From sequence record PZ445530.1: a stretch of DNA of 64,000 nucleotides. The stretch is one strand, 5' to 3'. Below, one piece after another: positions 1 to 64,000 of the stretch. The notes under the pieces were generated by a model. It ran no database searches and was not told the DNA's origin. It worked only from the letters and a program-made list of their open reading frames with translations. Source of the DNA: a phage. Made by a program: the position numbers and the translations under genes. How positions within the stretch are numbered: position 1 is the first letter of the stretch; the number at the start of each line of letters is the position of its first letter.

Positions 1-88
1 TGATGACCTAGACTGGAGTCATTCTTCACCAGGATCATCTGCAAGTTCATATGATATCGTTGCTTTTCAGGAATAAGGAGAGGGTGTT

Positions 89-571
89 ATGTCAGATTTT
101 ATGTGGAAAGTAGGCTATGCCACTCCTGAAATGTGCGAGGCTTGCTTTGTGAAAATAGGCCGCGAGGATATCGACAAAGTGATCCTTAAGTTTCGTGATG
201 TGACTGTGATCGGCAACCGAGTGCTTAAGCACTTAAAGAATCTGAAGCTCACCAAAAAGAAGTTCTTCGGGCTTTTCGAAGAGAAAGTTGATGCTTGGAC
301 CCATTGCATTCAGGAAGCTAAATCTCACTACAGTGCTATCGTTACTCCAGAACGGGCAGCTAAGATGGAAGGATTCATTAACAGCACAGAATTTGAGTGT
401 CTGAAAGCTGCACTCGATAGTTATCCGAAATGCCTTAAGCACTTGGACAAGTATGCAGAAAAGGATGGGGAAATGTATCTAACCCTGGACGCATATTATG
501 AGATGCAAGAAATTTTAAATTTAGATTTGACATTGGTATCCACCGAGTATACAATAGGTATCCGGGTTTAA
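89..571 (+). CDS. hypothetical protein
   Basis: 160-aa ORF, GGAG-type SD upstream of ATG; no recognisable motif. Confidence 0.5.
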   Translation: MSDFMWKVGYATPEMCEACFVKIGREDIDKVILKFRDVTVIGNRVLKHLKNLKLTKKKFFGLFEEKVDAWTHCIQEAKSHYSAIVTPERAAKMEGFINSTEFECLKAALDSYPKCLKHLDKYAEKDGEMYLTLDAYYEMQEILNLDLTLVSTEYTIGIRV

Positions 572-577
572 CACTAG

Positions 578-604
578 GCCCTGCCCGAAAGGGTGGGGCT
601 TTTT
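578..604 (+). terminator. rho-independent terminator
   Basis: GCCCTGCCC-GAAA-GGGTGGGGC stem-loop followed by TTTTT; identical hairpin recurs at 11566. Confidence 0.6.
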
Positions 605-1387
605 GCATTAGGAGACAGCAAATTGAAATTTATCTACAAAGAACACTACCACAAAGGTGTTGTGTGGAGTCTATTTGACGGGTCTGGTGGTGCAGTCATT
701 GACTGGGCAAAAGCTGGGTACCTGTGCCTGTGCTTTAATGCAGAAGGCGCTGATCACGGCAGTTATGCAGAGGTGATCACCGATCATCCCAACATTCACT
801 ATGTGGACTATTGGATCGACCCGTGGTTCCCTCAGGAAACTTTTTGCATGTATCCGGCTCCAGATTTTATTCTTGCATTTCCTCCGTGCACGCATTTAGC
901 GGTATCAGGTGCTGCACATTTTAAGAAAAAGCTGGCTAAGGACCCCATGATCCAAATTAATGCTGTAAAGGATGCTCGGGTTGCGGAAGAGCTGGGAGAG
1001 ATTTACGATTGCCCGTGGCATGTAGAGAATCCTGTGGGTGTTATGTCCACACTGTGGCGCAAACCTGATTACCGTTTTCACCCTTCGGATTATGGCGGGT
1101 ATTTACCGGAAGATGATGTAAACCCATGGTTTCCTGAATTTATAGCTCCACGTGATGCCTATCCAAAAATAACTTGCGGCTGGATAGGTAATGGATTTAT
1201 AATCCCAGCCACAAAACCTGTCCCGCAAATAGTTGACGCGGTTAGCGGGTATTCCATGCAACACGCCAAGCTGGGTGGAAAGAGTGCAAGAACGAAGATG
1301 ATTCGAAGCCTCACACCACGTGGCTGGGCAAAAGCCGTATTCCTAGCAAACGAGCCTGTAGTAAGGAGCAGAATTAATGGGAAGTAA
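593..1387 (+). CDS. DNA cytosine-5 methyltransferase-like protein; true start probably near 623 because 593 lies inside the terminator hairpin
   Basis: motif I-like LFDGSGG, motif IV-like FPPCT (Pro-Cys), motif VI-like HVENPVGV; AGGAG SD at about 610. Confidence 0.4.
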   Translation: MGLFALGDSKLKFIYKEHYHKGVVWSLFDGSGGAVIDWAKAGYLCLCFNAEGADHGSYAEVITDHPNIHYVDYWIDPWFPQETFCMYPAPDFILAFPPCTHLAVSGAAHFKKKLAKDPMIQINAVKDARVAEELGEIYDCPWHVENPVGVMSTLWRKPDYRFHPSDYGGYLPEDDVNPWFPEFIAPRDAYPKITCGWIGNGFIIPATKPVPQIVDAVSGYSMQHAKLGGKSARTKMIRSLTPRGWAKAVFLANEPVVRSRINGK

Positions 1388-3455
1388 ATTTATGGCATCT
1401 GCATACAACCGTTTCGGTGAGCCAAACCCGAAAGCAACTAAGTATAAAAGTGGGGGAAGTGTGAAACGAGACTATCGTGATGAAAAAGAAGTTGAAACTG
1501 TAGAGACTGTTTTAGAAAATACTAAAATTGTCCCTGTCCCACAACAAAATATCGGTCTGATGGCTGCACAATATTTTGGTGTGCGATCAGCATTGTCACA
1601 AGAAGACGGTGTGACAGTCACTGCAACATATTTCCCATATTACGACCGCTACGGAAATCTGTCCGGTTTCAAAAAGCGTGACTGGACTATTCCTAAAGAA
1701 CAAAGGGGCCACTTCTCCGTTGTTGGCATCGTAAAGGCCAACTCCCAGATGTTTGGTCAAAAGCTGTGTGCATCTTCCAACAACCGTAAGCAGATTAACG
1801 TTTGTGAGGGGGAAGGTGATGTTATTGCAGCATGGCAGGCTGCATATCAGATACAAGTAAAAGGGATTCTCACCAACGCTAAAGCCCCGGCAAAGGTGAA
1901 GCAGTGGGCTAAAGAAGTCCAGGACGGGATCGATGCAGTTATCAACGGTGGTGATCTGGCAGGAAAACCATGCCTGCCTTTTGTTGGAATTAACTGTGGA
2001 TGTGCAAACGCAGTAGATACTTTTGCAAACAATGAGAAGTTTATCCGTAGCTATGGAACAGTTGTGCTGGCAATGGATAACGATGCAGCTAACGAGGTAG
2101 AGAAGCAAAAACACGTCATTAAAGGTGTTGAGGCCACGCACAATATCGCAGCATTTTTGATGGCTGATAACGTTTACCACGTAGAATACCCTGGTGAAGT
2201 AAACGACCCTGACGGTGTAAAAGATATCCGAGACATGCTGAAGGCTAAAAAGCTGGAAGATATTGTCAACATGTTCCGGCATCCTGTTAAATATGTGCCT
2301 GATGCGGTGTCGGATTTAGAAGACTTCTCTATCGAGTCTTTGCGGAAAAAGACTTCCAACGGGGTAGATATCAGCGCAGAGTTCCCAAAACTGCAAAAAA
2401 TGCTAAAAGGCTTGCACAAAGGGACACTCGTAATGCTTACAGGTCCATCAGGTGGCGGTAAAACAACCGTAGCTAAAAAACTGGAACACTGTATTGCAAG
2501 ATACCTAATGGACCCGACATGCCCGAAGGCTGATGACTATGAAGAGGATGATCGTCTATGTATGATCCATCTTGAGGAGGACCCAGAGGAAGCAATTAAC
2601 TCCTTGTATGCAAACCAGTTAGGGTTTGATGTTAAAGAGTTTGTTGAAGATCCTAGCCAGTTTTTAACTGATCAAGAACACGCAGAGATTCACCAATCAT
2701 GGGCAAAAGCTGGAAAAATCAAAGTGTTCAAACATTTCGGGTCTATTCCGGTGGATGAGTTGATTACCAAGCTTAAGCAAATGGTTTGCCTGTACCATTG
2801 CCGTTATATTGTGCTGGATCACCTGTCCATGGTAATTTCAGGGCTTAATGTTAAGGATGAGCGAAAAGAACTGGACATGGCTATGACTCAGCTGGCTGCG
2901 TTTTGTAAGCAGTTTAACGTGTTTATCTTGGTGATCGCTCACCTCAAACGTACAGAGATTGTGCCTCCTAAGGACAAGGATGGTAACCCGTTACCTTTCT
3001 GGTATCCTGTGCGAAAAGAGAATTTGCGAGGATCGGCGGGGCTTGAACAGTTGAGTTGGGTAGTCATAGGTGTCGAGGCCGAAGAAATGGTGGATCGTTC
3101 TCGTGGACGTGTCCGTCTGGTAGGTCTTAAAAACCGTCCAGCAAAAACTCTAGGTATTGCTGACACTTTGGTTATGGACCCGCACACAGGTAAGTTCCAT
3201 GATGCCAGTAATTGGTACTGGGACAAAGAAATGCAAATGTTTACAGACGGAGAAGGTGGGGAGGTTGTTTGGAGACCTCAGGCTATGTTTGAGGATCAGG
3301 AGCATGCAGTTGTAGAAACACCTATGGGCAAGGTTGTGGCTGATAAGGTTGTAACTCCTACTGTTAAGCCTGTTGACACGCAGGAAGACCTCCAGTACGA
3401 TGATCCGTCCTCTGACCATGTTCCTGGTTTTGAGGATGATGAAACACCTTTTTAA
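1377..3455 (+). CDS. bifunctional DNA primase-helicase (T7 gp4-like)
   Basis: TOPRIM-like CEGEGD; Walker A GPSGGGKTT; DnaB-like C-terminal half; acidic tail ending FEDDETPF. Confidence 0.8.
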   Translation: MGSKFMASAYNRFGEPNPKATKYKSGGSVKRDYRDEKEVETVETVLENTKIVPVPQQNIGLMAAQYFGVRSALSQEDGVTVTATYFPYYDRYGNLSGFKKRDWTIPKEQRGHFSVVGIVKANSQMFGQKLCASSNNRKQINVCEGEGDVIAAWQAAYQIQVKGILTNAKAPAKVKQWAKEVQDGIDAVINGGDLAGKPCLPFVGINCGCANAVDTFANNEKFIRSYGTVVLAMDNDAANEVEKQKHVIKGVEATHNIAAFLMADNVYHVEYPGEVNDPDGVKDIRDMLKAKKLEDIVNMFRHPVKYVPDAVSDLEDFSIESLRKKTSNGVDISAEFPKLQKMLKGLHKGTLVMLTGPSGGGKTTVAKKLEHCIARYLMDPTCPKADDYEEDDRLCMIHLEEDPEEAINSLYANQLGFDVKEFVEDPSQFLTDQEHAEIHQSWAKAGKIKVFKHFGSIPVDELITKLKQMVCLYHCRYIVLDHLSMVISGLNVKDERKELDMAMTQLAAFCKQFNVFILVIAHLKRTEIVPPKDKDGNPLPFWYPVRKENLRGSAGLEQLSWVVIGVEAEEMVDRSRGRVRLVGLKNRPAKTLGIADTLVMDPHTGKFHDASNWYWDKEMQMFTDGEGGEVVWRPQAMFEDQEHAVVETPMGKVVADKVVTPTVKPVDTQEDLQYDDPSSDHVPGFEDDETPF

Positions 3456-3513
3456 TGTTTAACAAAGAGTGGGAGGGGTAGTACAACCGCCTCCCCTTTA
3501 AGGAGAACTGTAT

Positions 3514-5937
3514 ATGAGCATGTGGTCGTTCGATTTTGAGTCATCCGGTTTGCTGGAAGACCCAGATCTTTATTATCACTGCGGCCTGTTTAAAGAGCTG
3601 AATAAGAACCGTTTTATGCTGTTCCTTCCTCTGAATGACCGCACACACTACTCCGAGGAGGATATAGAGAAGGCCAAGAACTTTATTCTGGCAAAGAAAA
3701 CTCTTTATAAGGATTTTGAAGTTCGCATAGCAGATTTTTCGGAGTTGGAAGGTTGGCTTACAGGAAATTCCGACTGGTCACCAACAGCTTTGAACTGCCA
3801 TAACTGCTACAGTTATGACTTTATGCTGATGGAGAGATTATCCGGTATTCATTTTGATATGTTCCGTGATCCTAAATGTATGGGGACTATCAACGACCAC
3901 CAGGTTAACCTGTTTGATACGTTGGCGATGAGCCGAATCTTGTGGCCTGATCGCCCTTTACCAAAAGGTTGTCCGGACTCCGTATTCAACCCGGTTACTA
4001 AGAAAATGCAGCCTGTTGGTCCTCACGGCCTTATGGCATGGGGCTACGCCCTTGGTAACCAGAAAGTTCAAATTGATGATTGGCGCGATCTTCCGTTGTG
4101 GAAGTATGTGGATCGTGTATTCGAGGACGTTATCATCCAGGAGCTACTCTGGAAAGAGCTGGTAGCGGAATCAAAAGGTGTATTCTACGGCAAATCTGAC
4201 ATGCAGAACTTTATGTACGATCCTGCCAAAGAGAAGCCGAAAGGGTTCAAGAAGATCACCTGGAAGAACGCATTGCGCCGGGGTATGCTGCAACACTTCC
4301 TGATGGAGCTGCAGGCCCGTCAGGGTGTGTATTTTGACATAGATGGAGCTATTGCTTTACGTGACCGTTGCGATGCGTGGATGAAAGAAATCGCTGATCG
4401 TGTTGAACCACAACTGCCTTTAAAAGAGCTGTCAATGTCTCAGCGGCCCAAGTTCCCTGAAAAGCCGTTTAACCAAGATGGGACAATCTCTAATAATGGT
4501 TGGAAATGGTTAAAAGATAAGCTTGGCTATCCTGTGGACATGAGTGCTTTAGAGTTCAAAGCCCCACCTAAGCGAGCATTTACCTCTACAGGAGATGTCA
4601 GTAAGATGGGGATAAAATGGTGTGAAGAGATGGGCTGCAAAGACCACGATAAGATGGCTGATTTCTTGAGAGGCTATATTAAGGGCACCTCCACACCACA
4701 ACCTTTACCTAAAGAGCTGATGGATCAGGCAATAAGCGATCTGCAGCAGAAGCGAATGCCTGACTGCAAGATACCTATGAAAATCAGCAATCAGGACGAT
4801 ATTAAGCGATACCTGATCAGTGCTGGTTGGCTTCCGACAATGTGGAGAACTAAGGATGTAACTAAAGACAGCAAGAAGAAAGCTTTACCTGATGCAGATG
4901 TTGATGCACGAGTATATGCATATATGGACGAGCTTTTGGAGTCAGAGTATTGTGACCTAATTATCAACTTCTGGAACAAAACTGATGCTAAGTTCCAGAC
5001 AACCGTGCACAAGTTCCGAAGCTTTCCTAACTCCGAAAGGATTAAAAAGGAAGTATTCGGGAAAATACGTAGAAAAGCTAGGGCACTTATTACTTCTCCG
5101 CAACTGAAAGATACGTTTGGACACCTGTGTCCGAATCTTGAAAAATTGAACGGAGAGATGGCTAAAGATATCGTCTTATGGTTATCATTGCGAAACCGCA
5201 GATCGGTACTTGATCCAATCAAGGAGGATAAGGTTGACACTGGTCTTCTTAATCACCCACGTTTGAAGATTGACCATAAGCTTCCTGCTAAAAGCTCTGG
5301 ATTAACAAACACTTCCAGACAGAAACACAGTATTTGTGCAAACATGCCTAAACCCTCTCCTAAAGTGGTTATGGGTAAAGAGATGCGTAGCTTGTGGGGT
5401 GTTCCTCCAGGATACTTTGAGATCGGTATCGACGGGTCCAACTTAGAGCAGCTTATCGGGGCTTGGGGTGCCTTTGAGTTCGACAACGGCCTGTATTACG
5501 ATGTTGTAAGTAACGGAGACGCACACCAAAACAATGCTGAGGCATATACAAAAGTAGCAGGCAGAGAGGTGTCCCGTAACGACGGTAAACCTATCACGTA
5601 TGGGGTTATGTACGGGGCACAAAAAGATAAAGTTGCAGATATGCTGGACATCTCTCCAGAGTTGGGACAAAGGGTAATCGATGCGCTTTGGGATGCCAAC
5701 CCTGGTCTTAAGGGCCGTAAAGAGGATCTGGAGAAATTCTGGGAAGCAACGGGTAAGAAGTTTATCTACTCTTTTGATGGTCATGCCATCTGGACCCGAT
5801 CTAAACACTCTTTACTTAATGCATACCAACAGAATGGTGGTGCATCGCTGTGTGACTTGGTTGGGATACTTATGCACCACCAAATGGTGAAGCGTGGGTG
5901 GTACGATGAAGGTGTTCGTCGTATTATCTATTACCAT
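3514..5937 (+). CDS. DNA polymerase family A, exon 1 (3'-5' exo domain plus polymerase motifs through motif B)
   Basis: exo motif FDFESSGL; motif B KPITYGVMYGAQ; frame ends ...IIYYH immediately before stop, where motif C HDE is expected. Confidence 0.8.
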
Positions 5938-6779
5938 AAATAACATTGTGGCTTCGTGCAGTGATGCACGTCGAAAACCTCTTTAATTGACGGGAAGGCT
6001 AAGTTGACTTTTACACCTAAACATGGTAAAAGCTCAATATGCTAATCCGCAGCGAAGACTAAAGGGGTGTAGTTAAAATGGCTAGATCAGTTGAGTATCA
6101 CGGATATACCGTGTTTGATGATGGAACAATACCTTTATCGAAACGTGATCATACAACAATGTTTTGTTTTGATAATGGTCGAGGTTACCTTTGCGTAACC
6201 ATGTTCATCGAGGGGAAGCAGTGCACAAAAGGTGTCCACCACTTGGTTGCTGAATGCTTTGTATCAAACCCTGATCCTGAAAGGCTCACATGGGTGAACC
6301 ATAAGGACGGAAACAAATACAACAATGCATACTGGAACCTTGAATGGACCACCCCTGGTGGAAATATCAAACACGCTTATGATAATGACCTCAGAGTAAG
6401 GCCAGTCGGTGAGTATAATGCCAACGCTGTACTGACCGAGGATGAGGTAACGGAGATTTGCGAACTGTTACAAAGTGGTTTACGACAATGCGAGATTAGG
6501 GATCTTGGGTATCCTTATGAGACGGTCAGAGCCATAAAGCAAAGAAGACAGTGGAAACATATCTCTAAAAACTACACCTGGTAGTAACGTTCAGAGACTA
6601 TCGAAAGCATAGCGCCAACATAAATTGGTGCGAAGAAGCGAGTAGAGTAGACCAGCAAGTGCGGTCGAAATGGGAGGTGCCTTGGTAACAAGGTAGTGAG
6701 ATAGTCCGATCCATACAGGAAACTGTATGGCTGTGCACGTAATGGTGCGGGGTAGCTTAACGACCTACCTGAACTATTG
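5938..6779 (+). mobile_element. group I self-splicing intron interrupting the DNA polymerase gene
   Basis: conserved core elements P (AATTGACGGGAAGG ~5985), Q (AATCCGCAGC ~6044), R (GTTCAGAGACTA ~6589), S (GAGATAGTCC ~6698); exon 1 ends in T, intron ends in G; exon frames differ. Confidence 0.7.
6078..6584 (+). CDS. intron-encoded HNH homing endonuclease
   Basis: NHKDGNKYNNAYWNLEW HNH motif; ORF nested between intron Q and R elements; own SD. Confidence 0.75.
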   Translation: MARSVEYHGYTVFDDGTIPLSKRDHTTMFCFDNGRGYLCVTMFIEGKQCTKGVHHLVAECFVSNPDPERLTWVNHKDGNKYNNAYWNLEWTTPGGNIKHAYDNDLRVRPVGEYNANAVLTEDEVTEICELLQSGLRQCEIRDLGYPYETVRAIKQRRQWKHISKNYTW

Positions 6780-7133
6780 GATGAGTACCAACTTCAAGTC
6801 CCTGACACACCGAAGTATAAGACTGTGTACACCTTCGACACAATTGAAGAATTGGAAGCATTTAAGGCAGAGCAGGAGGCCAAACTTCATGTGTTCGACG
6901 GTCATAAGTACAAAAAGGCACGCAAGGATGAAAACGGAAACGAAGTGGTTGACAGAGACGGAAACACGGTGTACGATCCTATCTTGAACGATGACGGAAA
7001 GCTTGAACTTATCTGGAGTCCTGTGGGCGAAATGGTGGTACATTGCTTCTGGCAAGCTTCTAAAATGATGGGAGTCCCGTTCCAGATCACAGGTGAATAC
7101 TTGTGTGGTCGTAATTGGGGTGATTGTCACTAA
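6780..7133 (+). CDS. DNA polymerase family A, exon 2 (C-terminal part incl. motif C)
   Basis: splicing joins ...YYH to DEYQ... giving HDE; C-terminus ...GRNWGDCH resembles T7 pol ...GPNWAICH. Confidence 0.65.
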   Translation, partial: DEYQLQVPDTPKYKTVYTFDTIEELEAFKAEQEAKLHVFDGHKYKKARKDENGNEVVDRDGNTVYDPILNDDGKLELIWSPVGEMVVHCFWQASKMMGVPFQITGEYLCGRNWGDCH

Positions 7134-7182
7134 TGTAAACTATCAACACATGGAAGTGTTGTTGAGCAAAGAGGAGACTTTT

Positions 7183-7467
7183 ATGGTAGTAGAACCAACA
7201 AAAACATTTACATCTATGACTATCCCTGTTATTATGCAGGTGGAGTGTGTTCAGGTATCTCAAGTGTGGCCTGGTACCAAAATCCCAACAGGGCCTGATT
7301 TCTTTCAGGTTGGGAAAGTGTACAATGTCTGGAAGGCACCAGATTGTTACCCTTTCATCAAAGATGACCGTGGAATGTTGTGGTATCTTGGAAATGATTT
7401 GACACTGCACCTTGGGAATGTTATTATTGCAGTATTCAGACTTAACAAGAAGGAGACCGATCAATGA
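7183..7467 (+). CDS. hypothetical protein
   Basis: ATG preceded by AAAGAGGAG SD; inside longer track ORF 7093..7467. Confidence 0.45.
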   Translation: MVVEPTKTFTSMTIPVIMQVECVQVSQVWPGTKIPTGPDFFQVGKVYNVWKAPDCYPFIKDDRGMLWYLGNDLTLHLGNVIIAVFRLNKKETDQ

Positions 7468-7691
7468 CAACTTTGGTTAAAGCTACTTTTGTAGAAGAAA
7501 AGATGACAGACCTGTCATTCTTTAAAGAAGGAAAGACCTACGAGGTTTATTACGATAAAAATCGTGCAAACAAGATGATTAAAGACGAGGAAGGGATTGC
7601 CTGGTTTATCTCCCATCTGGCAAACGGTGAGTATCATATCTACGGAACCACCCTGCTTGCCAAGTTTGTAGCTGTAGAAGAGGACCTATGA
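7464..7691 (+). CDS. hypothetical protein
   Basis: 75-aa ORF, SD AAGGAG, overlaps upstream stop. Confidence 0.5.
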   Translation: MTTLVKATFVEEKMTDLSFFKEGKTYEVYYDKNRANKMIKDEEGIAWFISHLANGEYHIYGTTLLAKFVAVEEDL

Positions 7692-7882
7692 AAGTAAAGT
7701 ATCTTGCTGAAGGTATGAGTAGGTATTTTACCCTTGGCGAAGAATATTGGCCCTTTACAAGCAACGGCGATGTCTACGTGAAAGATAATTTCGGAACGCC
7801 GTGGTTTCTGCACTCTAATGGGCTGGGATACTCCATTTACTGCGGTGCAGTGAACAACACAACTCTTGCAGAGTTCGTTTAG
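7688..7882 (+). CDS. hypothetical protein
   Basis: 64-aa ORF, ATGA stop-start overlap with upstream gene. Confidence 0.4.
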   Translation: MKVKYLAEGMSRYFTLGEEYWPFTSNGDVYVKDNFGTPWFLHSNGLGYSIYCGAVNNTTLAEFV

Positions 7883-7892
7883 AGGAGGTAGG

Positions 7893-8264
7893 ATGTTAGT
7901 AAAAGGTACCCACACAGTCAAACAACGTATTGAAGTTGAGATTGATGATTGTGAGCTGAAGCATATTCTACGGTCATGTTCTAACGTTTTGCTCCTTAGC
8001 ATTCTCCAAGAGCGAGCGGAGAACGAGTTCTTAAATGCATTGGCAGGCCGTCCGGGTGACTTTTGTGTGCGTAAGCGTGGTGACAACAAGTCATGGCTGT
8101 GGGAAATCGATGCCGACTGGGATTACCACAAAAATGAGGGTATAGATGAGCCTATTCGTGAACTGACGGACAAAGAGATTCAGATGTACAATGAAGTTTG
8201 TCATTGGGCAACACGCCAACAAATTTACCTCGACCCTGTGTGGCTGATTGAAAATAGCCATTGA
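7893..8264 (+). CDS. hypothetical protein
   Basis: ATG after AGAGGAGG SD. Confidence 0.5.
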   Translation: MLVKGTHTVKQRIEVEIDDCELKHILRSCSNVLLLSILQERAENEFLNALAGRPGDFCVRKRGDNKSWLWEIDADWDYHKNEGIDEPIRELTDKEIQMYNEVCHWATRQQIYLDPVWLIENSH

Positions 8265-8340
8265 CAAGAAGTAAGATTAGATATAAGATGCTTCACACAA
8301 ACAGATCGGTGATTTTTAAATAACTAAGGAGACTGCCAAG

Positions 8341-8595
8341 ATGAAAATTACTTTGAAGCCAGATTGCGTTGCAAATGACCGAGCTTTTAAAGATTGCCCA
8401 GTCGGTGCAATTTATGAAGCAGAGTTTTGTGAGAACCCTCTGGTAAAAGCCCTTCTGGAAGAAGGGGCCCCTTTATCACAAGAAGAGATCGATGAGCTGG
8501 AAAACTCAGCACAGTGCCTTACCTTTAAAGATGATGAAGGAGACTCTGTCTGGTGCACTGTTAATGAAGTCGTTTTTGTAAAACCTGAACATTAA
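8341..8595 (+). CDS. hypothetical protein (paralog of 8659..8931)
   Basis: shares KPD..AFKDC..DDEGD.VWCT pattern with next gene. Confidence 0.5.
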   Translation: MKITLKPDCVANDRAFKDCPVGAIYEAEFCENPLVKALLEEGAPLSQEEIDELENSAQCLTFKDDEGDSVWCTVNEVVFVKPEH

Positions 8596-8658
8596 TACTT
8601 GACAACAGCGATAGGACCTAGTACAATGGTCCTATCAAAACGAAAGGGGACCACAACA

Positions 8659-8931
8659 ATGACCAAACAATACCAACGAATTAAAGCCAAGGTTAAGCCA
8701 GACTATCTGGAGAAGGACTCTGCTTTTCGGGACTGCACAGCTGACAAAGTTTATACAGGGGCCGTCCTGTTGAACGATGAACTTGAAGTAGATATTCTGG
8801 GTAAAGAGGCAACTATTAAGGACGACCAAGGCGATTATGTTTGCTGCACCACACGTGAGCTAGAAATCTTAGAATACTTCGGTGAAATCTTCACCTCTCT
8901 TGATGATTACTTAGATGATGAGGAAGCGTGA
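8659..8931 (+). CDS. hypothetical protein (paralog of 8341..8595)
   Basis: ATG after AAAGGGGA SD; KPDYLEKDSAFRDC...DDQGDYVCCT. Confidence 0.5.
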   Translation: MTKQYQRIKAKVKPDYLEKDSAFRDCTADKVYTGAVLLNDELEVDILGKEATIKDDQGDYVCCTTRELEILEYFGEIFTSLDDYLDDEEA

Positions 8932-9320
8932 TGAAAAATATTTGGGATATCGATATCTTTGAAGCCTCTAAGCTTGATGGTGCTGATGGAGTGATTATGG
9001 TGTCTGATGGCAAGGCAACACTAACTTCCGGAGATATCATCTATGCCTTGGACGAGCTGGCGCTTCTGAAATCTACCGGTAACACTTTGGAGGAGCGTCT
9101 TCAAGGATTCGCTTTCAAAGAAGGTACAAATACAGCCATGATGTGCACCACACGGACAGTTCAGGTTGGTAACGGTGTCTATATGATTATTGCTGTGTGT
9201 CCTAAATTCAGCAACGTCAACAAAGATGATGCTGACGCGGTCAACGATGTGGTTGTTCTCTTCGTGGGTGACGCTATGGCAGATCTGATGAATGCAGGAG
9301 AAGCAGCAAATGAAGACTGA
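8928..9320 (+). CDS. hypothetical protein
   Basis: 130-aa ORF, start overlaps upstream stop. Confidence 0.5.
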   Translation: MMKNIWDIDIFEASKLDGADGVIMVSDGKATLTSGDIIYALDELALLKSTGNTLEERLQGFAFKEGTNTAMMCTTRTVQVGNGVYMIIAVCPKFSNVNKDDADAVNDVVVLFVGDAMADLMNAGEAANED

Positions 9321-9612
9321 AAACATCACCCCAGCAGGGTTCTTAAAAGTATACCGTGAACTGCTATATACTACAGAGGACAGTGTTCTAGAGTATCCAG
9401 AATATCTTTTGCTGTATAAGTATCTGCAGGAGGCTGGTGAAAATCTGCCAGTTAGTGCAGAAGGTGGTCCAAACTGGATATACAGTGCATGGAGAAAGGT
9501 TGACATTCTCCCAGACCCAGGTAAAGATATGGTAGTTTGGCAGCTTATCAACAACATCGGGATTCCAATCTTTGATGAAGCTGTTAAAATCTATTTTGAA
9601 CTTGACGATTAA
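9310..9612 (+). CDS. hypothetical protein
   Basis: ATG internal to track ORF 9292..9612. Confidence 0.45.
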   Translation: MKTENITPAGFLKVYRELLYTTEDSVLEYPEYLLLYKYLQEAGENLPVSAEGGPNWIYSAWRKVDILPDPGKDMVVWQLINNIGIPIFDEAVKIYFELDD

Positions 9613-9629
9613 TATCAGGAGACCTTAAG

Positions 9630-9875
9630 ATGACTGAAGCAGTTGCTCGCGCAGGACAGAAAGTACGTTGTGTTGAAGTAGGTTTTGGTGGCAAAGGGTG
9701 TCAAAACTTGACTCAAGGTAAGGAATACGCTGTTATCTCTGGGGGCGGAGACGAAAGTATTGTGTTCGAGGGCCACATCCTGGATGCTGAAAACTTTGAA
9801 ATCTTTGACGACGATGGGGACCCGATCACCTGCCTGCTGGACGGGAATTGGGGAACTTTCGAAGTGATTGGCTAA
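9630..9875 (+). CDS. hypothetical protein
   Basis: 81-aa ORF with SD (AGGAGACC). Confidence 0.5.
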   Translation: MTEAVARAGQKVRCVEVGFGGKGCQNLTQGKEYAVISGGGDESIVFEGHILDAENFEIFDDDGDPITCLLDGNWGTFEVIG

Positions 9876-9958
9876 CAAATACCTATTGTAATTTACAGAA
9901 GGGGATGCTAAAATAGTGTCTCCTTCTATGTTGTTCAAATAAAATCGGAGATTCCATA

Positions 9959-10327
9959 ATGGAACAAATGAACGATCAAGCGTCGGTTGCGATGAACGAG
10001 CAAGAACAACCTCAAGAATTTTTCTTAGGGTTAAGTAAAGATCAAGTGTCTCTTCTGCTAGTGCTTTCTTCTTTCATGGGAAGACTTCAGGAGCTCACAC
10101 AACAGCCAGAGGCTGAACAATTATTTCAGGCTCTGCGTGAAGAAGAAAAATATCGTCGTTTGGACTATGCCTTGGGTTGGGTAGCTCAACAACGAGATAT
10201 GCTGATGGCCCTCTCTGGGACCACAAGTTTTGCAATGGGCCTGTTGGCTCAAGTTCAGGACAAATTAATTCAAGCAGGGTTTGCACACACGGCAAACACT
10301 AACGAAGAACAAGGAGACAAAGAATGA
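9959..10327 (+). CDS. hypothetical protein
   Basis: 122-aa ORF, SD CGGAGA. Confidence 0.5.
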   Translation: MEQMNDQASVAMNEQEQPQEFFLGLSKDQVSLLLVLSSFMGRLQELTQQPEAEQLFQALREEEKYRRLDYALGWVAQQRDMLMALSGTTSFAMGLLAQVQDKLIQAGFAHTANTNEEQGDKE

Positions 10328-11550
10328 GCGTTATTCAACAATTCGCTAACCCGATGAATCCGCGTGAAACTGTTTTACTGGCTCACGGCATGATTAAACG
10401 CGTCAGCATCAAGCCTATCAAAGGTGCTGATCCTACAACAGGTATTAAAACCACTGTGTGGCAAGGTAAGAAAATTGAGTCCAGCCACACCATCTCTTTA
10501 CTGATTTCTGAACTGGATTCCTCTGATAACCTACTTCAAGGTGGTGAAGAAGTTTGGATCAGTATGGGCGATAAGCTGCTTAAACCGGGTCATCAAGACT
10601 CTGTCTCTGTTAAAATTGATGACAAGTGGGAAACCGTAACGCCAGGATGGATCGTAAATATCCCTTTGAAGGCAAACGAGCATAACGGTAAGACCTACTA
10701 CAAAGGCTCACTGGCTAAGATGGTTAAGCTGGGTGCAGGAGAGGCTCCAGCAGCGACTCAGCAGCAAAAACAGCAACAAGGTGCACAATCACAAGGCCAG
10801 AAGCAGAAACCTCAGCAGAATGCCAATCAGGACGTTTTACGCATCTATGGTGATGTGACTCAGATTGTTGGCAACGTGGTTACTGTTAATGACCACAAGA
10901 TTGGCGAAGGTGCTATGGTTGTAACTGATGAGCAGCTTAAAGACCTGGTGGTAGGTGGTCGTGTTGCAGCCATTGTTGACAAAGACACCGGAAACATTAT
11001 CAGTGGTTTCAAAGCCTATCCTCCTAAGGCAGAGAACGGTACTCAAGGCTCTGGTGGCAAGCGTAAATCCTCTTACGACCCTATCGGTGTGGAAACGGGG
11101 CATAGCATCAATGCGTTGCAAATCATCCTGGATCGCGGGTTTAAGGTAGACGACCCACTAGGAGTGGCTAAAACACTACACGTAGTCACTATTGAGCTTA
11201 AGAAAGAGTATGCTCAAGCCACCAACCGAACTGAAGATGAAGTAGGTGCCAGTGTCGGTAATGCGGTGTTGAACGCTTGTCGCCGTATTGACAAGAAAAC
11301 GAAAGTTGATGATTTTGCAGCGGCAATTACTGCAGAAGCAAAAGATGTCTTGACTAATCTGGCTGAGCCGTTGTACGATTGGATCAAGAACGGTGCTGGG
11401 TCAACTGACCATCAAGAACCTCAGGCTGCCAAACAGGAAGCAGCTCCACAGCAAAACACTGTAGACGCTCCTCCTGTAAATGATGGGGAAGATGACCCGA
11501 TGGATCAGAATCCAGCACAGTACGCCTTTGATGATGACATCCCATTCTAA
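10324..11550 (+). CDS. putative single-stranded DNA-binding protein
   Basis: Q-rich linker and C-terminal acidic tail ...FDDDIPF identical in type to bacterial SSB tail; location in replication module. Confidence 0.45.
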   Translation: MSVIQQFANPMNPRETVLLAHGMIKRVSIKPIKGADPTTGIKTTVWQGKKIESSHTISLLISELDSSDNLLQGGEEVWISMGDKLLKPGHQDSVSVKIDDKWETVTPGWIVNIPLKANEHNGKTYYKGSLAKMVKLGAGEAPAATQQQKQQQGAQSQGQKQKPQQNANQDVLRIYGDVTQIVGNVVTVNDHKIGEGAMVVTDEQLKDLVVGGRVAAIVDKDTGNIISGFKAYPPKAENGTQGSGGKRKSSYDPIGVETGHSINALQIILDRGFKVDDPLGVAKTLHVVTIELKKEYAQATNRTEDEVGASVGNAVLNACRRIDKKTKVDDFAAAITAEAKDVLTNLAEPLYDWIKNGAGSTDHQEPQAAKQEAAPQQNTVDAPPVNDGEDDPMDQNPAQYAFDDDIPF

Positions 11551-11565
11551 CATCTAGTTAACATA

Positions 11566-11593
11566 GCCCTGCCCGAAAGGGTGGGGCATTTTT
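11566..11593 (+). terminator. rho-independent terminator
   Basis: same GCCCTGCCC-GAAA-GGGTGGGGC hairpin as at 578, followed by T-run. Confidence 0.6.
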
Positions 11594-11612
11594 GTATAAG
11601 GAGATCTGAAAA

Positions 11613-12029
11613 ATGACATTAGAAGATATCATTGTTAAACCTGAGAACTATGACCAATACAACCTGTCAACTCAATCTGTAGACCTTGGATGCGCCACAG
11701 TTAGTGCGTGGCTGGTTAACGGAAAAGAGCTGGACAAGTGCTTAGAAGCTCACATGTCTGTTAACAAGTTTCTGGATGAAAATACTCACTGGCTGGAAGG
11801 TGCAGGCGTATATGCTTCATGGTTGGAGAGCATGGGCTTTGACTATCAATCTGATGAAGGGTGGTGGAGCTATCTAGCTATCTGTCCAGAAACACGGCAA
11901 TGCTTCATGAAATACTCTGAAGATCTTGAGTACCGAGCGGTGGTTGATAGTGCTATTGCCCGTTATAGCCGTAAACCTTTTTCCCACGACATTAAAACTG
12001 TGGAAGAATTTGTTGAAGTTTTCTGTTGA
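11613..12029 (+). CDS. hypothetical protein
   Basis: 138-aa ORF, SD AAGGAG. Confidence 0.5.
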   Translation: MTLEDIIVKPENYDQYNLSTQSVDLGCATVSAWLVNGKELDKCLEAHMSVNKFLDENTHWLEGAGVYASWLESMGFDYQSDEGWWSYLAICPETRQCFMKYSEDLEYRAVVDSAIARYSRKPFSHDIKTVEEFVEVFC

Positions 12030-12125
12030 CACAGGTTGAAAGGTGTGCAATTATAACTTCATATAACGGGAGGACGCGATGAACGAAGAAAACTGGGATG
12101 TATAACTAACAGGAGGCCACTGCCC

Positions 12126-12323
12126 ATGATTTATCGAATCCGTGTAAGAGAAGATGCACCAGGCTGTTACTTTGACTGGCGTGGGTGGTGGTTTCTCCAC
12201 CCAATGGATGGACTCACAGATAGAATGCTGGATGCTGCCCTTTATACAGATACCGACATAGAATATAATCTCTATCTGAAGGACGGTATAGATAACGGTC
12301 TATTTGAAGCAATTCCTGTGTAA
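12126..12323 (+). CDS. hypothetical protein
   Basis: 65-aa ORF, SD AGGAGG. Confidence 0.45.
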   Translation: MIYRIRVREDAPGCYFDWRGWWFLHPMDGLTDRMLDAALYTDTDIEYNLYLKDGIDNGLFEAIPV

Positions 12324-12388
12324 GAGACTGTGATAGCCATGTTTTATGATCTTCCTGTAGCACCACCTGTTGAACCTAGAGAACTAAG

Positions 12389-12814
12389 ATGATCTATGAA
12401 ATGCCAAAACTGATTCGTGACGATGCCCAAAACGCTAACACCATTATTATGGGCAAACGCATGGATATTATTTGTCATAAAGATTTCTGGGAAGGGAGTT
12501 ACTTCACAGAGTATTTTGGTAAACTGGACAATGGTCTGCTGATCCAGTTCTACACCGATGCGGAAAACAATATCTGCTGGGAGTTCGAAACTGAAGATAT
12601 CCATAAACTTTTCACCTTCCTAGGTATTAAGGTTGAGGCCAAGTTCGAAGAAGGTGAGTGCGACGATTGTGGATTCTACGAGGTAACAGATTTCTATCTC
12701 CCAAGTGGTGAGAACCTTTACTATGAAAGCCACTTCGGTAACTCCAATATGCCACAGTGCTGGACTGAGTTTTTTGAAATTGCGGAAGAGGAGCTGGCAT
12801 ACCGTGATTATTGA
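12389..12814 (+). CDS. hypothetical protein
   Basis: 141-aa ORF. Confidence 0.5.
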   Translation: MIYEMPKLIRDDAQNANTIIMGKRMDIICHKDFWEGSYFTEYFGKLDNGLLIQFYTDAENNICWEFETEDIHKLFTFLGIKVEAKFEEGECDDCGFYEVTDFYLPSGENLYYESHFGNSNMPQCWTEFFEIAEEELAYRDY

Positions 12815-13262
12815 TACTGTAGAGGGAGATTTAATCTCCCTTTTTAAGAGCGGTGCTGGTCACCTGATCCACGGTTGTAACTGCTTCCACACAATGGGCA
12901 AGGGGATAGCAAAACAGATTTCCCGTGAGTTCCCTCAAGCATTGGCAGCTGACAAAGAGACTAGATATGGTTGCCTAAGTAAACTGGGTGCGTTCTCCCG
13001 ATGGGAGCACTTATCTCCGAGAGGTATTGTCTACGGAATCAATCTGTATACTCAGTTCTACCCAGGACCTAATGCTGAATATTTCTCAATTCTGAAAGGC
13101 TTTGAGCTAGTCAATGAGGTATTCAGTAGATCGACTTTACCATTCTACATCCCTAAGATCGGGTGCGGCATAGGCGGTTTGAAGTGGGAGCACGTAGAGG
13201 ACGTTATTAACCTTGCCACTTTTGATATGGATATTATCGTGGTAGACTACAAAAAGTGTTGA
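12804..13262 (+). CDS. macro-domain protein (ADP-ribose / Appr-1''-p processing), putative GTG start overlapping upstream stop
   Basis: VEGDLISLFKSGAGHLIHGCNCFHTMGKGIAKQI and IPKIGCGIGG resemble macro-domain motifs. Confidence 0.45.
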   Translation: MIIDTVEGDLISLFKSGAGHLIHGCNCFHTMGKGIAKQISREFPQALAADKETRYGCLSKLGAFSRWEHLSPRGIVYGINLYTQFYPGPNAEYFSILKGFELVNEVFSRSTLPFYIPKIGCGIGGLKWEHVEDVINLATFDMDIIVVDYKKC

Positions 13263-13315
13263 CAGCTGGTTTTTGGGATGGTGTAGTCACCACAACGATT
13301 GAGATAGGGAGCACT

Positions 13316-13486
13316 ATGGAGACTAAAATCTTAATTCTAGCTGTGATAGATACAACCGAAGGGGCTGTGTTCGAATCTGCAGGAGGGTATTTCTACCTAC
13401 CCTACGGAAAAAGAACTGCTGAACCAGGTAAAGATTCAATCATCAAAGTGTTCCCGTGTGCTTTCTGGCTGGAGATTTTGGTATAA
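13316..13486 (+). CDS. hypothetical protein
   Basis: ATG after GGGAG SD. Confidence 0.4.
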   Translation: METKILILAVIDTTEGAVFESAGGYFYLPYGKRTAEPGKDSIIKVFPCAFWLEILV

Positions 13487-13512
13487 GATTGCAGAGGATT
13501 TGGGAGAGAATT

Positions 13513-13707
13513 ATGAGAAACAAGAGAGAGCTTTACTCTGGCGAGTGGATAAACGATCAACAGGTTGGAGAGGTAACCTGCTTCCGGTGTTTTACTCGGT
13601 ACAATCTTAAAACTGCACCAAAAAGTATTCCAAAGACTGATGGTTATTACATAAAAGAACCTCATTGCCCGAAATGTAAATGCCGATTATACTGGAGCAA
13701 CCTGTAA
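13513..13707 (+). CDS. zinc-ribbon protein
   Basis: CFRC ... CPKCKC cysteine pairs; SD GGGAGAG. Confidence 0.45.
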   Translation: MRNKRELYSGEWINDQQVGEVTCFRCFTRYNLKTAPKSIPKTDGYYIKEPHCPKCKCRLYWSNL

Positions 13708-13770
13708 AAGATTGACATCTGAAAACTACAGTGTATAATATACGCACAGACTAACAGAGAGCGATGTATT

Positions 13771-13962
13771 ATGGTAATTTTTAACCGGGATGGTATCATA
13801 GTTAGACAGCACCCCTTCCTTGAATACTATCAAATTGAGCAATGGTGCTACGGGGATTGCAGTCACTCCTATGGGCAAAGTTGGGGATATCGCACAGTTT
13901 TTGAATCAACAGACCTTGACAAAGTAAGACAGAAAGTTTTAGAACTTATTAACAACAAGTGA
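13771..13962 (+). CDS. hypothetical protein
   Basis: 63-aa ORF. Confidence 0.4.
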   Translation: MVIFNRDGIIVRQHPFLEYYQIEQWCYGDCSHSYGQSWGYRTVFESTDLDKVRQKVLELINNK

Positions 13963-13971
13963 GTATGATAC

Positions 13972-14304
13972 ATGGTAACATTAGAAAGACGTAAAGCTAT
14001 CGCCGCCACACTGGCAGACATCTTTTGGGATTGCAACTTAAAAGATACCCGAAATTGTGGCGCATCTGTAGATGTATTATTCCCACGGCCCACCATTGTT
14101 GCAATGGGAAACCTGTTAAACGTAGTGTACGGAGCATGGGACAAAGAAGGTGGATTCTATATCTGGCAACCTGACTACGGAGCCTGGAAAGAGGTAAGGG
14201 GTGCGGATGACTTTGGGCCTACAGTTGCTAAGATGGATGGCTGGGAAATTTATGTTGGAAACGACATGAAGCTGAAAGGCGAGATTGTTTACTGGTTACC
14301 TTAA
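13972..14304 (+). CDS. hypothetical protein
   Basis: 110-aa ORF. Confidence 0.5.
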   Translation: MVTLERRKAIAATLADIFWDCNLKDTRNCGASVDVLFPRPTIVAMGNLLNVVYGAWDKEGGFYIWQPDYGAWKEVRGADDFGPTVAKMDGWEIYVGNDMKLKGEIVYWLP

Positions 14305-14324
14305 GAAAGTGCAGGAGATAAAGT

Positions 14325-14570
14325 ATGAACAAAGGGTGGACATTTGTAGACGGCGTTAAAAACATGCCTCTAGGAAAGTATATCGTAGCCATGGCTGATG
14401 AGGATGGCAATGTAGATTTCGGAGCTTGCGAGGTTGTTCTTGCAGGATCTGGTAACTATGTGAGTAAAACCGGGATAATTAACGGTCAGTTCTACTTTGA
14501 TCACAACCCTGTTGTAGCGTATATGACTATGCCAGAGTTCAAGTTCCCAAAGGAGGGTGCAGATGTTTAA
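14325..14570 (+). CDS. hypothetical protein
   Basis: 81-aa ORF, SD AGGAGA. Confidence 0.5.
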   Translation: MNKGWTFVDGVKNMPLGKYIVAMADEDGNVDFGACEVVLAGSGNYVSKTGIINGQFYFDHNPVVAYMTMPEFKFPKEGADV

Positions 14571-14760
14571 GCTTAAATCTGCATGGAACATCGCTGTGGG
14601 GGACGAGATCCGTATCCCAGGTGGAAAGACCATTATGAAGATATCTCGTATTGAGTACGAAGGTGACCGTGTATTCCACATCCTCGCAGAAGATGGTCGA
14701 GAAATTTATATACAGGCAGGTTCTCACATTTATATCCGTAAGAAAGGGGACGACAAATGA
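14557..14760 (+). CDS. hypothetical protein
   Basis: 67-aa ORF, SD AGGAGGG. Confidence 0.5.
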   Translation: MQMFKLKSAWNIAVGDEIRIPGGKTIMKISRIEYEGDRVFHILAEDGREIYIQAGSHIYIRKKGDDK

Positions 14761-15086
14761 CAGAGATCATCATTTCAACTGCAGGGTATGTGTTCCTGAC
14801 AATCATTGCACTGACTATTTTGGTGACAGTGTATGGGTTTGTTATCCTTCCTATCCTTGAGACATTTAGTTTGTGTCGGTGTTGGAGAAAAGCTTACGGT
14901 CCACAACCATGGAAGGACTGGCCCCACCTGGTGCGCTTAGCGTTCTCTTATGCTTACGATCACTCCAGTAGTGCATGCATAACCGGATACCACGCCCACA
15001 ACTGGAGCTGGGAAGGATTGAGGAAATGGAATGTTACAAAGACCATACCTCTACGCATGTACAAACCTAAAAACAAAGACAGCTGA
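14757..15086 (+). CDS. putative membrane protein
   Basis: N-terminal hydrophobic segment IISTAGYVFLTIIALTILVTVYGFVILPIL. Confidence 0.5.
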   Translation: MTEIIISTAGYVFLTIIALTILVTVYGFVILPILETFSLCRCWRKAYGPQPWKDWPHLVRLAFSYAYDHSSSACITGYHAHNWSWEGLRKWNVTKTIPLRMYKPKNKDS

Positions 15087-15119
15087 TACTTGAAAATTCC
15101 TGGCATATCAAGTGTAAGG

Positions 15120-15700
15120 GGGATTTCTAAAATGGATTTCCTCCTTTTGATATTTCACCGGGCTGGATATTTTAAAATTCTTAGAAAATCAGAAAATGGA
15201 TCGAAAACTAAAATGGATTTTTCAGAGTAGGCGCGACAAGCTGAATAACTCATCCTATCGTTTGCACCATATTCCAGGCCACCATTATAGATTTTCCACA
15301 CATGCTAACCTCCCTCTACTAGAACTTCCTCCACTTGCCCTTAACCTTCTATGGTAACAATCTAACCACTATCTTGAAGTTGCGGTGCAGCTTTCCAAGT
15401 ACTCGATCTGTTTTTCATTTCATGGCTTGGATTTTCTGAAAATTTTTCTCGATAAATTTCTCAGTACTCGATCTGTTTTTCGTTTTCTGAATCGGATTTT
15501 CTGGAAATCGTTCCGGATCTCGACCTGAAATTTTTGGGGACGAAATCGATTTTTCGTTTTCAGAAATGGATTTTTAAAATTTCTATATGGGAATATTTTA
15601 TGGGATACTGTTTTATAGGAAATTGTTACGGAGGGTAATTAGCATGCTAATTAAATTTATTAAATGCGAGGAGTTCTCATTTAGAATTTTGAATGATAAT
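15120..15700. repeat. AT-rich non-coding region with short direct repeats (AAATGGATTT x4, AGTACTCGATCTGTTTTTC x2)
   Basis: no ORF with SD; repeated motifs visible by eye. Confidence 0.5.
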
Positions 15701-15900
15701 CATTCTCGTTTGCAGAATAACGGGCAGGCCCGGTGATTGTCTCCCGGCCCCTGTTGCCCCGGCTTGTTATTATAGTATCACACAGGACAAAGAAAGCAAG
15801 GATTTTTTGCATAAATTTTTAAATGATAATGATAACCGTTCTCATTTTATGCAGCGCCCATCCCCGGTGGTTGTCTTCCCCGTCACCGGTGCCTGCCGTC
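15690..15900 (+). repeat. two copies of an ~80-nt element (AATGATAAT...TTCTC.TTT..GCAG... then GC-rich CCCGG tract)
   Basis: copy 1 ~15690-15770, copy 2 ~15820-15900; followed by three CCTGGCGGGGCC motifs (~15926, ~15989, 23100). Confidence 0.4.
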
Positions 15901-16114
15901 CTTTCGATAGGTATATTGTGCCACCTGGCGGGGCCGCTGTCAACACTTTTCAAAAAATTTTTCTAACCTGATGCGCTAACCGCTGCAACCTGGCGGGGCC
16001 AGCCTGGCAGGACCTAACTGACCAGGTAGGAGAGAATGAAGGCTTGTAAACCTGGTGGGCCTATGCTATAGGACAGGTAACAATTGAAGAGGAGGTACAA
16101 AAATAAAAGGTAAT

Positions 16115-16273
16115 ATGATCCCCCTGGAAAATGTAGCTATTAATGACGCTGAGGCTATCGCCCTGGTTGAAAAGGCCATGGCGGGAGCGTTGGAACATAA
16201 AGAAGAGTACGAAAAAATGATGGTTAACCTGGCAGGGCGGCGGCAGGTGGATTCTATCATAAAAATAATTTAA
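16115..16273 (+). CDS. hypothetical small protein (52 aa)
   Basis: ATG with AAGG SD 5 nt upstream; below ORF-track length cutoff. Confidence 0.35.
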   Translation: MIPLENVAINDAEAIALVEKAMAGALEHKEEYEKMMVNLAGRRQVDSIIKII

Positions 16274-16281
16274 AATAATTG

Positions 16282-16309
16282 TTGACAACCGGGGGAGTCC
16301 TGCTATTCT
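16282..16309 (+). promoter_or_regulatory. sigma70-type promoter
   Basis: TTGACA-16nt-TATTCT. Confidence 0.5.
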
Positions 16310-16361
16310 TACCCTACAAGGTGAACAACACCGCACTAACTAGTAAAGAGGATAAAAAATC

Positions 16362-16559
16362 ATGAACGCATACGGAATCAAAGTACGTCGCAACACTCGC
16401 CAGGTGGTCACCGATCAAGTGGTTTGCCTGGTGGATGTAACCATCAACAACGGGCAAGGCCTTTATAAATTTCGTCGCGGTCATAGCTATACCCTGCAAC
16501 AGCTTAATCGTTGCGCCCTGACAAAAGGTCAGATCAATCACTGGTTTAATAAAAAATAA
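16362..16559 (+). CDS. hypothetical protein
   Basis: 65-aa ORF, SD AAAGAGGA. Confidence 0.55.
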   Translation: MNAYGIKVRRNTRQVVTDQVVCLVDVTINNGQGLYKFRRGHSYTLQQLNRCALTKGQINHWFNKK

Positions 16560-16562
16560 GTA

Positions 16563-16591
16563 TTGACATACGCCCCGACACAAAATATACT
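16563..16591 (+). promoter_or_regulatory. sigma70-type promoter
   Basis: TTGACA-17nt-TATACT. Confidence 0.55.
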
Positions 16592-16623
16592 GAAATCACA
16601 AAAGACACTAAGAGGATAAAATC

Positions 16624-17022
16624 ATGAAAACCACAACCTTTAATTTTGACAATGCCGACTTCTCTTTTTCTGATGTCAAGAACTGCCGCCGTGATCGTGG
16701 ATTTTACAAGGCTTATAATCTGGTTGGCCTGGACGATGATAATAATTTGCACGAAGTAGCGGAGATCCGGTACTATGCCGCCGCCAGCGGTAACACTAAC
16801 TACTGCGTTTTTTGGATACACGACAACAAGAACAATAAGTACGGTTATACTGGCGGCAAGGCGAGCGGTCACGGTTATGATAAAGCTAACGCAGCACTTG
16901 AGAGCGCATTAAATGCTATGGGGATCACTGCCAACGGCTGGATCTACGAAGAAGAGTTTTTGTCGGCACTTGCTGACCACCTAGGCTATAAAAAGCACAT
17001 TGTAACATGTGCCCACGAATAA
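16624..17022 (+). CDS. hypothetical protein
   Basis: 132-aa ORF, SD AAGAGGA. Confidence 0.55.
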   Translation: MKTTTFNFDNADFSFSDVKNCRRDRGFYKAYNLVGLDDDNNLHEVAEIRYYAAASGNTNYCVFWIHDNKNNKYGYTGGKASGHGYDKANAALESALNAMGITANGWIYEEEFLSALADHLGYKKHIVTCAHE

Positions 17023-17029
17023 AAAATTA

Positions 17030-17057
17030 TTGACACGCTGCAAAATTCAAGTAAACT
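17030..17057 (+). promoter_or_regulatory. sigma70-type promoter followed by 5'UTR hairpin GGCGGGG-atgttt-CCCGCC (~17068-17086)
   Basis: TTGACA-16nt-TAAACT. Confidence 0.5.
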
Positions 17058-17105
17058 AGACACAAAAGGCGGGGATGTTTCCCGCCAGCACAAAGGAAAA
17101 AGATC

Positions 17106-17510
17106 ATGAATAAGAACGTACGCCGCATCATGAACGAACTGGCAAACGATGAAAAAATTATTGACATGCATTTATTCAACATTTGCCGCCGTTGTGTAAC
17201 ATATAACAACCGCGCCGCAAAAGCGCGTGAGATGAACGCAAAAGGCACCTTAAAGCCATTCCAGGTGGTGGTAAAGGCCATTAAAGATGTAACTAATACG
17301 GCAAACCAGGTACAGGGGAACACCAACGAGAGTACCAATATTGATCCGGCTTACATCATGAAACGGATCCGGACCTGCAAGAACAAAGAGCAAGTGTATA
17401 ATATCATAGACTGGTTGGATTCTATGGGCGATGTGGTTTACAATAGGTTTTCTGCAGCTATCGAGATCCAGCTTGACAGGTTGGACGGTAAAGTACTGAA
17501 AACTTACTAA
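17106..17510 (+). CDS. hypothetical protein
   Basis: 134-aa ORF, SD AAGGAAA. Confidence 0.55.
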   Translation: MNKNVRRIMNELANDEKIIDMHLFNICRRCVTYNNRAAKAREMNAKGTLKPFQVVVKAIKDVTNTANQVQGNTNESTNIDPAYIMKRIRTCKNKEQVYNIIDWLDSMGDVVYNRFSAAIEIQLDRLDGKVLKTY

Positions 17511-17512
17511 GT

Positions 17513-17560
17513 TTATTTTTAGATGGCCTTGACTTCAGGGCCATCAATAAAGTAAACTAA
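17513..17560 (+). repeat. repeated intergenic element containing hairpin GATGGCC-TTGACTTCA-GGGCCATC and promoter-like TTGACT/TAAACT (copy 1)
   Basis: near-identical copies at ~18134-18180 and ~21853-21898; variant at ~18472-18520. Confidence 0.55.
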
Positions 17561-17591
17561 TCTCAACTAAGCGAAAAAAGGGGGCTTTAAG

Positions 17592-17711
17592 ATGAGCACT
17601 ACACGCCAATACACAAAGGTAACTATTATCGTTTGCGTTGTCGGTTACATCCTGGCGCAAATGTTAATGAGTAGCGCTAACAGTTTTGCAAAATTTTTCT
17701 TAAATTTTTAA
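17592..17711 (+). CDS. small hydrophobic peptide (39 aa)
   Basis: ATG after AAGGGGG SD; TM-like TIIVCVVGYILAQMLM. Confidence 0.35.
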   Translation: MSTTRQYTKVTIIVCVVGYILAQMLMSSANSFAKFFLNF

Positions 17712-17739
17712 TTGACAAACTAACTTAGATCGATATACT
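17712..17739 (+). promoter_or_regulatory. sigma70-type promoter
   Basis: TTGACA-16nt-TATACT; hairpin GGGAAaactTCCC in 5'UTR. Confidence 0.55.
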
Positions 17740-17790
17740 TAAACACGTAAACGGGAAAACTTCCCAGAGCACACAAAAGGAGAAAACACC

Positions 17791-18132
17791 ATGACTACTA
17801 TGACCGCCGCAGAAAAAGCTATGCAGATCGCCGCGCTGAAAAAACAGATCGCAGACCTTGAGAACAAGATCGACAACTTTGAAATCGACGAGGACAAGTA
17901 CGACGAAAACTATGATGAATGGTTAGACGAGATCTACGGCGAAATTATGATCGGAAACATTTCTTTTCTTCCGTCGCGTATCCTCAAGGAGCTAGATCCT
18001 ATCGCTTACCGCTGCGGATTTAGCGACTACATCGACAGCCTGGATATTGAGGAAGATGAAGAATACCAGGAACTACAGACAGAGTTAGAAGAAGCAAAAG
18101 AAGAGCTTGCGGAGCTGGAAGAAAACGAGTAA
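17791..18132 (+). CDS. highly acidic coiled-coil protein
   Basis: 113 aa, about one third Asp/Glu; SD AAGGAGA. Confidence 0.55.
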   Translation: MTTMTAAEKAMQIAALKKQIADLENKIDNFEIDEDKYDENYDEWLDEIYGEIMIGNISFLPSRILKELDPIAYRCGFSDYIDSLDIEEDEEYQELQTELEEAKEELAELEENE

Positions 18133-18133
18133 G

Positions 18134-18180
18134 ATTATTTTTAGATGGCCTTGACTCCAGGGCCATCAATAAAGTAAACT
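18134..18180 (+). repeat. repeated hairpin/promoter-like element (copy 2)
   Basis: ATTATTTTTAGATGGCCTTGACTCCAGGGCCATCAATAAAGTAAACT. Confidence 0.55.
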
Positions 18181-18221
18181 TTATACTGTTAACACTGAAC
18201 TAATTCAGAGGAGTTAAAACC

Positions 18222-18467
18222 ATGGCAGCACTAATCACCAAATATTATGCCCCTACCAACACCAAAAGCGCCCGTATCATGGTAAAAGGCTTCGGACGTA
18301 AAAAGGTTTACACCTGGGATTATGCCTTAGACATGGAAGACAACTACACCAACGCGATGACCGATTTTATTAATGATCTGAACACGCGGATCTTGACAAA
18401 TTATAAAATTACCGATATTGCCTATATAGGGGAAGGCGGGATCTGTTTTGTCGGTATCGTCAAATAA
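18222..18467 (+). CDS. hypothetical protein
   Basis: 81-aa ORF, SD GAGGAG. Confidence 0.55.
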   Translation: MAALITKYYAPTNTKSARIMVKGFGRKKVYTWDYALDMEDNYTNAMTDFINDLNTRILTNYKITDIAYIGEGGICFVGIVK

Positions 18468-18542
18468 GCTGTTTTTTCGGTGGTCCTGGTAGCAGGGCCA
18501 TCTATAAAGATAGTTTATCAACACAATGAAAGGAGAAAGTAC

Positions 18543-18890
18543 ATGATCAGCGGGGCAAGTTTTATTATTGGCGCTATTGCTACGGCTTTAATTGTAAACA
18601 AGATCCAATCTAAAAACGAAAAAGAGAGCAACGCGCTCACAGAATACCCATTTTGGGTATTCAACGACAATGAAGACTACATTATCAAGTACAAGAATGA
18701 GAAGGGCGACCAGGTAACACCGCGACCGATCCCGGCCTACAAGATGCAAGAAACACTATACCGCCTAAAGGCTGGAGGCGCAAAAATCGTAGACTTTTGG
18801 GGATATGATTGCAAGGATCAGGAGGTTATAAAACGGCGTATCCGGGCTATTCAGGCCAATATTGAAGTTAGCAAGGGGGGGAATATATGA
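18543..18890 (+). CDS. putative membrane-anchored protein
   Basis: ATG after AAAGGAGAAAG SD; N-terminal TM SGASFIIGAIATALIV. Confidence 0.5.
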   Translation: MISGASFIIGAIATALIVNKIQSKNEKESNALTEYPFWVFNDNEDYIIKYKNEKGDQVTPRPIPAYKMQETLYRLKAGGAKIVDFWGYDCKDQEVIKRRIRAIQANIEVSKGGNI

Positions 18891-19084
18891 AGATTAATTT
18901 TGAGAAGATTGTAAAGCGATCTCATGATTCCGAAGAGCTGCCGGAACGACGCCAACGTAACAATAAACTGAATAAGCCAAAAAGATTTGGAAAGATCTGG
19001 CGAAATCATTATGATCGTAAATTGCCTGGCCTACTTTTGGAACGTGAACGACAGGCAGAACGATACCGCCATAAAGACAAATAA
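18887..19084 (+). CDS. small basic protein
   Basis: 65 aa, Arg/Lys-rich; start overlaps upstream stop. Confidence 0.45.
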   Translation: MKINFEKIVKRSHDSEELPERRQRNNKLNKPKRFGKIWRNHYDRKLPGLLLERERQAERYRHKDK

Positions 19085-19242
19085 CAACCAACGCCCCCGC
19101 CATTGTGCGGGGCTTTTTATTTCTATCCTACGAATAGCGCCCCTGGTTGGCCCTGTAAGCGCCAAAAAGGCCCCACCTATGCAATCGCCCCCTTTAACCT
19201 GAAAACATCGCCCAGGGCCGTTTCATGGCGTTAAAAATATCA

Positions 19243-19270
19243 TTGACATCGTCAACAGGTTAGCTATACT
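19243..19270 (+). promoter_or_regulatory. sigma70-type promoter
   Basis: TTGACA-16nt-TATACT. Confidence 0.55.
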
Positions 19271-19302
19271 AACCACATCAAAGAGAGAAAGGAGTAAACG
19301 CC

Positions 19303-19563
19303 ATGCGTAAATTAAAAAATTTTGATAAAGTTGATGTTGTCCTGAATAATTTTTACTACTGCAACAACAAGGCCATTTGGTGGCGTGATAGTTCCACCGA
19401 TAAAGTCAAGGCGCGCTTTCTCCAGGGGCACTGGCAAGGCCGCCCAGTGATTAAAATCATGGGGCAATTGGTAGCGTTTAAAAATTGCCGCCGTGTTGAT
19501 GACGTTGAGGAGATTTTAAACATTTTGCGCCACAATAATTTAAAAAATAGTGTTGACAAGTAA
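19303..19563 (+). CDS. hypothetical protein
   Basis: 86-aa ORF, SD AAAGGAG. Confidence 0.55.
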   Translation: MRKLKNFDKVDVVLNNFYYCNNKAIWWRDSSTDKVKARFLQGHWQGRPVIKIMGQLVAFKNCRRVDDVEEILNILRHNNLKNSVDK

Positions 19564-19580
19564 ATCTCAATAAGTATAAT
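19553..19580 (+). promoter_or_regulatory. sigma70 consensus promoter
   Basis: TTGACA-16nt-TATAAT; hairpin GGCGGG-aaaactta-CCGCC downstream. Confidence 0.6.
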
Positions 19581-19637
19581 TAAACACACAGGCGGGAAAA
19601 CTTACCGCCACTAACAAAGAAAACAGGAGAAAATATC

Positions 19638-20262
19638 ATGACCACCGTTAACATTACCACAGGTTACAATTTATCTTTCGACGTGCTGACCGATGAACAA
19701 AAAAGAAAAAGCTATTGAAATGGTCCGCGAAAGAGAAGAACACAGCGGGGATAACTTTTTTGCAGAAAGTGTAATTGAAGACTACAAAGAACATATCTTT
19801 CCAGAGTATGGCCTTGAAGATACCAAGGTACATTGGTCCGGCTTTTGGTGCCAGGGCGACGGCGCGTCAATCAGTGCGGAAAACGTGGATTTAGAAAAAT
19901 TCTTGCGTAAAGTCAAGTCTCTGACTAAATTCCGCTCAATTCGTCACTTGTTCGGCACAATGCACGATGGCGAGCTATCCGCAAGTGTTGAGCGTGATCC
20001 ATATAGCCGCTATAGTCACGAAAACACTGTAAGCGGGTACATCGATACTACATGGCTAGACCTGACAGCCAAGCAAGAAAGTAAGGTTGAAGAGCTGGAA
20101 GAGTTGATCACCGAGAACGTACGGGAACTATCCCGCAAGGTTTACGTAGACCTGGAGCAAGCTTATCTTGAACAATTTACTACCGAAAACCTGATCGGCC
20201 TTATCGAGGCCAATGATTGGCGGTTTGATGTGGATGAATATGGAGAGATGAGTTTTTCATAA
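19638..20262 (+). CDS. hypothetical protein; reading frame interrupted, needs a +1 shift in an A6 run (~19699-19704) or the sequence has a homopolymer indel
   Basis: promoter, hairpin and AGGAGA SD serve ATG 19638, which stops after 26 codons; long ORF 19693..20262 continues in +1 frame without its own SD. Confidence 0.4.
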
Positions 20263-20270
20263 ATAAAGTG

Positions 20271-20298
20271 TTGCAATAATCTAAAAACCTGCTATATT
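20271..20298 (+). promoter_or_regulatory. sigma70-type promoter
   Basis: TTGCAA-16nt-TATATT; hairpin GGGGCAA-gacgtt-TGCCCC downstream. Confidence 0.5.
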
Positions 20299-20352
20299 AA
20301 AACTCAAGGGGCAAGACGTTTGCCCCCCACACAAAACAAAGAGGAAAACATC

Positions 20353-20733
20353 ATGAAAAACACTACTAAAGCTATTGACACCGTCATGTTTAACCTGGTT
20401 ACCTTTCGCGAGGATATGAAAGATCTTCCACGTGAAACAGTGTGCGATCACATTGAAAACTATCGCAAACTAATCAAAGAGTTGCCTTTAAAACGTGATC
20501 AGTATGCGGCTAACGCCATGCTTAATGCCATGATCAAAAAGATGATCCAGTGTGATTTAACTCTGGCCTATGACTATGCGGGTGGTCGTTTTGCAGTATA
20601 CAATCAGCCCGTGCCCGGTATGGGCACCACCGAAGAATTGCACGCGTTAAATCTGAAGCAAGATGTATGGGATAACATGCCCCGCGTGGTGGTGTGGGCA
20701 GAAAGCGGAAAGATTTACGGCGATAATTTTTAA
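20353..20733 (+). CDS. hypothetical protein
   Basis: ATG after AAAGAGGAAAA SD. Confidence 0.55.
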   Translation: MKNTTKAIDTVMFNLVTFREDMKDLPRETVCDHIENYRKLIKELPLKRDQYAANAMLNAMIKKMIQCDLTLAYDYAGGRFAVYNQPVPGMGTTEELHALNLKQDVWDNMPRVVVWAESGKIYGDNF

Positions 20734-20797
20734 TCAGGTAACAGGCGGCATATTTGCCGCCTTATTGTTAAACAGAGCTGCAAAAGAGGTACATAGA

Positions 20798-21169
20798 ATG
20801 GAATTTATTATTTTGGCTGTAGTAGTTGCCTTGTTCAACGCCTGGATAGCTGGCAAAATAGGTAGATCCGCTTTTCTATGGTTTGTTATATCTATTTTCC
20901 TGGGAGTGGTTGCAACCATTGTACTAGTTATCCTTGCAATTGTTGACAAGGATAATAATAAGAAGGGTAAAGTATTTTCCGACCTGTATGACGCCCAAAC
21001 TTTTGTTAACGCCTATTATAGTGATCTTCCGGTCTCCTTGCGCTGCAGCCTGGCGCAACAAGTTTTTGATGAGGCTAAAACCAGAGATCAAGCCCATGAG
21101 ATATGTTTAACTGAGGCGGATCGCCTATTTGAGAGGAATAGAAAATATGTGGGCCAGCCGTTTAAATAA
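20798..21169 (+). CDS. putative membrane protein (2 TM)
   Basis: ATG after AAAGAGG SD; hydrophobic segments FIILAVVVALFNAWIAG and LWFVISIFLGVVATIVLVILAIV. Confidence 0.5.
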   Translation: MEFIILAVVVALFNAWIAGKIGRSAFLWFVISIFLGVVATIVLVILAIVDKDNNKKGKVFSDLYDAQTFVNAYYSDLPVSLRCSLAQQVFDEAKTRDQAHEICLTEADRLFERNRKYVGQPFK

Positions 21170-21392
21170 TACCACGTTAATTAATCCCTTTAGTGAAGAT
21201 TTGAAGCCAGCCGCCTGGCGTGATGGATTCAATAACGAACGCTTTATTTTCAAGCCTGATCTTGAGGAATTTTATAACAATGGATCGAACAACAGCGGAG
21301 ATAATTTTTCTTGGGATGTGCGTGGTGATGGTACTCCTGGGGGCCATTGTAAACCACGTCACTACTACCAGGAGGAAAGGGGGAGACGATGA
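21147..21392 (+). CDS. hypothetical protein
   Basis: ATG after GAGGAA SD. Confidence 0.4.
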   Translation: MWASRLNNTTLINPFSEDLKPAAWRDGFNNERFIFKPDLEEFYNNGSNNSGDNFSWDVRGDGTPGGHCKPRHYYQEERGRR

Positions 21393-21508
21393 CAACCAAG
21401 GATAAGCCCCGTACCGATAAGGCGCGCCGGGTTATGGTATGGCTTGAGATCATCGCCCTTGAAATATTGCTAGGCGTAGGGATGTACTTTATCGCTGTAA
21501 GTAACTAA
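21389..21508 (+). CDS. small membrane peptide (39 aa)
   Basis: ATGA overlap with upstream stop; GGAGG SD; hydrophobic C-terminal half. Confidence 0.35.
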   Translation: MTTKDKPRTDKARRVMVWLEIIALEILLGVGMYFIAVSN

Positions 21509-21563
21509 GAACGGCCCCCGATCATGGGGGCCTATCTTTTTAAAAAATTTCCCTTTCAGGGTG

Positions 21564-21591
21564 TTGCAATCCGGTCCGCAATATGGATAAT
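21564..21591 (+). promoter_or_regulatory. sigma70-type promoter
   Basis: TTGCAA-16nt-GATAAT; hairpin CGGGGaaacaTCCCCG downstream. Confidence 0.5.
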
Positions 21592-21650
21592 AACAATCAA
21601 CGGGGAAACATCCCCGCCACACAAACAAAAGCCCGAAGAGGAGAAAGAAG

Positions 21651-21850
21651 ATGAGCAACAATATCCGCGTTATTAACTTCAAAAAGAAGAAAAAATTGCC
21701 GTGCTGATTGACGGTCAAGAAATCTTCAAGGGCGACTATGAAGATCATCAAACGGCGATTAGTATCACTCGCGTGATTGGTTATCATAATTTCTACCCCC
21801 AAGGCGCTGAGGCAGCAGTTAAACGAATCAAAGAGATTGTAGGCCTGTAA
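21651..21850 (+). CDS. hypothetical 66-aa protein requiring a -1 shift at AAA-AAG (~21681-21687), or sequence indel
   Basis: ATG with GAGGAGAAAG SD stops after 18 codons; -1 frame continues ...EEKIAVLIDGQEIFKGDYEDH... to stop at 21850. Confidence 0.4.
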
Positions 21851-21852
21851 AA

Positions 21853-21898
21853 TTTATTTTTAGATGGCCTTGACTTCAGGGCCATCGATAAAGTAAAT
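21853..21898 (+). repeat. repeated hairpin/promoter-like element (copy 3)
   Basis: TTTATTTTTAGATGGCCTTGACTTCAGGGCCATCGATAAAGTAAAT. Confidence 0.55.
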
Positions 21899-21943
21899 TT
21901 AAACCCTGTTAAAATACCACGCAGTTAACAAGGAGTGATAGAC

Positions 21944-22243
21944 ATGTTTATCCAGGCTAATAATCTTTATTTCTTTGATGGTCAGATCGTAGATGGTGTG
22001 GAAGTGGAGATCACCGGGTGCCCTGGTGGTCAGGCTATGACTTTCCGGAATAATGCCTTTGATGATTCTCATATCGTTATGAGAATGGAAGTTACGAAGC
22101 TGGACGACAAGAAAACACTTATTGACTATTCTGTGAAAGATCATCCAGACTACCACATGATCTATGGTGATTTGTGCATTGTTGACCGTGACAAGGTGGG
22201 CGGCATTGTGATCGCTATTGTGAACGATGTTTTCTCAAACTAA
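21944..22243 (+). CDS. hypothetical protein
   Basis: ATG after AAGGAG SD. Confidence 0.55.
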   Translation: MFIQANNLYFFDGQIVDGVEVEITGCPGGQAMTFRNNAFDDSHIVMRMEVTKLDDKKTLIDYSVKDHPDYHMIYGDLCIVDRDKVGGIVIAIVNDVFSN

Positions 22244-22260
22244 TTTCAGCAGGTGATTTT

Positions 22261-22611
22261 ATGAAAGTAAAACTATATTACCTTAATGAGCTTAACCCCC
22301 TTGCCCAGGTCCGCGCCCTGGCTAATACCTTGATTTGTGAGAAATCTGTATATTGTGTTGAGCTTAACGCCATGCGTGAACGTCTCAAAGGTGGTTACTT
22401 TGACATCCATGCTGCAATCAACGGCCTGAATATGGAATTTATCCGCTTACGTAACAACAGCCGGAATCTGGCAAGAATGGAACAAGATCCGGCCCACCTT
22501 CGTAAGCTGGTTATTGAAAATCATCTGATGTTCAATGCCGAGGGTGATTATTACCATTTTCACCGCAAACGTTGGTACCGTGGCGGCAATACAAGCAAGA
22601 ATGCAAAATAA
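22261..22611 (+). CDS. hypothetical protein
   Basis: 116-aa ORF. Confidence 0.5.
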   Translation: MKVKLYYLNELNPLAQVRALANTLICEKSVYCVELNAMRERLKGGYFDIHAAINGLNMEFIRLRNNSRNLARMEQDPAHLRKLVIENHLMFNAEGDYYHFHRKRWYRGGNTSKNAK

Positions 22612-22729
22612 GGCCCCTAGCAGGGCCTGCAGCGATATAATCACATAAAGGCTATGCGGTTGCATGGCCTTTATTATTTTAGCGTTACAGCGACCCCTAA
22701 GGCGCTTAAAAAATTTTTTAAAGAAGTAC

Positions 22730-22757
22730 TTGCATCAAGCCCTACAGTATGGATAAT
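22730..22757 (+). promoter_or_regulatory. sigma70-type promoter
   Basis: TTGCAT-16nt-GATAAT; GC hairpin GGGGGGCGGCCCCC downstream. Confidence 0.45.
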
Positions 22758-22813
22758 AGGACGTGTCGGGGGGCGGCCCCCAATCATTAACCGGATAGAT
22801 AGGAGTTAAAACC

Positions 22814-23098
22814 ATGGCTATTGTTACCGCTGGCGATGTAGTAGAAATGGAAGCAAAATACTTAAAAGCGGGTATGCATATCCTACGCAACGATCTTGAA
22901 CTGGTCCTGACAATGGTTGACTATAACCCAGGGCAAGATTATCCAAGTGTTGACTACTTTTTTGAGTATGTTGATGAAGAATTAAAAGAGGATGAGGCTT
23001 ATCAGGGCGAATTCTGTAATTTCTTTTGCTCTGATGAGGTTGTAAAAGTTATCTATCAACCTGGCGTACCTTTCCCGCTGCACGCTATCAATAAATAA
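22814..23098 (+). CDS. hypothetical protein
   Basis: 94-aa ORF, SD TAGGAG. Confidence 0.55.
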   Translation: MAIVTAGDVVEMEAKYLKAGMHILRNDLELVLTMVDYNPGQDYPSVDYFFEYVDEELKEDEAYQGEFCNFFCSDEVVKVIYQPGVPFPLHAINK

Positions 23099-23154
23099 AC
23101 CTGGCGGGGCCGAAAAGGCCCCCCAATTATGAAAATAAAGAGAGGCAAATCATC

Positions 23155-23388
23155 ATGATGGAACAAATTAAACGCGCCGAGGCTATTAATGGCAACGTGA
23201 TCTATTTTGTCAGCAAAAACGAAAAAGGCGTACCCTATGCGGCTGTAATAGTACAGCCTGACGGCGATTATTGGTGCACTGTGTACGGCGCTTATTCTTT
23301 TGGGCGTCCAGTGCATGATAAAATTTTGAAAGTAGCGAACCCTACCGGGAAAAATATTACAGCAGAAAAATTTTTTGAAAAGTGTTGA
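23155..23388 (+). CDS. hypothetical protein
   Basis: 77-aa ORF, SD AGAGAGG. Confidence 0.55.
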   Translation: MMEQIKRAEAINGNVIYFVSKNEKGVPYAAVIVQPDGDYWCTVYGAYSFGRPVHDKILKVANPTGKNITAEKFFEKC

Positions 23389-23412
23389 CATGACCTTATA
23401 AGACTGTAGAAT
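23385..23412 (+). promoter_or_regulatory. sigma70-type promoter
   Basis: TTGACA-16nt-TAGAAT; hairpin GGGGGGC-aacaa-GCCCCCC downstream. Confidence 0.55.
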
Positions 23413-23466
23413 ATAAATCAAAGGGGGGCAACAAGCCCCCCACCAACCACAAAGAGGATAAAAATC

Positions 23467-23646
23467 ATGGCTATTATTGCAAAGACTGAGATCGTAGGCT
23501 TAGATTCTATTCTCCTCGCATATGAGGAAGCTATAGAAATGTATGTGGTTTCCTATGGTGAGTATATTCGTGAATATAAATCTATTGATCTGGCTTTTGA
23601 ATGTTATATTCGCCAGGTAAATAAAGCATATGATGATTATCGTTAA
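23467..23646 (+). CDS. hypothetical small protein (59 aa)
   Basis: ATG after AAAGAGGATAAAA SD; below track cutoff. Confidence 0.45.
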   Translation: MAIIAKTEIVGLDSILLAYEEAIEMYVVSYGEYIREYKSIDLAFECYIRQVNKAYDDYR

Positions 23647-23652
23647 AATAGT

Positions 23653-23680
23653 TTGACAACAATTACAAATCGGGTAGAAT
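23653..23680 (+). promoter_or_regulatory. sigma70-type promoter
   Basis: TTGACA-16nt-TAGAAT. Confidence 0.55.
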
Positions 23681-23731
23681 GTATTTCGTAGGGCGGCAAT
23701 GATGCCGCTCACAACTAAAAGAGAGATCATC

Positions 23732-23926
23732 ATGGCGCTTAAAAAACTAACAAGCAATACTCGTTGGGATGAAATCGACGGGGAAGTTTACATTTTTGCC
23801 CGTAAACCAGGGGATCAAAAATGGTCAAAGGCTTTTACTTGCCATCCTGCAACAATAGATCTGATAAAAAGTCAAGGACTACGTGAAGCAGTAGCAAGAA
23901 GTTTACTGATCCCTTGTAAAAATTAG
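23732..23926 (+). CDS. hypothetical protein
   Basis: ATG after AAAAGAGAG SD. Confidence 0.5.
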   Translation: MALKKLTSNTRWDEIDGEVYIFARKPGDQKWSKAFTCHPATIDLIKSQGLREAVARSLLIPCKN

Positions 23927-23927
23927 T

Positions 23928-23955
23928 TTGACAACAGTCAACAATCTGGTAAAGT
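23928..23955 (+). promoter_or_regulatory. sigma70-type promoter
   Basis: TTGACA-16nt-TAAAGT. Confidence 0.5.
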
Positions 23956-24003
23956 GTACTACATAGCGCGGGAATACTTCCCGCCATTAATGAGGGTAAT
24001 TTA

Positions 24004-24141
24004 ATGAAAACTTTCAACGCAACAGCCTCGACAATTGGTTATATTATTACAGTACAAGCCGTGGATCTGGTAGCAGCAGCAAACAAGATTAAAAAGATGA
24101 TTCCGCCAGGTAGTGAATTTTCCGTTTGGGAAGTAAAATAA
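24004..24141 (+). CDS. hypothetical small protein (45 aa)
   Basis: ATG after TGAGGG SD. Confidence 0.4.
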   Translation: MKTFNATASTIGYIITVQAVDLVAAANKIKKMIPPGSEFSVWEVK

Positions 24142-24144
24142 ATC

Positions 24145-24172
24145 TTGACAATAATTTATTACTTGATAGACT
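24145..24172 (+). promoter_or_regulatory. sigma70-type promoter
   Basis: TTGACA-16nt-TAGACT. Confidence 0.5.
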
Positions 24173-24224
24173 GTATTTCGTAGTGCGGGGAAATAAGGCA
24201 ACGCCCATTAATGAGGGTAGAATC

Positions 24225-24329
24225 ATGTTAGAGAAAATTTTCACGGTTGTAGTAGTTGGCCTGGCATTATCGGTTGGATGGGTTGCAACTATGGCTAACA
24301 TGATCCTATCTTCCCACGGTATCGGTTAA
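24225..24329 (+). CDS. small hydrophobic peptide (34 aa)
   Basis: ATG after TGAGGG SD; FTVVVVGLALSVGWVATMANMIL. Confidence 0.4.
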   Translation: MLEKIFTVVVVGLALSVGWVATMANMILSSHGIG

Positions 24330-24339
24330 GGTGAATCAA

Positions 24340-24555
24340 ATGATCACGAATAAAACAGGTAAAACGGAATTCTTGCGCGGCTTGCAGGTCGGCAAGCCTG
24401 AGATCTGGCATTGCACTAAAACACCACGTGACGAAATGAAAGACTTCACCGCCACGCTGCAACGGGTAAAGATATCCATTACGCAGAAAAAAGCCTTGAT
24501 AGTGGTGGAAGGTGAGATCCCTCAAGCCGTTGTTATAGTTGAGCGTACAGCATAG
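24340..24555 (+). CDS. hypothetical protein
   Basis: ATG after AAGGTGA SD. Confidence 0.45.
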   Translation: MITNKTGKTEFLRGLQVGKPEIWHCTKTPRDEMKDFTATLQRVKISITQKKALIVVEGEIPQAVVIVERTA

Positions 24556-24646
24556 TTTAATTTATACCGATACCCGAAAATTAACCAACAAAGCATAAAC
24601 AGGCGGTTGCCGCCGCCTTAAACGTAGCAGAAAGAGGATAGATACA

Positions 24647-24880
24647 ATGAAAAAGATGATCGCAGTAGTTGCCCTGGTTCTGGAAGAAGAAATTAAAGCC
24701 ATGCACCATAGCAACAGATTTATTGGTGACGCGCAGGATAATATGAAAGTATGCCGCCATAAAGTTAATGAAGTGCTTAAAGAGTACGGCTATAAAGATC
24801 TTATGATCAAACGTGAGGAAAAATTCCGCTACCGTAACGACCTGGCAAATCGGATTTTTGAAATATACGAATCATTATAA
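24647..24880 (+). CDS. hypothetical protein
   Basis: 77-aa ORF, SD AAAGAGGA. Confidence 0.55.
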   Translation: MKKMIAVVALVLEEEIKAMHHSNRFIGDAQDNMKVCRHKVNEVLKEYGYKDLMIKREEKFRYRNDLANRIFEIYESL

Positions 24881-24898
24881 TTTTTTAACTGAATTATC

Positions 24899-24923
24899 AA
24901 GGGGCTTAGGCCCCTTTCTTTTT
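24899..24923 (+). terminator. rho-independent terminator
   Basis: AAGGGGC-TTAG-GCCCCTT followed by TCTTTTTGT. Confidence 0.6.
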
Positions 24924-24930
24924 GTCTGCT

Positions 24931-27360
24931 CTTCTCCTACCATAAACGGCCCTACCTGGCAAGTGGAATAATTGACTAGCCATCAATCCCACATACTGTA
25001 CAAATATACATGGAAAATAACTATTGCATAATTTTTCATTGTGTGGTAGCAAGTCCATTTTTACCCGTTTTCTCTCCCAAAAGTGCACGTAATGCCGCTA
25101 TTGCACAAATTTTAACCTGATGCACATCTCCAATATCTTGTCAACAACTAAAAATCTTTATAAGTCATACACTTACACAGCATCGAAAGCGTGTTCTACG
25201 CGAAAAATCGAGTATAACTATAGCCGCCAGATCTCAGAATTCACGTACGCACGCCATTCTATAGCCTGCAAAGTATTTATTCCAACCACAGAATAACGGA
25301 ATAGTCAATACCTGCATAAAATAATTATTCGTGCAAACTGCATAACATAAATCAGCTCAGGTGTCAACATTTTTCGTAAACAGTCCGAAATTATAACGAT
25401 GAGTTATCATAAACAGAGAAATCTTTAGTCGTCTAATGTTTACTGTACATTACTATACTGACTGGAATCATTAGATGACTAAGAGAAAGATAAGAAATAA
25501 TTAATAATGTAATTATTTTACCTGTAACAATAAGGCAACTATGCAAACGAATGGCATGGCGCGACGGAGTCGCGACATAATATAAAAGCAGTAACCATCA
25601 CCCCCGTGATAGTTTGTCTGCAAACTATTAATCAGATCATAGTTGCCTTGTATTTAGTTAATCATGACATAACAAGCAAGGCAACTATAGATCTGCTAAT
25701 AGTTGCCCTGCTTTTATATTATGTCATGCTAATTATAATCAGTGCGATTATTGTCATGTATAATTATTGTCATGCAAACGAATGGCATGGCTGATTATCG
25801 GTGTGTAAACAGTCAATCATGTAAATGGTTAGCATGTGAACAATCAGGAATGTAAACAATCCAGTGTGTAAACTAATAGGTGTGTAAAAGTGTCATGTTG
25901 TGTCAGTTAGGTCACATTATGTCAGACAAGTTTTTCTCCTCTTTGTCAAGTGCTGCATGAAAAATTTACAAACTGGTATGGTAGCATTTTTGCGGCCCTG
26001 TTTACATTCAGTAATGTATGTATAATCCTTGTTGTGTGGGCGTTTAGACGTCTAGACGGTTGGAAGTCCACAGGTCAATATCTAATCTATCGGCTGCTAA
26101 CTATATCCCACACAAATAGCAAGAAATATGATTGTTATATGCGTAAACTGTAACTCATGTTATCAATCCCTGTATGGATCGCCAGTGGTGCGCATAATGG
26201 GTATTATGTTAAATTGCCCGTAATGATAACTATTCTCACAATGATAGGTATTCTCATTCATCCACATAAAATAGGTTGCAAATGTTGTGCCACTGTGTGA
26301 ACGGCCTGGCCTATTAATTTGCCTCACTGCCTTGATATTTGAGAATTGTTATAAGAATGAGAAGTATTCCCATTTCGTCCGCCTGGCAGCACTCCTGTAG
26401 GTCAGGTCAAAATCGTGGTAGAATTGGGCCTGTTCAGATATTTCTGGCTGACTCTTCAGGTCTGTGTGGGAAAAGCCAACCTCTCCGGCGGGGCAGGGGG
26501 TCATGACGGGAAAATTGCAGGTCAATTAAAAATTTACGTGGTGTATGAAGCGCTCTTCAGGTAAGGCATGTATTATGGGATGAAACCCGCTTCAGGCAAT
26601 GATATTTGTGGGTGTGATATTTGCTGGAAAGCCAGATATGACGGGACTCCCGGCGGGGATGGGGTAGTACAGACAGGGAAAATATGAGAATGTAGTTGGG
26701 GAAATTGATCAGACAGGTAGAGTATGGAATATGTTACAAGTATGTTAAATATGGAGGTTGAATATCTGTAGGATTTGTGTGTAAAATCAAAGACTTAAGG
26801 GGTGTTGTGGTATTTTCTATAAATAATTCAAGTTTAATAGGCAATATTTGTCTCTATCCGTTTTGTGTGGTAAACAGATTCAGATTAGATTGGTTTACAA
26901 GTGTATACATAATATACAAATTAAAGATACAAGAAACCCCCCTCCCCCCTTCGGCTACCATTCACCTTTTCCTCTGACTGGTACTTAAACACTTATTCAG
27001 ACTCTTCAGGTTATCACCCATATATCATATGGCAGTGACTGGTGTCCTCCGGCCCCTCTTTCGTCACCCGTCCGCTTCGCCATGCTAATGCCATAGCCAA
27101 TGGTTCGGTTGTTCACCCTGTTCACTCAGGTGTATCTCCATACCCCTTCAAACCGAAGAGAACAGAAAACCCGAATTACTCGGTAAAAGAAAAGAGAAGA
27201 ACTTAATTTTATCAGGATAGGCAAGAATGTCAAGGCATGACTGCTCACTAAACAAGCAAACAGTCATGTGTGGAAGGTAAGTGATTGTGGTGGTGGGAAA
27301 TTTAGTTGAAAGATGTGTTATAGGTGCTTCCAGCACTTTAGCCGGGCAGCTAATTGTGTG
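24931..27360. repeat. 2.4-kb AT-rich non-coding region dense in direct and inverted repeats
   Basis: no ORF with SD; 20-bp direct repeat ATGCAAACGAATGGCATGGC at ~25541 and ~25772; inverted GGCAACTAT/ATAGTTGCC; GTGTGTAAAC x3; CTCTTCAGG x4; CCGGCGGGG x2. Confidence 0.55.
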
Positions 27361-27576
27361 TCAGTCCAGCGGTTCATCCTCTACTTCACTGAAATCAATG
27401 TTCATGGTCTCTTCCCAACCATCGATCTCAGCACAAGAGTGGAGTTCTTTAGGGTTTACTCCCAAAGCCTCAGCAACAGAGTCTATATTTAACACCTCTG
27501 GCAGGTATGATTCATCGAATTCAAGGTAAATCAGGCCACGAGTGTTGTCAGCTCCACCAAATATTTCTATCTTCAT
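27361..27576 (-). CDS. small acidic protein (MKIEI... family)
   Basis: 71 aa, acidic, N-terminus MKIEI as in other members. Confidence 0.5.
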   Translation of the reverse strand: MKIEIFGGADNTRGLIYLEFDESYLPEVLNIDSVAEALGVNPKELHSCAEIDGWEETMNIDFSEVEDEPLD

Positions 27577-27697
27577 GAAATCTCCTCTGGAAATGAGAGT
27601 GTGAACAGGGTTTTATACGTTCCGATGCACAGGAATTATGCACGTTTGCCTCTTCAGGCCATGCTTTAGCATGAGGAACCTGTGTGGGCTCGGTGCT

Positions 27698-27910
27698 TCA
27701 TAGTCTACCACCCCTGAACTCTTCGTGCTCAGGCATAATAGAGAACCAGATATCTACGATGTCTTCCCACGTTAGGTCATCAGCCTCAGGATCTACCTGG
27801 AGCGAAGATGGAGAATCTTCAGAATCTAAGTTTTCCTCTTTCACTGGCTCAGCCAAGGGACATATAGTCACTCCTTTGGATGTCTCTTCAGATGCATGTG
27901 TGTTTATCAT
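27698..27910 (-). CDS. small acidic protein
   Basis: 70 aa, Asp/Glu-rich. Confidence 0.45.
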   Translation of the reverse strand: MINTHASEETSKGVTICPLAEPVKEENLDSEDSPSSLQVDPEADDLTWEDIVDIWFSIMPEHEEFRGGRL

Positions 27911-28270
27911 GTTCCACCCGTGAGTATTCCGGCAACAGCCGCTATGGACGTAATGATCATCAGGATCACCACTAAAACTTCGGACAATGTTCTCATTGTG
28001 TACTCCATATTCTACAAACTATGTGTGGATACTATCACTGGATCGGTAATGTGTCAACAGAAACGCCGCGAGGGTTTGGTTAAAATCCGAGCGTATGGTG
28101 ATTTGGGTCAAAACGGACGTGCGTTCTCGCTACGCTCGAAATACGGAGTTGTTTGTAGGGAGCTCTTAAACGCTCTGTAATGAGATTAACTGCCCAAGGT
28201 ATGCAATCGTGCACCAGATAAAGAAAAGGACGCCACAGAGCGTCCTAGGTGTCTTAAATTTGATATTTTG

Positions 28271-28582
28271 CTATACCCACGAGGGCTTATCAAGGTTGGA
28301 GTAGCTGAAAGGTGTCAAAAGGTGACTGTCAAAATCTCTCAAACTATCCAAATCTTTTTCCTCGTCCTGACACCATCTGTGCCTACATTTGTTGTTGTAG
28401 TGCATGGAATGCATAGCGTTCTGCAACTTAACAGGCACAAGTGATTCAGGAGTAGATAGTATTGTTGGGTATGCCAGAACCACCTCAAACAGTGGAAACA
28501 CATCGAAACTAAAGTCTACCTCTGCAGAGGTTGATGGCATGTAGGAGTATTTAGCCGCCTTTGTAGACATAATCCACCTCAC
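28271..28582 (-). CDS. hypothetical protein
   Basis: 103-aa ORF. Confidence 0.45.
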   Translation of the reverse strand: MRWIMSTKAAKYSYMPSTSAEVDFSFDVFPLFEVVLAYPTILSTPESLVPVKLQNAMHSMHYNNKCRHRWCQDEEKDLDSLRDFDSHLLTPFSYSNLDKPSWV

Positions 28583-28911
28583 ACAGGTTTGATAATACCT
28601 TCACCGAATAGCTCTTCGTATCTAATCTTGTCCGGATCCCACTCCTGGATAATTTCGAAGACAATATCCAACCCAGGAACAATCACTTCTCCAGTGTCAA
28701 GCTTAGCAAGAACAAAACCGGAAGGTTGAATGGTTTCCCAGTTACGGCGATCAGAATAAAATACTTCGAAAATATCACCAACCTCAATCCGTTTCTGTTG
28801 CTCAAGATGCTCAAGGTTCTCTTTCATACGGATGCAGCGTATTTTTCGTGCAGGCCATAGACCACCTGCATCACGTTCATTCAATTCTTTTACAGTGATC
28901 GGTATACCCAT
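28579..28911 (-). CDS. hypothetical protein
   Basis: 110-aa ORF. Confidence 0.5.
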   Translation of the reverse strand: MGIPITVKELNERDAGGLWPARKIRCIRMKENLEHLEQQKRIEVGDIFEVFYSDRRNWETIQPSGFVLAKLDTGEVIVPGLDIVFEIIQEWDPDKIRYEELFGEGIIKPV

Positions 28912-28938
28912 CTCAAATCTCCTTCATAGATAGTAAAA

Positions 28939-28958
28939 AGAGGGGCCCAAGCCCCTCT
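28939..28958 (-). terminator. bidirectional hairpin terminator
   Basis: AGAGGGGC-CCAA-GCCCCTCT flanked by A-run and T-run. Confidence 0.5.
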
Positions 28959-28966
28959 TTTTGTCA

Positions 28967-29272
28967 TTATTCTACAGAGCGTTTGAACAGAATGTCTGCC
29001 TCGGACATGTGCTCAACCTCTTCTTCGATTTTAGCTCGACGTTTTTCAGCCTCATAGCGAATATCGAACTCGGTAGCCACCAGAGATTTGATGAATTTAG
29101 GAGAATACAGGTGATCCTGCTTCTCAACGAGAATGATATCCTTAATGGCATCTTTCAGATCTTTAATCTGAAGTTGGAGTTCCACCAGTTCTTCGATTGT
29201 CTTGCGAAGGCGATCACGCTCTGCAGTGTCAGAAGGAAGAGAGGTGAACAGTTCAACTTTAGATTTAGCCAT
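28967..29272 (-). CDS. coiled-coil protein
   Basis: 101 aa, heptad-like charged pattern. Confidence 0.5.
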   Translation of the reverse strand: MAKSKVELFTSLPSDTAERDRLRKTIEELVELQLQIKDLKDAIKDIILVEKQDHLYSPKFIKSLVATEFDIRYEAEKRRAKIEEEVEHMSEADILFKRSVE

Positions 29273-29300
29273 AGTAAGAGTCTCCTTATGTTGTTTTAAA

Positions 29301-29552
29301 TTAACGTTCTACAAAAATACCGTTCAGTTCAATAACCAGGAATTTCTGGTCTTCACTGTCGTCTCGTGCCAGCACCTCACAGACGTATCGGTCATCTCCA
29401 TCATCATCGCAGTCAAATACAAGACTGAGGACTTTATCATGATAAACCTTCGCCACTACCGCCTCGTAAGTATTGCCGATTGTGAATCCAAGATAATCTC
29501 CGATGCATTTGACAACAACATGGTCGCCAGCATTCAAGTCAATCTTCGTCAT
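29301..29552 (-). CDS. small acidic protein
   Basis: ATG after AAGGAG SD; DCDDDGDD acidic patch. Confidence 0.5.
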   Translation of the reverse strand: MTKIDLNAGDHVVVKCIGDYLGFTIGNTYEAVVAKVYHDKVLSLVFDCDDDGDDRYVCEVLARDDSEDQKFLVIELNGIFVER

Positions 29553-29707
29553 TACTGCGCTCCTTGGGTAATAATACTGTATGTAAAACTTTAACCAGAG
29601 ATGTGAATAACGCCCCAAAACACACCGATAGCGCTAAAACAGACAAGGCCATCATTAAAGCTTCAGTAAAATCAGTCACTCCTCACCTCTTGTTAGTCAC
29701 TATACTG

Positions 29708-29971
29708 TCATTTATCCTTGCCGTCAAGAACTTTTTTAAATCTTTCAGGGATATCGCCTGTTCTTAGATAGCTCATGACCTCACAAGGTTCCCACTTGAA
29801 TTTCTTACAAAGCAGGGCGGCTGAGATTGTTTCATTGCGAAAAGAAAGGATATTAATATCCCATTCTGAGAACCCCAACTTCCGAAGGGTAGCTACAGAA
29901 ATCCTCACCGCAACCCAGCAGCAAAAACATGCAACAAACGCCACTGCTATAACCCACATCAGGATGTTCAT
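29708..29971 (-). CDS. putative membrane protein
   Basis: N-terminal TM ILMWVIAVAFVACFCCWVAV. Confidence 0.45.
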   Translation of the reverse strand: MNILMWVIAVAFVACFCCWVAVRISVATLRKLGFSEWDINILSFRNETISAALLCKKFKWEPCEVMSYLRTGDIPERFKKVLDGKDK

Positions 29972-30060
29972 ACAAGCACCTCACTGAAATACAAGACACA
30001 GTGTTAAGGTTACAGACCAGCAAATAATTAACAGTGCCGTTGCAACCTTGGCAAGATTTA

Positions 30061-30348
30061 TCATAGTGCCTCTAAGATTTCATATCCTTCGGGTCGGAAT
30101 ACAAGCCACTCCGTGGCTCCGTTTGGTCGATACGTTTTATACAGAACAACCTGATCTCGGCACATGCACATAGCTACATAGTTTTCATCCACACCTGCAG
30201 CCTGCATTGCAGCTTCTTCTCCGGCAACTGCTTTGCTTACAACCTCCTTAGTAGGCAGGTGTGCGATCAGCTCGTCACCATCATTAATTCCAAAATGGCT
30301 GAGTTCTCCATTGGTATCTTTAATCTTAATCTTAACCAGATCTTTCAT
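30061..30348 (-). CDS. small acidic protein (family member; ends ...YEILEAL)
   Basis: GGAGG SD; start overlaps stop of the alternate frame of the upstream gene. Confidence 0.55.
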   Translation of the reverse strand: MKDLVKIKIKDTNGELSHFGINDGDELIAHLPTKEVVSKAVAGEEAAMQAAGVDENYVAMCMCRDQVVLYKTYRPNGATEWLVFRPEGYEILEAL

Positions 30349-30400
30349 TAGTCTTCCTCCAGGTTCAAAGGCCCTAAGATTTCATATGCCAGATTAGAAG

Positions 30401-30679
30401 TTACCAGAGGGTCTTCTGCATCTTTAGTATTATACCACCCGTGAATAACCAGAGTCCCACACTCTGTTTCATATCTAACTGGAACTGTTCTGCAGTTTCC
30501 TCATCCATCTCTAAGATCTCCATAAGGTACTTGATGTTAGGAAGGTATGCAGCTGTTACAGTTCCCTCTACCAGACCTTCGGGCCAACCTACATCCGGAT
30601 GACAAGTAGGAACCAGATTAGTCAGCTTAATAGTGTACGCTTTTTCTGCACGAGCCTTCAGTAACGGGTCAATCTTCAT
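30401..30679 (-). CDS. small acidic protein (family member); 3' end may continue in another frame to 30351
   Basis: alternate frame is open to a TAA that overlaps the next ATG and encodes a family-like C-terminus ...YEILGPLNLEED. Confidence 0.45.
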   Translation of the reverse strand: MKIDPLLKARAEKAYTIKLTNLVPTCHPDVGWPEGLVEGTVTAAYLPNIKYLMEILEMDEETAEQFQLDMKQSVGLWLFTGGIILKMQKTLW

Positions 30680-31029
30680 TATTCGTCCTCCTCTTCGGTG
30701 CCTGCTTCCAGTAATAAGTTAAGAATATCTTCTGCACAAGGCTCATAGAACTCTTGGCCTTCATTATCAATGATTTTGTAGTCATCTCCACGAATAATCA
30801 GGGGATCACTCTCAAAATTATCGAGACCTTTAACAACGACAACACGATCGATTGCCATCATTGTAAGAACTTTATCGACATCTTCCTCTGCTACACCATA
30901 CTGCAGCAGAATGTCTTTGGTAGGAGGAACAGCATCCACCACAACGCCGTTACCAAAACCTTCCGGAAGTTTAGCTAAAATATCTTCCGGAACCACATTC
31001 ACATCAAAACCGGTAATTTCTACTTTCAT
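30679..31029 (-). CDS. small acidic protein (family member)
   Basis: MKVEI... start, ends ...EAGTEEEDE; shares GFG...EED...VVV pattern with 31030..31290 and 32454..32723. Confidence 0.55.
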   Translation of the reverse strand: MKVEITGFDVNVVPEDILAKLPEGFGNGVVVDAVPPTKDILLQYGVAEEDVDKVLTMMAIDRVVVVKGLDNFESDPLIIRGDDYKIIDNEGQEFYEPCAEDILNLLLEAGTEEEDE

Positions 31030-31290
31030 TTACAGCACCTCTTCGTCAACTACTTCATAAAAATGGCCTGGGATTGCAATAGCGTTCTCACCTTCACCTA
31101 CAAACACAGTTCCGTCAAGAATCAACATCATAAGAATTTCTGTAATATCCTCTTCCGGAACGTTGCCAAAACCTTTAATCAGCTCGTAGGTTGGAATATT
31201 TACCTCTAAGATGTCACCATCTTTAGAACGGAAATCAACACCGTCCTGAATCTCTGCCGTTTCAAGGTTTTTCAATTTAATCTTCATCAA
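31030..31290 (-). CDS. small acidic protein (family member)
   Basis: MMKIKL... start, ends ...YEVVDEEVL. Confidence 0.55.
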   Translation of the reverse strand: MMKIKLKNLETAEIQDGVDFRSKDGDILEVNIPTYELIKGFGNVPEEDITEILMMLILDGTVFVGEGENAIAIPGHFYEVVDEEVL

Positions 31291-31366
31291 TCGGTCTCCT
31301 GTCTTGTTAAGATGAAGGTATTATTTCACACAGGGTTGGCGTTGTCAACACCTGTGTGCAAGAAAA

Positions 31367-31762
31367 TTACTGAAACAGTGCGGATAAATTACCTTCTGGT
31401 GGGAACTTATCTGCCAAAAACGGTGTTAGCACAGTAGCCTTCTGAAGATCTGGGGTCCACTCGTTGTTCAGAACATCCCAGTAGTACGCAATGTTGCTGT
31501 GTGGGTGCCGCATTACGAACTTTTTCCCTTCGTAGTCATCTGAAACCTCTACAGAAGAAATAACAACAGAATCTTCAAGGGTTTCTTCATAGAAAGATCC
31601 ACCTTCAAATTTCCAACGAGATGCAAGAGCCCCTGCCTTGAACGCTGCAGATAACGGACTGTCGGCAAGAACATACATTTCTTGCACTCTGTCGCTGCGA
31701 TCTTTGCTTCTTACGTTGTATACAGTATCTGAGCTATACTCAACACGGTATAGGCTTACCAT
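31367..31762 (-). CDS. hypothetical protein
   Basis: 131-aa ORF. Confidence 0.5.
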   Translation of the reverse strand: MVSLYRVEYSSDTVYNVRSKDRSDRVQEMYVLADSPLSAAFKAGALASRWKFEGGSFYEETLEDSVVISSVEVSDDYEGKKFVMRHPHSNIAYYWDVLNNEWTPDLQKATVLTPFLADKFPPEGNLSALFQ

Positions 31763-32121
31763 TACCGCACCTCCTCAATAACTTCCACATCTGAACCTAC
31801 CGCAAATGCAAAAGGACAGGTTTCATGAAAGATATCCGGATCGCCGCCAAGCTTGCTAACAATTTCTCCACCACTAATAAACACAAGCTCACCGATATTC
31901 ATCAGATTGCTGAAATAGTACCCATAATGATTAAAGAATGCAGCAGGGTCAGGTAGACTAGTAGCCTCAAGCACTACATCGGTTGAGGTTACTTTCTTAT
32001 CATAACCTCTCGCCTTTTGAGATGCAAGATCTGCAGAATCCTCAGGAGACCGGAGATGCACAGGAATTGTTTCACCAATAAAGCGTACTTTCATATTATC
32101 ACCCAACAACCATAGCTTCAA
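31762..32121 (-). CDS. hypothetical protein (ends ...VEVIEEVR)
   Basis: 119-aa ORF. Confidence 0.5.
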   Translation of the reverse strand: MKLWLLGDNMKVRFIGETIPVHLRSPEDSADLASQKARGYDKKVTSTDVVLEATSLPDPAAFFNHYGYYFSNLMNIGELVFISGGEIVSKLGGDPDIFHETCPFAFAVGSDVEVIEEVR

Positions 32122-32362
32122 AAGGAGTCATGAACGAATAAACGGCATCATCATCTGCTTCAGGGAATGCTCCCAAAGACTTCATGTCTGAGCCCTTGAC
32201 AAATACAAGGTTTTGATCAAAAGCTTCTTGGGGGTCAATCCGATACATATTTCGTAGAATATCGCTTACCTCCTCATCAAGAGGTGAGTATGCTGTGCAC
32301 GTTTTTCCGATCAAGCTTTGAGAATCAGGGTAGCCACCTGAAGTTTTAAAATAAACAATCAT
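32099..32362 (-). CDS. hypothetical protein
   Basis: 87-aa ORF. Confidence 0.45.
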   Translation of the reverse strand: MIVYFKTSGGYPDSQSLIGKTCTAYSPLDEEVSDILRNMYRIDPQEAFDQNLVFVKGSDMKSLGAFPEADDDAVYSFMTPFEAMVVG

Positions 32363-32453
32363 ATAGTATCACCTCTGGTAAGAGATTGGGATTCCTTTCC
32401 CATAAATAATTACAAATCTTCCTTAGCGAGGAAGTATGCTAATCCAAGCAGGA

Positions 32454-32723
32454 TTATTCCTCTACAATCTCATACACATCAGGAGTTACAATCAACTCTT
32501 CTCCGTTACCCGGTGCAACAAACACCACCAAGCCTTCAGGTGTGTGCTTTTTAGCCATCTCGATAACATCTTCTCGCAGAGCTGGCTCCATCAGATCAAA
32601 GCCTTCACCCAGGGCATCACGAACCACCTTCATATAGTCCACTGGTTGTGCTTCAACAATCATGCCTTCAACCAGTCCACAGTTTTTGTCTGCCAGCTCA
32701 GTTTTGAATAATTTAATTTTCAT
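32454..32723 (-). CDS. small acidic protein (family member)
   Basis: MKIKLFK... start, ends ...PDVYEIVEE. Confidence 0.55.
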   Translation of the reverse strand: MKIKLFKTELADKNCGLVEGMIVEAQPVDYMKVVRDALGEGFDLMEPALREDVIEMAKKHTPEGLVVFVAPGNGEELIVTPDVYEIVEE

Positions 32724-32775
32724 TTAGAGGTCTCCTCAATTATTTGATATTAATAGCCGTAACCTAACACATTAA

Positions 32776-33030
32776 CTACAACTGCGATTGCAAACATAAT
32801 TTCAAAGCATGCCCATGGTAAAAATCTTTGTCCTTAGACAGTTTCTCATCTATATCTGCATCAACACATTCGTGATCCATAGCATTTTGCCTGAACGCAT
32901 CGGTTATGCCAATGCACGCCTTGCTCTCAAGACTGGTATATCCGATATCTTTTAATTCAGTTTCCCAAGTCCAGTACCCTATAAAAGCTAAAACAGCTAC
33001 CCACAGTAATAACGTTTTAATCTTTGGCAT
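32776..33030 (-). CDS. small secreted/membrane protein
   Basis: N-terminal hydrophobic LLLWVAVLAFIGYW. Confidence 0.45.
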   Translation of the reverse strand: MPKIKTLLLWVAVLAFIGYWTWETELKDIGYTSLESKACIGITDAFRQNAMDHECVDADIDEKLSKDKDFYHGHALKLCLQSQL

Positions 33031-33092
33031 TCTCTCTACCTCTTTCTTAGTTTATTTCACTATGGCACATCCTTTGTGCCATATCTCAACTA

Positions 33093-33563
33093 CTACTTAA
33101 ATAGTAGTTCAAAATAGTGCAAAATTAACAGAAGTTGAACTACACCTAGTGCAACGGCGAGTATGTTAATCTTAGAATCGAAAAACTTCTTAACTTTTAC
33201 TCTAAAAGGTTCCTTAATGTCCTTTACGATCCTATCTATAGATGACCTCATATCTCTGATTACCCTCCTGAACATTAAAGACGGATGCTCCCCCATCTCT
33301 GTAACGGAATCGAAAACATACTCTCTTCGGTCATAAGGGCCGCCAGCTCTGCGTATTAACCTCTCCACAGAGACCTCGAACGTCACACCTGTAACGTAAT
33401 CATCTATAACAAGTCGTGACGGGTCTTTACCTTTACTATCAAGAGGTATCAAAGTTATCTTTCCAGATTTTGTTAAAATTTCCCCTTTTTCAAGCAAGGT
33501 GTACCAATGCTCTCTGCCAAGACTGTTGAGGCACGTTTTTACATATTTAACAAACATCGTCAC
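33093..33563 (-). CDS. hypothetical protein
   Basis: 156-aa ORF with C-terminal hydrophobic segment. Confidence 0.5.
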   Translation of the reverse strand: MTMFVKYVKTCLNSLGREHWYTLLEKGEILTKSGKITLIPLDSKGKDPSRLVIDDYVTGVTFEVSVERLIRRAGGPYDRREYVFDSVTEMGEHPSLMFRRVIRDMRSSIDRIVKDIKEPFRVKVKKFFDSKINILAVALGVVQLLLILHYFELLFK

Positions 33564-33763
33564 CCCTCATCGCACGTCTGATATAACCACTCTATAAAAT
33601 CTTGATACCATTCGCCCTCTGAGCGCTCCGTAGGCCAATAATCTTCACCCTCTCGTGCATTAAAATCTGAGTATTCAACTTTCCACTCCTTTACCAGCTC
33701 GTGGAGAAGGTTTTCAGCCTGCTCTAAAGATTTATTTTTTACCATTGCTGTCTCCTTTTTCAA
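33560..33763 (-). CDS. hypothetical protein
   Basis: 67-aa ORF. Confidence 0.45.
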   Translation of the reverse strand: MKKETAMVKNKSLEQAENLLHELVKEWKVEYSDFNAREGEDYWPTERSEGEWYQDFIEWLYQTCDEG

Positions 33764-33964
33764 GATAGTTATACATCAGAACTGCACCACCTAAGATGGC
33801 TACCAGTAACAATACCCCAGATAGCATCTCAATAAACATGGCTTGAAACACTGGAAGGCCTCCCTAAATTAACGCACCATTTTAAATACATGCTCTTTTC
33901 CCATAAAGGTGCCTGGCTAAGATCTGCGTAGAACGCAATCTCTTTAAGAACAGTATAAACAGTT

Positions 33965-34201
33965 TTAGGTGCGGTCTCCATCCCTACCCTCCTTTTTCTC
34001 CTTACGGATATTCTTGTAGTAATCAACCAGGCACATTATCACGATGAAGATAACAACAGGCCAAAAAGGTGCAGCAGTGATGATGGTGATAAAATCATCA
34101 AACTTCACCCTTCGTCTGGACACGATGCATACACCTGTCAAGAATACCGCTGTTATAACGGACATTACCAGGTAACCTATTAGCACAACATTTATACTCA
34201 T
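33965..34201 (-). CDS. small membrane protein
   Basis: two hydrophobic segments. Confidence 0.45.
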   Translation of the reverse strand: MSINVVLIGYLVMSVITAVFLTGVCIVSRRRVKFDDFITIITAAPFWPVVIFIVIMCLVDYYKNIRKEKKEGRDGDRT

Positions 34202-34231
34202 TGGTCCTCCCTTTGTAGGTTAAATTGTATA

Positions 34232-34765
34232 CTACAAATGGCAGCTGAGGGTGTCAAGAAAATTATCCCGTTCTTTCTCAGAGTTTTCATGGGTGTAGCT
34301 GAAAAACATATCGAGAATAACCTTATTGATATATTCCAGCTCCTCTGTGTTCAGATGCTTAGCAGGATCTACAATGACATCCCAAATATCATACAGACCC
34401 CACTCATGATACCCATAACGCCACTCAATTGTCAAGCTGAGCGGCAAATCTTTACCGTCACAAACAACCTTCCATCTACATATGTTGGTATCTGGTCGTA
34501 CCTGTGCACGGTACACCTGTACAAAATCCAATTTGAATTTGAGGTACTCGTCATACAATTTAAGCACAAAGCTCTCGATTTGTGGAGACACTTTTGCAGC
34601 AAACTGTGCGTATTTGTACTTGCACTGGATGATCTTTCTGCGTTTTGCAGTTAAATTTTTTGCCGCCAGTTGTTCTTCAGTATATCTCCACCTACGATCA
34701 ACAAACGCAACAGGGTCTTTGTCTCCATAGAGGTCTTCCCAGTTAATCAGAAGCATACCTGTCAC
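34232..34765 (-). CDS. hypothetical protein
   Basis: 177-aa ORF. Confidence 0.5.
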   Translation of the reverse strand: MTGMLLINWEDLYGDKDPVAFVDRRWRYTEEQLAAKNLTAKRRKIIQCKYKYAQFAAKVSPQIESFVLKLYDEYLKFKLDFVQVYRAQVRPDTNICRWKVVCDGKDLPLSLTIEWRYGYHEWGLYDIWDVIVDPAKHLNTEELEYINKVILDMFFSYTHENSEKERDNFLDTLSCHL

Positions 34766-34995
34766 TCCTCTACAACTTCAAGGCCTTTACCGCCTCGCTC
34801 TGGCAGATTACTTAAAGATAGGTAATACATATAATCAGGAGAGATCCTGCCAGACTCTGCACCTGCAGCTAGTAAATCCTTCCCTTTAACCAGGACAACA
34901 TTCTCGTTTGCAGATAGCCGTTTTGTTTCCACAATTTTACCAACACAGTCAACCAAGGAAGGGTACCCTAAATCTGTAAGAAATTTAACTTTCAT
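34762..34995 (-). CDS. small acidic protein (family member; ends ...GLEVVEE)
   Basis: MKVKF... start. Confidence 0.5.
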   Translation of the reverse strand: MKVKFLTDLGYPSLVDCVGKIVETKRLSANENVVLVKGKDLLAAGAESGRISPDYMYYLSLSNLPERGGKGLEVVEE

Positions 34996-35032
34996 GCTAC
35001 CTCCTACCTACCGTCCCTGGTAAGATAAATTA

Positions 35033-35431
35033 TTACTGAACAGAGCGCGGTGCTGGGAAGGATAACTCTTCTAAAGAGAAGATTTCATTTCCTACCACCC
35101 AAGTTGCTGGGTCATCTGGATCAACAGGTTGGATAATCATTACCTCATCCGCCTCGCACACACGTTTCCCACCCATAGTAGCGTCAGCCACTAACATACG
35201 CGGCTCTTCAGAAATGCACAGGTAGCCACCTCGGCCCACTGTTCCTTCCACGGGATCCTGCCCTTTGACCACAATGAATACCTTCTCTCCTGTGGCGATA
35301 TTACTTTTCACACTAACAGTTTGACCAACTTTAGATGTACCGATCTTGGTGGCTTCAAACATTAAATCCCGAATTACTGTTGCATAGTTGCCGGACACTT
35401 TCTTACCTTCTTTAGTAATCTCAATCTTCAT
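35033..35431 (-). CDS. hypothetical protein (MKIEI... start)
   Basis: 132-aa ORF. Confidence 0.5.
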   Translation of the reverse strand: MKIEITKEGKKVSGNYATVIRDLMFEATKIGTSKVGQTVSVKSNIATGEKVFIVVKGQDPVEGTVGRGGYLCISEEPRMLVADATMGGKRVCEADEVMIIQPVDPDDPATWVVGNEIFSLEELSFPAPRSVQ

Positions 35432-35703
35432 AATCTAGGCTCCTTAAATGAATCTATGTAATCAATTAAATCCCAAACATCGCGATGGGCTGTCAGAGGG
35501 TATACTTCTCCGAGAGGGATCATAGCAATAAGTCTATCAAAAACCCAGTCTGGACGCAACATTTTATGGTGATATTCCCACTCACCTTCCACAGATTTTT
35601 TCTGAGTGATCAGGATCTCTGTGTAGTGTTTCGCCTGTCTTGAGTAGATTGAAAATGACTTGTACATAAATGACCCCCTCTTGTTGAAAACAACAATACA
35701 CAA
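35428..35703 (-). CDS. hypothetical protein
   Basis: 91-aa ORF. Confidence 0.45.
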   Translation of the reverse strand: MCIVVFNKRGSFMYKSFSIYSRQAKHYTEILITQKKSVEGEWEYHHKMLRPDWVFDRLIAMIPLGEVYPLTAHRDVWDLIDYIDSFKEPRL

Positions 35704-36018
35704 CTACCAGGTTACTGTCAAGTAGGCAACCGTATTATTTTTCTCTGGGGAGATGCCAACAACATCTACCTGCAGACCTCCTGCCCTTAAATCTCCAACA
35801 ATGTGCGGGAAGTAATCTGAGAGATGCGAGGGTAGATTTATCGAAAATCCGCACCCCAGAAAGCCTGCTAACGCTTTATTTTGTATCTCCCCCACAATCG
35901 AATCATAAATGGAGTTAAGCTCGTCAGGGAGCGTTACAGGACGTTTTAGCGCTAACTGGTGTAATTTGTCCTTAGCACTCATTTTCATTTCAGGTCTACC
36001 TCTGGTGGTGCCAACCAC
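35704..36018 (-). CDS. hypothetical protein
   Basis: 104-aa ORF. Confidence 0.45.
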   Translation of the reverse strand: MVGTTRGRPEMKMSAKDKLHQLALKRPVTLPDELNSIYDSIVGEIQNKALAGFLGCGFSINLPSHLSDYFPHIVGDLRAGGLQVDVVGISPEKNNTVAYLTVTW

Positions 36019-36518
36019 ATAAATGGCGGCAAGCCTAAACGGTTTTTCTTATCCCACACAAAATATGCATATGCTTGCCCGTCAGTTCTGCCATTTGATT
36101 GAAAAGATGGACGCTTAGATATTGTGATCACAGAGGTAGGTGCATTATCAAGCCACCATTCAAATCTGGCTTTGCTTTCCAGAAAATTAAGACGCAAAAG
36201 CATAATAACTACGTCAGCATCTTTCAACGCCTTGTCTACAAACTCACGAGCCAAACTGTATGGTGGGTTGGTGATAATACAGTCAACATGGTTGTATTCT
36301 GTATTCAGATAGTCAACACCTTCTTGGATTTCTCCCCATGCAGATCCTAACGGCATACGGGAGTAGAACACACCTGAGGCACTATTCCTGCAAGGCTCTA
36401 AGTAGGTCCAGTCTTCTGGGAACGGAATAAGGTCATACAGCCCTTCTGCACACCACTCCGGTGTCACATACTCATCGTAAGCGTTACGTTGTTCATCAGG
36501 TTTTCTAGCACAAGTCAT
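35985..36518 (-). CDS. DNA methyltransferase (N6-adenine/N4-cytosine type, DPPY class)
   Basis: catalytic motif DCIITNPPY; upstream YVTPEW. Confidence 0.6.
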   Translation of the reverse strand: MTCARKPDEQRNAYDEYVTPEWCAEGLYDLIPFPEDWTYLEPCRNSASGVFYSRMPLGSAWGEIQEGVDYLNTEYNHVDCIITNPPYSLAREFVDKALKDADVVIMLLRLNFLESKARFEWWLDNAPTSVITISKRPSFQSNGRTDGQAYAYFVWDKKNRLGLPPFMWLAPPEVDLK

Positions 36519-36534
36519 GCAAATCTCCAGATCA

Positions 36535-36557
36535 TAAAAGCCCTCCGAAGAGGGCTT
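36535..36557 (-). terminator. hairpin terminator between ClpP-like and MTase genes
   Basis: AAAGCCCTC-TTCG-GAGGGCTTT followed by TTTTAT on minus strand. Confidence 0.45.
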
Positions 36558-36569
36558 TAGAATTAATGT

Positions 36570-37616
36570 TTAAGCTTCTTCGACAATTCCTGCACCCAGG
36601 ATTTTTTCATTGAGCTCTTTTGCTGTTTTAATAATATTGTCCACCAGACGCTTGCGAGTCTTATCTTTTACCTTAACCTCTTCACCGCCGTTCAGGGTTG
36701 TCTTCAATTGGGACAGAATGTCTTGAAGTTCAACGACAGAGAATCGCTGCAGATCTTCTGAGGTAATCTCACCTAAGGCAATCTTAATGGTCTCACCACT
36801 TTCCATCTGCAGATTTAGGAACACAGTGTGAACATCACCTTTCGAACCAACCGCTTTCGCAGATTCAACAGCATGAACTAGCTCATCTAAAGAGGTGCAC
36901 TGGTGAATCTCAGGAAGACCTGCTTCACCTAACACGCCTTCATCACCTTTTGCCAGAAGCTTTTTAGGTTTTTGTCCGTTCTGGATGCGCTGTATGTTAC
37001 CTTCATCCAGAATGATGGCTCCAGTTCGAGCTGCCAGCTCCTCTCCGTCCAACCACACTTCACCACCAGCTGTGATGGATGCGATCTCATCTTCTGTCAG
37101 CACCCCACCGTAGTATTTTTCGATCAGGCGTTCAAAACGTTTTTTCCAGTAGCTGACCTGAGTATTCATGTTCACACCGTTACCATAAGTGCCACCTTGA
37201 TAGTAGTGGAACATAAATTCTGTGTCCGGAGCCACAGTGCGTTCTTTACAACCCAGCCATAAGATTGTTCCCGCAGAGCAGCACATCCCTTCAGCATGTG
37301 CAACAACGCTTGCCTGAGACTCGCGGAATGCCTGCAGATAAGCCATTGCAATGTGCACGCAACCACCAGGGCTATTGATGATCACCCGAATGCTTTCTTC
37401 CGGCTGAGCCATACGGATCGTCTGCAGACGAGACATATGATCCTGCAGGTCTTCCAAATCGTCGATATAAAGAACGTGGTCAACAACAGGTGTTGGGTAG
37501 CTGTATGTTTCCATGATACCGCCCGGCATACCAAACATTTTATTACTCATAGGTTCGAAACCGTTCTGTTTTTCTTTCATGCCGTGTACCATGGTGCTGC
37601 GAGGTGTTAAATTCAT
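36570..37616 (-). CDS. ClpP-like serine peptidase (S14 family) with N- and C-terminal extensions
   Basis: INSPGGCV... GMCCSAGTIL ... FMFHYYQGG align with ClpP INSPGG / GQAASMGAFLL / MIHQPLGG. Confidence 0.6.
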   Translation of the reverse strand: MNLTPRSTMVHGMKEKQNGFEPMSNKMFGMPGGIMETYSYPTPVVDHVLYIDDLEDLQDHMSRLQTIRMAQPEESIRVIINSPGGCVHIAMAYLQAFRESQASVVAHAEGMCCSAGTILWLGCKERTVAPDTEFMFHYYQGGTYGNGVNMNTQVSYWKKRFERLIEKYYGGVLTEDEIASITAGGEVWLDGEELAARTGAIILDEGNIQRIQNGQKPKKLLAKGDEGVLGEAGLPEIHQCTSLDELVHAVESAKAVGSKGDVHTVFLNLQMESGETIKIALGEITSEDLQRFSVVELQDILSQLKTTLNGGEEVKVKDKTRKRLVDNIIKTAKELNEKILGAGIVEEA

Positions 37617-37676
37617 GAGAAATCCTTAATATTGGAAGTTGAAAGCTATTTATTTAAACCTGATTCACATTTACCT

Positions 37677-37988
37677 TTATTTAGCAATCACTATGGAATA
37701 CTTACGATTGTCAGAAGCATCACAACTCAATGATTGCCAGTCTACCACATACCACGTATCATTGTCAACAATTACTTTATCGCCTGTTCTGTAGCAAGTG
37801 CTGCTTTCAATAATTCGAGACTCGATAAAGAATCTGTGTCGGCGCTCACGTAGCAACGCTAAGTTAATTATATTACCACCGCTGTCCTTGGTCCACACAT
37901 TCTTGGATCCTTTATTTGCCAAAATTGTCTCGCCGTTATAGACAAACAGGCAGTATATTTTATTCAATCTCTCTTGTATTGTAGCCAT
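37677..37988 (-). CDS. hypothetical protein
   Basis: ATG with upstream minus-strand promoter TTGACA-17-TATTAT. Confidence 0.45.
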   Translation of the reverse strand: MATIQERLNKIYCLFVYNGETILANKGSKNVWTKDSGGNIINLALLRERRHRFFIESRIIESSTCYRTGDKVIVDNDTWYVVDWQSLSCDASDNRKYSIVIAK

Positions 37989-38089
37989 ACTGTCCTTCTC
38001 TTTGTTTTGTCCGATAATAATATCTAAAGCTTGCCTATTTGTCAACAACTGTTTTAGATATTTAAGGGTGGAATAACCACCCTTCTATA

Positions 38090-38878
38090 TTACTCGGAAA
38101 CAGGGGTCCAAATATGATTTGCACGATCCTCAATAAGATTGAGTGCGATCTGACGACCCAACCCGGAACGAACGACATCGTCTGGACTATCAAAGCTGAT
38201 CATTCCAACCTCAGGATCTGGATGACGAGTAAAGAAATCCGTCACCCATGCAAGTCCAGATTTACCAGGGATGTCACGTTGGCTATTATCCCCCATAATT
38301 ACAAGGGTGGCCTGATCAGAGATCCTTGTGATAATTGACAACATTTCTTCAGGGTTAGTTTGCTGTGCCTCGTCAATCAGGACAAAGCATCGCTCATCGA
38401 AACTACGACCACGAATGCTTTCAACTTCACAAATCTCGATACGGCTGTTCTGACCGTCTCCCAGCATTGCGGCAAAAGCACCTTTGCCAACACGGCGACA
38501 AATCGTGTCCATCATGCTTCGAAGATAGGGCCACAGTTTCTGCATTGCATTTCCAGGTTTAAATCCTGAAGTCTTCCCTGTCTGAACGTAAGGGCGTGCA
38601 ACAATGATCTTATCAATCTCGTTCTTACGCAGAAGATCACCTGCATATGCAGATGCCATGAATGTCTTACCGGATCCAAACACACCGTTTACAATAATAA
38701 TCTTACGTGACCCTAGATAATCAAGGTACTTTTGCTGCTTTTTATTCATTGGTCGGAGAGCTGGAGCGGTGTGCTCTCTTTCGTCAGCAAATTTCTCAGC
38801 AGCCTTACGCAGGCGATCAGATTTGCGAGCCTCTCTAGCTTCATCACGCATGCGTTTTGTTTCTTTAGCTCGACCCAT
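38090..38878 (-). CDS. phoH: PhoH-like ATPase
   Basis: Walker A GVFGSGKTF, Walker B FVLIDEAQ; PhoH-like overall pattern. Confidence 0.7.
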   Translation of the reverse strand: MGRAKETKRMRDEAREARKSDRLRKAAEKFADEREHTAPALRPMNKKQQKYLDYLGSRKIIIVNGVFGSGKTFMASAYAGDLLRKNEIDKIIVARPYVQTGKTSGFKPGNAMQKLWPYLRSMMDTICRRVGKGAFAAMLGDGQNSRIEICEVESIRGRSFDERCFVLIDEAQQTNPEEMLSIITRISDQATLVIMGDNSQRDIPGKSGLAWVTDFFTRHPDPEVGMISFDSPDDVVRSGLGRQIALNLIEDRANHIWTPVSE

Positions 38879-38916
38879 GTTGGGACTCCTTTCAGATTGA
38901 GATGTGCCAAGTACTT

Positions 38917-39267
38917 TTACTGCAACAGTTTTTCAATAGCCGCTTCCATGCTGCTTGCAACAGCCTGAACTCGGATATTCATCTCTTCTTGGTGGATCAG
39001 CTCCTTAAGCTCTTTAATGGTAAATTCTTTAGAGAAACCTTCCACCATAATCTTGTGCAAGGCTTCTTGCGTGTCTACTTGCAAGAACTTTTCCAGTTTG
39101 TTGGCAGAGGCTTCTAAATCAGCCCGAATACGAGGGTCATCTGTGCGATTCAGCATTAGGCGTAAGCCATCAAGATTAGTAGAAATAGCATCTGCATGTT
39201 GAGTAACTAACCGTGGCAAAATGAGATCTACAACCTTATTAGCCAAATCGATACGTTCTTGTGTCAC
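38917..39267 (-). CDS. hypothetical protein
   Basis: 116-aa ORF. Confidence 0.5.
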   Translation of the reverse strand: MTQERIDLANKVVDLILPRLVTQHADAISTNLDGLRLMLNRTDDPRIRADLEASANKLEKFLQVDTQEALHKIMVEGFSKEFTIKELKELIHQEEMNIRVQAVASSMEAAIEKLLQ

Positions 39268-39377
39268 TGTTGCACCCCCTCTTCATCTTCATGATGTTTC
39301 TTTTCACGCTTGTGTTTTTTCTTAAGCTCAAGCGCAATCTCTTTCTTGTACGCCTTCTTCAAGGCTTTTTTAGCCAT
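39264..39377 (-). CDS. small lysine-rich protein (37 aa)
   Basis: ATG after GGAGG SD; MAKKALKKAYKKEIALELKKKHKREKK...; stop overlaps next start. Confidence 0.3.
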   Translation of the reverse strand: MAKKALKKAYKKEIALELKKKHKREKKHHEDEEGVQQ

Positions 39378-39408
39378 TTGGCACCTCCTCTGCTTTCATT
39401 TTACGATA

Positions 39409-39438
39409 ATTATACCTATCTACACCAAGCTTTGTCAA
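39409..39438 (-). promoter_or_regulatory. sigma70 consensus promoter (minus strand)
   Basis: TTGACA-18nt-TATAAT read on minus strand. Confidence 0.5.
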
Positions 39439-39441
39439 CAA

Positions 39442-39915
39442 CTAGTCTACCTGAACCCAACCGCCTGCTACTTTTTTAAACATTCTTTGGTTATCGCTGC
39501 CTCGGAACGGTTTCTTGGTTGGTAAATCTTTTACATACTTACCGTCAATGATGATATCAGCCAGTTTAAGAACATCACTAGAGATATGGTCAAATGTGAA
39601 CCCAGTATATACAAGAATAGTTTTCTTGTCACCAAATTTTTCCTTAATTTTCTCCATCAGGCTAATAATACCTGGCTCATTATAGTATGCTAAGGGTTCT
39701 CCACCCAGCAGAGAGATACCGCACACAGACGGGTTATCCAGATCTGACAAGATTTTTTGCAAATCTTCTTCAGTGAACTCCCTCCCCTTATCTTTTGACC
39801 AAAATGCCTGATTAAAGCAACCAGGGCAAGCGTGTGGGCACCCAGATACCCACAAGGCAGTTCTAATACCTGGCCCTTCTGTGTAAGATACTTCTGTGTA
39901 TCCGACAATGTTCAT
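39442..39915 (-). CDS. nrdG: anaerobic ribonucleotide reductase activating protein (radical SAM)
   Basis: CPHACPGC (CxxxCxxC) cluster near N-terminus; adjacent to nrdD. Confidence 0.75.
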   Translation of the reverse strand: MNIVGYTEVSYTEGPGIRTALWVSGCPHACPGCFNQAFWSKDKGREFTEEDLQKILSDLDNPSVCGISLLGGEPLAYYNEPGIISLMEKIKEKFGDKKTILVYTGFTFDHISSDVLKLADIIIDGKYVKDLPTKKPFRGSDNQRMFKKVAGGWVQVD

Positions 39916-39944
39916 AGATACTCCGTATCACATTTAGGGCAATG

Positions 39945-40028
39945 TCAAATAAAATCGTCTAGTGCCTTGCACCAACGAAGATTGCAACGACAACCACACT
40001 TGCAAATTTTATAAATACCTGTAGACAT
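39945..40028 (-). CDS. cysteine-rich micro-protein (27 aa) between nrdD and nrdG
   Basis: MSTGIYKICKCGCRCNLRWCKALDDFI; GGAGG SD 6 nt upstream of ATG. Confidence 0.35.
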   Translation of the reverse strand: MSTGIYKICKCGCRCNLRWCKALDDFI

Positions 40029-40091
40029 ACTGTACCTCCTAGCCCACTGTGTGTCAATAATATGCCACATCCTTGTGGCTTTTGTCAAGTA

Positions 40092-42215
40092 TCAGCAACT
40101 ACAACTTCCATAGTGCTTAACTCGCTCGATAACTTCCGCTTGCTTACCTTTATTGTAAGGACGGGAGTTAGGACTGGAAAGGTATCCAGACACTCTTCGG
40201 ATCACTGAGATATATTGTTCATCGTGGCATCCGCACGCAGGGCAGCAGAACCCTTTAGCTGTTGCACTGAACTCACCAGAGAAACCACACTTGAGACATT
40301 TATCTACAGGTTGGTTAATACCAAAATACATAATGTGTTTATACCCGAAGTCAACAAGAGCCTCTAAAGCATCCAGGTTGTTTTTCAGGTTAGGTGTCTC
40401 TACGTATCCGATGTTGCCACCAGAGGAGATCATAGCAAAACCTTCCTCATACTCCCACTTATCAAAAGGAGAGCTATTTATCCATACTGGCTGATGGAAA
40501 CTGTTGGTGAGATATTCATGCTCGTGCTTCAACACTTCCGGATATTCACGATCCAGACAGGTTGCAGCTTTATAGCATAGACTCTCAGAAGGAGTGCCGT
40601 ACAAGCTAAACGCTAGTCTACTTTCCTTCTTGTATCGCTCACAAGCATCTCTCATGTGCTGAAGGATTCCAAGAGCTAAAGCCTTGTCACCCTCTCTACC
40701 CAAAATCTGACAGGTTTCATACACACCAATATACCCAATACTGATGGAAGCGTACCCGTCATAGAAGAGTTTATCAATACTCTCTTCAGGATCCAGGCGA
40801 GCAAGAGCTCCTTCACACCACATGATGGGGTTCTGCCCTGCCTTTGTTCCTTTTAGACGGTTAACCCTTACAAGGTGAGCCTCGTATGCAAGATCCAAGT
40901 ATTCGTCAAGAACTGCAAAGAAATCAACACCTTCCGTCTTAGCTTTTGCCGCAATCATTGGCAGGTTAAGGCTAACAACGCCTAAGTTAAATCTGCCAAG
41001 GTATTTCTCCTCGCCTGTTTCCAAGTCATTGTATTTGCTAAGAAAACTCCTGCAACCCATGCTAGTTACTTTGCCATCTGTCGAGCCTGTCACTTTTCTA
41101 TTTAGTGGTACAGATACGAAGTCAGGATAGATACGTTCTGCACAGCATTCCAGAGCTAATCGTTTCAAATCATAGTTAGGATCCCCAGGGTTCATGTTGA
41201 CACCCTCTTCCAGGAAGAACAGCACTTTAGGGAACACAGGTGTGATACGTTCTTCACCAAGACCCATTTTGTGGACTTTCAAGTAGTTTTTGGTAATCAT
41301 TCTACCAAAGACCGAGGTATCCAGCCCTAAACTTAATGTTATGAATGGAGTTTGCCCGTTGACAGAGGTTAACGTATTGATTTGATAGAGCAAAGTCTGC
41401 ATGCTGTCAAATACGTCTTTATCTGTCATTTGCATTGCAACAGTCTCAGCATCTGGCAACCAATGTTCCTGGCAAAATTTAAGGTTCTTCTCATAAGTTG
41501 CTTCAGCATATTGTGCCAGATAATGATCAATATGGCTCATAGTCTGACCACCATATTGAGCACTAGCTACCGCACTAGAGATTTGGCTAAGGATTGTTGT
41601 TGCAACCCCTATTGACTTCGGCTTACTGACATGGGCGTTACCAATGTTGAATCCGTTTTCCAACATATCTGGATAATTTACCAAACAACAGTTTGTTAAC
41701 GGACTGATCAAGTAGTCAAGATCATGCACATGGATGAATCCTTTATTGTGCTCTTCGGAGACACGGTCTGGCAGGATCTGTGTTGATGCAAGGTGTTTGC
41801 TAAGAATACCTGCAAGCAGGTCGCGATGAGTGTGTACATGATTAGTAGGCTTATTTGCGTTTTCTTTTGTAAATTCATCACAAGTTCGATCCAAGAAGCC
41901 ACTAATATCTGCAAGCAGTTTTCCACCTGCCTCTCTGTTATTATCTCTTGTCTGTCTATACTGGATGTATTCTCTGGCTGCACATTTTAAACCCATATCC
42001 ATAAGAGCATCTTCAACAAGGATATGGATATTTTTTACAGAGATCGTGCACTGGTCGGTTGGTAGATTGTTAGCAACAACTTCATTAACTGCACAAGCTA
42101 TCCGGTAAGCTTCTTCTTCAGTATGTCCAGACTCAAGTAAGGCGGACTCTGCCGCCTTGATCACCTTAATTCCGTTATAAAACTCTTCTCTACCGTCCCG
42201 TTTTACAACTTTCAC
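40092..42215 (-). CDS. nrdD: anaerobic ribonucleoside-triphosphate reductase (class III)
   Basis: C-terminal glycyl-radical motif RVSGYLS and Zn site CLKCG...CPACGC; 707 aa. Confidence 0.85.
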   Translation of the reverse strand: MKVVKRDGREEFYNGIKVIKAAESALLESGHTEEEAYRIACAVNEVVANNLPTDQCTISVKNIHILVEDALMDMGLKCAAREYIQYRQTRDNNREAGGKLLADISGFLDRTCDEFTKENANKPTNHVHTHRDLLAGILSKHLASTQILPDRVSEEHNKGFIHVHDLDYLISPLTNCCLVNYPDMLENGFNIGNAHVSKPKSIGVATTILSQISSAVASAQYGGQTMSHIDHYLAQYAEATYEKNLKFCQEHWLPDAETVAMQMTDKDVFDSMQTLLYQINTLTSVNGQTPFITLSLGLDTSVFGRMITKNYLKVHKMGLGEERITPVFPKVLFFLEEGVNMNPGDPNYDLKRLALECCAERIYPDFVSVPLNRKVTGSTDGKVTSMGCRSFLSKYNDLETGEEKYLGRFNLGVVSLNLPMIAAKAKTEGVDFFAVLDEYLDLAYEAHLVRVNRLKGTKAGQNPIMWCEGALARLDPEESIDKLFYDGYASISIGYIGVYETCQILGREGDKALALGILQHMRDACERYKKESRLAFSLYGTPSESLCYKAATCLDREYPEVLKHEHEYLTNSFHQPVWINSSPFDKWEYEEGFAMISSGGNIGYVETPNLKNNLDALEALVDFGYKHIMYFGINQPVDKCLKCGFSGEFSATAKGFCCPACGCHDEQYISVIRRVSGYLSSPNSRPYNKGKQAEVIERVKHYGSCSC

Positions 42216-42490
42216 TTTTTCTCTCCAAAACCATTCTTAACAAAAGAGATGAAATCGTCTGCACCGCCTATATGGACACTGTCAAGATCGCTTTCTAAGA
42301 AGATCTGCGGCAACGTTCTGGGGACGATTGGACTACACTTCTCAATAAGCTCTTCTTTTGTGTAGCCCTCGCCAAGTGTCTTATATACAAAAGGCAGACC
42401 TTTGCTGATTGCAAATTCTTTTGCTCTGACACAATGTGGGCAGTTATCCTTACCGTAAATGATGATGAAAAAAGATTTTTCGCAGCTCAT
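42212..42490 (-). CDS. glutaredoxin/NrdH-like redoxin
   Basis: CPHC active-site motif near N-terminus; located between nrdB and nrdD. Confidence 0.65.
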   Translation of the reverse strand: MSCEKSFFIIIYGKDNCPHCVRAKEFAISKGLPFVYKTLGEGYTKEELIEKCSPIVPRTLPQIFLESDLDSVHIGGADDFISFVKNGFGEKK

Positions 42491-42493
42491 ATA

Positions 42494-43582
42494 TTAAAAC
42501 TCCCAAATTTCTTCTTCAGCGTCGTTAACAGTTGTGTTGACGCGGTAGTCAGTGTTCGACATTTCTTGGTTCGCCGTCTGTTGCAATGAAGGTTTCATCC
42601 ACACCTGCATAAACGGTAGCGGGTCCTTTGTTGGCGGCACAAAGTCTTTGTCGATGTCGTAGTAATCATAAATCGGTGAGCAGTTATAGTCAACCCACTC
42701 TTTAAGCAACGGTGAGTTAAGACCTATAATCGCTCTTCCTTCGCTGAAAATATAGTCACTCCAGCCGTACTCTTTGGTTCGTACTTCATCAAGAATCTCT
42801 TTTAACTCCCCCTTTATCTCAAGGAAGCTTTTCTCCCATGCGGGATCATTAAGCAAGATATCAATGATGGCAAAATCACCTTTCGAATGTAGCATTTCGT
42901 CAAGCATGATTTTTTGAACAAGCTGCGCCACCTGAACAAAGATACCCTGTTCAGCTACTGCGAAAGTGCATGCAAAACTTGCAATAAACTCAATACTTTC
43001 CAGAGCTAAAAGTGCAAAAAGCGCTCTAAGAATGCATTTCCGCACAACATCTTCTTCAACACTAGAAGGATCCAGTCGGTATTTTGCACCAATAACCTCA
43101 AGCTCTTGCATGTATTTGACAATAACTCCGGATCTGCTCAGAACGTTTTGGTTTTCCTGAATCTCTTCTATAATCTCACGGGCATTAGGGAGGCATTGTC
43201 TAACAATCTCTGAGTAAGTTAGTGCGTGAAGAACTTCAATCTCTGACTGTTTCATCAATAGAGTGAAAAGCTCACTATTAGTGATGAATGGTGAAAAGAG
43301 GCAGATGATCGATCTTGCCGCAACGCTATCAGCCTCCCATTGCCACATCAAGGTCTGCACCATCACGTCATAAGTTGACTTTGAGCATGTTACAAAATCT
43401 GAAATAGATTGCGACAAATCCACTTCATCCTCTGCCCAATCTTGCTCTTTTTGTTTTTTGTATAGTTCAAACAGTTGTGGATATTTTTTGTTGATAGAGT
43501 CGTACATACCCATTTGCTGTCCCAGAAACAGCGGATAGTCACCAGTTTTATGAGCGGTGTTCTCAGCATTAAATACAGCCAT
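42494..43582 (-). CDS. nrdB: ribonucleotide reductase class I small (beta) subunit
   Basis: size and position next to nrdA; helical ferritin-like pattern; ATG at 43582 with GAGGT SD (track ORF extends to 43642). Confidence 0.7.
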   Translation of the reverse strand: MAVFNAENTAHKTGDYPLFLGQQMGMYDSINKKYPQLFELYKKQKEQDWAEDEVDLSQSISDFVTCSKSTYDVMVQTLMWQWEADSVAARSIICLFSPFITNSELFTLLMKQSEIEVLHALTYSEIVRQCLPNAREIIEEIQENQNVLSRSGVIVKYMQELEVIGAKYRLDPSSVEEDVVRKCILRALFALLALESIEFIASFACTFAVAEQGIFVQVAQLVQKIMLDEMLHSKGDFAIIDILLNDPAWEKSFLEIKGELKEILDEVRTKEYGWSDYIFSEGRAIIGLNSPLLKEWVDYNCSPIYDYYDIDKDFVPPTKDPLPFMQVWMKPSLQQTANQEMSNTDYRVNTTVNDAEEEIWEF

Positions 43583-43620
43583 TATTCTACCTCTAAAATG
43601 GGGCCGAAGCCCCTTTAAAA

Positions 43621-45936
43621 TTATAGTGCACAGCTTTCGCAATACGGATCTTCAACTGAACTATCTGCAATCAAAGGATAGTTCTTTCTGGTTTCATCTT
43701 CAGCCTGTTTCTTGGCATGAAGTTCCTCTGCCAAGGAGTCACCAGCACCAACCCTAGAGTTTAAATAATACCATGTCTTCATCCCGAATTTAGTGGCACG
43801 GATAAGGTACCCTAACTGCTCCTTCATTGAAATTTTACCATCTTTCAACTTGGTGTAGTCTATGTATAAATCCGCGCTGATTGCCTGACCTGTGAATTTT
43901 TGAATCACGGCATACATATCGATCATGTCGTTAGTATCAACGTCCCAAGCCGAGGTGTAATACTCTTTCAACTCATCATAGTCAGGAACGATAAACAGCA
44001 CCTGCCCTTGTGGCGACTTTTTAAAGATAATGTGCTCACGGACAGGATAAACCCCGTTAGTGGTGTTTGTTGCCAGCGAAGAGCTTTCATTAGGCATATA
44101 TGCTTCAAGAACGCTATTACGTAGCCCACCATTCTCAATGATTTCTTTACGTAACCCTTCCCAATCCTGTTTAAGAGAAGGATCTTTCACCACGCTATCG
44201 ACCTCTTTGTTATAGGTGTCGATTGGTAACCAACCTTCTGGATATTTTGTTTTATGCATCCACTCGCAGACACCACGCTCTTTTGCCAACCGTAAACTTG
44301 CCTTATGCAAGCTGTAGCTGTGAAGTTCTGCAAGATCGTGAACGAGCTGTTTACTTTCAGGAGACCCGTAAGTAACCTTGTGGCTGGCAATAAAATGTGC
44401 AACATTGGTAAGGCCAACCCCGATGGATCTGCGTTTTTTAACTGTGCTTTCCATATTTTCATACGGATATGTCATGATTTCCATAACATTGTCAATCATA
44501 AGCACCGTGTAGTATGCAACATCCTCATACTCCTCTGGAGTAACCCTTCCAGCTACAAGAGATGACAGGAAGCACAATGCAACCTCTCCATCATCAGCAT
44601 CGTACTTGAAGATATTACGCATATCTGAATAGCCTTTTGTCGGGAGGGCTATTTCTGCACACAGGTTACTTGAATAGATCACATCTTTAAAAGGTGTATG
44701 TCTATTCATCTCATCTGTCCAGTATACATACAGCCTTCCCACCTCAGTACGCTGCGTGATCAGTTCAACAGCAAGATCTCTGGCTCGGATCCATGTTTTA
44801 GGAATACTGTCATCTTTAGCAATACGCTCAACCTCTGCATCGAACTCCTCCATAGACATGGTGAAGATACCCTCATGCAGTTGAGGAGCGTGCTTATAAG
44901 AAACAAGCATCCAATCTAAATTCTTAGCCACACGGTTGATAAACGACCTATTAATACCGATGGAGTAGTCCATGGTGTTGATTCTTTTTGAAGCAACAGT
45001 CATAGGGTTTCTCAAACGGATTAGCTCATCAATCTGCGGGTCCAGTGCAAGGAATGATACTGTTGCAGAACCGCCACGTGATTGTTGTCTGTTCTCCTTA
45101 ACACCAGCATCAATACCTCGATAATATGGAATCTTACCCATATGTTTAATAGTGTTACCACGAACACCATCGCCTGCAGATCTTGAGGATAAGTAGTAGC
45201 CGATACCTGCTTGGTTAACCGTCATTGTGTACGCAACTTCACGTGCCACACCAATAGATTTTGCTGTATCGTCAGCTTTTATTACACAACAAGATGCATA
45301 CCCTGTCTTACCTGTGCGCAGCCCGTTTAAGTACGGTGTCGGGGCATTGATCTTTAAGTCGGACAGATAAGTGTATAATTTTACAACATCGTTGATACGA
45401 CGTTCTTTCGGCATATTCTTCATGACAGCCATTGCTATCCCCATAAACATCATCTGGGGAGATTCAAACAAGGTGTCTTTAAGAGTATCCTTGATCCCGT
45501 ATTTGTCGCGAAACTGTTTAAGGACTGCATAGCCATAACCGAGATCTTTACTGTGGTCAATAACAGCGTCTAAAGTGTTTAGCTCGGTAAAGCTATAACC
45601 CATATCCTCCCAATAACCTTTCTCAACCATGTCATTGTAAAATGATGGTAAGGAAGGGATCTTTGTAAACCCTCCAAAAGCCTCTTTATAGATCTGACCA
45701 ATAAGAACACGACCAGCCATACGGGAATGTGCTTCGTCTTTACGGCTAACACAAGAGTCTATAATAGCTTGGTTAACTTCTTTGGTTGTACATCCATCAT
45801 ACAACCGCTTGTAGGCATCCAGTGCAATATGTGACCAATTGCCGTTACCATCGTCACCGAAAATAGCTGCCTTATTTAAACGTTCTGGATCGAATGCTAC
45901 TTCACATCCGTTGCTTTTAATTACCTTGGTGATCAA
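43621..45936 (-). CDS. nrdA: ribonucleotide reductase class I large (alpha) subunit
   Basis: 771 aa; C-terminal redox cysteines ...CESCAL; gene order nrdA-nrdB. Confidence 0.8.
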   Translation of the reverse strand: MITKVIKSNGCEVAFDPERLNKAAIFGDDGNGNWSHIALDAYKRLYDGCTTKEVNQAIIDSCVSRKDEAHSRMAGRVLIGQIYKEAFGGFTKIPSLPSFYNDMVEKGYWEDMGYSFTELNTLDAVIDHSKDLGYGYAVLKQFRDKYGIKDTLKDTLFESPQMMFMGIAMAVMKNMPKERRINDVVKLYTYLSDLKINAPTPYLNGLRTGKTGYASCCVIKADDTAKSIGVAREVAYTMTVNQAGIGYYLSSRSAGDGVRGNTIKHMGKIPYYRGIDAGVKENRQQSRGGSATVSFLALDPQIDELIRLRNPMTVASKRINTMDYSIGINRSFINRVAKNLDWMLVSYKHAPQLHEGIFTMSMEEFDAEVERIAKDDSIPKTWIRARDLAVELITQRTEVGRLYVYWTDEMNRHTPFKDVIYSSNLCAEIALPTKGYSDMRNIFKYDADDGEVALCFLSSLVAGRVTPEEYEDVAYYTVLMIDNVMEIMTYPYENMESTVKKRRSIGVGLTNVAHFIASHKVTYGSPESKQLVHDLAELHSYSLHKASLRLAKERGVCEWMHKTKYPEGWLPIDTYNKEVDSVVKDPSLKQDWEGLRKEIIENGGLRNSVLEAYMPNESSSLATNTTNGVYPVREHIIFKKSPQGQVLFIVPDYDELKEYYTSAWDVDTNDMIDMYAVIQKFTGQAISADLYIDYTKLKDGKISMKEQLGYLIRATKFGMKTWYYLNSRVGAGDSLAEELHAKKQAEDETRKNYPLIADSSVEDPYCESCAL

Positions 45937-46241
45937 TTTGCTTCCTCCACTTCACTAACGTATTTATCAAGGCAGGTATCAGTATCTTGCTGGATAAAAG
46001 TATCCTCTTCTACAGAGATATTTATAATTTTACCTGTATACTCGTCATAATAGACATCATCATACATTTTAATATCGTTTGTCAGGCCATTGAACCAAAG
46101 CCAACCAACATACTCTGCCCGACTTGCAAAACCAAGATCCTTCCACTTGGAGTTATGACTCATCTTCACCACCTTAGCTTTCAATACCGAATAATTTTTC
46201 CAGGCGATGCAGATCTTCAAAATTGAAAGGTTCATCAACAA
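45933..46241 (-). CDS. hypothetical protein
   Basis: 102-aa ORF. Confidence 0.45.
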   Translation of the reverse strand: MLMNLSILKICIAWKNYSVLKAKVVKMSHNSKWKDLGFASRAEYVGWLWFNGLTNDIKMYDDVYYDEYTGKIINISVEEDTFIQQDTDTCLDKYVSEVEEAN

Positions 46242-46674
46242 TATGAATATCTTCAGCCTTTTCAGATTGTTTTGTATACTTTCTTACATTAACACGATCC
46301 TCTACAGGGATATCATACGGGAGATCTTGAACAAGCATTGCCTCACCAGGTGCTTTATCTACATCTAAAATATCTACACCGTTATACATTTGTGGGTATC
46401 TAAAGTCTGCACGCATGACACCAGCAAATACATCTGCCTTTCGATAATGTGTTGGCTTATTTTTGCATCGAACGTTTTTTCCACGAAGAACATCAATACT
46501 TTTTAAATCAAACCCTACGGCAAAGAGTGCAGCTCGGAGACCGTTTCGTGTGCGAACGTTAAACCCGGGGACGGTAGATAGAAAATCTAAAGTAACTGAA
46601 ATAAATGTCTTTTTAGGAATCATAACATTACTCATATCTGTCTCCATTTCTGGCTCACCAACAAAGTGAGCCAT
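46174..46674 (-). CDS. hypothetical protein
   Basis: 166-aa ORF. Confidence 0.5.
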   Translation of the reverse strand: MAHFVGEPEMETDMSNVMIPKKTFISVTLDFLSTVPGFNVRTRNGLRAALFAVGFDLKSIDVLRGKNVRCKNKPTHYRKADVFAGVMRADFRYPQMYNGVDILDVDKAPGEAMLVQDLPYDIPVEDRVNVRKYTKQSEKAEDIHIVDEPFNFEDLHRLEKLFGIES

Positions 46675-46733
46675 TATTATAGATTATCTAATACTATTAG
46701 TCAACACAAAAGTTACCTATCGCTGTGATAGGA

Positions 46734-47717
46734 TTAACCTTTCACGAAGTGGTTATTAAGCAGTTGTCTGTGCTGAACCCACCCACAAAAGTTGGCAGAC
46801 CAGAATTTACCATCACGGTCTTGATGGGTTACACCTTCCTGCCAAGTACTGATGTCTTGTGTGATTTCACATGAAGACAGGTAGTAGTTTAAACGTTCCA
46901 TTGCATTATCGTGATCCATAGGTGTTGCCTGGTGCTCGTAAGGGCTTGCATGAATACGATCCCCACCAATCAATTTTTTAGCAACACTATCTGCCTTTTC
47001 AAACGTGCTGTCAATATTTCGATAAGATACTTGTGCACAGCAACTAGCACTGATAGACAGAGCTTCTTTAGTATCGAGAATGCAAAGCTTTCCTTCTGTG
47101 TCACGTACAGCGTAGTTAAACTCTCCGTCCAAATAAACGTGCTCTACATATGGGGTGTGCCATTGACCCGGTTTAAGGATTTCAGGAGTGCTATTCTCAA
47201 GAGCCTCCCACATACAATTAGCTAACATCTGAATCGTAGGATCCGCATCGTGCCAGCAACGGAGGTGGAAAAAATTATTCCACTCGGTGCTTGTTACAAC
47301 TGTTTTCATGCGCTGGAACGGCTCCACTAAGCGGTTACATACTTGCTTATGGTAACCAGCAAGGGCGAACTTCTCTGCATGCCAAGCGGCGTTTTTTGCA
47401 GCTTCTTTCCAAAACTCTTCAGGAGTTAGCTCCATGTCAGTGTACTCTACACGGATCTTTTGATCGTGTTCCCCACCATCTTCCATTCCTCGCTTATTTA
47501 CACCGAAGCGAACTGGCATTGCCGGATTCTCCACAATCTGTTGCAGCATCTTGCCGACAGGTACTGCACGGGAAGACATGGCGTTTCTGCTGAACACTCG
47601 GTGCGTCATAAGCTCTGAGTGAATAATTCGAGGATACTCTAGTTCAAAAGTGGTGATACGCTTACCTTTCTCGGAAATGCTGTCAGCAATAATCTTTGCA
47701 GTGCACAGTTTTAGCAT
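46734..47717 (-). CDS. thyX: flavin-dependent thymidylate synthase (ThyX-like)
   Basis: ThyX-type motif ...HRVFSRNAMSSRAV (RHR-x7-S pattern, first residue T) and NRLVEPF. Confidence 0.6.
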   Translation of the reverse strand: MLKLCTAKIIADSISEKGKRITTFELEYPRIIHSELMTHRVFSRNAMSSRAVPVGKMLQQIVENPAMPVRFGVNKRGMEDGGEHDQKIRVEYTDMELTPEEFWKEAAKNAAWHAEKFALAGYHKQVCNRLVEPFQRMKTVVTSTEWNNFFHLRCWHDADPTIQMLANCMWEALENSTPEILKPGQWHTPYVEHVYLDGEFNYAVRDTEGKLCILDTKEALSISASCCAQVSYRNIDSTFEKADSVAKKLIGGDRIHASPYEHQATPMDHDNAMERLNYYLSSCEITQDISTWQEGVTHQDRDGKFWSANFCGWVQHRQLLNNHFVKG

Positions 47718-47917
47718 TATTTAGCTCTCCTTGTTTTAATTTTGGAAATTTCGTCTGGGTTTATGTTGGCCTTAAATGCAAGGTATCTGTTGAACATGTC
47801 AGAGCACATATCTTGGGTGATCCTAGAGGCATACACTAGCTTACCTCCTAGATCATACACCTCTAGCCAGTCACCATATCTGACTACAGGATCGCCACCT
47901 TTAGAACATCTGCCCAT
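47717..47917 (-). CDS. hypothetical protein
   Basis: 66-aa ORF. Confidence 0.4.
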   Translation of the reverse strand: MGRCSKGGDPVVRYGDWLEVYDLGGKLVYASRITQDMCSDMFNRYLAFKANINPDEISKIKTRRAK

Positions 47918-47918
47918 T

Positions 47919-48512
47919 TCAAATACCTTCTAAAAATTTTCCTATTTTATACCAGCTATTAGCGGTATAGTCAACACTGACCTTTAACTCCTCGAATTGC
48001 TCATAAGGCGTATCTTTTAGGATTTTAATAACTTCAGGTCGTGAAGCGAATTGGTTCAGGTATTCATGCCTGTCGTCAATTATAACATCTACAGCCACAT
48101 TCCCTTTGAAATGTGTGGCGTAGAAGCCGTGGCCCTGGGTGTGGTCGTCCAGATCCATAAAATCACTGGTCCAACGCTTTAAGAACCTTGATTTAGATGC
48201 AAGGTGACCTTTCTTGCATACCGAGATAAATGCAAGCTTGTGACCACGAGCCACCAAATCTTTCATAACCTCAATAGCCCCCTCTTCAGGCTTAAGGAAG
48301 TCGTAGAGGAACGGATCACTCCAGAAATCAAAAGGTCCTATGATGTTTTCTTTGGGACGATCAGGCCAATACTTTGACAGATCGTAATACATTAGCCCAT
48401 TAGAAGGTTTAGCTACTGTCTTACTGGCTGGACCATACAAACGCTCCAACCACTCCCACCATGCTGTTCCTGAATCTACCAGTGTCAGATCTACATCAAT
48501 TCCGATTAACAT
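47919..48512 (-). CDS. HAD-superfamily phosphatase (putative 5'-nucleotidase)
   Basis: HAD motif I IGIDVDLTLVDS (DxD). Confidence 0.5.
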   Translation of the reverse strand: MLIGIDVDLTLVDSGTAWWEWLERLYGPASKTVAKPSNGLMYYDLSKYWPDRPKENIIGPFDFWSDPFLYDFLKPEEGAIEVMKDLVARGHKLAFISVCKKGHLASKSRFLKRWTSDFMDLDDHTQGHGFYATHFKGNVAVDVIIDDRHEYLNQFASRPEVIKILKDTPYEQFEELKVSVDYTANSWYKIGKFLEGI

Positions 48513-49120
48513 TCTTCTTGGGCCTCTTTAACATCAATATACTTGCACACAATCTCCGATGCACACTCCCAAGGTGCACCTTCAGGGTTTACAACATCAA
48601 ACTCAACCCCTTTTATTCCGTTCTTTTCCAGACTTAGATAGGTTCTGGAATCATTTCCCCAGTCATATCCTACACGGTGAATACGGAACAACAACAGATC
48701 TCCACCTGTGCTGTATGCGTACTCGCTAAGGCATGCCAGCTCCTCTTTGAATCCCCCATCGGAGTAAACAATAACCCCTTTACCTTCAGGGAAATCTTTC
48801 TTCAAAGATGCGACTGCGGCTTTACCGAAAGCATCTTCACCAAAGATAGGTTTAATCAGATTTTCACTACAATGGATCATCCATTCTCGCGGAGAAACAT
48901 GCTTGCCGTCTATCATTAAGAAAGGGCAAGGCTCTTCTTTGTAGTGGCGGTCATAAAGTGCATTCCAGAGTTGAGGAGTTACACCAGCTGCCTTAATTGC
49001 CACACTGAAGAGCATTTCCTTAACCTCACGGTGGTGTGAGTTAGGAATAGCTTCCAACAAGAGATCTGCAATGTGATCCTTACCACTGCTGGGTGGGGCG
49101 TTAAGAACAATAATATCCAT
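48506..49120 (-). CDS. P-loop nucleotide kinase-like protein (possible dNMP kinase)
   Basis: N-terminal NAPPSSGKD P-loop variant of the SGKD type. Confidence 0.4.
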   Translation of the reverse strand: MDIIVLNAPPSSGKDHIADLLLEAIPNSHHREVKEMLFSVAIKAAGVTPQLWNALYDRHYKEEPCPFLMIDGKHVSPREWMIHCSENLIKPIFGEDAFGKAAVASLKKDFPEGKGVIVYSDGGFKEELACLSEYAYSTGGDLLLFRIHRVGYDWGNDSRTYLSLEKNGIKGVEFDVVNPEGAPWECASEIVCKYIDVKEAQEEC

Positions 49121-49323
49121 TAAAAACCTCCGTGGTATTCTTCAACTGCATCAATAATACTTTTACACTTATCTACCAGCTCGTTAGCCACTACAGCATC
49201 GTCTTCCCAAACAGCCTCCTCAATCTGATCAAGCAATGATCGCATCTTACTCATCATTTCTGGGATAAAGTTTTCTGAAAAGCTGTCTGGAATTGTTAAC
49301 TCTAGTGTCATTTCGGTCTCCAA
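49120..49323 (-). CDS. hypothetical protein
   Basis: 67-aa acidic ORF. Confidence 0.4.
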   Translation of the reverse strand: METEMTLELTIPDSFSENFIPEMMSKMRSLLDQIEEAVWEDDAVVANELVDKCKSIIDAVEEYHGGF

Positions 49324-49338
49324 TCATACTATGCGTTA

Positions 49339-49797
49339 TTAGAAGTTTGTTTTTACACGTCCCTTCTCATCAACCTCGTTGTTAGCTAAAAGCGTTACAA
49401 AGTCTGTGAAACGAACATGAAGAACCCTTTTCTTATCAAGGTATCCTAAAGCCACCCCTGAGAAATTTAGCATCAAAGGGGCTAAAGAAGCTCTGGCACT
49501 GAAATGCTGTTGTTCTACCCTTCCAACACCCTTAGTGTAGGATGGGTTAAGATTGTAAGTTCTGAATCCCAGTTTTGTTGGAGCTTTAGAATTAAAAACG
49601 ACTTTATAGCGTTTCTTACTCAACTTATGCTCCAGGATAAGCATTCCCTTATCACCTTTGATAAGTTGAAAATCTGTAAAGTGCTCTTTTAAGACGAAAG
49701 GTAGTGCCAGTCCCATCGCCTGTCCTCTTTGTACCGCTGTCTCACCAAAAGCTTTTGCATCAGTAAGTTCTTTGGTCAAGTCTATGCTTTTGATCAT
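49339..49797 (-). CDS. hypothetical protein
   Basis: 152-aa ORF. Confidence 0.5.
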   Translation of the reverse strand: MIKSIDLTKELTDAKAFGETAVQRGQAMGLALPFVLKEHFTDFQLIKGDKGMLILEHKLSKKRYKVVFNSKAPTKLGFRTYNLNPSYTKGVGRVEQQHFSARASLAPLMLNFSGVALGYLDKKRVLHVRFTDFVTLLANNEVDEKGRVKTNF

Positions 49798-50608
49798 ACC
49801 TGGTCTCCAAAATGTATTGTAGTTCTTTCTTACCTATACTCTTCATTCCAGCAGTCTTACCTGCTTCTTCTTGAAAAGAAGAATAGCATTCAGCAAACAC
49901 TCTGTCAACACCGTTAACTAAAGATTTTATGAAATATGTTGATTCTTCAGATTTTGGGTCATCATCCCCCAATACTTTTCCAGCATTATACCCAACACGT
50001 CTTACACAGAAGTCGTAGTCATCTGGTGTGCTAAAAGAAAATAACTTATTCTCTCCAATCTCTACAGGATCCCTATTGCACGCCTTTTTCTCCCAAATTT
50101 GGAAAACACATGGCACGTCATAAGGTTTGCCATTAAGTAAAAACGAATTCTTAGGGCACCTTTCGCTGTAGACAAGGTGCATCGACATGTCCAGTTTGTT
50201 TGCAAAAAATATTTTTTCAAATGTCCGTGGCAAGATGAAGGCTATAGCCCCTCCAAGCTCTAGCAATGATGCACAATGGTTAAAGAATTTGCAAGCTAAG
50301 GATGAATTCTTGCCAAATGGTGGGTTACCTATGAAGACATCTGCCTTGGGATGCACCTCCAAGAAGTTTGCCTGAATGCACGGTGTTGGTCCTTCAAATT
50401 CAGGATCTGGTACTAAATCGTACGACAGTATCTCTGAAAATAGTTTTGAAAAAGAACCCCTTCCAGCAGAAGGCTCAACGTATGCACAATTCCCATACTT
50501 ATCTTTTACTTTACCAACAAGATATTCTGCATACTCAGGGTTTGTGTAGTATTTGTCGTTGGACTCTTTCTTGCTCAAAGTGCCTCCAAAAGGAAAAGGG
50601 AGGCGCAA
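49760..50608 (-). CDS. DNA N6-adenine methyltransferase-like protein
   Basis: motif I-like VEPSAGRGSF and motif IV FIGNPPFGK; non-ATG start. Confidence 0.6.
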   Translation of the reverse strand: MRLPFPFGGTLSKKESNDKYYTNPEYAEYLVGKVKDKYGNCAYVEPSAGRGSFSKLFSEILSYDLVPDPEFEGPTPCIQANFLEVHPKADVFIGNPPFGKNSSLACKFFNHCASLLELGGAIAFILPRTFEKIFFANKLDMSMHLVYSERCPKNSFLLNGKPYDVPCVFQIWEKKACNRDPVEIGENKLFSFSTPDDYDFCVRRVGYNAGKVLGDDDPKSEESTYFIKSLVNGVDRVFAECYSSFQEEAGKTAGMKSIGKKELQYILETRYDQKHRLDQRTY

Positions 50609-50623
50609 GCCTCCCTATAATTG

Positions 50624-51607
50624 TTAGATTATCTGAATCAGGGTATTTTTCATTTCTTCTCTGGTGCGGATGTTGTTACGGTCACGAACAACAGATCCAC
50701 AACCTTCGCAGCGGTATGTTTTAAATGCACTCAGTTGAGTATACGCCAAAGCTTCTTCCTCGTGAAGGTGTTCTCCACCACAGCGTGGGCAACGAACTTT
50801 TGGCTCCTCATCCTGGTAGTACAATGACATGTTGGGGTGCTGCTTAGCAAACGGGCGAGCCAGCAAATACAGGCCTTCCAGAGATAGGATATCGCCAACA
50901 TTGTACTCCCGCATCTGTTTAAACGCCTCAAGATCACCGTGAACACACTTGATCCACATTTCAAATGTGTGGTCAATCAGTTTCTGTCGGGCAAGTTGGA
51001 AGTATTTGCATGCATACTCCAAAGTGTTTGCATTCAAACGGAATGCCTTCTTGATCATTTTAAGGGTGTCAACCTCTTTGTAGGGGCTTGTTGGAGGCAA
51101 TCCGTGAAATGCAAATCGTTGGTTGGCCCACCCACAGTCAAAACCTGAATTGTGGGCTACTGCGACATCACATTTATCCAGATAATACCACAAATCCTGA
51201 ATCAATTCGAGATCATTGTGAATATCCTCATCCCACATTTTGTAATCAGGAAGAGCGCAGTCAACCACACTAGGACTGTCTAACCACTTACCTGCGAAAG
51301 TTAGCATGTAGGGCATAATTTCAATACCGCAGGTTTGAATGTTGGTCTTATAGTGCCCAAAGAACCAGCCGTTTGTTGGAGATGTCTCTGTATCATACAC
51401 CCAAACTTTAGCACCTTTGTGCTCTTCAAGGAAGCGCTCCGTTGCTTCTCCTACAATCTCTGACATATTCTCTTGTGCACGTTTAAGCTGTAGTCGGATC
51501 CAGCTCTCACGTGACTCACGGCCTAAAAATTCACGAGCAATTTGTCTATTAGTGTATCCCTGTTGCTTTAGTGTTAAAATTTGCTCAAGAGTTAACTTTG
51601 TCATCAT
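50624..51607 (-). CDS. DEDD-family 3'-5' exonuclease with N-terminal HTH and C-terminal Zn ribbon
   Basis: Exo I VYDTETS, Exo II VAHNSGFD; CPRCGG...CEGCG. Confidence 0.65.
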   Translation of the reverse strand: MMTKLTLEQILTLKQQGYTNRQIAREFLGRESRESWIRLQLKRAQENMSEIVGEATERFLEEHKGAKVWVYDTETSPTNGWFFGHYKTNIQTCGIEIMPYMLTFAGKWLDSPSVVDCALPDYKMWDEDIHNDLELIQDLWYYLDKCDVAVAHNSGFDCGWANQRFAFHGLPPTSPYKEVDTLKMIKKAFRLNANTLEYACKYFQLARQKLIDHTFEMWIKCVHGDLEAFKQMREYNVGDILSLEGLYLLARPFAKQHPNMSLYYQDEEPKVRCPRCGGEHLHEEEALAYTQLSAFKTYRCEGCGSVVRDRNNIRTREEMKNTLIQII

Positions 51608-51619
51608 CGTTAAGATTCC

Positions 51620-51841
51620 TTAGTAAAACTGAAGAATGTCTTTTAAAGCGAAGTCACGATATTCGCCCTTGTCTACATCGAAGGCACGCATCAACCACTG
51701 CTCTTCTTTATGATACTCTGTAGAGCCAAACCATAAATTAGGCTCAGTAACGCAGCGATCTGCAACAACACCTTTCCAGTTACGGTATTTCATCCTGATC
51801 AGGACTGAGTCGCAAGGATTGAATACCTTTTTCATCCCCAT
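51620..51841 (-). CDS. hypothetical protein
   Basis: 73-aa ORF. Confidence 0.4.
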   Translation of the reverse strand: MGMKKVFNPCDSVLIRMKYRNWKGVVADRCVTEPNLWFGSTEYHKEEQWLMRAFDVDKGEYRDFALKDILQFY

Positions 51842-52385
51842 AGAAATCTCTCTCCTCAGTTTTCTTTATAAACTCCTGCATGTAGGACTCAATAGCCTCA
51901 TGCTTGGTGCACTCTGGATTAATGACAAGATTGAGATCTGATTCTGCTCGTGCAATAATCGTAGCTTTAGAGCATCTCCTCAAGAACTTTGTCATATCAT
52001 CTCTGTAGTTTTTGTGGAGCGGGAAGTCGCTGTAGTCTTTCTCCAGATAGTCAGCCATCCGGCGCAACGCCTCTGATAAACTGCAATCTGTATACTCGTT
52101 ACAGTATTTCATCCAGTATTTAAGCACATACCCCTCAAAGGTATTAGTGCACTGAGACAAAACACCCCTGCAACGACCAGTCAGATGATCATGATCTAAA
52201 CAAGGCTTACGAAGTGGCTCGCACAAGATCGGATCAAGACCATCCTGCTCCTCTGACAATTCTTTTCGAAAGTTGGCTATGTCCTTAGAATCTTTTAGCC
52301 ACCCGCTATGAACGGGGGCTTTGACAGCTTTCTTTCTTATTTTACGCTTTGCGATAACCCCTCCAGATGCGCCCTGCCTATCCAA
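51780..52385 (-). CDS. recombination endonuclease VII-like junction resolvase
   Basis: CEPLRKPCLDHDHLTGRCRGVLSQCTN matches EndoVII Cx..C.DHDH.TG..RG.L..CN signature. Confidence 0.65.
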   Translation of the reverse strand: MDRQGASGGVIAKRKIRKKAVKAPVHSGWLKDSKDIANFRKELSEEQDGLDPILCEPLRKPCLDHDHLTGRCRGVLSQCTNTFEGYVLKYWMKYCNEYTDCSLSEALRRMADYLEKDYSDFPLHKNYRDDMTKFLRRCSKATIIARAESDLNLVINPECTKHEAIESYMQEFIKKTEERDFYGDEKGIQSLRLSPDQDEIP

Positions 52386-52966
52386 TAAGCATCTGCGAGA
52401 TCGGCCTTACCTTGTACCAAATTGATCCCATCTAGGAACCCTGGTTCAGATACTTCGCAGGCCTTAACCATCAACTTTTTATCCATCGTAACAGGTTTCT
52501 TCACAGTATGCTCTTTACCTGTCTTTTTGTCAAGCTTTTTCTTCTCCTCAAAAGCAAGTTCTTCAGGAAGATGACTACGAGCAAACTTTTTGGCAGTTGT
52601 TGGTGTCACTGTGTGAACCTTAAACAGGCCGTCATTTTCACAATCAGCTAAAGCATCCCAAAGCATAACTTCGAGACCGTAAAACAACCCAGCCAGTTCA
52701 CGTGTGGCATCCCCGCGAGATCCGAAGGAAAGTCCTTCCATAACCACGGTGTCAACTCCGTGCGTGTGGATATAATATCTGACCTGTTTGCAGATCCAGT
52801 CAATACGCTCAGCAGCTGTTGCAAAAGAAACCGTCCCTGGTTTCTTCTCTTTTGCAGATGAGCTTTGAGTTCGTAACACAACCTTATGAACAGGCTTTCC
52901 ATCGTCCCATACAACGCAAGCTGTGTGTGTCAACGACTGGTCTATGGATAATAGACGCTCTCTCAT
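52337..52966 (-). CDS. RuvC-like Holliday junction resolvase
   Basis: LLSIDQSLTHTACVVWD (Asp), VVMEGLSFG (Glu), ADLADAYWIGRAHL (Asp) in RuvC order. Confidence 0.5.
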   Translation of the reverse strand: MRERLLSIDQSLTHTACVVWDDGKPVHKVVLRTQSSSAKEKKPGTVSFATAAERIDWICKQVRYYIHTHGVDTVVMEGLSFGSRGDATRELAGLFYGLEVMLWDALADCENDGLFKVHTVTPTTAKKFARSHLPEELAFEEKKKLDKKTGKEHTVKKPVTMDKKLMVKACEVSEPGFLDGINLVQGKADLADAYWIGRAHLEGLSQSVK

Positions 52967-53298
52967 ACTTCCTCATCCTCCTCTCCTTCATCAGGAGCAT
53001 AAGCCTTATCTTTGAACAAGACGAGAGAGCAAAGCTTAACATCTGTTTCCACACTGGTGAACATGCATAACCGCTCGCCCTCAATCAGTTCACAATCCTC
53101 TTTTAAAACAGCAGACCATACACGGTCATCTGCGTAATCATCAGTGTACAGGATGTATGAAATGGTGTCATCTTCATACAACCGCCACATACCTGTGGCA
53201 ACAACGAATGTATTTTTTGTTTTAAGTGTCCCTGTTGTATGATCATCCTCAAAAACAGCTTCCATAATTGCACTATCTACAGAATTTTTAGTCATCAA
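52963..53298 (-). CDS. hypothetical acidic protein
   Basis: 111-aa ORF. Confidence 0.45.
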   Translation of the reverse strand: MMTKNSVDSAIMEAVFEDDHTTGTLKTKNTFVVATGMWRLYEDDTISYILYTDDYADDRVWSAVLKEDCELIEGERLCMFTSVETDVKLCSLVLFKDKAYAPDEGEEDEEV

Positions 53299-54434
53299 AT
53301 TGCTCCAACATTTCTAAGAACGTTAACAAGTTTTGTTTGATCATTGAATGTTCGCTTCATATACAAACAGTCAAAAATTATACTCATCCATTGACCTACG
53401 GAAATTCTACGATCAACACCATTGAAGTCAGTATACTTAACAACACCTTTCGGGAACCACTTCTTGTACTGATCAATAATAGCCACCCACATCTCCTTTG
53501 GAGTGCTGCACTGAGACAGTAGGTAGAATGCTGAGGCATCCCCGAACTTACCCTTACCGATAAGTCCTTGATACGGCTTGATATTGTCGGCAGAGTCACC
53601 ACACAGCATTTGGTATCCGAAGAACAGCATTCCGTAACCACCAACCTCTCCATTAGGCTTCATGAAGATGTTCCCCATACCGTTATCGATCAGCATAGGG
53701 GTTTCCCTTACAAAATCTCCCTTATCGTTTCGCATGGGATCGAACACAAGCCCCGGCAGTGTTCTTTGGTCCTTATCAATAGAGATAATAAACTTGTTGA
53801 ACTTACCTGTTTTTTGGTAGTGGTTCCAACCTTCAAATTGCTGGATAGCTAACCAGTCGTCAGCCTCGATACCGTTGATCACTTGAGCATTATACTGCTT
53901 TTGGAGATACTGTCTTGCATCTCCAAGCAGCAGTGGTCGAAGAGTATTGTTACGGTTGGCTTTATATCTTTCCGGCATGGGAAGATCTAGTCTGAAATTA
54001 CCTGTGCCTCCAAGTACCCCCACGCACCGATCTTCCGGAATACCGAGATAATTAAGGACTGCATTAGCTTTACACTTAATTGTGTGCAAGCAGTTCTCTA
54101 CAGGATCAGGGGTTTGGATATCCAAGACATCGAAATCTTCTCGTGTCCACGGAATAAACTCCTTGCCAGCCTTTTTACATGCAGCTTCACGGTTGGTATT
54201 CTCAGCTTTTAACCAACCACCAACGGTGTTCTTCTGCCGCCCCCAGAACTCTGTTCGTGTTTTAAACATCTTCTTACGTCCGGAGGCTTTGTGTGTTACC
54301 TCAATTGTCCTTTTTTCACAACTTGCTGCAGCTTGATATGCAACCTGATCGAAGTCATAATAAACTATAGCGTCAGGTTCAAGAAGATCAGCCAGACAAT
54401 CTATGGACTCAATAAGTGGATATTCTCTACTCAA
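53295..54434 (-). CDS. 5'-3' exonuclease / flap endonuclease (FEN)
   Basis: GIEADDW, SIDKDQ and CGDSADNIKPYQGL match the EADD / DKD / GDxxDNIPG FEN motifs. Confidence 0.75.
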   Translation of the reverse strand: MSREYPLIESIDCLADLLEPDAIVYYDFDQVAYQAAASCEKRTIEVTHKASGRKKMFKTRTEFWGRQKNTVGGWLKAENTNREAACKKAGKEFIPWTREDFDVLDIQTPDPVENCLHTIKCKANAVLNYLGIPEDRCVGVLGGTGNFRLDLPMPERYKANRNNTLRPLLLGDARQYLQKQYNAQVINGIEADDWLAIQQFEGWNHYQKTGKFNKFIISIDKDQRTLPGLVFDPMRNDKGDFVRETPMLIDNGMGNIFMKPNGEVGGYGMLFFGYQMLCGDSADNIKPYQGLIGKGKFGDASAFYLLSQCSTPKEMWVAIIDQYKKWFPKGVVKYTDFNGVDRRISVGQWMSIIFDCLYMKRTFNDQTKLVNVLRNVGAI

Positions 54435-54735
54435 AGACCCTCCTGTTAGTTATTCTGCAAGATGGTTGGATGCTGTAATGGAATGCATCATCACTCTCTG
54501 CAATAAGTGACTCAACATCCCAATACTTTTCAAAAAGGAACGGATTAGACCCCCAGTGGTGGGTTATTTTCATCAAGGAGTCTGATATCATATAACCACA
54601 GATCTTAATTACATCGCCAGGTTGAATTGTGTTTTCATGAAGGTTGCTTGCCTTCTTCAGAATCATACCTTTATGATTCTCGTTTGCATACAACTGGACA
54701 ATATCTTTATCTTCAACAATAAAAATTTTAAGCAT
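54427..54735 (-). CDS. hypothetical protein
   Basis: 102-aa ORF. Confidence 0.45.
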   Translation of the reverse strand: MLKIFIVEDKDIVQLYANENHKGMILKKASNLHENTIQPGDVIKICGYMISDSLMKITHHWGSNPFLFEKYWDVESLIAESDDAFHYSIQPSCRITNRRVFE

Positions 54736-54794
54736 ATCTAGTTCTCCTAGTTTATAGATATCTGACCGATAATATCAGATTAATAACACTTTTG

Positions 54795-55088
54795 TCAAGA
54801 CTTTTTGGTCTTTCTTGGAGAGCTTTTTGTTGATCTTTTCCTTTTGTGGTAGATTCCAAGTGCAGCGTTTTCTTGGGCGCACGTTTTAACAGTTCTCAGA
54901 CAAGAACTTTCAGCTTTAGGCAGGTTTAACTCCCACCAACCAAGCCAGTAAAGTTCTGATTCAGACAACTGCTCAGATTCAGCCTTCCGATACAAGGATT
55001 GCATACCTCTGATGATGTCGTCCAGAGGTGTATCGAATACAAAAGCTGTCTTATCAAATTTCTCTTTTAAAGGTTTCTTAGCCATCAA
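54795..55088 (-). CDS. hypothetical protein
   Basis: 97-aa ORF. Confidence 0.45.
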   Translation of the reverse strand: MMAKKPLKEKFDKTAFVFDTPLDDIIRGMQSLYRKAESEQLSESELYWLGWWELNLPKAESSCLRTVKTCAQENAALGIYHKRKRSTKSSPRKTKKS

Positions 55089-55542
55089 GGTAACCCTCTA
55101 TCCACGAAAAGTCAGTCTTCCATTCTGGAACTTTACTAAGCTCACGCCACTCTGCAAAGCAGTCTCGGTAATACGCCTCTGCCATACCCTTGGTGATCTT
55201 ATTCACCTTAGCCAACTGACTAACTGCCTGAGCATACTTTCCACGGATATTTGCTAACCCAGGATGCACAGATGTGTGACAATCTGGGCACAACGCTATC
55301 AGTCCGACAAGCCGGATCACTCCCTCTTCGAAAGTGTAAAGTTCATGACACTCCACTGGGTGTTTGCTGCCTTTACCGCCGCACACCTCACAGGTGTAGT
55401 TGGCTTCTCTATAGCACTTCTTGCGGATCTTATCCCACTCACTCTTCTTTACAGCGTTTCGGAGGTTATTATACCAAGCTGTTTCTGGGATCAGTTGCAC
55501 AATAAGCCTGCGTTCAGACTTCATTAAACGTCCGTCTTCCAC
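55078..55542 (-). CDS. HNH nuclease-like zinc-finger protein
   Basis: CEVCGG...HPVECHELY...LCPDCHTSVH. Confidence 0.5.
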   Translation of the reverse strand: MEDGRLMKSERRLIVQLIPETAWYNNLRNAVKKSEWDKIRKKCYREANYTCEVCGGKGSKHPVECHELYTFEEGVIRLVGLIALCPDCHTSVHPGLANIRGKYAQAVSQLAKVNKITKGMAEAYYRDCFAEWRELSKVPEWKTDFSWIEGYLDG

Positions 55543-55551
55543 GTATCCCCC

Positions 55552-55758
55552 TTATTCAAAGAAATGGGTGCGAGGGCAGGAACCTGCCTCGCCTTGTTTC
55601 ACAAGCTCGTAGAGCTCACCTTGGCTTGTCTCATAAAGGCAAATACGTTTACCATTGTCCCGATATACATCGACAAGATACGCTGTTTCACCTGCAAACA
55701 CGACACCACAGGCCAGACATGCTGCCATGAACAAAATTGCCAACAGAAAATCTTTCAT
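55552..55758 (-). CDS. putative small lipoprotein/secreted protein
   Basis: signal-peptide-like MKDFLLAILFMAACLACG with possible lipobox Cys. Confidence 0.4.
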   Translation of the reverse strand: MKDFLLAILFMAACLACGVVFAGETAYLVDVYRDNGKRICLYETSQGELYELVKQGEAGSCPRTHFFE

Positions 55759-55826
55759 GGTTAAACCCTCCCTAACATTGTATGAGGTAACAATACCACG
55801 TCCGTGTGGTCATGTCAATGATACTG

Positions 55827-56525
55827 TTACAATCTTTCAGCAAGAGCCTTTGCGTAACACGCTTCAGCAGACTCTTTGGTGTCAAACCTGCCTAGCGTTT
55901 TTCCTCTGAAAGTTACTTTCCATTTGCCCCTATCTGCTTCAAATCTGACACCTCTAGATTTATCCCTCCCTAAAGGCTGTCCACGATATTCCCTGACAAA
56001 CGTGCCACTTTCAAAAGACTTTTGAGCAGCAAGGGCCTCTTCTAAGGTATCGTATTCTCCTAGGTCTTTCTTATAGTAATGACCTACCTTACCAAAAGCA
56101 GCATACCTTCCAGTTCTAGCATGAAAATATACACCCAAGTGTCCAGTGTTAGATTTAGGTATCTTGCGTGCCAGGCATCCGTCATCTGCCGCCTTTTTTG
56201 CGTTTTCTTCTGGTGTTAACAGTTGTAGGTTTTCTATCCTGTCATCAGCAACACCATCGGAATAGAAAAGTGGCTTTATGTGATCAACTTCGTACCCTTC
56301 TGGAATTGGTCCATAATGCATCTCCCACACCAATCTATGCCTGTAGTAATGCACGCCGCGATAGATTATATCCCTGTACCCGTCCATGTTAGTACATCCA
56401 GCCTCCTTTCCCATCAGTTGAGGTTTGTTTTTTGGTGGGGACTTCCAAAACAACCTTCCAGTGCCTGTATCGTATCTAAAGACACTCCACCAGTCAATCC
56501 CGTTACTCATCTGTAACAACTCCAC
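55827..56525 (-). CDS. HNH homing endonuclease
   Basis: HRLVWEMHYGPIPEGYEVDHIKPL...NLQLLTPEENAKK HNH signature. Confidence 0.7.
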   Translation of the reverse strand: MELLQMSNGIDWWSVFRYDTGTGRLFWKSPPKNKPQLMGKEAGCTNMDGYRDIIYRGVHYYRHRLVWEMHYGPIPEGYEVDHIKPLFYSDGVADDRIENLQLLTPEENAKKAADDGCLARKIPKSNTGHLGVYFHARTGRYAAFGKVGHYYKKDLGEYDTLEEALAAQKSFESGTFVREYRGQPLGRDKSRGVRFEADRGKWKVTFRGKTLGRFDTKESAEACYAKALAERL

Positions 56526-56991
56526 CTGCCTTCTTAAAGATCTCCAGCATCTTGTCTATACTTTCTGCTCGCTGATTGTACAGCTTTCCAGCCCCTGGCG
56601 GTGGTGGGAAGCTTGCCCAGCGGCTGCGGCATTTATAAATGGCCTGATGAATACGCCCTTCATCAATGTCGGCGAGAGCCTTGCACTCACGGATCAGTTG
56701 CAACGCAATCTTGTCCTGACTGTCAGGGCCAAAATCTGGTAATCCTAACTGTTTCATGTAGTGTTTAGCAAACTTCTCCAAAACCTGGTAACGCCCAGCA
56801 GCGGAGGAGGTAAGTTTAGCATTTAGCTTAACGTAAACACCGGGATGCTTGCTGTAATCGCTGAACAGCTTGCCTCCGACTATGACATCGTACCCCCGAT
56901 CCTTGGTAGGTTGTCTACCATTATCTGTGCCTTCCGAATATGCGATCATATCCAAGAAAGCTTTTCGTTGAACATTTTTATCAAGTTTCAT
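56503..56991 (-). CDS. endolysin, lambda R-like lytic transglycosylase
   Basis: near-colinear with lambda R: QRKAFLDMIAYSEGTDNGRQ...GYDVIVGG...FSDYSKHPGV...AAGRYQ. Confidence 0.8.
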   Translation of the reverse strand: MKLDKNVQRKAFLDMIAYSEGTDNGRQPTKDRGYDVIVGGKLFSDYSKHPGVYVKLNAKLTSSAAGRYQVLEKFAKHYMKQLGLPDFGPDSQDKIALQLIRECKALADIDEGRIHQAIYKCRSRWASFPPPPGAGKLYNQRAESIDKMLEIFKKAGGVVTDE

Positions 56992-57115
56992 TTTTCATAC
57001 TCTCCAGTTTACTCATAACTAACCCGATCAACAACACTGCATAGTGTGGTTATGTAGGTGCCAATTGAAAAACCATCATTCAATTGGCTACCGTTACCTA
57101 CTGAACCTCCCTACA

Positions 57116-58399
57116 TCATTCCAGCACCTCCCAAGTGTCTGGGTTAACATTTCGGACGCAGATACCGACAGGGAATTGGTAGTTGTTGTCTTCTGTCCTT
57201 GCTTGATATTTGAAGGTGACAAACTTGCCGATCATTTCCTGCATCCTGTCATAGCTACGCTCCTCGTGCGTGCCTTTCATCTTCATTTTAACAACAACAC
57301 CTTCCTTGTCAACACAGATAAGAACACCTTCATCATTCTTATCTTTCTCAACGTCAATAACTTTCACCTCTGCGTCGTTGAACTTTTTCCATTTCAATGC
57401 TTCAGATGTTCGCTGACCATACTCATATTTACCACAGAAGTTACGCATAATGGTACCTTCATATCCTTCAGACATAAATATACCAACAGACTCTTCGCAC
57501 CGATCAACCGTATATGCAAGCTCTGCATCAACAACCTTAATATGATCAAGCATCAAAGAAGTAATAGCACCGTTTGCCTCCATAAGATCCTTACAGCGAC
57601 CAGACTCTGTTTCAGGATCCCACCACACCTTATCGCTAGGAATATCGAAAATATGATACTCTAAGTCGTAGCTGCAGTACCCTCCGTAACGCAAATCATC
57701 ACGAACAGGCTCAACATCAACAGGAATGTCCACCTTGTTGAAGTTTTTGTATGTTGCTAAACCTGCTTTAATCGCAGCCTGACGGCGTTTTTTATCTGCC
57801 TTGTAGTCTTTATCGATCTCGGCCTGAATTTCTTCCTGTGTGCGCCACCGTTTAGCAAGAGACACTATTTTCTGCAAAGGAAGACCATGAATGTATAGTT
57901 CCCCATCAAGTTGTTTAATCCCAGTGGTAGAATGGAAAGAACGAAGTTGCTCTAAAAGCTTTCCTTGAATAGGGTAGGACTTATTACCACGGGAAATAAA
58001 TTTAGGCTCACCATTTTGGAAAACAACAAGCAGACGAAGGCCATCTAACTTACGCAAGATCCAGCAAGGTAATTTAAGTGCCTTGCCACGCTTCAGGTAG
58101 TCATGCACCAGCATGGGTAAAAGATCAACACCCTGCTCGCAATCTTCCATGTTTTCAACATACCCCAGACGGACTTGTTTTTCCCACTTGCTGATAGCCT
58201 CAAGCTCGGCCTGTTGCTCAGCTGTAGTCTCGTTGGCACGACCTACGTTCTTAGGTGTGCATACCGTCTCTTTGTACTGCAGTTTACCATCAAGCTTGCC
58301 AAACTCTACGATAACCTTATCACCATCCGTGAATACTTTCCACTGTTGGTAGCTGCCATCTTTATTCAGTGCGTACAGTGTTGTTTTGATCTGATGCAT
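57116..58399 (-). CDS. ATP-dependent DNA ligase
   Basis: motif I KLDGLR, motif IV EGYEGTIMR, motif V ALKWKKF. Confidence 0.75.
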   Translation of the reverse strand: MHQIKTTLYALNKDGSYQQWKVFTDGDKVIVEFGKLDGKLQYKETVCTPKNVGRANETTAEQQAELEAISKWEKQVRLGYVENMEDCEQGVDLLPMLVHDYLKRGKALKLPCWILRKLDGLRLLVVFQNGEPKFISRGNKSYPIQGKLLEQLRSFHSTTGIKQLDGELYIHGLPLQKIVSLAKRWRTQEEIQAEIDKDYKADKKRRQAAIKAGLATYKNFNKVDIPVDVEPVRDDLRYGGYCSYDLEYHIFDIPSDKVWWDPETESGRCKDLMEANGAITSLMLDHIKVVDAELAYTVDRCEESVGIFMSEGYEGTIMRNFCGKYEYGQRTSEALKWKKFNDAEVKVIDVEKDKNDEGVLICVDKEGVVVKMKMKGTHEERSYDRMQEMIGKFVTFKYQARTEDNNYQFPVGICVRNVNPDTWEVLE

Positions 58400-58668
58400 T
58401 ACTCGGCCTCTTCCTTAAAAATTTTAAACATCTCTTCTTTACTCATTACCAACCAGTCTCCCATAAAGTCAACTAGCCAATCCCCCTGGTACAAGACAAG
58501 GTTACCAAAAGGCTCGACAAGCTCACACATGCGACGAAGATCTCTGGTCCGAACAGGTGACGATGTAAACACACCTGTATCAATCCACCGTTGCAGATCA
58601 GATACTGATGAAGAGCTTCCGTCAAACTGATGTGCTTCTACAGGTTTAGCAAGATTAAATAACGGCAT
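58399..58668 (-). CDS. hypothetical protein
   Basis: 89-aa ORF. Confidence 0.45.
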   Translation of the reverse strand: MPLFNLAKPVEAHQFDGSSSSVSDLQRWIDTGVFTSSPVRTRDLRRMCELVEPFGNLVLYQGDWLVDFMGDWLVMSKEEMFKIFKEEAE

Positions 58669-58963
58669 TGCAGTCCTCCTTCTGTAGTAGGTCTTTTATA
58701 GGATAAACAAGTAAGTGTGGGTCGTAATAACGTATAGTCCTATTCTGCCACACTATGAACTTTATTACAACCAAATTTACAATATCTTTATCACCATGTA
58801 GCCCAACACACACATTTGTCCATATTTTGTGGTTGAAGACCTTGCTATCGATGTAGATTTTAGTGTCAAACTTATCTTCCATTCTACCAATAAGTTTGAT
58901 CAGCTCCTTCATCTGGTCGCCAAACACAGCATCTTTTTCAAGATCTCTGGAATGCTTGTACAT
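58655..58963 (-). CDS. hypothetical protein
   Basis: 102-aa ORF. Confidence 0.45.
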   Translation of the reverse strand: MYKHSRDLEKDAVFGDQMKELIKLIGRMEDKFDTKIYIDSKVFNHKIWTNVCVGLHGDKDIVNLVVIKFIVWQNRTIRYYDPHLLVYPIKDLLQKEDCNAVI

Positions 58964-59025
58964 AACTGACTACCTCACTGCATACTTTCCATAATAAGTA
59001 AAGCCGGGTAATCCCGGCTATGTTG

Positions 59026-59739
59026 TTAAATATACTCTGTTACATCCTTGAAGCTCGAAGGCTTCATAATCTTACCTTTACTGTCAAGGAATATAATAAC
59101 TTTATTGCCGTTGTAGAACTCCTCTTTAGCAACGAAACCTTCGTAGCGACCACCAAAACGACGCTCAAGATCTTTAATCTCCAACTCGATGAGTTGTTCA
59201 GCAGGCATATCTGCACTGGCACCGTGTGAATGCCGTAGATGGTTGATCCGTGCAAACTTACTGTCATTAGATTTTAGAACCTTCCGCATCATCCCACACA
59301 CATCCCCGCTAAGCTGGAACAGCAAAGCTGTTGATAACTCCGCTAGTCGGTAAGCTGACGCTCTTTGCTTGGATGTGTTTTTCGCAGCGATCAGTGTATC
59401 ATAGAACTCACCGATCTTGAACTTAAGACCTCGCGGATTATCAAACAGGTTTGACCACTTTTCGTGGTTATCATTAACAAGATAAGCTGCATAACTTGTG
59501 ACAACGTGAAGATCGCAGGCCTCTTTTAGCAGGTGATCTCCACCATCACCTTTCTCCAGCTCTTCCAAAACCTCATTGAACTCTTCCTCAATGAAGCTAA
59601 GCTGTAATTCGAATGGTGTGTATGATTTTTTCACTTTAGCTGCCACACGGTTCCAGTTTTCCACCCAGTTGGCAGACCAAAGGTAGTTTTCAGGCTGGGA
59701 CAGTTTTTCCAGGTTGTCGATCAGTTTAGTATTCAGCAT
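59026..59739 (-). CDS. hypothetical protein (weak MazG-like EExxE...E..D pattern)
   Basis: IEEEFNEVLEELEKGDGGDHLL. Confidence 0.35.
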   Translation of the reverse strand: MLNTKLIDNLEKLSQPENYLWSANWVENWNRVAAKVKKSYTPFELQLSFIEEEFNEVLEELEKGDGGDHLLKEACDLHVVTSYAAYLVNDNHEKWSNLFDNPRGLKFKIGEFYDTLIAAKNTSKQRASAYRLAELSTALLFQLSGDVCGMMRKVLKSNDSKFARINHLRHSHGASADMPAEQLIELEIKDLERRFGGRYEGFVAKEEFYNGNKVIIFLDSKGKIMKPSSFKDVTEYI

Positions 59740-59752
59740 TAAAGGTCTCCTT

Positions 59753-60286
59753 TTAAAGTTCCATAAAGTTTTCTACAGTTTCAATAAATGCTTTATCAGA
59801 GAAAGCGTCAACAGCACCGTTAAACCATACAGGGATCCCGCGATCCTCATATTGATAAAGGTCGCTACGTGAAATGCCACTTCCATCTGCACTCTGCGAA
59901 TCATACTTGTTTACAATCAGCAGTTTTGTGCCTTTACAAGTAGCAGGAAACAATTCCCAGTTAAAATTAATAACTGTGTTAGAACAACCTACCAGGATCA
60001 CCATATCATTGCTTGTGAGAGATGTCAACAGGTCATACATGTCTGTATACTTAGGAGCAACCTCACCGAAGAACACTACATTGGGCTTAACCCAGGTATA
60101 CTTGCCTGTATCTACCTCCGTGTATCCGATATTTTTAATTACATCATTACCTTCAGCATCTTCGTAGGTGATTTCAGGCAAATACCCGTGGACATGTAAA
60201 ATATCTTCATGTTTTACACCAGCACGCTCCAGCAAATCATCTACATTGGTAGTAAGGTTGATCACACGACCAGACCAGCGGGTCAT
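59753..60286 (-). CDS. Sir2-like (sirtuin-fold) protein, apparently lacking the N-terminal NAD-binding GAGIS region and the Zn-binding cysteines
   Basis: NVDDLLERAG, ILHVHG, KPNVVFFGE, MVILVGCSNTV match sirtuin motifs QNID.LH.RAG / LHG / RP.VV.FGE / LV(I/V)GTS. Confidence 0.45.
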   Translation of the reverse strand: MTRWSGRVINLTTNVDDLLERAGVKHEDILHVHGYLPEITYEDAEGNDVIKNIGYTEVDTGKYTWVKPNVVFFGEVAPKYTDMYDLLTSLTSNDMVILVGCSNTVINFNWELFPATCKGTKLLIVNKYDSQSADGSGISRSDLYQYEDRGIPVWFNGAVDAFSDKAFIETVENFMEL

Positions 60287-60791
60287 GGAGTTTGATTCAT
60301 GTCAAAAACACAGATCTCAGTATGATCACAATCTTGACAGTATGAATGCGGGAATCATCGCCGAGTGGAACTCTGTTGTGTCACCTGCAGACACTGTGTT
60401 CCACTTGGGAGATATTGCGTGCACTAATGATAAGAATATCAACAACTTACTTCCAGATATTCTAAATATGTTGAACGGACATATTATTCTTGTTCGTGGC
60501 AACCATGACACAAGGACGACTGTCAGAATTATGAAAGAGTTCGGTCATGAGGTTGTAGATTATTACGAGCTTCGCCACAACAAGAATTTAATCTGTATGA
60601 GCCATTACCAGTTTGCAAAGTGGAACAGAAAGCCTCACGGATCAGTCCAACTGTTCGGTCATGCTCACGGAACCACACAACAGTTGTTTGGCAGGCAGCT
60701 TGATGTCGGTTGGGATGTGTGGGGGAGACTCTTACCATTAGAAGAGGCATACCGTATTGCAATGAGTTTTGATATTGACAGCAGGGAGTAA
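60285..60791 (+). CDS. metallophosphoesterase-like protein, N-terminal metal-binding motif I absent or degenerate
   Basis: IAEWNSVVSPADTVFHLGDIA (motif II), LVRGNHD (motif III), GHAHG; start abuts the Sir2-like start codon on the other strand. Confidence 0.45.
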   Translation: MEFDSCQKHRSQYDHNLDSMNAGIIAEWNSVVSPADTVFHLGDIACTNDKNINNLLPDILNMLNGHIILVRGNHDTRTTVRIMKEFGHEVVDYYELRHNKNLICMSHYQFAKWNRKPHGSVQLFGHAHGTTQQLFGRQLDVGWDVWGRLLPLEEAYRIAMSFDIDSRE

Positions 60792-60838
60792 TCCCTGCTA
60801 TTTTAAAGAAAATTGCCACACAAGGAGAATCAGGAGAT

Positions 60839-61189
60839 ATGAAAGATGGGGATAAGCTGCTATATCTTAAAGTCCCCCTTGAAATACTATCTATGTCAAA
60901 AGTTTTGAATGACACAACTGGGGAGGTTGTTGTTCTTGACTTGTATGACAAGATCGTATACTGCTACCTGCACAACTGGTATAAGCTTGGAGGAAATTCA
61001 CGCTTCACACCAAGCACAAGGAAAATTGCAGCAGATGTTGGGATAAAGAAAACAAAAGCAGCAGCGTGCGTTAAAACTTTAGAATGTGCAGGAGTGGTTG
61101 AAACATCCACACAAGGGAGAGGTAAAAGATGCACATTTTCCAAAGTTTTGCCACCAGAAGAAGTTATTCGGATGTCAACAACTGGTTAG
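60839..61189 (+). CDS. helix-turn-helix DNA-binding protein
   Basis: STRKIAADVGIKKTKAAACVKTLECAGVV HTH-like segment; SD AGGAGA; immediately upstream of palindromic operator array. Confidence 0.5.
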   Translation: MKDGDKLLYLKVPLEILSMSKVLNDTTGEVVVLDLYDKIVYCYLHNWYKLGGNSRFTPSTRKIAADVGIKKTKAAACVKTLECAGVVETSTQGRGKRCTFSKVLPPEEVIRMSTTG

Positions 61190-61264
61190 ACCAGTAAAAA
61201 CTTAAATATCTGTACTATAAGGATTCGTATGTTTTATGTTCGCCATGGAACGGATACTATTAAC

Positions 61265-61345
61265 TGTCCGTGATACGGACACTACTGTCCGTCACGCGGA
61301 CACATCTGCCCGTAATACGGACACTAACTGTCCGTGATACGGACA
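61265..61345. promoter_or_regulatory. array of four 17-bp palindromic sites TGTCCGT-N3-ACGGACA at 21-22 bp spacing
   Basis: copies at ~61265, ~61286, ~61307, ~61329; copies 1 and 4 perfect. Confidence 0.6.
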
Positions 61346-61349
61346 CATA

Positions 61350-61480
61350 AAGAATATAACTAAAATAACTAAATAATAAAAAATAAAAGATCTAGTACTT
61401 ATGGTACTAAGTACATATACTTAACTTATGTAGAATATACTAGATCCTAAGTACCATGTTTTAAATTTATTACTTACTAT
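61350..61480. repeat. AT-rich region with palindromes (GTACTTA...TAAGTAC)
   Basis: lies between operator array and GC-rich element. Confidence 0.4.
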
Positions 61481-61484
61481 GGGC

Positions 61485-61750
61485 AGTGTCGGCCCTTCAT
61501 TGGCACTCGCCTACGAGGGGCGAGATGCCGGGCCTCCTTGGTGCACACAATAACAGAAGTTCATACATGCAGGTCTGTTAACATGTGTGGGAGCGAAGCG
61601 ATAGCGCAGGCCAAAGGCCGAGCACTGATGTGGACCACCGACGAAAGCTTGCCAGCGCCGTAAGGAGTCGGTTGAGAGTCTCCCGCGCGAGCTTGGATGA
61701 AGTTTATGTGTGGAAACTGACAAGAAGGCCCCTAAATCGCTCCACAGCTA
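61485..61750 (+). ncRNA. candidate structured non-coding RNA (GC-rich island, unknown family)
   Basis: marked local GC excess, long imperfect hairpin ~61491-61534, no credible ORF on either strand. Confidence 0.25.
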
Positions 61751-61850
61751 TATAAACTATACCAGGTAATGCAATCGCACCAGTTTGATAGAAAAGCTCG
61801 TTACAAAGCGATACAGTGAGTTTTTCTATAACTTGAAGAGGGGGGCAGCT

Positions 61851-62429
61851 ATGGGTTCACGCAAAGATGACCGTGAAAAGATTGCAAAACGTTATCAGAA
61901 TGAAGAACAGATGGAGAAAACTTTCAAGTGGAAGCCCGGTTTCCAGCGTAATCATTCTAACGCTCGTGATCGTAAGCATCCGGATAAGTGGCTAACACCG
62001 CCAAATGATGGCATGCAGGTTGGTGATGAGAAGGAGATGTCACCTGGAAAAGATGGCAACTACATTCGCACTAAGGAAGCTGGTCCAAAGGATGACAGCT
62101 ATCTTGTAGATAAGGTTCTTAATGGTATTGATGTAGATGTTGACACTGCACGAAACCTTTTTCTTGGTTGGTATCGTACAGGGTTTTTCGACATCAAGGC
62201 TATTCGTCGTGTTTGTGATATTAAAAAGTCTGCCTATGATGATGACTCCCTACATCGCACTCTGAGACAATACTCAGAGAGATACGGTCATCCAGTTATC
62301 ACTCTTGACGATATTAACGAAGTGATGTATCATGCAGAGGTTGTTGCAGGTAGATTCGGTGATGCATATCTAGATATCCTTTCTGCAAAGGATGAGGTAA
62401 TGTTAAATAAGATTTACTATGAACGCTGA
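61851..62429 (+). CDS. hypothetical protein
   Basis: ATG after GAGGGGGG SD; 192 aa. Confidence 0.5.
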   Translation: MGSRKDDREKIAKRYQNEEQMEKTFKWKPGFQRNHSNARDRKHPDKWLTPPNDGMQVGDEKEMSPGKDGNYIRTKEAGPKDDSYLVDKVLNGIDVDVDTARNLFLGWYRTGFFDIKAIRRVCDIKKSAYDDDSLHRTLRQYSERYGHPVITLDDINEVMYHAEVVAGRFGDAYLDILSAKDEVMLNKIYYER

Positions 62430-62628
62430 GGGGTGCTTAATGAACAATCCGGTAGCAAAGAACTGTACTAAGTTTAACAAGTCTGCGATTCACACTGACA
62501 GGAAAAAGGGCTGGTCTCCTGACATTGACGAGGAGCTTGAGAGTTACTTTGAAGACCTGGTCACTAATGCAGATGAGGTTGCGATTAAAGAATACACAGA
62601 CAGGCGAGATAAGGCCGGAATCTGTTGA
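62419..62628 (+). CDS. hypothetical protein
   Basis: 69-aa ORF overlapping upstream stop. Confidence 0.4.
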   Translation: MNAEGCLMNNPVAKNCTKFNKSAIHTDRKKGWSPDIDEELESYFEDLVTNADEVAIKEYTDRRDKAGIC

Positions 62629-62704
62629 CAAAAATAATGTTACCTGATAAGATCTGCAATATGATGTGATACAATTTTAACTTACGAGGTCTACAGGTAA
62701 TGCT

Positions 62705-62947
62705 ATGTTTAAGGTTAAGCTCGTTTTTCGTTCCATGAATGAGGATTATTTAGAAGATGAAGGTGAATTTCGTGCACTGGATGATGCAATAGATTTTGCC
62801 AACGACTTAGCTTGTATGAATACGGGTTATGGGCTATGCTGTTGGGATGGTGGTGTTCAGATCGGTGATAGCAAGATCTTCTACTTCTACCCTGAGCCTG
62901 ATAACAAACAAATTAAGTATGTTTTATTTATTTGTGCTTTACAATGA
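62705..62947 (+). CDS. hypothetical protein
   Basis: 80-aa ORF. Confidence 0.45.
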   Translation: MFKVKLVFRSMNEDYLEDEGEFRALDDAIDFANDLACMNTGYGLCCWDGGVQIGDSKIFYFYPEPDNKQIKYVLFICALQ

Positions 62948-63291
62948 GGTTGTTTTCGTGTATCATGATGAATATCCAATTTAAAGATGAATTTGATGGC
63001 TTTATCTCCGGATGCTTTGAAACAGGGTTCGGAGAAGGCTGAGTTCCCCTTAGAGGGCTTGATAGTGCACCACACTTAAAATGGTAGGGGCAGCCAGCAC
63101 ATGACGATGTGACCCCAGCCAACCTGTAATAAGGTCTAGCCAAAGCGCGGTAATGGGCTCTGGTAACCCACTTGTTGGGTCTTGCTGGTCCAGGACGCTG
63201 GACAAGTCGCAGGGAATACCACCCTGCGGCGAACTTGACAATCAGTATTTGCTATGATAAAATCCACCTATCACGTGATAATGGAGGAAAC

Positions 63292-63630
63292 ATGGCGGAT
63301 ACAACTAAAAAGCGTCGCCGTAGAGGCAGACCTCTGAAAGAGGAGTCCAACGCCATTCAGCTAGAGAAGAACATCCTTGATATGAAGGAATCTTTTATAG
63401 CGATGGTTCCAGAAGCTCACAAAGTTCTAAGAGAGCTGATGTTGGACCCGAAAACCAAACAAAATATTCGTCAAAGCATTGCAGAGTATGTTCTTGATAA
63501 GGCAGACCGAATGCAGGAAGAATATGATGAGATGTTTGGTGAAGAGGAAGAGGTGGTAGTAGAAGAGGCTGAAAAACCAGCACCTTTTATGCCATTTACC
63601 ACAGAAATACAACCTGTTAGCAATAGCTAA
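63292..63630 (+). CDS. hypothetical protein with basic AT-hook-like N-terminus and acidic C-terminus
   Basis: ATG after GGAGGAAAC SD; KKRRRRGRPLK; upstream promoter TTGACA-17-TAAAAT (~63236). Confidence 0.5.
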   Translation: MADTTKKRRRRGRPLKEESNAIQLEKNILDMKESFIAMVPEAHKVLRELMLDPKTKQNIRQSIAEYVLDKADRMQEEYDEMFGEEEEVVVEEAEKPAPFMPFTTEIQPVSNS

Positions 63631-63639
63631 AATATTTTC

Positions 63640-63668
63640 TTGACAAACTTTGCTTAACAGTGTAATAT
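63640..63668 (+). promoter_or_regulatory. sigma70-type promoter upstream of tRNA genes
   Basis: TTGACA-17nt-TAATAT. Confidence 0.5.
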
Positions 63669-63726
63669 TGTAAACATGGTCTCACACCTTTTCTGGCGGC
63701 TAAGGTGTAAAAGAAAGCCACCCAGT

Positions 63727-63801
63727 GCCCTGTTAGCTTAGTGGATAAAGCAGCGGCCTTCTAAGCCGTTGACACTGGTTCGAGTCCAGTACGGGGTGCC
63801 A
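63727..63801 (+). tRNA. tRNA-Arg (anticodon TCT), CCA encoded
   Basis: cloverleaf folded by hand: 7-bp acceptor, GCTT/AAGC D-stem, anticodon loop CTTCTAA, T-arm ACTGG-TTCGAGT-CCAGT. Confidence 0.75.
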
Positions 63802-63805
63802 AATT

Positions 63806-63892
63806 GGGGAGTTATCCCGTAGAGGTAGCGGTGTAGACTGTAAATCTATTGTCATTACGACTCGGGTGGTTCGACTCCACCACTTCCCACCA
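63806..63892 (+). tRNA. tRNA-Tyr (anticodon GTA), long variable arm, CCA encoded
   Basis: anticodon stem-loop GTAGA-CTGTAAA-TCTAT, T-arm GGTGG-TTCGACT-CCACC; close to E. coli tRNA-Tyr through anticodon and variable arms. Confidence 0.75.
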
Positions 63893-64000
63893 AATTTATA
63901 GTTTTAAATGCATAAATCATACAGATAATGGCATTGATATTTATCGTCGTTTATACTAGTCACTAACTGCTCGAAAATCAGTGTCATTATCAGTATTGTT

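Follow-up and report, generated by a model that had tools for sequence, protein, structure and literature searches.

Does the open frame near the start of this phage DNA, in which Pro-Cys-Thr stands where Pro-Cys-Gln is usual, encode an ordinary DNA cytosine methyltransferase or an enzyme with a different chemistry? We addressed this question by computational analysis of a 64,000-nucleotide stretch of sequence record PZ445530.1, hereafter the window. Our results indicate that the product of 623..1387 is, with good confidence, an orphan SAM-dependent DNA cytosine-C5 methyltransferase (one without a partner restriction enzyme) of a short phage Dcm-like family of about 225-260 amino acids. The homology, fold and conservation behind this assignment were computed here, whereas the formation of 5-methylcytosine (5mC) was observed elsewhere for a homologue (reference strain 54% identical); the activity, timing, target sequence and biological role of the window orthologue are what we infer.

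The preliminary description had placed the gene at 593..1387. The ORF listing confirms an open frame on the plus strand that runs from GTG 593 and stops at 1387, so that frame and stop stand; the proposed start does not, as GTG 593 lies in a hairpin and relatives start at TTG 623. This TTG is the gene start in the GenBank annotation of the relatives naam and WalterGehring, giving a protein of 254 amino acids. The region contains the following elements:

527..555, plus strand: sigma-70-like promoter match, TTGACA-17-TACAAT (11/12 consensus positions), inside the 3'-terminal part of the preceding gene
576..601, plus strand: 11-pair hairpin resembling an intrinsic terminator (GAAA loop, followed by a T run); it separates the upstream stop codon (569-571) from the start of the methyltransferase
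593..622, plus strand: in-frame 5' extension of the preliminary description, its GTG being part of the hairpin's 3' arm; public annotations start at 623
610..615, plus strand: Shine-Dalgarno-like AGGAGA, read from the sequence, 7 nt ahead of TTG 623
623..1387, plus strand: coding sequence, starting at TTG, of a predicted 254-aa DNA cytosine-C5 methyltransferase of the short Dcm-like type, with a PHROG 757 match and an AlphaFold2 (AF2) model of C5-methyltransferase fold
1377..3455, plus strand: DNA primase/helicase (Pfam DnaB_C and AAA_25), its ATG overlapping the methyltransferase stop by 11 nt; annotated in relatives

The hairpin at 576-601 (fold energy -22.8 kcal/mol, z -2.4) resembles a terminator belonging to the upstream gene. 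GTG 593 was ruled out as a start by this hairpin together with the position of the Shine-Dalgarno-like element, and the 593..622 extension is probably not translated. The promoter-like site is a putative one, recognized by its match to the consensus.

Over bases 1-4000, the window shares 98-99% identity with many Vequintavirus phages of Escherichia (rV5-like phages, including rV5_ev147, naam, slur16 and WalterGehring), and a search with these bases returned 113 records with at least 80% query coverage. The methyltransferase gene lies in the replication module, in which a 160-aa hypothetical gene (89..571) is followed by the methyltransferase, the DnaB-type primase/helicase (1377..3455) and a family A DNA polymerase. 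The promoter-like site upstream at 527-555 and the overlap with the primase/helicase start suggest that the gene may be co-expressed with the replication genes and that replicating phage DNA may be methylated. Neither the gene nor its family is new: both carry annotations, and one homologue has been characterized. With the gene annotated in more than 100 near-identical public phage genomes, the locus has small discovery value in itself.

Homologues of the 623..1387 protein are abundant, forming 3555 clusters at 90% identity and at least 2043 representatives at 50% identity (E<=0.001). They occur in 1506 phage records from several phage families, mainly phages of Escherichia, Klebsiella and Salmonella, and nearly all are 210-260 amino acids long. 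Relatives carry labels such as 'putative site specific DNA methylase', 'DNA methyltransferase', 'DNA cytosine methyltransferase' and 'Dcm-like C5 cytosine methyltransferase'. Judged from the sequence comparisons, the similarity to this family is far beyond chance. When the frame from 593 was checked against methyltransferase profiles, as the preliminary description had proposed, PHROG 757 ('DNA methyltransferase') matched the protein of the methyltransferase gene with E 3.4e-87 over residues 10-261, whereas Pfam and NCBIfam gave no methyltransferase match to the protein itself, and PF00145 did not match it even at E<=10. The relatives fill this gap in part: PF00145 matches at E<=1 were found in 19 of the 28 family sequences scanned, and three members, among the PF00145 matches checked, exceed the gathering score (22 bits), with matches that span profile positions 4-94 alone, that is, motifs I-IV. 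The previously proposed C5-methyltransferase-like identity is therefore borne out by PHROG 757, by the fold matches described below and by PF00145 in relatives, and on this basis it is sound to regard the protein as a C5-cytosine methyltransferase homologue, though a very divergent one. Standard Pfam and NCBIfam profiles overlook many members of this family of minimal C5-methyltransferases, which is very large among phages.

Motifs I, IV and VI, which had been recognized from the sequence before, are all present in the frame, and further segments were located with the help of the family alignment:

671..691, plus strand: motif I, LFDGSGG (aa 17-23), the predicted SAM-binding glycine loop, aligning with SLFSGAGG of M.HaeIII, SLFDGIATG of DNMT3B and LFAGLGG of M.HhaI
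878..892, plus strand: motif IV, FPPCT (aa 86-90), with the predicted catalytic Cys89 (TGC, 887-889) and with Thr90 where Gln is usual
1025..1033, plus strand: motif VI, ENP (aa 135-137), its Glu135 equivalent to the ENV glutamate and to E128 of the Dcm of phages K42 and KarlJaspers
1160..1183, plus strand: motif VIII-like YPKITCGW (aa 180-187); Lys182 stands at the place of the canonical QxRxR
1190..1297, plus strand: short variable segment (aa 190-225), the sole candidate target-recognition region
1304..1324, plus strand: putative motif IX-like RSLTPRG (aa 228-234), resembling canonical RxLTxRE by eye

Conservation was counted across 124 diverse family members. The catalytic Cys, which aligns with Cys81 of M.HhaI, with the PCN motif of DNMT3B and with Cys82 of KarlJaspers Dcm, is present in 117/124 and is followed by Thr in 107/124, and position 86 is Phe in 110/124. 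Motif VI is kept to a similar degree (Glu in 121/124, Asn in 115/124 and Pro in 122/124). The 623..1387 protein lacks the QxRxR of canonical motif VIII; the family form is Y-x-K-(K/R)-T-C-x-W, with K182 found in 115, T184 in 113 and W187 in 120 of the 124 sequences. In the motif IX-like segment, R228 and P232 are each shared by 115/124 members and G234 by 114/124. Asn243 near the C-terminus, kept in 84/124 relatives, is a likely candidate for the motif X residue. The roughly 35 residues at 190-225 form the most variable and most gapped part of the alignment and have the lowest pLDDT (68-83) in the structural model.

This model, calculated with AF2 on the family alignment (pLDDT 89.9, pTM 0.89), is predicted to have a C5-methyltransferase fold. 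Its best 50 Foldseek matches in the PDB are DNMT3A or DNMT3B chains together with the prophage CP-933R methyltransferase (3g7u); among viral structures it matches phage cytosine methylases. Sequence methods aligned a smaller part of the protein. Matches of the family profile in the PDB were limited to DNMT3B, DNMT3C and M.HaeIII (E 0.1-1.3) and ran from motif I to motif IV; phmmer of the 623..1387 protein against the PDB returned noise only, bar a 26-residue match to motif I of M.HaeIII. A profile-profile comparison in local mode, with the 124 family members on one side and 40 relatives of HhaI on the other (M.HhaI being identical to 10mh_A), aligned motifs I-IV only (E 0.01-0.03); it placed neither motifs IX and X nor the position of the CmoX Arg (see below). 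A global-mode profile alignment with M.HhaI was spurious and was discarded.

Compared with the canonical bacterial enzymes (PF00145: M.HhaI, M.HaeIII and E. coli Dcm), the window protein is about 70-100 residues shorter, is nearly devoid of a separate target-recognition domain, carries Thr for Gln after the Cys and Lys for the arginines of QxRxR, and shows sequence similarity over motifs I-IV only. Its identity to the catalytic domains of eukaryotic DNMT3A and DNMT3B is just 13-15%, and the DNMT3 enzymes differ further in having regulatory domains, in forming DNMT3L-assisted oligomers and in acting on CpG. The small recognition region would explain both the short length of the protein and the appearance of the DNMT3 catalytic domains, in which this region is also small, as the best structural matches. 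To our knowledge, the members of this family are the smallest DNA C5-methyltransferase-like proteins.

The Pro-Cys-Thr had been taken earlier as a possible sign of a different substrate or reaction, for example hypermodification in place of simple methylation. As read from the alignment, Pro-Cys-Thr is a hallmark of the family and its Thr is under purifying selection. In the PDB alignment, PPCTDLAV of the family stands opposite SPCNDLS of DNMT3B, in which an Asn follows the Pro-Cys; because DNMT3B is an active 5mC enzyme, a Gln here is no universal feature of active enzymes. The Thr after the catalytic Cys is the norm in this family and is no sign of altered chemistry; the earlier idea is opposed by its presence in 107/124 members, by the Pro-Cys-Asn of DNMT3B, by the absence of annotated hypermodification genes (see below) and by the product formed by the Dcm of phage K42.

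The K42 enzyme became known through a study of retron Ec86, in which mutants of phage K42 that escaped the retron were isolated. All four carried lesions in dcm, a gene of 711 bp whose loss allows K42 to evade Ec86; such a Dcm is encoded by 34/35 sequenced Ec86-sensitive phages (bioRxiv 10.1101/2023.08.16.553469). Its authors assigned Cys82 as catalytic and E128, K175 and K176 as substrate-binding, and equated the Lys region with base-contacting residues of DNMT3A (bioRxiv 10.1101/2023.08.16.553469). LC-MS detected high 5mC in msDNA from Dcm-expressing cells, and this 5mC was abolished in the C82A/E128A/K175A/K176A quadruple mutant (bioRxiv 10.1101/2023.08.16.553469). K42 is a strain 95% identical to KarlJaspers/Bas06 (bioRxiv 10.1101/2023.08.16.553469). 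The dcm of KarlJaspers (711 bp, 236 aa) gave a BLASTP match of 54% identity over 235 aa (E 2e-86) to the 254-aa window protein. The two proteins belong to the same PHROG 757 family, are of similar length (236 versus 254 aa) and have FPPCT, ENP, K-x-T-C-x-W and RSLTPRG in common. By residue count, C82 of KarlJaspers Dcm lies in FPPCT, E128 in ENP and K175-K176 in FKKTC, such that C82, E128 and K175 correspond to C89, E135 and K182 of the window protein. K176 corresponds to Ile183, at a position where 81/124 relatives have K or R. As the K42 mutant is a quadruple one, the requirement for a single residue is not separable, and the window protein keeps C89, E135 and K182 and has Ile183. Both genes are close to replication or helicase genes, even though KarlJaspers is a siphovirus of another phage family and the window comes from an rV5-like myovirus. 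Because K42 Dcm, with its FPPCT, yields 5mC, an enzyme of the Pro-Cys-Thr family makes ordinary 5-methylcytosine.

The same evidence bears on the reading that the protein has a methyltransferase fold and does not methylate double-stranded DNA, being instead a dead enzyme with a DNA-binding or regulatory role, a Dnmt2-like enzyme of RNA or tRNA, or an enzyme acting on single-stranded replication intermediates only. We consider this unlikely. Across the 124 relatives, the SAM-binding motifs are strongly conserved together with the catalytic Cys and the Glu, which would be unexpected if the enzyme were dead; a DNA stem is methylated by the K42 homologue; and DNA methyltransferases rank above Dnmt2 in both fold searches. 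Missing protection at unrelated recognition sites is uninformative on activity. A DNA cytosine-C5 methyltransferase remains our preferred identification.

The window was described earlier as encoding three methyltransferase-like genes. All three are present, together with a fourth, a putative N6-adenine enzyme of 441 aa, which the annotation of a near-identical genome places immediately upstream of the window; the two others within the window lie on the minus strand:

35985..36518, minus strand: mini N6-adenine-methyltransferase-like gene, 177 aa, with IITNPPYS (NPPY) and EPCRNSASGVF; equals bas51_0176, 'putative N6 adenine methyltransferase'
49760..50608, minus strand: N6-adenine-methyltransferase-like gene, 282 aa (annotated as 272 aa), with NPPF and EPSAGRGSF; equals bas51_0200

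Plus-strand translation of 35985..36518 contains 5 stops. The NPPF motif of the larger protein is as originally described, whereas the label 'DPPY' for the smaller one was discarded, its motif reading NPPY. The 177-aa protein matches PHROG 799 (E 4.9e-67), with Pfam EcoRI_methylase and Dam below threshold, and the 282-aa protein matches PHROG 5172 (E 4e-129) and PHROG 799 (E 2.6e-13), with Pfam Eco57I and MTS below threshold; all Pfam and NCBIfam matches of both proteins are under the curated cut-offs. The motif order in both, TP...EPxxGxGxF followed by NPPY or NPPF, suggests gamma-type N6-adenine methyltransferases, and both are labelled putative N6-adenine methyltransferases in relatives.

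Multiple methyltransferases had been thought to point to broad anti-restriction modification, in which the three enzymes of the window (four in the full genome) would jointly protect the phage from host restriction. Several such genes are indeed present, and an anti-restriction role is commonly assumed for orphan methyltransferases of phages. In the BASEL study, however, Vequintavirinae with the same gene set were 'exceptionally susceptible' to restriction-modification systems, apparently without effective protection, and among Drexlerviridae no pattern was found between methyltransferase genes and restriction resistance (PMC8594841). Moreover, any protection can be site-specific only. Broad protection is thus largely contradicted already and appears improbable, whereas site-specific protection against particular enzymes is possible. 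Our literature search on rV5-like phages found no methylation, restriction-digest or activity data; the rV5 genome paper contains none, and the Durham collection paper covers other phages than these.

The susceptibility of these phages also bears on the proposal that a group other than methyl is transferred, for example a carboxymethyl group from host carboxy-SAM to give 5-carboxymethylcytosine, as by CmoX, or that the protein catalyses the first step of a hypermodification. Candidates for CmoX, the DNA cytosine C5-carboxymethyltransferase known from Synechococcus phage S-B43 (PDB 8yf3), were chosen by SPPC and by an Arg (Arg350) that replaces the motif X Asn and binds the carboxyl group of Cx-SAM, and typically lie beside cmoA and an amide ligase gene, cmoY (PMC12783734). 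The window protein, in contrast, has FPPC rather than SPPC, its family has a conserved Asn near the C-terminus (N243, 84/124 members), and its close K42 homologue with the same motifs gives 5mC. Among the 236 annotated features of the near-identical WalterGehring genome, in which many genes are labelled hypothetical, there is no cmoA, amide ligase (cmoY), TET/JBP dioxygenase or dCMP hydroxymethylase. High sensitivity to restriction likewise speaks against a bulky genome-wide modification. We therefore regard transfer of another group as highly improbable, the least likely of the readings considered here, and retain methyl transfer to C5.

Which sequence this methyltransferase would recognize is a separate matter. 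The CCWGG target of K42 Dcm was assumed from E. coli Dcm and backed only by msDNA mutants that abolish defence, without mapping (bioRxiv 10.1101/2023.08.16.553469). Between motifs VIII and IX, the two proteins have different variable segments, SGYSMQHAKLGGKS in the window protein and DKDNPGWAKTGGKS in KarlJaspers Dcm; these represent two segment classes, GYSxQHxKLGGKS and DxNPGWAKxGGKS, respectively, both of which recur in the family. Given this different class and the Ile at the position of K176, the specificity of K42 Dcm is not transferable to the window protein. A second hint of activity in the family comes from Klebsiella phage KP36, whose DNA is fully resistant to EcoRII despite 155 sites, a property that its authors, having noticed no cytosine methyltransferase gene, credited to the host (PMC3620542). 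We found that gp74 of KP36 (NC_029099) is a member of the family (48% identity, E 2e-67); the resistance as a hint is confounded by host Dcm. Site counts in the window relative to Markov expectation (CCWGG 0.85, GATC 1.01) are uninformative on specificity. By analogy with the K42 enzyme, a CCWGG-like specificity may be possible for the window enzyme.

The rV5-type enzyme may also be something other than a plain copy of Dcm, as it has its own class of approximately 35-residue segment, Ile at the second Lys and Lys for the motif VIII arginines. Its specificity might be very short or relaxed, it might prefer single-stranded or replicating DNA, or it might use a donor other than SAM (such as host Cx-SAM). 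We judge this to be very improbable, somewhat more so than the absence of double-stranded DNA methylation considered above; were any such reading true, the family would be mechanistically distinct from the canonical enzymes.

For a conventional cytosine-C5 methyltransferase, the conserved residues and the C5-methyltransferase fold suggest the following mechanism. Cys89 of FPPCT would attack C6 of a flipped-out cytosine while Glu135 of ENP would protonate N3, and Lys182 would substitute for the base-contacting arginine of motif VIII; the methyl group of SAM would then pass to C5, and beta-elimination would free the 5-methylcytosine. Owing to the position of the gene in the replication module and its putative translational coupling to the primase/helicase, newly replicated phage DNA would probably be methylated.

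For methyltransferase specialists, the recognition of a sequence by a protein with about 35 variable residues is of modest interest. For the phages themselves, the enzyme could serve as a guard against a particular restriction system or could be a liability as a retron trigger. Because a homologue triggers retron Ec86 in another phage, the rV5-type copy could be both, a site-specific anti-restriction tool and at the same time a liability that is detected by the defences of the host.

Ahead of the gene for the short Dcm-like C5-cytosine methyltransferase (window 623..1387, + strand, TTG start, 254 aa), the region between 527 and the start codon at 623 holds two features:

527-555, near-consensus match to a sigma-70 promoter (TTGACA-17-TACAAT), within the 3' end of the upstream gene (89..571)
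576-601, strong terminator-like hairpin, about 20 nt 3' of the promoter match

The methyltransferase start codon follows shortly 3' of the hairpin, and RNA begun at the putative promoter would have to either read through the hairpin or keep it as a 5' leader.

The short Dcm-like family (PHROG 757) also includes gp74 of Klebsiella phage KP36 (NC_029099, 47552..48244, - strand; 48% identity). The DNA of KP36 was found to be completely resistant to EcoRII in a 2013 study, which stated that the phage has no cytosine methyltransferase and credited the resistance to the host Dcm (PMC3620542).

A 441-aa putative N6-adenine methyltransferase is encoded about 1 kb upstream of window position 1 (naam_81 and bas51_0070 in the rV5-like relatives naam and WalterGehring, respectively). 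The preliminary description had counted three methyltransferase-like genes; the gene preceding the window brings the total for the genome type to four. For one of the three, 49760..50608 (- strand), the longest ORF has a putative TTG start and encodes 282 aa, whereas the WalterGehring orthologue is annotated as shorter, at 819 bp (272 aa).

The DNA polymerase gene of the window is in pieces (3514..7133). Its first ORF stops at 5943 and is followed by:

6078..6584, HNH-type homing-endonuclease-like ORF of 168 aa
6777..7133, further ORF, probably the C-terminal part of the polymerase

In WalterGehring, the polymerase is annotated as a joined CDS of two pieces with an inserted homing endonuclease, whereas in naam it is a single uninterrupted CDS of 2778 bp.

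Among the public records matching window 1..4000 and 623..1387, about 16-39 'Campylobacter phage' entries are 99% identical to E. coli rV5-like phages and give Campylobacter jejuni as the host (for example, A12a, MG065666); this label is probably wrong or due to contaminating coliphage.

The fold of the AF2 methyltransferase model is matched in BFVD by a domain within uncultured-phage proteins of 1126-1397 aa, one of which is annotated as 'Helicase/UvrB, N-terminal'. Together with the repeated location of the methyltransferase gene next to helicase genes, these large proteins hint at a functional link between the methyltransferase and replication proteins.

Follow-up and report, generated by a model that had tools for sequence, protein, structure and literature searches.

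In the rV5-like coliphage (Vequintavirus) analyzed here, an 842-nt self-splicing group I intron with a homing-endonuclease gene inside it very probably interrupts the DNA polymerase gene, precisely at the catalytic His-Asp-Glu motif. The intron occupies positions 5938..6779 of the + strand of the 64,000-nucleotide stretch under consideration (hereafter the window), the strand on which all the features described below also lie, and shows an IA2-type architecture: its ends are fixed by empty-site alleles of related phages, its core is matched by the Rfam model RF00028 and its helices show covariation. It is an ordinary phage group I intron that is already annotated in near-identical phages, and its insertion site has been published.

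The polymerase ORF (3514..5943) ends in ...RRIIYYHK*, i.e. with IIYYH-K-stop at the very place where the HDE of motif C is expected, as the initial annotation had pointed out. Its first 808 codons, ending in ...IIYYH, constitute exon 1 of a family-A DNA polymerase (3514..5937), as delineated by the ORF itself, Pfam and alignment with the T7 enzyme; in the unspliced reading these are followed by AAA TAA (K, stop) at 5938-5943. A primase-helicase gene (1377-3455) precedes this ORF. Exon 2 (6780..7133), defined by the frame starting at 6780 and by the T7 alignment, comprises 117 codons plus the stop at 7131-7133 and reads DEYQLQ...NWGDCH* in a frame different from that of exon 1, which bears out the earlier recognition of an out-of-frame downstream ORF running from DEYQ to NWGDCH. 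Joining of the two exons gives a 925-aa protein with the sequence ...IIYYH|DEYQ..., thereby restoring the YYHDEYQ foreseen in the initial annotation, and this predicted protein aligns with the T7 DNA polymerase chains (PDB: 6n7w, 2ajq) straight across the junction (iiyyHDEyql versus mawvHDEiqv). Coverage of the Pfam DNA_pol_A profile likewise extends from positions 137-261 with exon 1 alone to 137-348 with the joined protein (E-value 9.2e-8; 31.8 bits, below the cut-off of 34.3). Thus, the alignment through the junction and the extension of the profile match together place the break after the His of motif C and before its two carboxylates.

The boundaries of the insert follow from relatives in which the site is unoccupied. 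Empty-site alleles, e.g. those of YN3, EdH4, Murica and others, read ...TATTACCAT|GA(C/T)GA..., and therefore the insert corresponds exactly to 5938-6779, with a shift of one base in either direction failing to reproduce the empty sequence. This confirms the 842-nt insert originally proposed, and also the proposal that the exon ends in U and the intron in G: T5937 is the last base of the exon and G6779 that of the intron, the latter being the terminal guanosine (omega-G) of the 3' splice site (6779), which is a G in 17/17 homologues. Close relatives show four allele states at this locus: the empty site (YN3, EdH4, Murica and others); an ORF-less insert of 276 nt (rV5, navn and PDX); an ORF-less insert of 328/329 nt (JEP1, with 328 nt, and JLBYU08); and an insert of 842/843 nt with an ORF. 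Presence and absence of the intron are patchy among genomes that are >90% identical. Bases 5400-7300 of the window show 98.3% identity to Escherichia phage AlexBoehm and >95% identity to the other listed phages, at full coverage. No promoter-like or terminator-like signals above background were found near the intron.

The initial annotation had suggested RF00028 as a check on the region, and the outcome was mixed. In a scan of the whole window against Rfam at the gathering threshold, a tRNA alone was reported and the intron was not. With permissive filters the model aligned over its full length (1-253) with 5928..6729, yielding significant E-values of 2.5e-8 (region) and 1.8e-6 (entire 64-kb window), and no other such signal was present in the window; its score of 39.2 bits stayed under the curated cut-off of 50. 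The lack of any covariance-model match, named in the initial annotation as a ground for refutation, is therefore not the case here. The alignment places a 510-nt insertion in P6, and the ORF most likely accounts for the sub-threshold score. Six homologues that occupy this site and lack the ORF exceed the cut-off, at 64.7-91.2 bits (18-1-2: 91.2; K412: 77.3; JEP1: 73.7; JLBYU08: 72.5; KP12: 69.8; rV5: 64.7). JEP1 is an ORF-less twin of the intron in the window, with a core identity of 303/325 (119/126 + 184/199).

For the analysis of covariation we aligned 17 distinct introns found at the CCAU|...G|GAUGA junction, after excision of their ORFs and with 10 exon bases kept on each side. They come from Vequintavirus, Avunavirus, Seunavirus and Certrevirus (Vequintavirinae), some members without an assigned genus and two Vibrio phages, and the mean column identity of the alignment is 69%. 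The structure, written from the sequence of the window, contains P1, P2, P3, P4, P5, P6, P7 (pseudoknotted with P3), P7.2, P8, P9, P9.1 and P9.2, amounting to 63 pairs; the outer pair of P3, formed by the window type only, was left out of the tested structure. Standard pairs form in 97.3% of the cells (63 pairs in 17 introns) versus 33-41% when the 3' partner is slid by 1-3 columns, and 30 of the 63 pairs have changed on both sides versus 1-8 in the slid versions. In 500 shuffles, neither the pairing, nor the number of both-sided changes, nor the covariation score was ever as high as in the observed alignment; this control overstates the significance because the 17 introns are related, a weakness from which the slide control is free. 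Two apparent departures from the structure arise from the alignment itself. The unpaired cells of phiTE/CB7 in helices 4 and 5 are an artefact of ORF excision, as their Q element (AAUCAGCAG) sits in the first codons of the ORF, and a P4-P6 domain without Q was thereby ruled out for these phages. In SSE121/W70, MAFFT aligns P4 in a bulged register, and direct reading of the sequence shows that, when unbulged, UGCUGG fully pairs with UCAGCA.

Compensated pairs are present in each of P3, P7, P7.2, P8, P9, P9.1 and P9.2, and P2 occurs in six mutually compensated versions across the homologues. An unconstrained energy fold of 5928-6789 also recovers P1, P2, P8 and P9, together with the P6 stem that closes the loop containing the ORF. 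The four conserved elements P, Q, R and S occur in the order claimed in the initial annotation, starting at 5985, 6044, 6589 and 6698, with the HNH ORF (6078-6584) indeed placed between Q and R.

At the 5' end, the P1 hairpin (5934..5951) is formed by the exonic CCAU and the intronic AA (5934-5939) pairing with UUGUGG (5946-5951), which is part of the guide sequence CAUUGUGG (5944-5951); U5937, the base just before the 5' splice site, takes part in the U5937.G5948 wobble. P1 is recovered in the unconstrained fold and is invariant in 17/17 introns. Directly 5' of the P1 guide, CAUU (5944-5947) can pair with GAUG of exon 2 (6780-6783) to give P10, with four base pairs including one G.U; across the set all four pairs are possible in 15/17 introns (with G.U replacing G-C in 18-1-2) and three in the Vibrio introns K412 and 10AMN. 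P1 and P10, being invariant, have no covariation support of their own. The P2 hairpin (CGUGCA-GUGA-UGCACG; 5955..5970) shows changes on both sides in 6/6 pairs and is paired in 100% of the cells, as is P3, whose 5' strand CCUCUU (5978..5983) has GGGAGG (6672-6677) as its partner, with 3/6 pairs compensatory.

The P element AAUUGACGGGAAGG (5985..5998), identified by the RF00028 alignment and the fold, includes the 5' strand of P4 (UG at 5988-5989, a bulged A5990 and CGGG at 5991-5994) and the start of P5 at 5997, which has an extension at 6000-6040. The Q element AAUCCGCAGC (6044..6053), supported by the RF00028 alignment and covariation, supplies the 3' strand of P4 (6046-6051), and P6 is formed by GCG (6052-6054) and CGU (6588-6590). 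On the other side of the ORF, the R element GUUCAGAGACUA (6589..6600) and the S element GAGAUAGUCCGA (6698..6709), both likewise backed by the RF00028 alignment and covariation, contain the strands of P7 (GACUA at 6596-6600 with UAGUC at 6702-6706), which is 100% paired and has one compensatory pair. The segment 6601..6666 encompasses the P7.1 region (6601-6646), for which energy folding predicts a pairing that includes the hairpin GCGCCAA/UUGGUGC, the G-U-A linker (6647-6649), which is invariant in the 17-intron alignment, and P7.2 (GACC at 6650-6653 with GGUC at 6663-6666), which has 3/4 compensatory pairs. The P8 hairpin (UGCCUUG-GUAA-CAAGGUA; 6678..6695) has 5/6 compensatory pairs; P9 (6711-6730, with a GAAA loop), P9.1 (6734-6749) and P9.2 (6751-6769), together spanning 6711..6769, have 5, 1 and 3 compensatory pairs respectively and are paired in 100% of the cells. 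The IA2 introns are characterized by two additional helices in the region from P7 to P3', namely P7.1 and P7.2, with G-U-A connecting them (PMC3428280), and the intron in the window has this arrangement, with its P7.1 coming from folding only.

Combining the structure computed here with the standard group I pathway, from which the steps are taken, splicing would proceed as follows: the guide sequence would pair with the CCAU at the end of exon 1 to form P1, presenting U5937 in a U.G wobble; an external guanosine held in the P7 pocket would attack after U5937; G6779 would then replace the external guanosine in the pocket; and P10 (GAUG with CAUU) would align exon 2 for ligation. The ligated exons would read ...TATTACCAT|GATGAGTAC..., i.e. 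with CAU|GAU at the junction, and would encode a single 925-aa polymerase. The unspliced RNA, on the other hand, would yield a protein that ends in ...YYHK-stop and lacks the carboxylates of motif C.

The exon codons bordering the site show a pattern related to these pairings. All intron-bearing alleles read CAT|GAT, and the nine empty alleles in the annotated phage collection, a phylogenetically clustered sample, comprise five with CAT|GAC, three with CAC|GAT and a single one, Murica, with CAT|GAT. Of the two bases that vary among the empty alleles, one is the U involved in the P1 wobble and the other is the U opposite A in P10; GAC, found in most empty alleles, would break P10. This is the pattern that a splicing requirement would give, possibly in addition to co-conversion or target-site immunity. 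In exon 2, the first 12 bases of most empty Vequintavirus alleles also carry four synonymous changes (GACGAATATCAG versus GATGAGTACCAA), whereas Murica has an empty site with flanking codons of the intron type (GATGAGTACCAA). The comparison is confined to alleles of the phage collection, since the scan of viral contigs for empty junctions forced CCAT in its pattern; several of the matches that it returned (L034, L036, L037 and L039-L042) are unrelated chance matches. Searching the viral contigs with the 5' splice-site motif yielded no more than 7 loci, the annotated phage collection being far richer.

The ORF within the intron (6078..6584), situated in the terminal loop of P6a, encodes a predicted 168-aa HNH homing endonuclease. 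It matches PHROG 59 (HNH endonuclease; E-value 6.5e-38), and its sole solved relative in the PDB is 1u3e (E-value 4.4e-6), the structure of I-HmuI, a nicking enzyme encoded in the polymerase intron of SPO1. The HNH cores align (HHLVA...NHKDGNKYNN...NLEW versus HRLVA...DHKDGNKDNN...NLRW in 1u3e), including the His/Asn residues; the match to Pfam HNH_3 (17.7 bits, E-value 0.0027) falls below the cut-off of 24.8. The ORF is 100% identical to that of AlexBoehm, 95.8-97% identical to those in the other listed phages and 50-71% identical to those in distant hosts of the homologous intron. Most likely, as judged from its relatives, the 168-aa protein would nick or cut the intron-less polymerase alleles of co-infecting relatives, and recombinational repair of the nicked or cut allele would copy the intron in (homing); the patchy distribution of the intron and the blocks of synonymous changes beside its site are indirect evidence of this.

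Beyond the core P6 pairs, both the minimum free energy and centroid folds predict an extended P6/P6a stem, in which the 5' strand ACUA...GGGGUGUAGU (6058..6073) pairs with ACUACACCUG..UAGU (6571-6585), i.e. the last codons and the stop of the ORF (which ends at 6584), with a predicted duplex energy of -19.4 kcal/mol. The Shine-Dalgarno-like AAGGGG of the endonuclease ORF (6062-6067) lies within this 5' strand. In Av-05, whose ORF is 71% identical, the stem is retained via changes on both strands, including synonymous codon changes, and in the ORF-less twins JEP1 and JLBYU08 the hairpin CAUCC-GAGA-GGAUG stands in for the ORF. Sequestration of the ribosome-binding site is a known device of intronic and free-standing endonuclease genes, for which a review cites the work on I-TevI and mobE (PMC3073962). 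By analogy, we infer that the P6a stem operates in this manner here: with the ribosome-binding region paired to the 3' end of its own ORF, translation of the endonuclease from the full-length precursor should be held down.

An unlikely alternative, though one that deserves some weight, is that the intron splices as described and its endonuclease is no longer active, in which case it would be a vertically inherited passenger and its patchiness would reflect loss rather than gain. The ORF-less versions are indeed common (the 276-nt form of rV5, the 328-nt form of JEP1, KP12, 18-1-2 and K412), the empty site of Murica with GATGAGTACCAA is what a precise loss would leave, and the sub-threshold HNH_3 score points in the same direction. 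Against this, the ORF is intact and conserved, both in AlexBoehm (100%) and in the distant hosts (50-71%), the His and Asn of the HNH core align with those of 1u3e, and the block of four synonymous differences in most empty alleles fits co-conversion or target-site immunity.

A polymerase made of two polypeptides, with the insert unspliced and a product of exon 1 ending in ...YYHK assembling into an active enzyme with one that starts near DEYQ, has a precedent in the NrdA gene of Aeh1, which is split by the endonuclease gene mobE, as noted in the paper on phage CB7 (PMC7344957). The same paper mentions one HNH insert of CB7 that failed to splice and lies in another gene (PMC7344957); many GenBank records give two separate polymerase CDSs; and possible start codons are present, namely a TTG (6777-6779) in frame directly before GAT in the window and an ATG formed by the last three intron bases in Mangalyan and JLBYU08. 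However, that TTG is the only candidate start, and direct reading of the sequence upstream of it reveals nothing resembling a Shine-Dalgarno sequence. The break separates the His of the catalytic triad from its Asp, and there is no reason for a ribozyme core with 30 compensated pairs to be conserved if it is unused. Further, the flanking codons CAU|GAU are held only in the intron-bearing alleles, and the homologous CB7 intron does splice. The Aeh1 nrdA/mobE type is distinguished by start signals of its own for the downstream part and by the lack of a ribozyme, neither of which is seen here. Thus, a two-subunit polymerase is very unlikely, given the cut inside the triad, the TTG devoid of a ribosome-binding site and the compensated ribozyme core. 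An intein or other in-frame protein-level element, such as the intein that the relatives Mangalyan and JEP1 carry elsewhere in the polymerase gene, is excluded by the frame and the stop codon, since the 842 nt are not divisible by three, a stop lies two codons into the insert and exon 2 is in another frame; the ORF also shows no match to the Hint domain in Pfam.

The group I intron had been recognized to varying degrees in relatives of this phage. In the AlexBoehm record (MZ501048) the polymerase CDS is annotated as a join of two pieces that enclose the endonuclease, and according to the BASEL paper the boundaries of introns were identified (PMC8594841). The announcement of the V5-like phage LL12 describes a DNA polymerase gene 'disrupted by predicted intron sequences' (PMC6658697), and the introns treated in the rV5 genome paper are those of the terminase only (PMC3606486). 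In Pectobacterium phage CB7, RT-PCR demonstrated splicing of both HNH-containing polymerase introns in infected cells (PMC7344957); of these, the intron with the HNH gene CB7_50 is the homologue at the site under consideration. No analysis of secondary structure or covariation for the Vequintavirinae polymerase-intron lineage was found among the papers searched. The introns of AlexBoehm, LL12 and CB7/phiTE share with that of the window the site (CCAU|...G|GAUGA), a homologous core and the same P1 and guide, and AlexBoehm also has the HNH ORF in P6a, 100% identical to that of the window. Those of CB7/phiTE differ in having a shorter, 127-aa HNH protein, whose first codons overlap Q, and a long P5 extension, whereas rV5 and LL12 have the ORF-less 276-nt form with different P5, P6a, P7.1 and P8 arms.

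The main value of these observations lies in annotation: in many of the GenBank entries for rV5-like phages the polymerase is given as two or three separate proteins or as a 'hypothetical protein', and the exact splice junction allows one correct 925-aa product to be annotated. The locus is also a well-sampled case of an intron inside a catalytic motif, for which phages that are nearly identical may have the empty, the ORF-less or the ORF-bearing allele. This makes it useful for studies of homing and co-conversion; it leaves the current understanding unchanged.

The Klenow chains cover residues 324-928 of Pol I, and mapping onto them gives Pro674 for the DP|N junction and His881 for HDE. The T7-like phages phiI and W31 contain self-splicing IA2 introns with an HNH ORF in P6a at 'site 881' in E. 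coli numbering (PMC3428280, describing Bonocora and Shub 2004); given the mapping, site 881 is therefore His881|Asp882, the same H|DE junction as in the window, and the Pro|Asn junction is 'site 674' (PMC3428280). Compared by that description, the phiI/W31 introns resemble the one in the window in the family-A polymerase host gene, the His881|Asp882 site, the IA2 architecture with P7.1/P7.2 and G-U-A, and the HNH ORF in P6a, whereas they differ in their podovirus hosts and T7-type polymerase. The introns of SPO1/SP82/Bastille and Pf-WMP3 (with I-HmuI, I-HmuII, I-BasI and I-PfoP3I) are likewise group I introns in family-A polymerase genes with HNH (nicking) enzymes, and also have a stop codon right after the 5' splice site; however, they are inserted at Pro674|Asn675, in the fingers, and the SPO1 ORF is located in P8 rather than P6a.

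These parallels raise the idea, though on balance a doubtful one, that every intron found at the His|Asp junction of motif C belongs to a single mobile lineage, which would have spread across widely divergent family-A polymerases. Its members could include the introns of the Vequintavirinae genera, those of K412 and 10AMN (both Vibrio myophages) and those known from the literature in the T7-like phiI/W31. Were this the case, the lineage would have swapped its cargo between an HNH ORF in P6a, a short HNH ORF overlapping Q, a LAGLIDADG-like ORF in P7.1 and none; the fixed CAU|GAU would be a readable signature of co-adaptation between intron and exon; and the family would offer a natural series for the cycle of endonuclease invasion and loss. 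As to the cargo itself, the HNH genes of the window, Av-05, SSE121, W70 and CR9 are related to each other (50-78% mutual identity); a related HNH gene in the Pectobacterium podophage PP90 was set aside, as it lies in the portal gene and not in the polymerase gene. PVP-SE1 instead has an unrelated 197-aa ORF with LAGLIDADG-like motifs, located in the P7.1 region.

The intron that lies between the His and Asp codons of the polymerase HDE motif has homologues in related phages that carry a different cargo or none at all. In the homologous intron of PVP-SE1 (L009:10997-11915), the cargo is an ORF of 197 aa that shows LAGLIDADG-like motifs (ITLGDGWL and ILWMDDGS) and is placed in the P7.1 region, 3' of the R element, rather than in P6a. 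In the Vibrio phages K412 (L019:1501-1754) and 10AMN (L020), the homologue is compact and devoid of an ORF (253/254 nt), and it is inserted between SYH and DEF of a far more diverged polymerase; in K412 an HNH gene is located outside the intron, approximately 240 nt downstream of its end. In the group formed by phiTE, SSE121, W70 and KP12 (L005, L006, L007 and L008), an ATG internal to P9, near the intron's 3' end, shares the frame of exon 2; hence, the annotated 'DNA polymerase' fragment of this group starts at MATRYGVGEINDLVKLL, directly followed by DEYQ. Two extra bases in P9.1 put the equivalent P9 ATG of the window (6727) out of frame.

Murica (L025) displays intron-type flanking codons (GATGAGTACCAA) around an empty site. 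In JLBYU08 (L017), listed under the same species heading, the intron lacks an ORF and its flanks (GATGAATATCAG) are mostly of the empty type. The flanks of these two phages resemble what precise intron loss and short co-conversion tracts would leave behind.

The polymerase gene of several relatives is interrupted elsewhere too. An additional insert with its own HNH gene is found upstream in phiTE (L005:2756-3468), as well as in SSE121, KP12, CB7 and 18-1-2, leaving the polymerase of each in three pieces; its counterpart is absent from the window. Further, exon 1 of Mangalyan and JEP1 contains a 323-aa in-frame insert (L003:1505-2500 in Mangalyan), and, judging from the length of its CDS, NHEP1 probably has the same one. 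This insert, which begins with CYSGDTQILT, ends in VCGN immediately before C and gives a weak Hint_2 match (E 5.7e-5), is an intein placed between NGDAH and Q. The window is free of this intein, the corresponding empty site being 5526-5554.

Over this region, coliphage rV5 shares 96-100% identity with sixteen GenBank records (MG0656xx) that are titled 'Campylobacter phage' and give Campylobacter jejuni as host, which reflects either a wrong host attribution or an unexpected host range. Two adjoining tRNA genes, tRNA-Arg(TCT) and tRNA-Tyr(GTA), are situated at the end of the window (63727-63892).

What the first reader, a model, noticed from the sequence alone, without database searches (positions are those of the whole stretch)
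12804..13262. Macro-domain protein in the replication module, with a Sir2-like protein elsewhere in the genome
The protein has macro-domain-like glycine-rich motifs (GAGHLIHGCNCFHTMGKGIAKQI, IPKIGCGIGG). Macro domains hydrolyse ADP-ribose adducts and O-acetyl-ADP-ribose, the latter being the product of sirtuins, and a Sir2-like gene lies at 59753..60286. Carrying both suggests the phage manipulates NAD+/ADP-ribose signalling, which is relevant to NAD-depleting or ADP-ribosylating host defences.
Basis: partly seen in the sequence, partly recalled or inferred. Interest (0 to 1): 0.55.

Follow-up and report, generated by a model that had tools for sequence, protein, structure and literature searches.

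The report
Phage macrodomain, likely anti-DarT2 eraser
The ORF is a real, conserved macro-domain gene of an rV5-like E. coli phage and a homologue of phage T4 Tk.4/AdfM, which protects T4 from the DNA-ADP-ribosylating DarTG2 defence; the "Sir2 partner" in this genome is only the broken remnant of an unrelated RNA-repair cassette, so the finding is real but ordinary.

Summary
The window is a Vequintavirus (rV5-like E. coli myophage). ORF 12804..13262 (+, GTG start, 152 aa) is a genuine macrodomain. It scores 27.5 bits on Pfam Macro (cut-off 22) and 2.7e-59 on PHROG 335, and the AlphaFold2 model has pLDDT 96. Its nearest solved folds are TARG1, Poa1p, DarG, BT1257 and SCO6735, all of the ALC1-like class.

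It is 40% identical over its full length to T4 Tk.4. A 2025 preprint named Tk.4 AdfM because deleting it sensitises T4 to DarTG2. The only defence-system model it matches is DarG, and only the macro part.

The family has an invariant Asn26/Gln84 pair. Gln84 occupies the position of the DarG/TARG1 catalytic lysine, as in SCO6735, which cleaves thymidine-linked ADP-ribose from DNA.

Near-identical genes are already annotated as "macro domain protein" or "tk.4 phosphatase".

The Sir2 link fails. ORF 59753..60286 is a 5'-truncated remnant left by a 2,087-bp microhomology deletion. That deletion removed most of a sirtuin/cREC/RNA-ligase/kinase/phosphoesterase RNA-repair cassette. T5 has this Sir2 but no macro homologue.

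Verdict: already known, low interest.

The parts
12804..13262 (+). Macro-domain gene (152 aa, GTG start), a homologue of T4 tk.4/adfM. Key residues are His23, Asn26, the Gly32-x-Gly34 loop, Asn80-x3-Gln84 and Gly120-x-Gly122-x-Gly124-Gly125.
12784..12793 (+). Purine-rich Shine-Dalgarno-like stretch GGAAGAGGAG, 10 nt upstream of the GTG start. It lies inside the 3' end of the upstream ORF (12389..12814), so translational coupling is likely.
   Evidence: Read directly from the sequence. Relatives annotate the same start.
12026..12054 (+). Candidate sigma-70-type promoter (TTGACA-17-AATTAT with extended -10 TG). It follows a terminator-like hairpin at 11566..11587 and may start the transcription unit that contains the macro gene. 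This is a consensus match only.
59753..60286 (-). 5'-truncated Sir2 remnant (177 aa). It equals residues 77-253 of the intact 253-aa Vequintavirus sirtuin. The catalytic HG motif is present, the N-terminal NAD-binding segment is absent, and the start codon was created by the deletion junction.
60274..60282 (.). Junction of a 2,087-bp deletion relative to phage I29. The 9-bp microhomology ACCAGCGGG is present once here and twice in I29. None of about 120 database relatives carries the junction. The identical junction occurs in two independent public assemblies.
60285..60791 (+). 5'-truncated calcineurin-like phosphoesterase. It lacks the first 15 codons (MKYFVTSDTHFLHQR), which include the D-x-H metal-binding motif.
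59026..59739 (-). Intact gene annotated as nucleotide pyrophosphohydrolase (MazG-like) in RefSeq phage Murica. It is the last surviving gene of the sirtuin operon and has no Pfam hit here.

Best explanation
The gene encodes a stand-alone ALC1/TARG1/DarG-like macrodomain hydrolase, the Vequintavirus counterpart of T4 Tk.4 (AdfM, 'anti-DarT factor macro').

Proposed mechanism:
1. It is probably made early, from host-type promoters.
2. It binds ADP-ribose attached by the host toxin DarT2 to thymidines in single-stranded phage DNA.
3. It hydrolyses the base-ribose bond, releasing ADP-ribose and restoring replicable DNA. It thus acts as an orphan 'antitoxin' against DarTG2.

Catalysis is predicted to be lysine-independent. 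Gln84, held in place by Asn26, positions the distal ribose and a water molecule, as shown for SCO6735. DarG Lys80 and TARG1 Lys84 are not used.

What is shown: fold, class, homology to Tk.4, residue conservation and purifying selection. What is inferred: the substrate (T-linked ADPr-DNA), the anti-DarTG2 role in this phage, the Gln mechanism and the expression timing.
For: 1. Homology to Tk.4. The protein is 40% identical and 66% similar to T4 Tk.4 over 150 of 152 residues, and the two have the same length. RefSeq phage V5 names the gene 'tk.4'.
2. Function of Tk.4. A T4 tk.4 knockout becomes sensitive to DarTG2, and the protein was named AdfM (preprint 10.1101/2025.11.20.689424). A chimallivirus macrodomain AdfM removes DarT2 ADP-ribose from DNA in vitro (PMC13309987).
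3. Similarity to DarG. The best single-sequence PDB hit is the M. tuberculosis DarG macrodomain, at 2.2e-7. NCBIfam's best model is DarG. DarG is the only PADLOC defence model matched, at 5e-14 and over the macro part only; T4 Tk.4 matches the same model at 1.3e-9.
4. Active-site residues. In 60 homologues including Tk.4, G24, N26, G34, A36, N80, Q84, P117 and G120 are invariant. Q84 aligns with DarG K80, TARG1 K84 and SCO6735 Gln85. SCO6735 cleaves thymidine-linked ADPr-DNA faster than DarG or TARG1. Its Q85A mutant is dead and its N27S mutant nearly so (PMC9411070).
5. Structure. The AF2 model has pLDDT 96.2, and its top folds are TARG1, Poa1p, DarG, BT1257 and SCO6735.
6. Selection. dN/dS is 0.12-0.35.
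7. Correlation with sensitivity. T5, which is DarTG2-sensitive, has no homologue.
8. Lineage context. Some Vequintavirinae also carry a NADAR AdfN against DarTG1, so anti-DarT erasers are already known in this subfamily.
Against: - No experiment exists for any Vequintavirus copy.
- The T4 result is genetic and comes from a preprint. No biochemistry has been reported for the Gln-type phage family.
- At 40% identity, substrate specificity may differ.
- The catalytic lysine of DarG is absent. The SCO6735 'mobile loop', which is 5 residues longer, is also absent. Neither characterised mechanism therefore transfers cleanly.
- Similarity to Poa1p, TARG1 and BT1257 is about as strong as to DarG.
- The protein lacks DarG's DarT-binding C-terminal domain.
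Confidence: 0.6

Rival explanations
1. It is a Poa1p-like ADP-ribose-1''-phosphate (or ADPr>P) processing enzyme. In this reading it cleans up the by-product of a KptA-like 2'-phosphotransfer carried out by the phage sirtuin in the Rnl1/cREC/kinase/phosphoesterase RNA-repair pathway.
For: - Yeast Poa1p is among the best sequence and fold matches, at 2.4e-13 for the profile and 3.5e-10 in Foldseek.
- PHROG and several GenBank records call the family 'phosphatase' or 'Poa1p-like'.
- The HxCNC motif is shared with Poa1p.
- Iyer et al. predict that the V5 sirtuin generates ADPr>P during RNA repair.
Against: - The gene is about 47 kb from the cassette and in a different transcription block.
- Iyer et al. 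note that this sirtuin clade is not coupled to Macro.
- T5 has the sirtuin without a macro homologue. T4 has the macro homologue, and no T4-like phage appears in the Sir2 hit sample.
- In this genome, and in two public assemblies, the cassette is destroyed while the macro ORF remains intact.
- The T4 orthologue's phenotype is DarTG2-specific.
Confidence: 0.1
2. The macro is an O-acetyl-ADP-ribose deacetylase working downstream of the phage Sir2 deacetylase, and together they re-wire NAD+/ADP-ribose signalling.
For: - Some GenBank records label it 'O-acetyl-ADP-ribose deacetylase'.
- TARG1/OARD1, a structural neighbour, deacetylates OAADPr in vitro (PDB name, plus established knowledge).
- Intact Vequintaviruses carry both genes.
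Against: - The Sir2 here is a truncated, promoter-less remnant.
- The two genes are not linked and do not co-vary between phages.
- The protein is not MacroD/YmdB-like: no MacroD-type chain passed E 0.01 in the profile search.
- TARG1's Lys84/Asp125 dyad is replaced by Gln84/Gly124.
- The sirtuin's genomic context points to RNA repair rather than protein deacetylation.
Confidence: 0.05
3. It is a broader or different ADP-ribose eraser. Candidate substrates are ADP-ribose on RNA (uracil- or mRNA-linked, CmdT-like toxins), on proteins (host or phage ARTs), or an NAD-derived immune signal.
For: - ALC1-like macrodomains are promiscuous. SCO6735 also removes Glu-linked protein ADPr.
- Recent papers report reversible RNA ADP-ribosylation involving this enzyme class (titles and abstracts).
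- Iyer et al. argue that phage Macro domains mainly target soluble ADPr derivatives.
Against: - The only functional datum for this orthologous group is DarTG2-specific.
- DarG is the sole defence-system model matched.
- No ART gene was identified next to the macro gene.
Confidence: 0.2

Closest known systems
T4 Tk.4 = AdfM (anti-DarT factor macro; HIDEN-SEQ preprint 10.1101/2025.11.20.689424)
   Same: It is a stand-alone macrodomain of about 150 aa, 40% identical across the full length. It shares the HGCNCFHTMG and NLYTQFxPGPN motifs, including the invariant Asn/Gln pair. Both genes sit among small accessory ORFs.
   Different: The lineage is different (Vequintavirinae rather than Tevenvirinae) and so are the neighbouring genes. 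The second glycine loop is GCGIGGLKW here and GAGIGKGNW in T4. This copy has not been tested.
DarG2 antitoxin macrodomain (M. tuberculosis 5M3I, T. aquaticus 5M31/5M3E) and chimallivirus AdfM (PhiKZ gp104)
   Same: Same fold and ALC1-like class. The Asn equivalent to DarG N22 and the GxGxGGLxWExVE loop are conserved. DarG is the best single-sequence PDB hit and the best NCBIfam and PADLOC model.
   Different: The catalytic Lys80 (Lys78 in PhiKZ) is Gln here. There is no DarT-binding C-terminal domain and no adjacent darT. The score is 47.8 bits against the 250-bit equivalog cut-off.
SCO6735 / BT1257 subgroup of ALC1-like macrodomains (5E3B, 2FG1)
   Same: It shares the His...Asn...Gln active-site signature, with Gln at the Lys position. 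These are the top profile hits, at 4e-17 to 9.5e-17. SCO6735 hydrolyses thymidine-linked ADPr-DNA through a lysine-independent mechanism.
   Different: The loop after the Gln is about 5 residues shorter here (QFYPGPNAEY against QHGMKTGSKGAPVRY). Sequence identity is only about 23%. The SCO6735/BT1257 proteins are bacterial housekeeping proteins, not phage proteins.
Phage V5-type sirtuin RNA-repair neighbourhood (Iyer, Burroughs, Aravind 2022, PMC9503650)
   Same: In intact relatives the Sir2 gene sits with a T4-like RNA ligase 1, a cREC, a P-loop kinase, a MazG-like pyrophosphatase and a calcineurin-like phosphoesterase, exactly as that paper describes.
   Different: In this window 2,087 bp of the cassette are deleted. 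That removes the Sir2 N-terminus, cREC, Rnl1, the kinase and the phosphoesterase N-terminus, leaving only remnants and the MazG-like gene.

Membership tests
Macro domain superfamily (Pfam PF01661) | Profile score above Pfam's gathering threshold | tested here: met
   27.5 bits against a cut-off of 22, E 3.1e-6
Macro domain superfamily (Pfam PF01661) | Three-layer alpha/beta/alpha macro fold with glycine-rich phosphate-binding loops | tested here: met
   The AF2 model has pLDDT 96.2 and pTM 0.91. Foldseek probability is 1.0 and TM 0.74-0.85 to TARG1, DarG and Poa1p. The GKG (32-34) and GCGIGG (120-125) loops are present.
ALC1/TARG1/DarG-like macrodomain class | The nearest sequence and structure neighbours belong to this class rather than to the MacroD, PARG or viral nsp3 types | tested here: met
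   The profile-vs-PDB top 15 are BT1257, SCO6735, DarG, TARG1 and Poa1p, at 4e-17 to 1.7e-10. TTHA0132 (2dx6) follows at 3e-5, nsp3 macros score only 7e-3, and no MacroD/YmdB chain is listed. Foldseek gives the same order.
AdfM, T4 Tk.4 type | Full-length homology to T4 Tk.4 with the same conserved core residues | tested here: met
   40% identity over 150 of 152 aa, E 3e-42 pairwise. tblastn retrieves T4 tk.4. The invariant N26 and Q84 are shared. RefSeq V5 names the gene tk.4.
AdfM, T4 Tk.4 type | Needed for phage growth on DarTG2 hosts, and removes DarT2-made ADP-ribose from DNA | not testable with these tools
   This needs plaque assays and de-ADP-ribosylation assays. It is reported only for T4 (genetics) and PhiKZ-type AdfM (biochemistry).
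DarG antitoxin (NCBIfam NF048014 equivalog) | Score above the equivalog cut-off and a two-domain architecture (macro plus DarT-binding C-terminal domain) | tested here: not met
   47.8 bits against a cut-off of 250. Only profile positions 3-138 of 338 are matched, and the protein is 152 aa. PADLOC DarG positions 4-141 of 329 are matched.
DarG antitoxin (NCBIfam NF048014 equivalog) | Catalytic lysine (Lys80) after the beta-strand ending in ...PTK | tested here: not met
   The aligned residue is Gln84 (LYTQ against FPTK). There is no Lys anywhere in residues 61-97. Gln is invariant in 60 homologues.
DarG antitoxin (NCBIfam NF048014 equivalog) | Encoded next to a darT toxin gene | tested here: not met
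   The neighbours are small hypothetical phage ORFs, and no ART is annotated in the relatives' flanks.
SCO6735-type lysine-independent DNA ADP-ribosyl hydrolases | Gln at the Lys position, positioned by a conserved Asn (SCO6735 Gln85/Asn27), plus a conserved Gly in the second loop | tested here: met
   Q84, N26 and G120/G122/G125 align with the NMIGQ, CN and GCGLAGG motifs of SCO6735 and BT1257. Residue roles are taken from PMC9411070.
SCO6735-type lysine-independent DNA ADP-ribosyl hydrolases | Extended 'mobile loop' (5 residues longer than in DarG/TARG1) after the Gln | tested here: not met
   HMM alignments need a 5-6-residue insertion in SCO6735 and BT1257 relative to the phage profile.
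MacroD/YmdB-type O-acetyl-ADP-ribose deacetylases | Closest similarity to MacroD-type enzymes and their catalytic motif set | tested here: not met
   No MacroD/YmdB chain appears among PDB profile hits at E<=0.01 or in the Foldseek top 50.
Poa1p-like ADP-ribose-1''-phosphate phosphatases | Similarity to Poa1p including its active-site His/Ser region | tested here: inconclusive
   Poa1p scores E 2.4e-13 (profile) and 3.5e-10 (Foldseek). ILIHSCNCNGSWGGG aligns with HLIHGCNCFHTMGKG, so the His is kept and Ser becomes Thr. The enzymatic test cannot be run here.
Sir2/sirtuin (Pfam PF02146), for ORF 59753..60286 | Complete Rossmann-type NAD-binding domain including the N-terminal GAGxS...GIPxFR segment | tested here: not met
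   Only model positions 79-178 of 180 are matched. Residues 1-76 of the intact 253-aa protein are absent from the whole window.

The most novel reading that the evidence does not exclude
The T4/rV5-type AdfM proteins (about 2,800 phage records) may form a mechanistically distinct, lysine-independent (Asn/Gln, SCO6735-like) subclass of anti-DarT2 erasers. This subclass would be separate from the Lys-type AdfM of chimalliviruses and from DarG itself, and it could have a broader substrate range, such as T-linked DNA plus U-linked RNA or protein ADP-ribose. A single small gene would then blunt several ADP-ribosylating defences. The papers read here do not mention the Lys-to-Gln difference for the phage family.
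Probability: 0.3. Interest if true: 0.45.

Novelty: already known. Interest (0 to 1): 0.2.

Why it matters
If the assignment holds, rV5-like phages carry an enzymatic counter-defence against DarTG2, a toxin-antitoxin defence also found in pathogenic E. coli. These phages are often considered for E. coli O157 and UPEC control, so this would be useful for predicting host range. The correction also has practical value. In this genome there is no macro/Sir2 'NAD signalling pair'. The sirtuin belongs to a separate RNA-repair cassette, and this isolate has lost most of that cassette. Such a variant should be more vulnerable to anticodon-nuclease-type defences.

Tried and rejected
1. I tested whether the translationally coupled upstream 141-aa ORF (12389..12814) is a conserved partner of the macro gene. 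Homologues exist only in Vequintavirus and Krischvirus (177 records). In Krischvirus PHB13 the homologue sits next to a DNA methyltransferase, not next to a macro gene. I dropped this lead.
2. I looked for the missing Sir2 N-terminus and for a second macro gene elsewhere in the window. Neither is present.
3. I considered whether the Sir2 could be a defence-type NADase like ThsA or DSR. It matches no PADLOC model.
4. I considered assembly collapse as the cause of the 2,087-bp gap. This is unlikely. The repeat is only 9 bp, and the identical junction is found in two independent public assemblies.
I repeated it without that row.
6. The HIDEN-SEQ supplements do not label a macro gene for Bas54, so I obtained no direct essentiality value for the orthologue.
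7. I did not run the 1.84-billion-protein representative search or a metagenome scan. They would not change the verdict.

Full report
**What the window is.** Megablast of 11500..14500 finds 120 phage records at 90-97% identity, and 116 of them cover at least 80% of the query. Nearly all are Vequintavirus (rV5-like E. coli myophages). Some are deposited as 'Campylobacter phage' records. Several of these records already annotate the ORF under study as 'macro domain protein', 'O-acetyl-ADP-ribose deacetylase' or 'phosphatase'. RefSeq phage V5 names the gene 'tk.4: phosphatase'.

**Checking the observation.**
- The ORF lies at 12804..13262 on the + strand (152 aa). The start is GTG, preceded by GGAAGAGGAG at 12784..12793. 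It overlaps the stop of the upstream ORF (12814) by 11 nt.
- Relatives annotate the same 459-nt gene with the same GTG start.
- Pfam Macro scores 27.5 bits against a cut-off of 22. PHROG 335 gives 2.7e-59.
- An AlphaFold2 model built on 59 homologues has mean pLDDT 96.2.
- Foldseek against the PDB returns TARG1 (2.9e-10), Poa1p, T. aquaticus and M. tuberculosis DarG, BT1257 and SCO6735, all at probability 1.0.
- dN/dS against three Vequintavirus orthologues is 0.12-0.35, so the gene is under purifying selection.

The macro-domain observation is confirmed.

**Which kind of macrodomain it is.**
- The best single-sequence PDB hit is the M. tuberculosis DarG macrodomain (5M3I, 2.2e-7).
- A profile of 60 homologues hits BT1257 (4e-17), SCO6735 (9.5e-17), Mtb DarG (7.3e-16), TARG1 (2.5e-14), Taq DarG (3e-14) and Poa1p (2.4e-13). 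Coronavirus nsp3 macros score only 7e-3, and no MacroD/YmdB chain appears.
- The protein therefore belongs to the ALC1/TARG1/DarG-like class, not to the MacroD deacetylase class.
- NCBIfam's best model is the DarG equivalog, at 47.8 bits against a 250-bit cut-off and over the macro part only.
- PADLOC's only hit is DarG (5e-14), again over the macro part only.
- It is not a DarG. It has no C-terminal DarT-binding domain, no neighbouring darT, and no catalytic lysine.

**The link to a characterised protein.** tblastn finds homologues in 2,822 phage records, including T4-like, Felix O1-like, PB1-like and others. The T4 hit is gene tk.4. The two proteins are 40% identical and 66% similar over 150 residues and have the same length. 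A 2025 preprint found tk.4 as the single T4 gene conditionally required on DarTG2 hosts. It confirmed this with a clean knockout and named the protein AdfM. Independently, chimallivirus macrodomains such as PhiKZ gp104 were also named AdfM and shown to remove DarT2-made ADP-ribose from DNA. Their active-site residues are N23 and K78. The best-supported function here is therefore an orphan eraser of thymidine-linked DNA ADP-ribosylation that counters DarTG2.

**Mechanistic detail.**
- In the 60-sequence alignment, which includes T4 Tk.4, the residues G24, N26, G34, A36, N80, Q84, P117 and G120 are invariant.
- HMM alignments place Q84 (LYTQ) opposite DarG K80 (FPTK), TARG1 K84 (ITKK) and SCO6735 Gln85 (MIGQ). 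They place N26 opposite DarG N22 and SCO6735 Asn27.
- SCO6735 lacks the lysine yet cleaves T-linked ADPr-DNA faster than DarG or TARG1. Q85A abolishes this activity and N27S nearly abolishes it (PMC9411070).
- The phage family therefore carries the SCO6735-type Asn/Gln signature. It lacks SCO6735's 5-residue-longer mobile loop.
- I infer a lysine-independent, water-mediated hydrolysis. This is an inference, not a demonstration.

**The Sir2 half of the finding.**
- ORF 59753..60286 (-) hits Pfam SIR2 only over model positions 79-178 of 180 and PHROG 2162 only over positions 95-270 of 277.
- Megablast of 58500..61500 breaks at window 60282 in all 122 matching records. The sequence to the right maps about 2 kb further away in every relative.
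- Alignment with phage I29 shows a 2,087-bp deletion between two copies of ACCAGCGGG, which remains as one copy at 60274..60282.
- The deletion removes five things: Sir2 residues 1-76, including the GAGLS...GIPTFR segment; a cREC_REC protein; RNA ligase 1; an AAA_33 kinase; and the first 15 codons of a calcineurin-like phosphoesterase, including its DTH motif. It also removes the divergent promoter region between the two operons.
- The remnant's ATG is the reverse complement of CAT at 60284..60286, bases that come from the phosphoesterase side of the junction, so the deletion created this start codon.
- The missing N-terminus is nowhere else in the window.
- The identical junction occurs in two independent public assemblies, ERR14020395 and ERR16009830. 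The deletion is therefore a real allele and not an assembly artefact.
- In Bas54 all the affected genes tolerate transposon insertions, which fits their dispensability in laboratory hosts.

**Whether macro and Sir2 are functionally coupled.**
- Iyer, Burroughs and Aravind (2022) described exactly this phage V5 neighbourhood: sirtuin, T4-like RNA ligase, cREC, kinase, MazG and calcineurin-like phosphoesterase. They predicted an RNA-repair system in which the sirtuin acts like KptA, and they noted that it is not coupled to a Macro gene.
- The Sir2 family occurs in 1,023 phage records, prominently T5-like phages.
- T5 has a 57%-identical Sir2 (T5.102) but no macro homologue by tblastn (best E 2.4) or by profile HMM (no hit at E<=10). 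T5 is DarTG2-sensitive.
- T4 carries Tk.4. That T4 encodes no sirtuin is my own knowledge and was not tested here. The weak supporting evidence is that no T4-like phage appears in the 40-row spread sample of the Sir2 hits.
- The Vequintavirus Sir2 matches no defence-type Sir2 model.
- The two genes lie about 47 kb apart, in different blocks.

The proposed OAADPr coupling is therefore not supported. A weaker variant of the idea is that the macro processes ADPr-1''-P or ADPr>P produced by a KptA-like sirtuin reaction. This cannot be excluded, because the protein resembles Poa1p, but the distribution data argue against it.

**Genomic context.** By synteny with AlexBoehm, the macro gene lies about 5.7 kb downstream of the end of the DNA polymerase gene. 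The window has matching 692-aa (1377..3455) and 809-aa (3514..5943) ORFs at the expected positions on the same strand. The gene sits within a long run of small ORFs of unknown function. A terminator-like hairpin at 11566..11587 and a sigma-70-like promoter at 12026..12054 may delimit its transcription unit. These are consensus matches only. The upstream, translationally coupled 141-aa ORF is not a conserved partner.

**Verdict.** The gene is the Vequintavirus homologue of T4 AdfM, and the likely target is DarTG2. The Sir2 partnership is not supported. In this genome the Sir2 is a broken remnant of an RNA-repair cassette.

The gene is already annotated in more than 100 near-identical genomes, and its family has a published functional assignment, so novelty is low. 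Two modest points may be new. First, the T4/rV5-type AdfM family has an invariant Gln in place of the DarG catalytic Lys. Second, this isolate carries a microhomology deletion of the sirtuin/RNA-ligase cassette.

Noticed in passing
window 60274..60282 (junction); affects 59753..60791: A 2,087-bp deletion relative to phage I29, between 9-bp direct repeats ACCAGCGGG. None of about 120 database Vequintaviruses carries this junction. It removes the Sir2 N-terminus, a cREC protein, RNA ligase 1, a P-loop kinase, the phosphoesterase N-terminus and the divergent promoter region. The same junction is present in Logan assemblies ERR14020395 and ERR16009830.
   Followed up: yes
window 5928..6729 (+), with ORF 6078..6584: The DNA polymerase ORF (3514..5943, 809 aa) stops prematurely. 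Rfam detects a complete group I intron here (RF00028, 39.1 bits, E 4.3e-8, below the gathering score of 50). The intron carries a 168-aa ORF, whose counterpart in AlexBoehm is annotated 'putative homing endonuclease'. AlexBoehm annotates its polymerase as joined from two pieces.
   Followed up: partly
window 10324..11550 (+): A 408-aa protein (PHROG 4477, no Pfam hit) has a Gln-rich linker and ends in ...DDDIPF. That hexapeptide matches the C-terminal protein-recruiting tip of E. coli SSB (my own knowledge). This suggests a phage SSB-like protein or a mimic that competes for SSB-interacting host proteins. A strong terminator-like hairpin follows at 11566..11587.
   Followed up: no
window 13712..13739 (+): A perfect sigma-70 consensus promoter (TTGACA-16-TATAAT, 12/12 matches) lies about 450 bp downstream of the macro gene's stop, in front of the next run of small ORFs. 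This fits host-RNA-polymerase (early) transcription of this block.
   Followed up: no
window 63727..63892 (+): Two adjacent tRNA genes, Arg(TCT) and Tyr(GTA), mark the start of the Vequintavirus tRNA cluster seen in phage Murica.
   Followed up: no
L004 (rV5_ev147) 1501..1959 compared with window 12804..13262: The macro allele of rV5_ev147 is only 78% identical in DNA and 80% in protein (dS about 1). In other relatives, such as BP9 and AlexBoehm, the macro gene is 95-98% identical in DNA. This suggests divergent macro alleles exist within the genus, possibly through allelic exchange; the rV5_ev147 flanks were not compared.
   Followed up: partly
one search hit list (MG0656xx records): About 16-18 GenBank records labelled 'Campylobacter phage' (host C. 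jejuni) are 97% identical to this E. coli Vequintavirus. They are probably mislabelled or contaminant assemblies.
   Followed up: no
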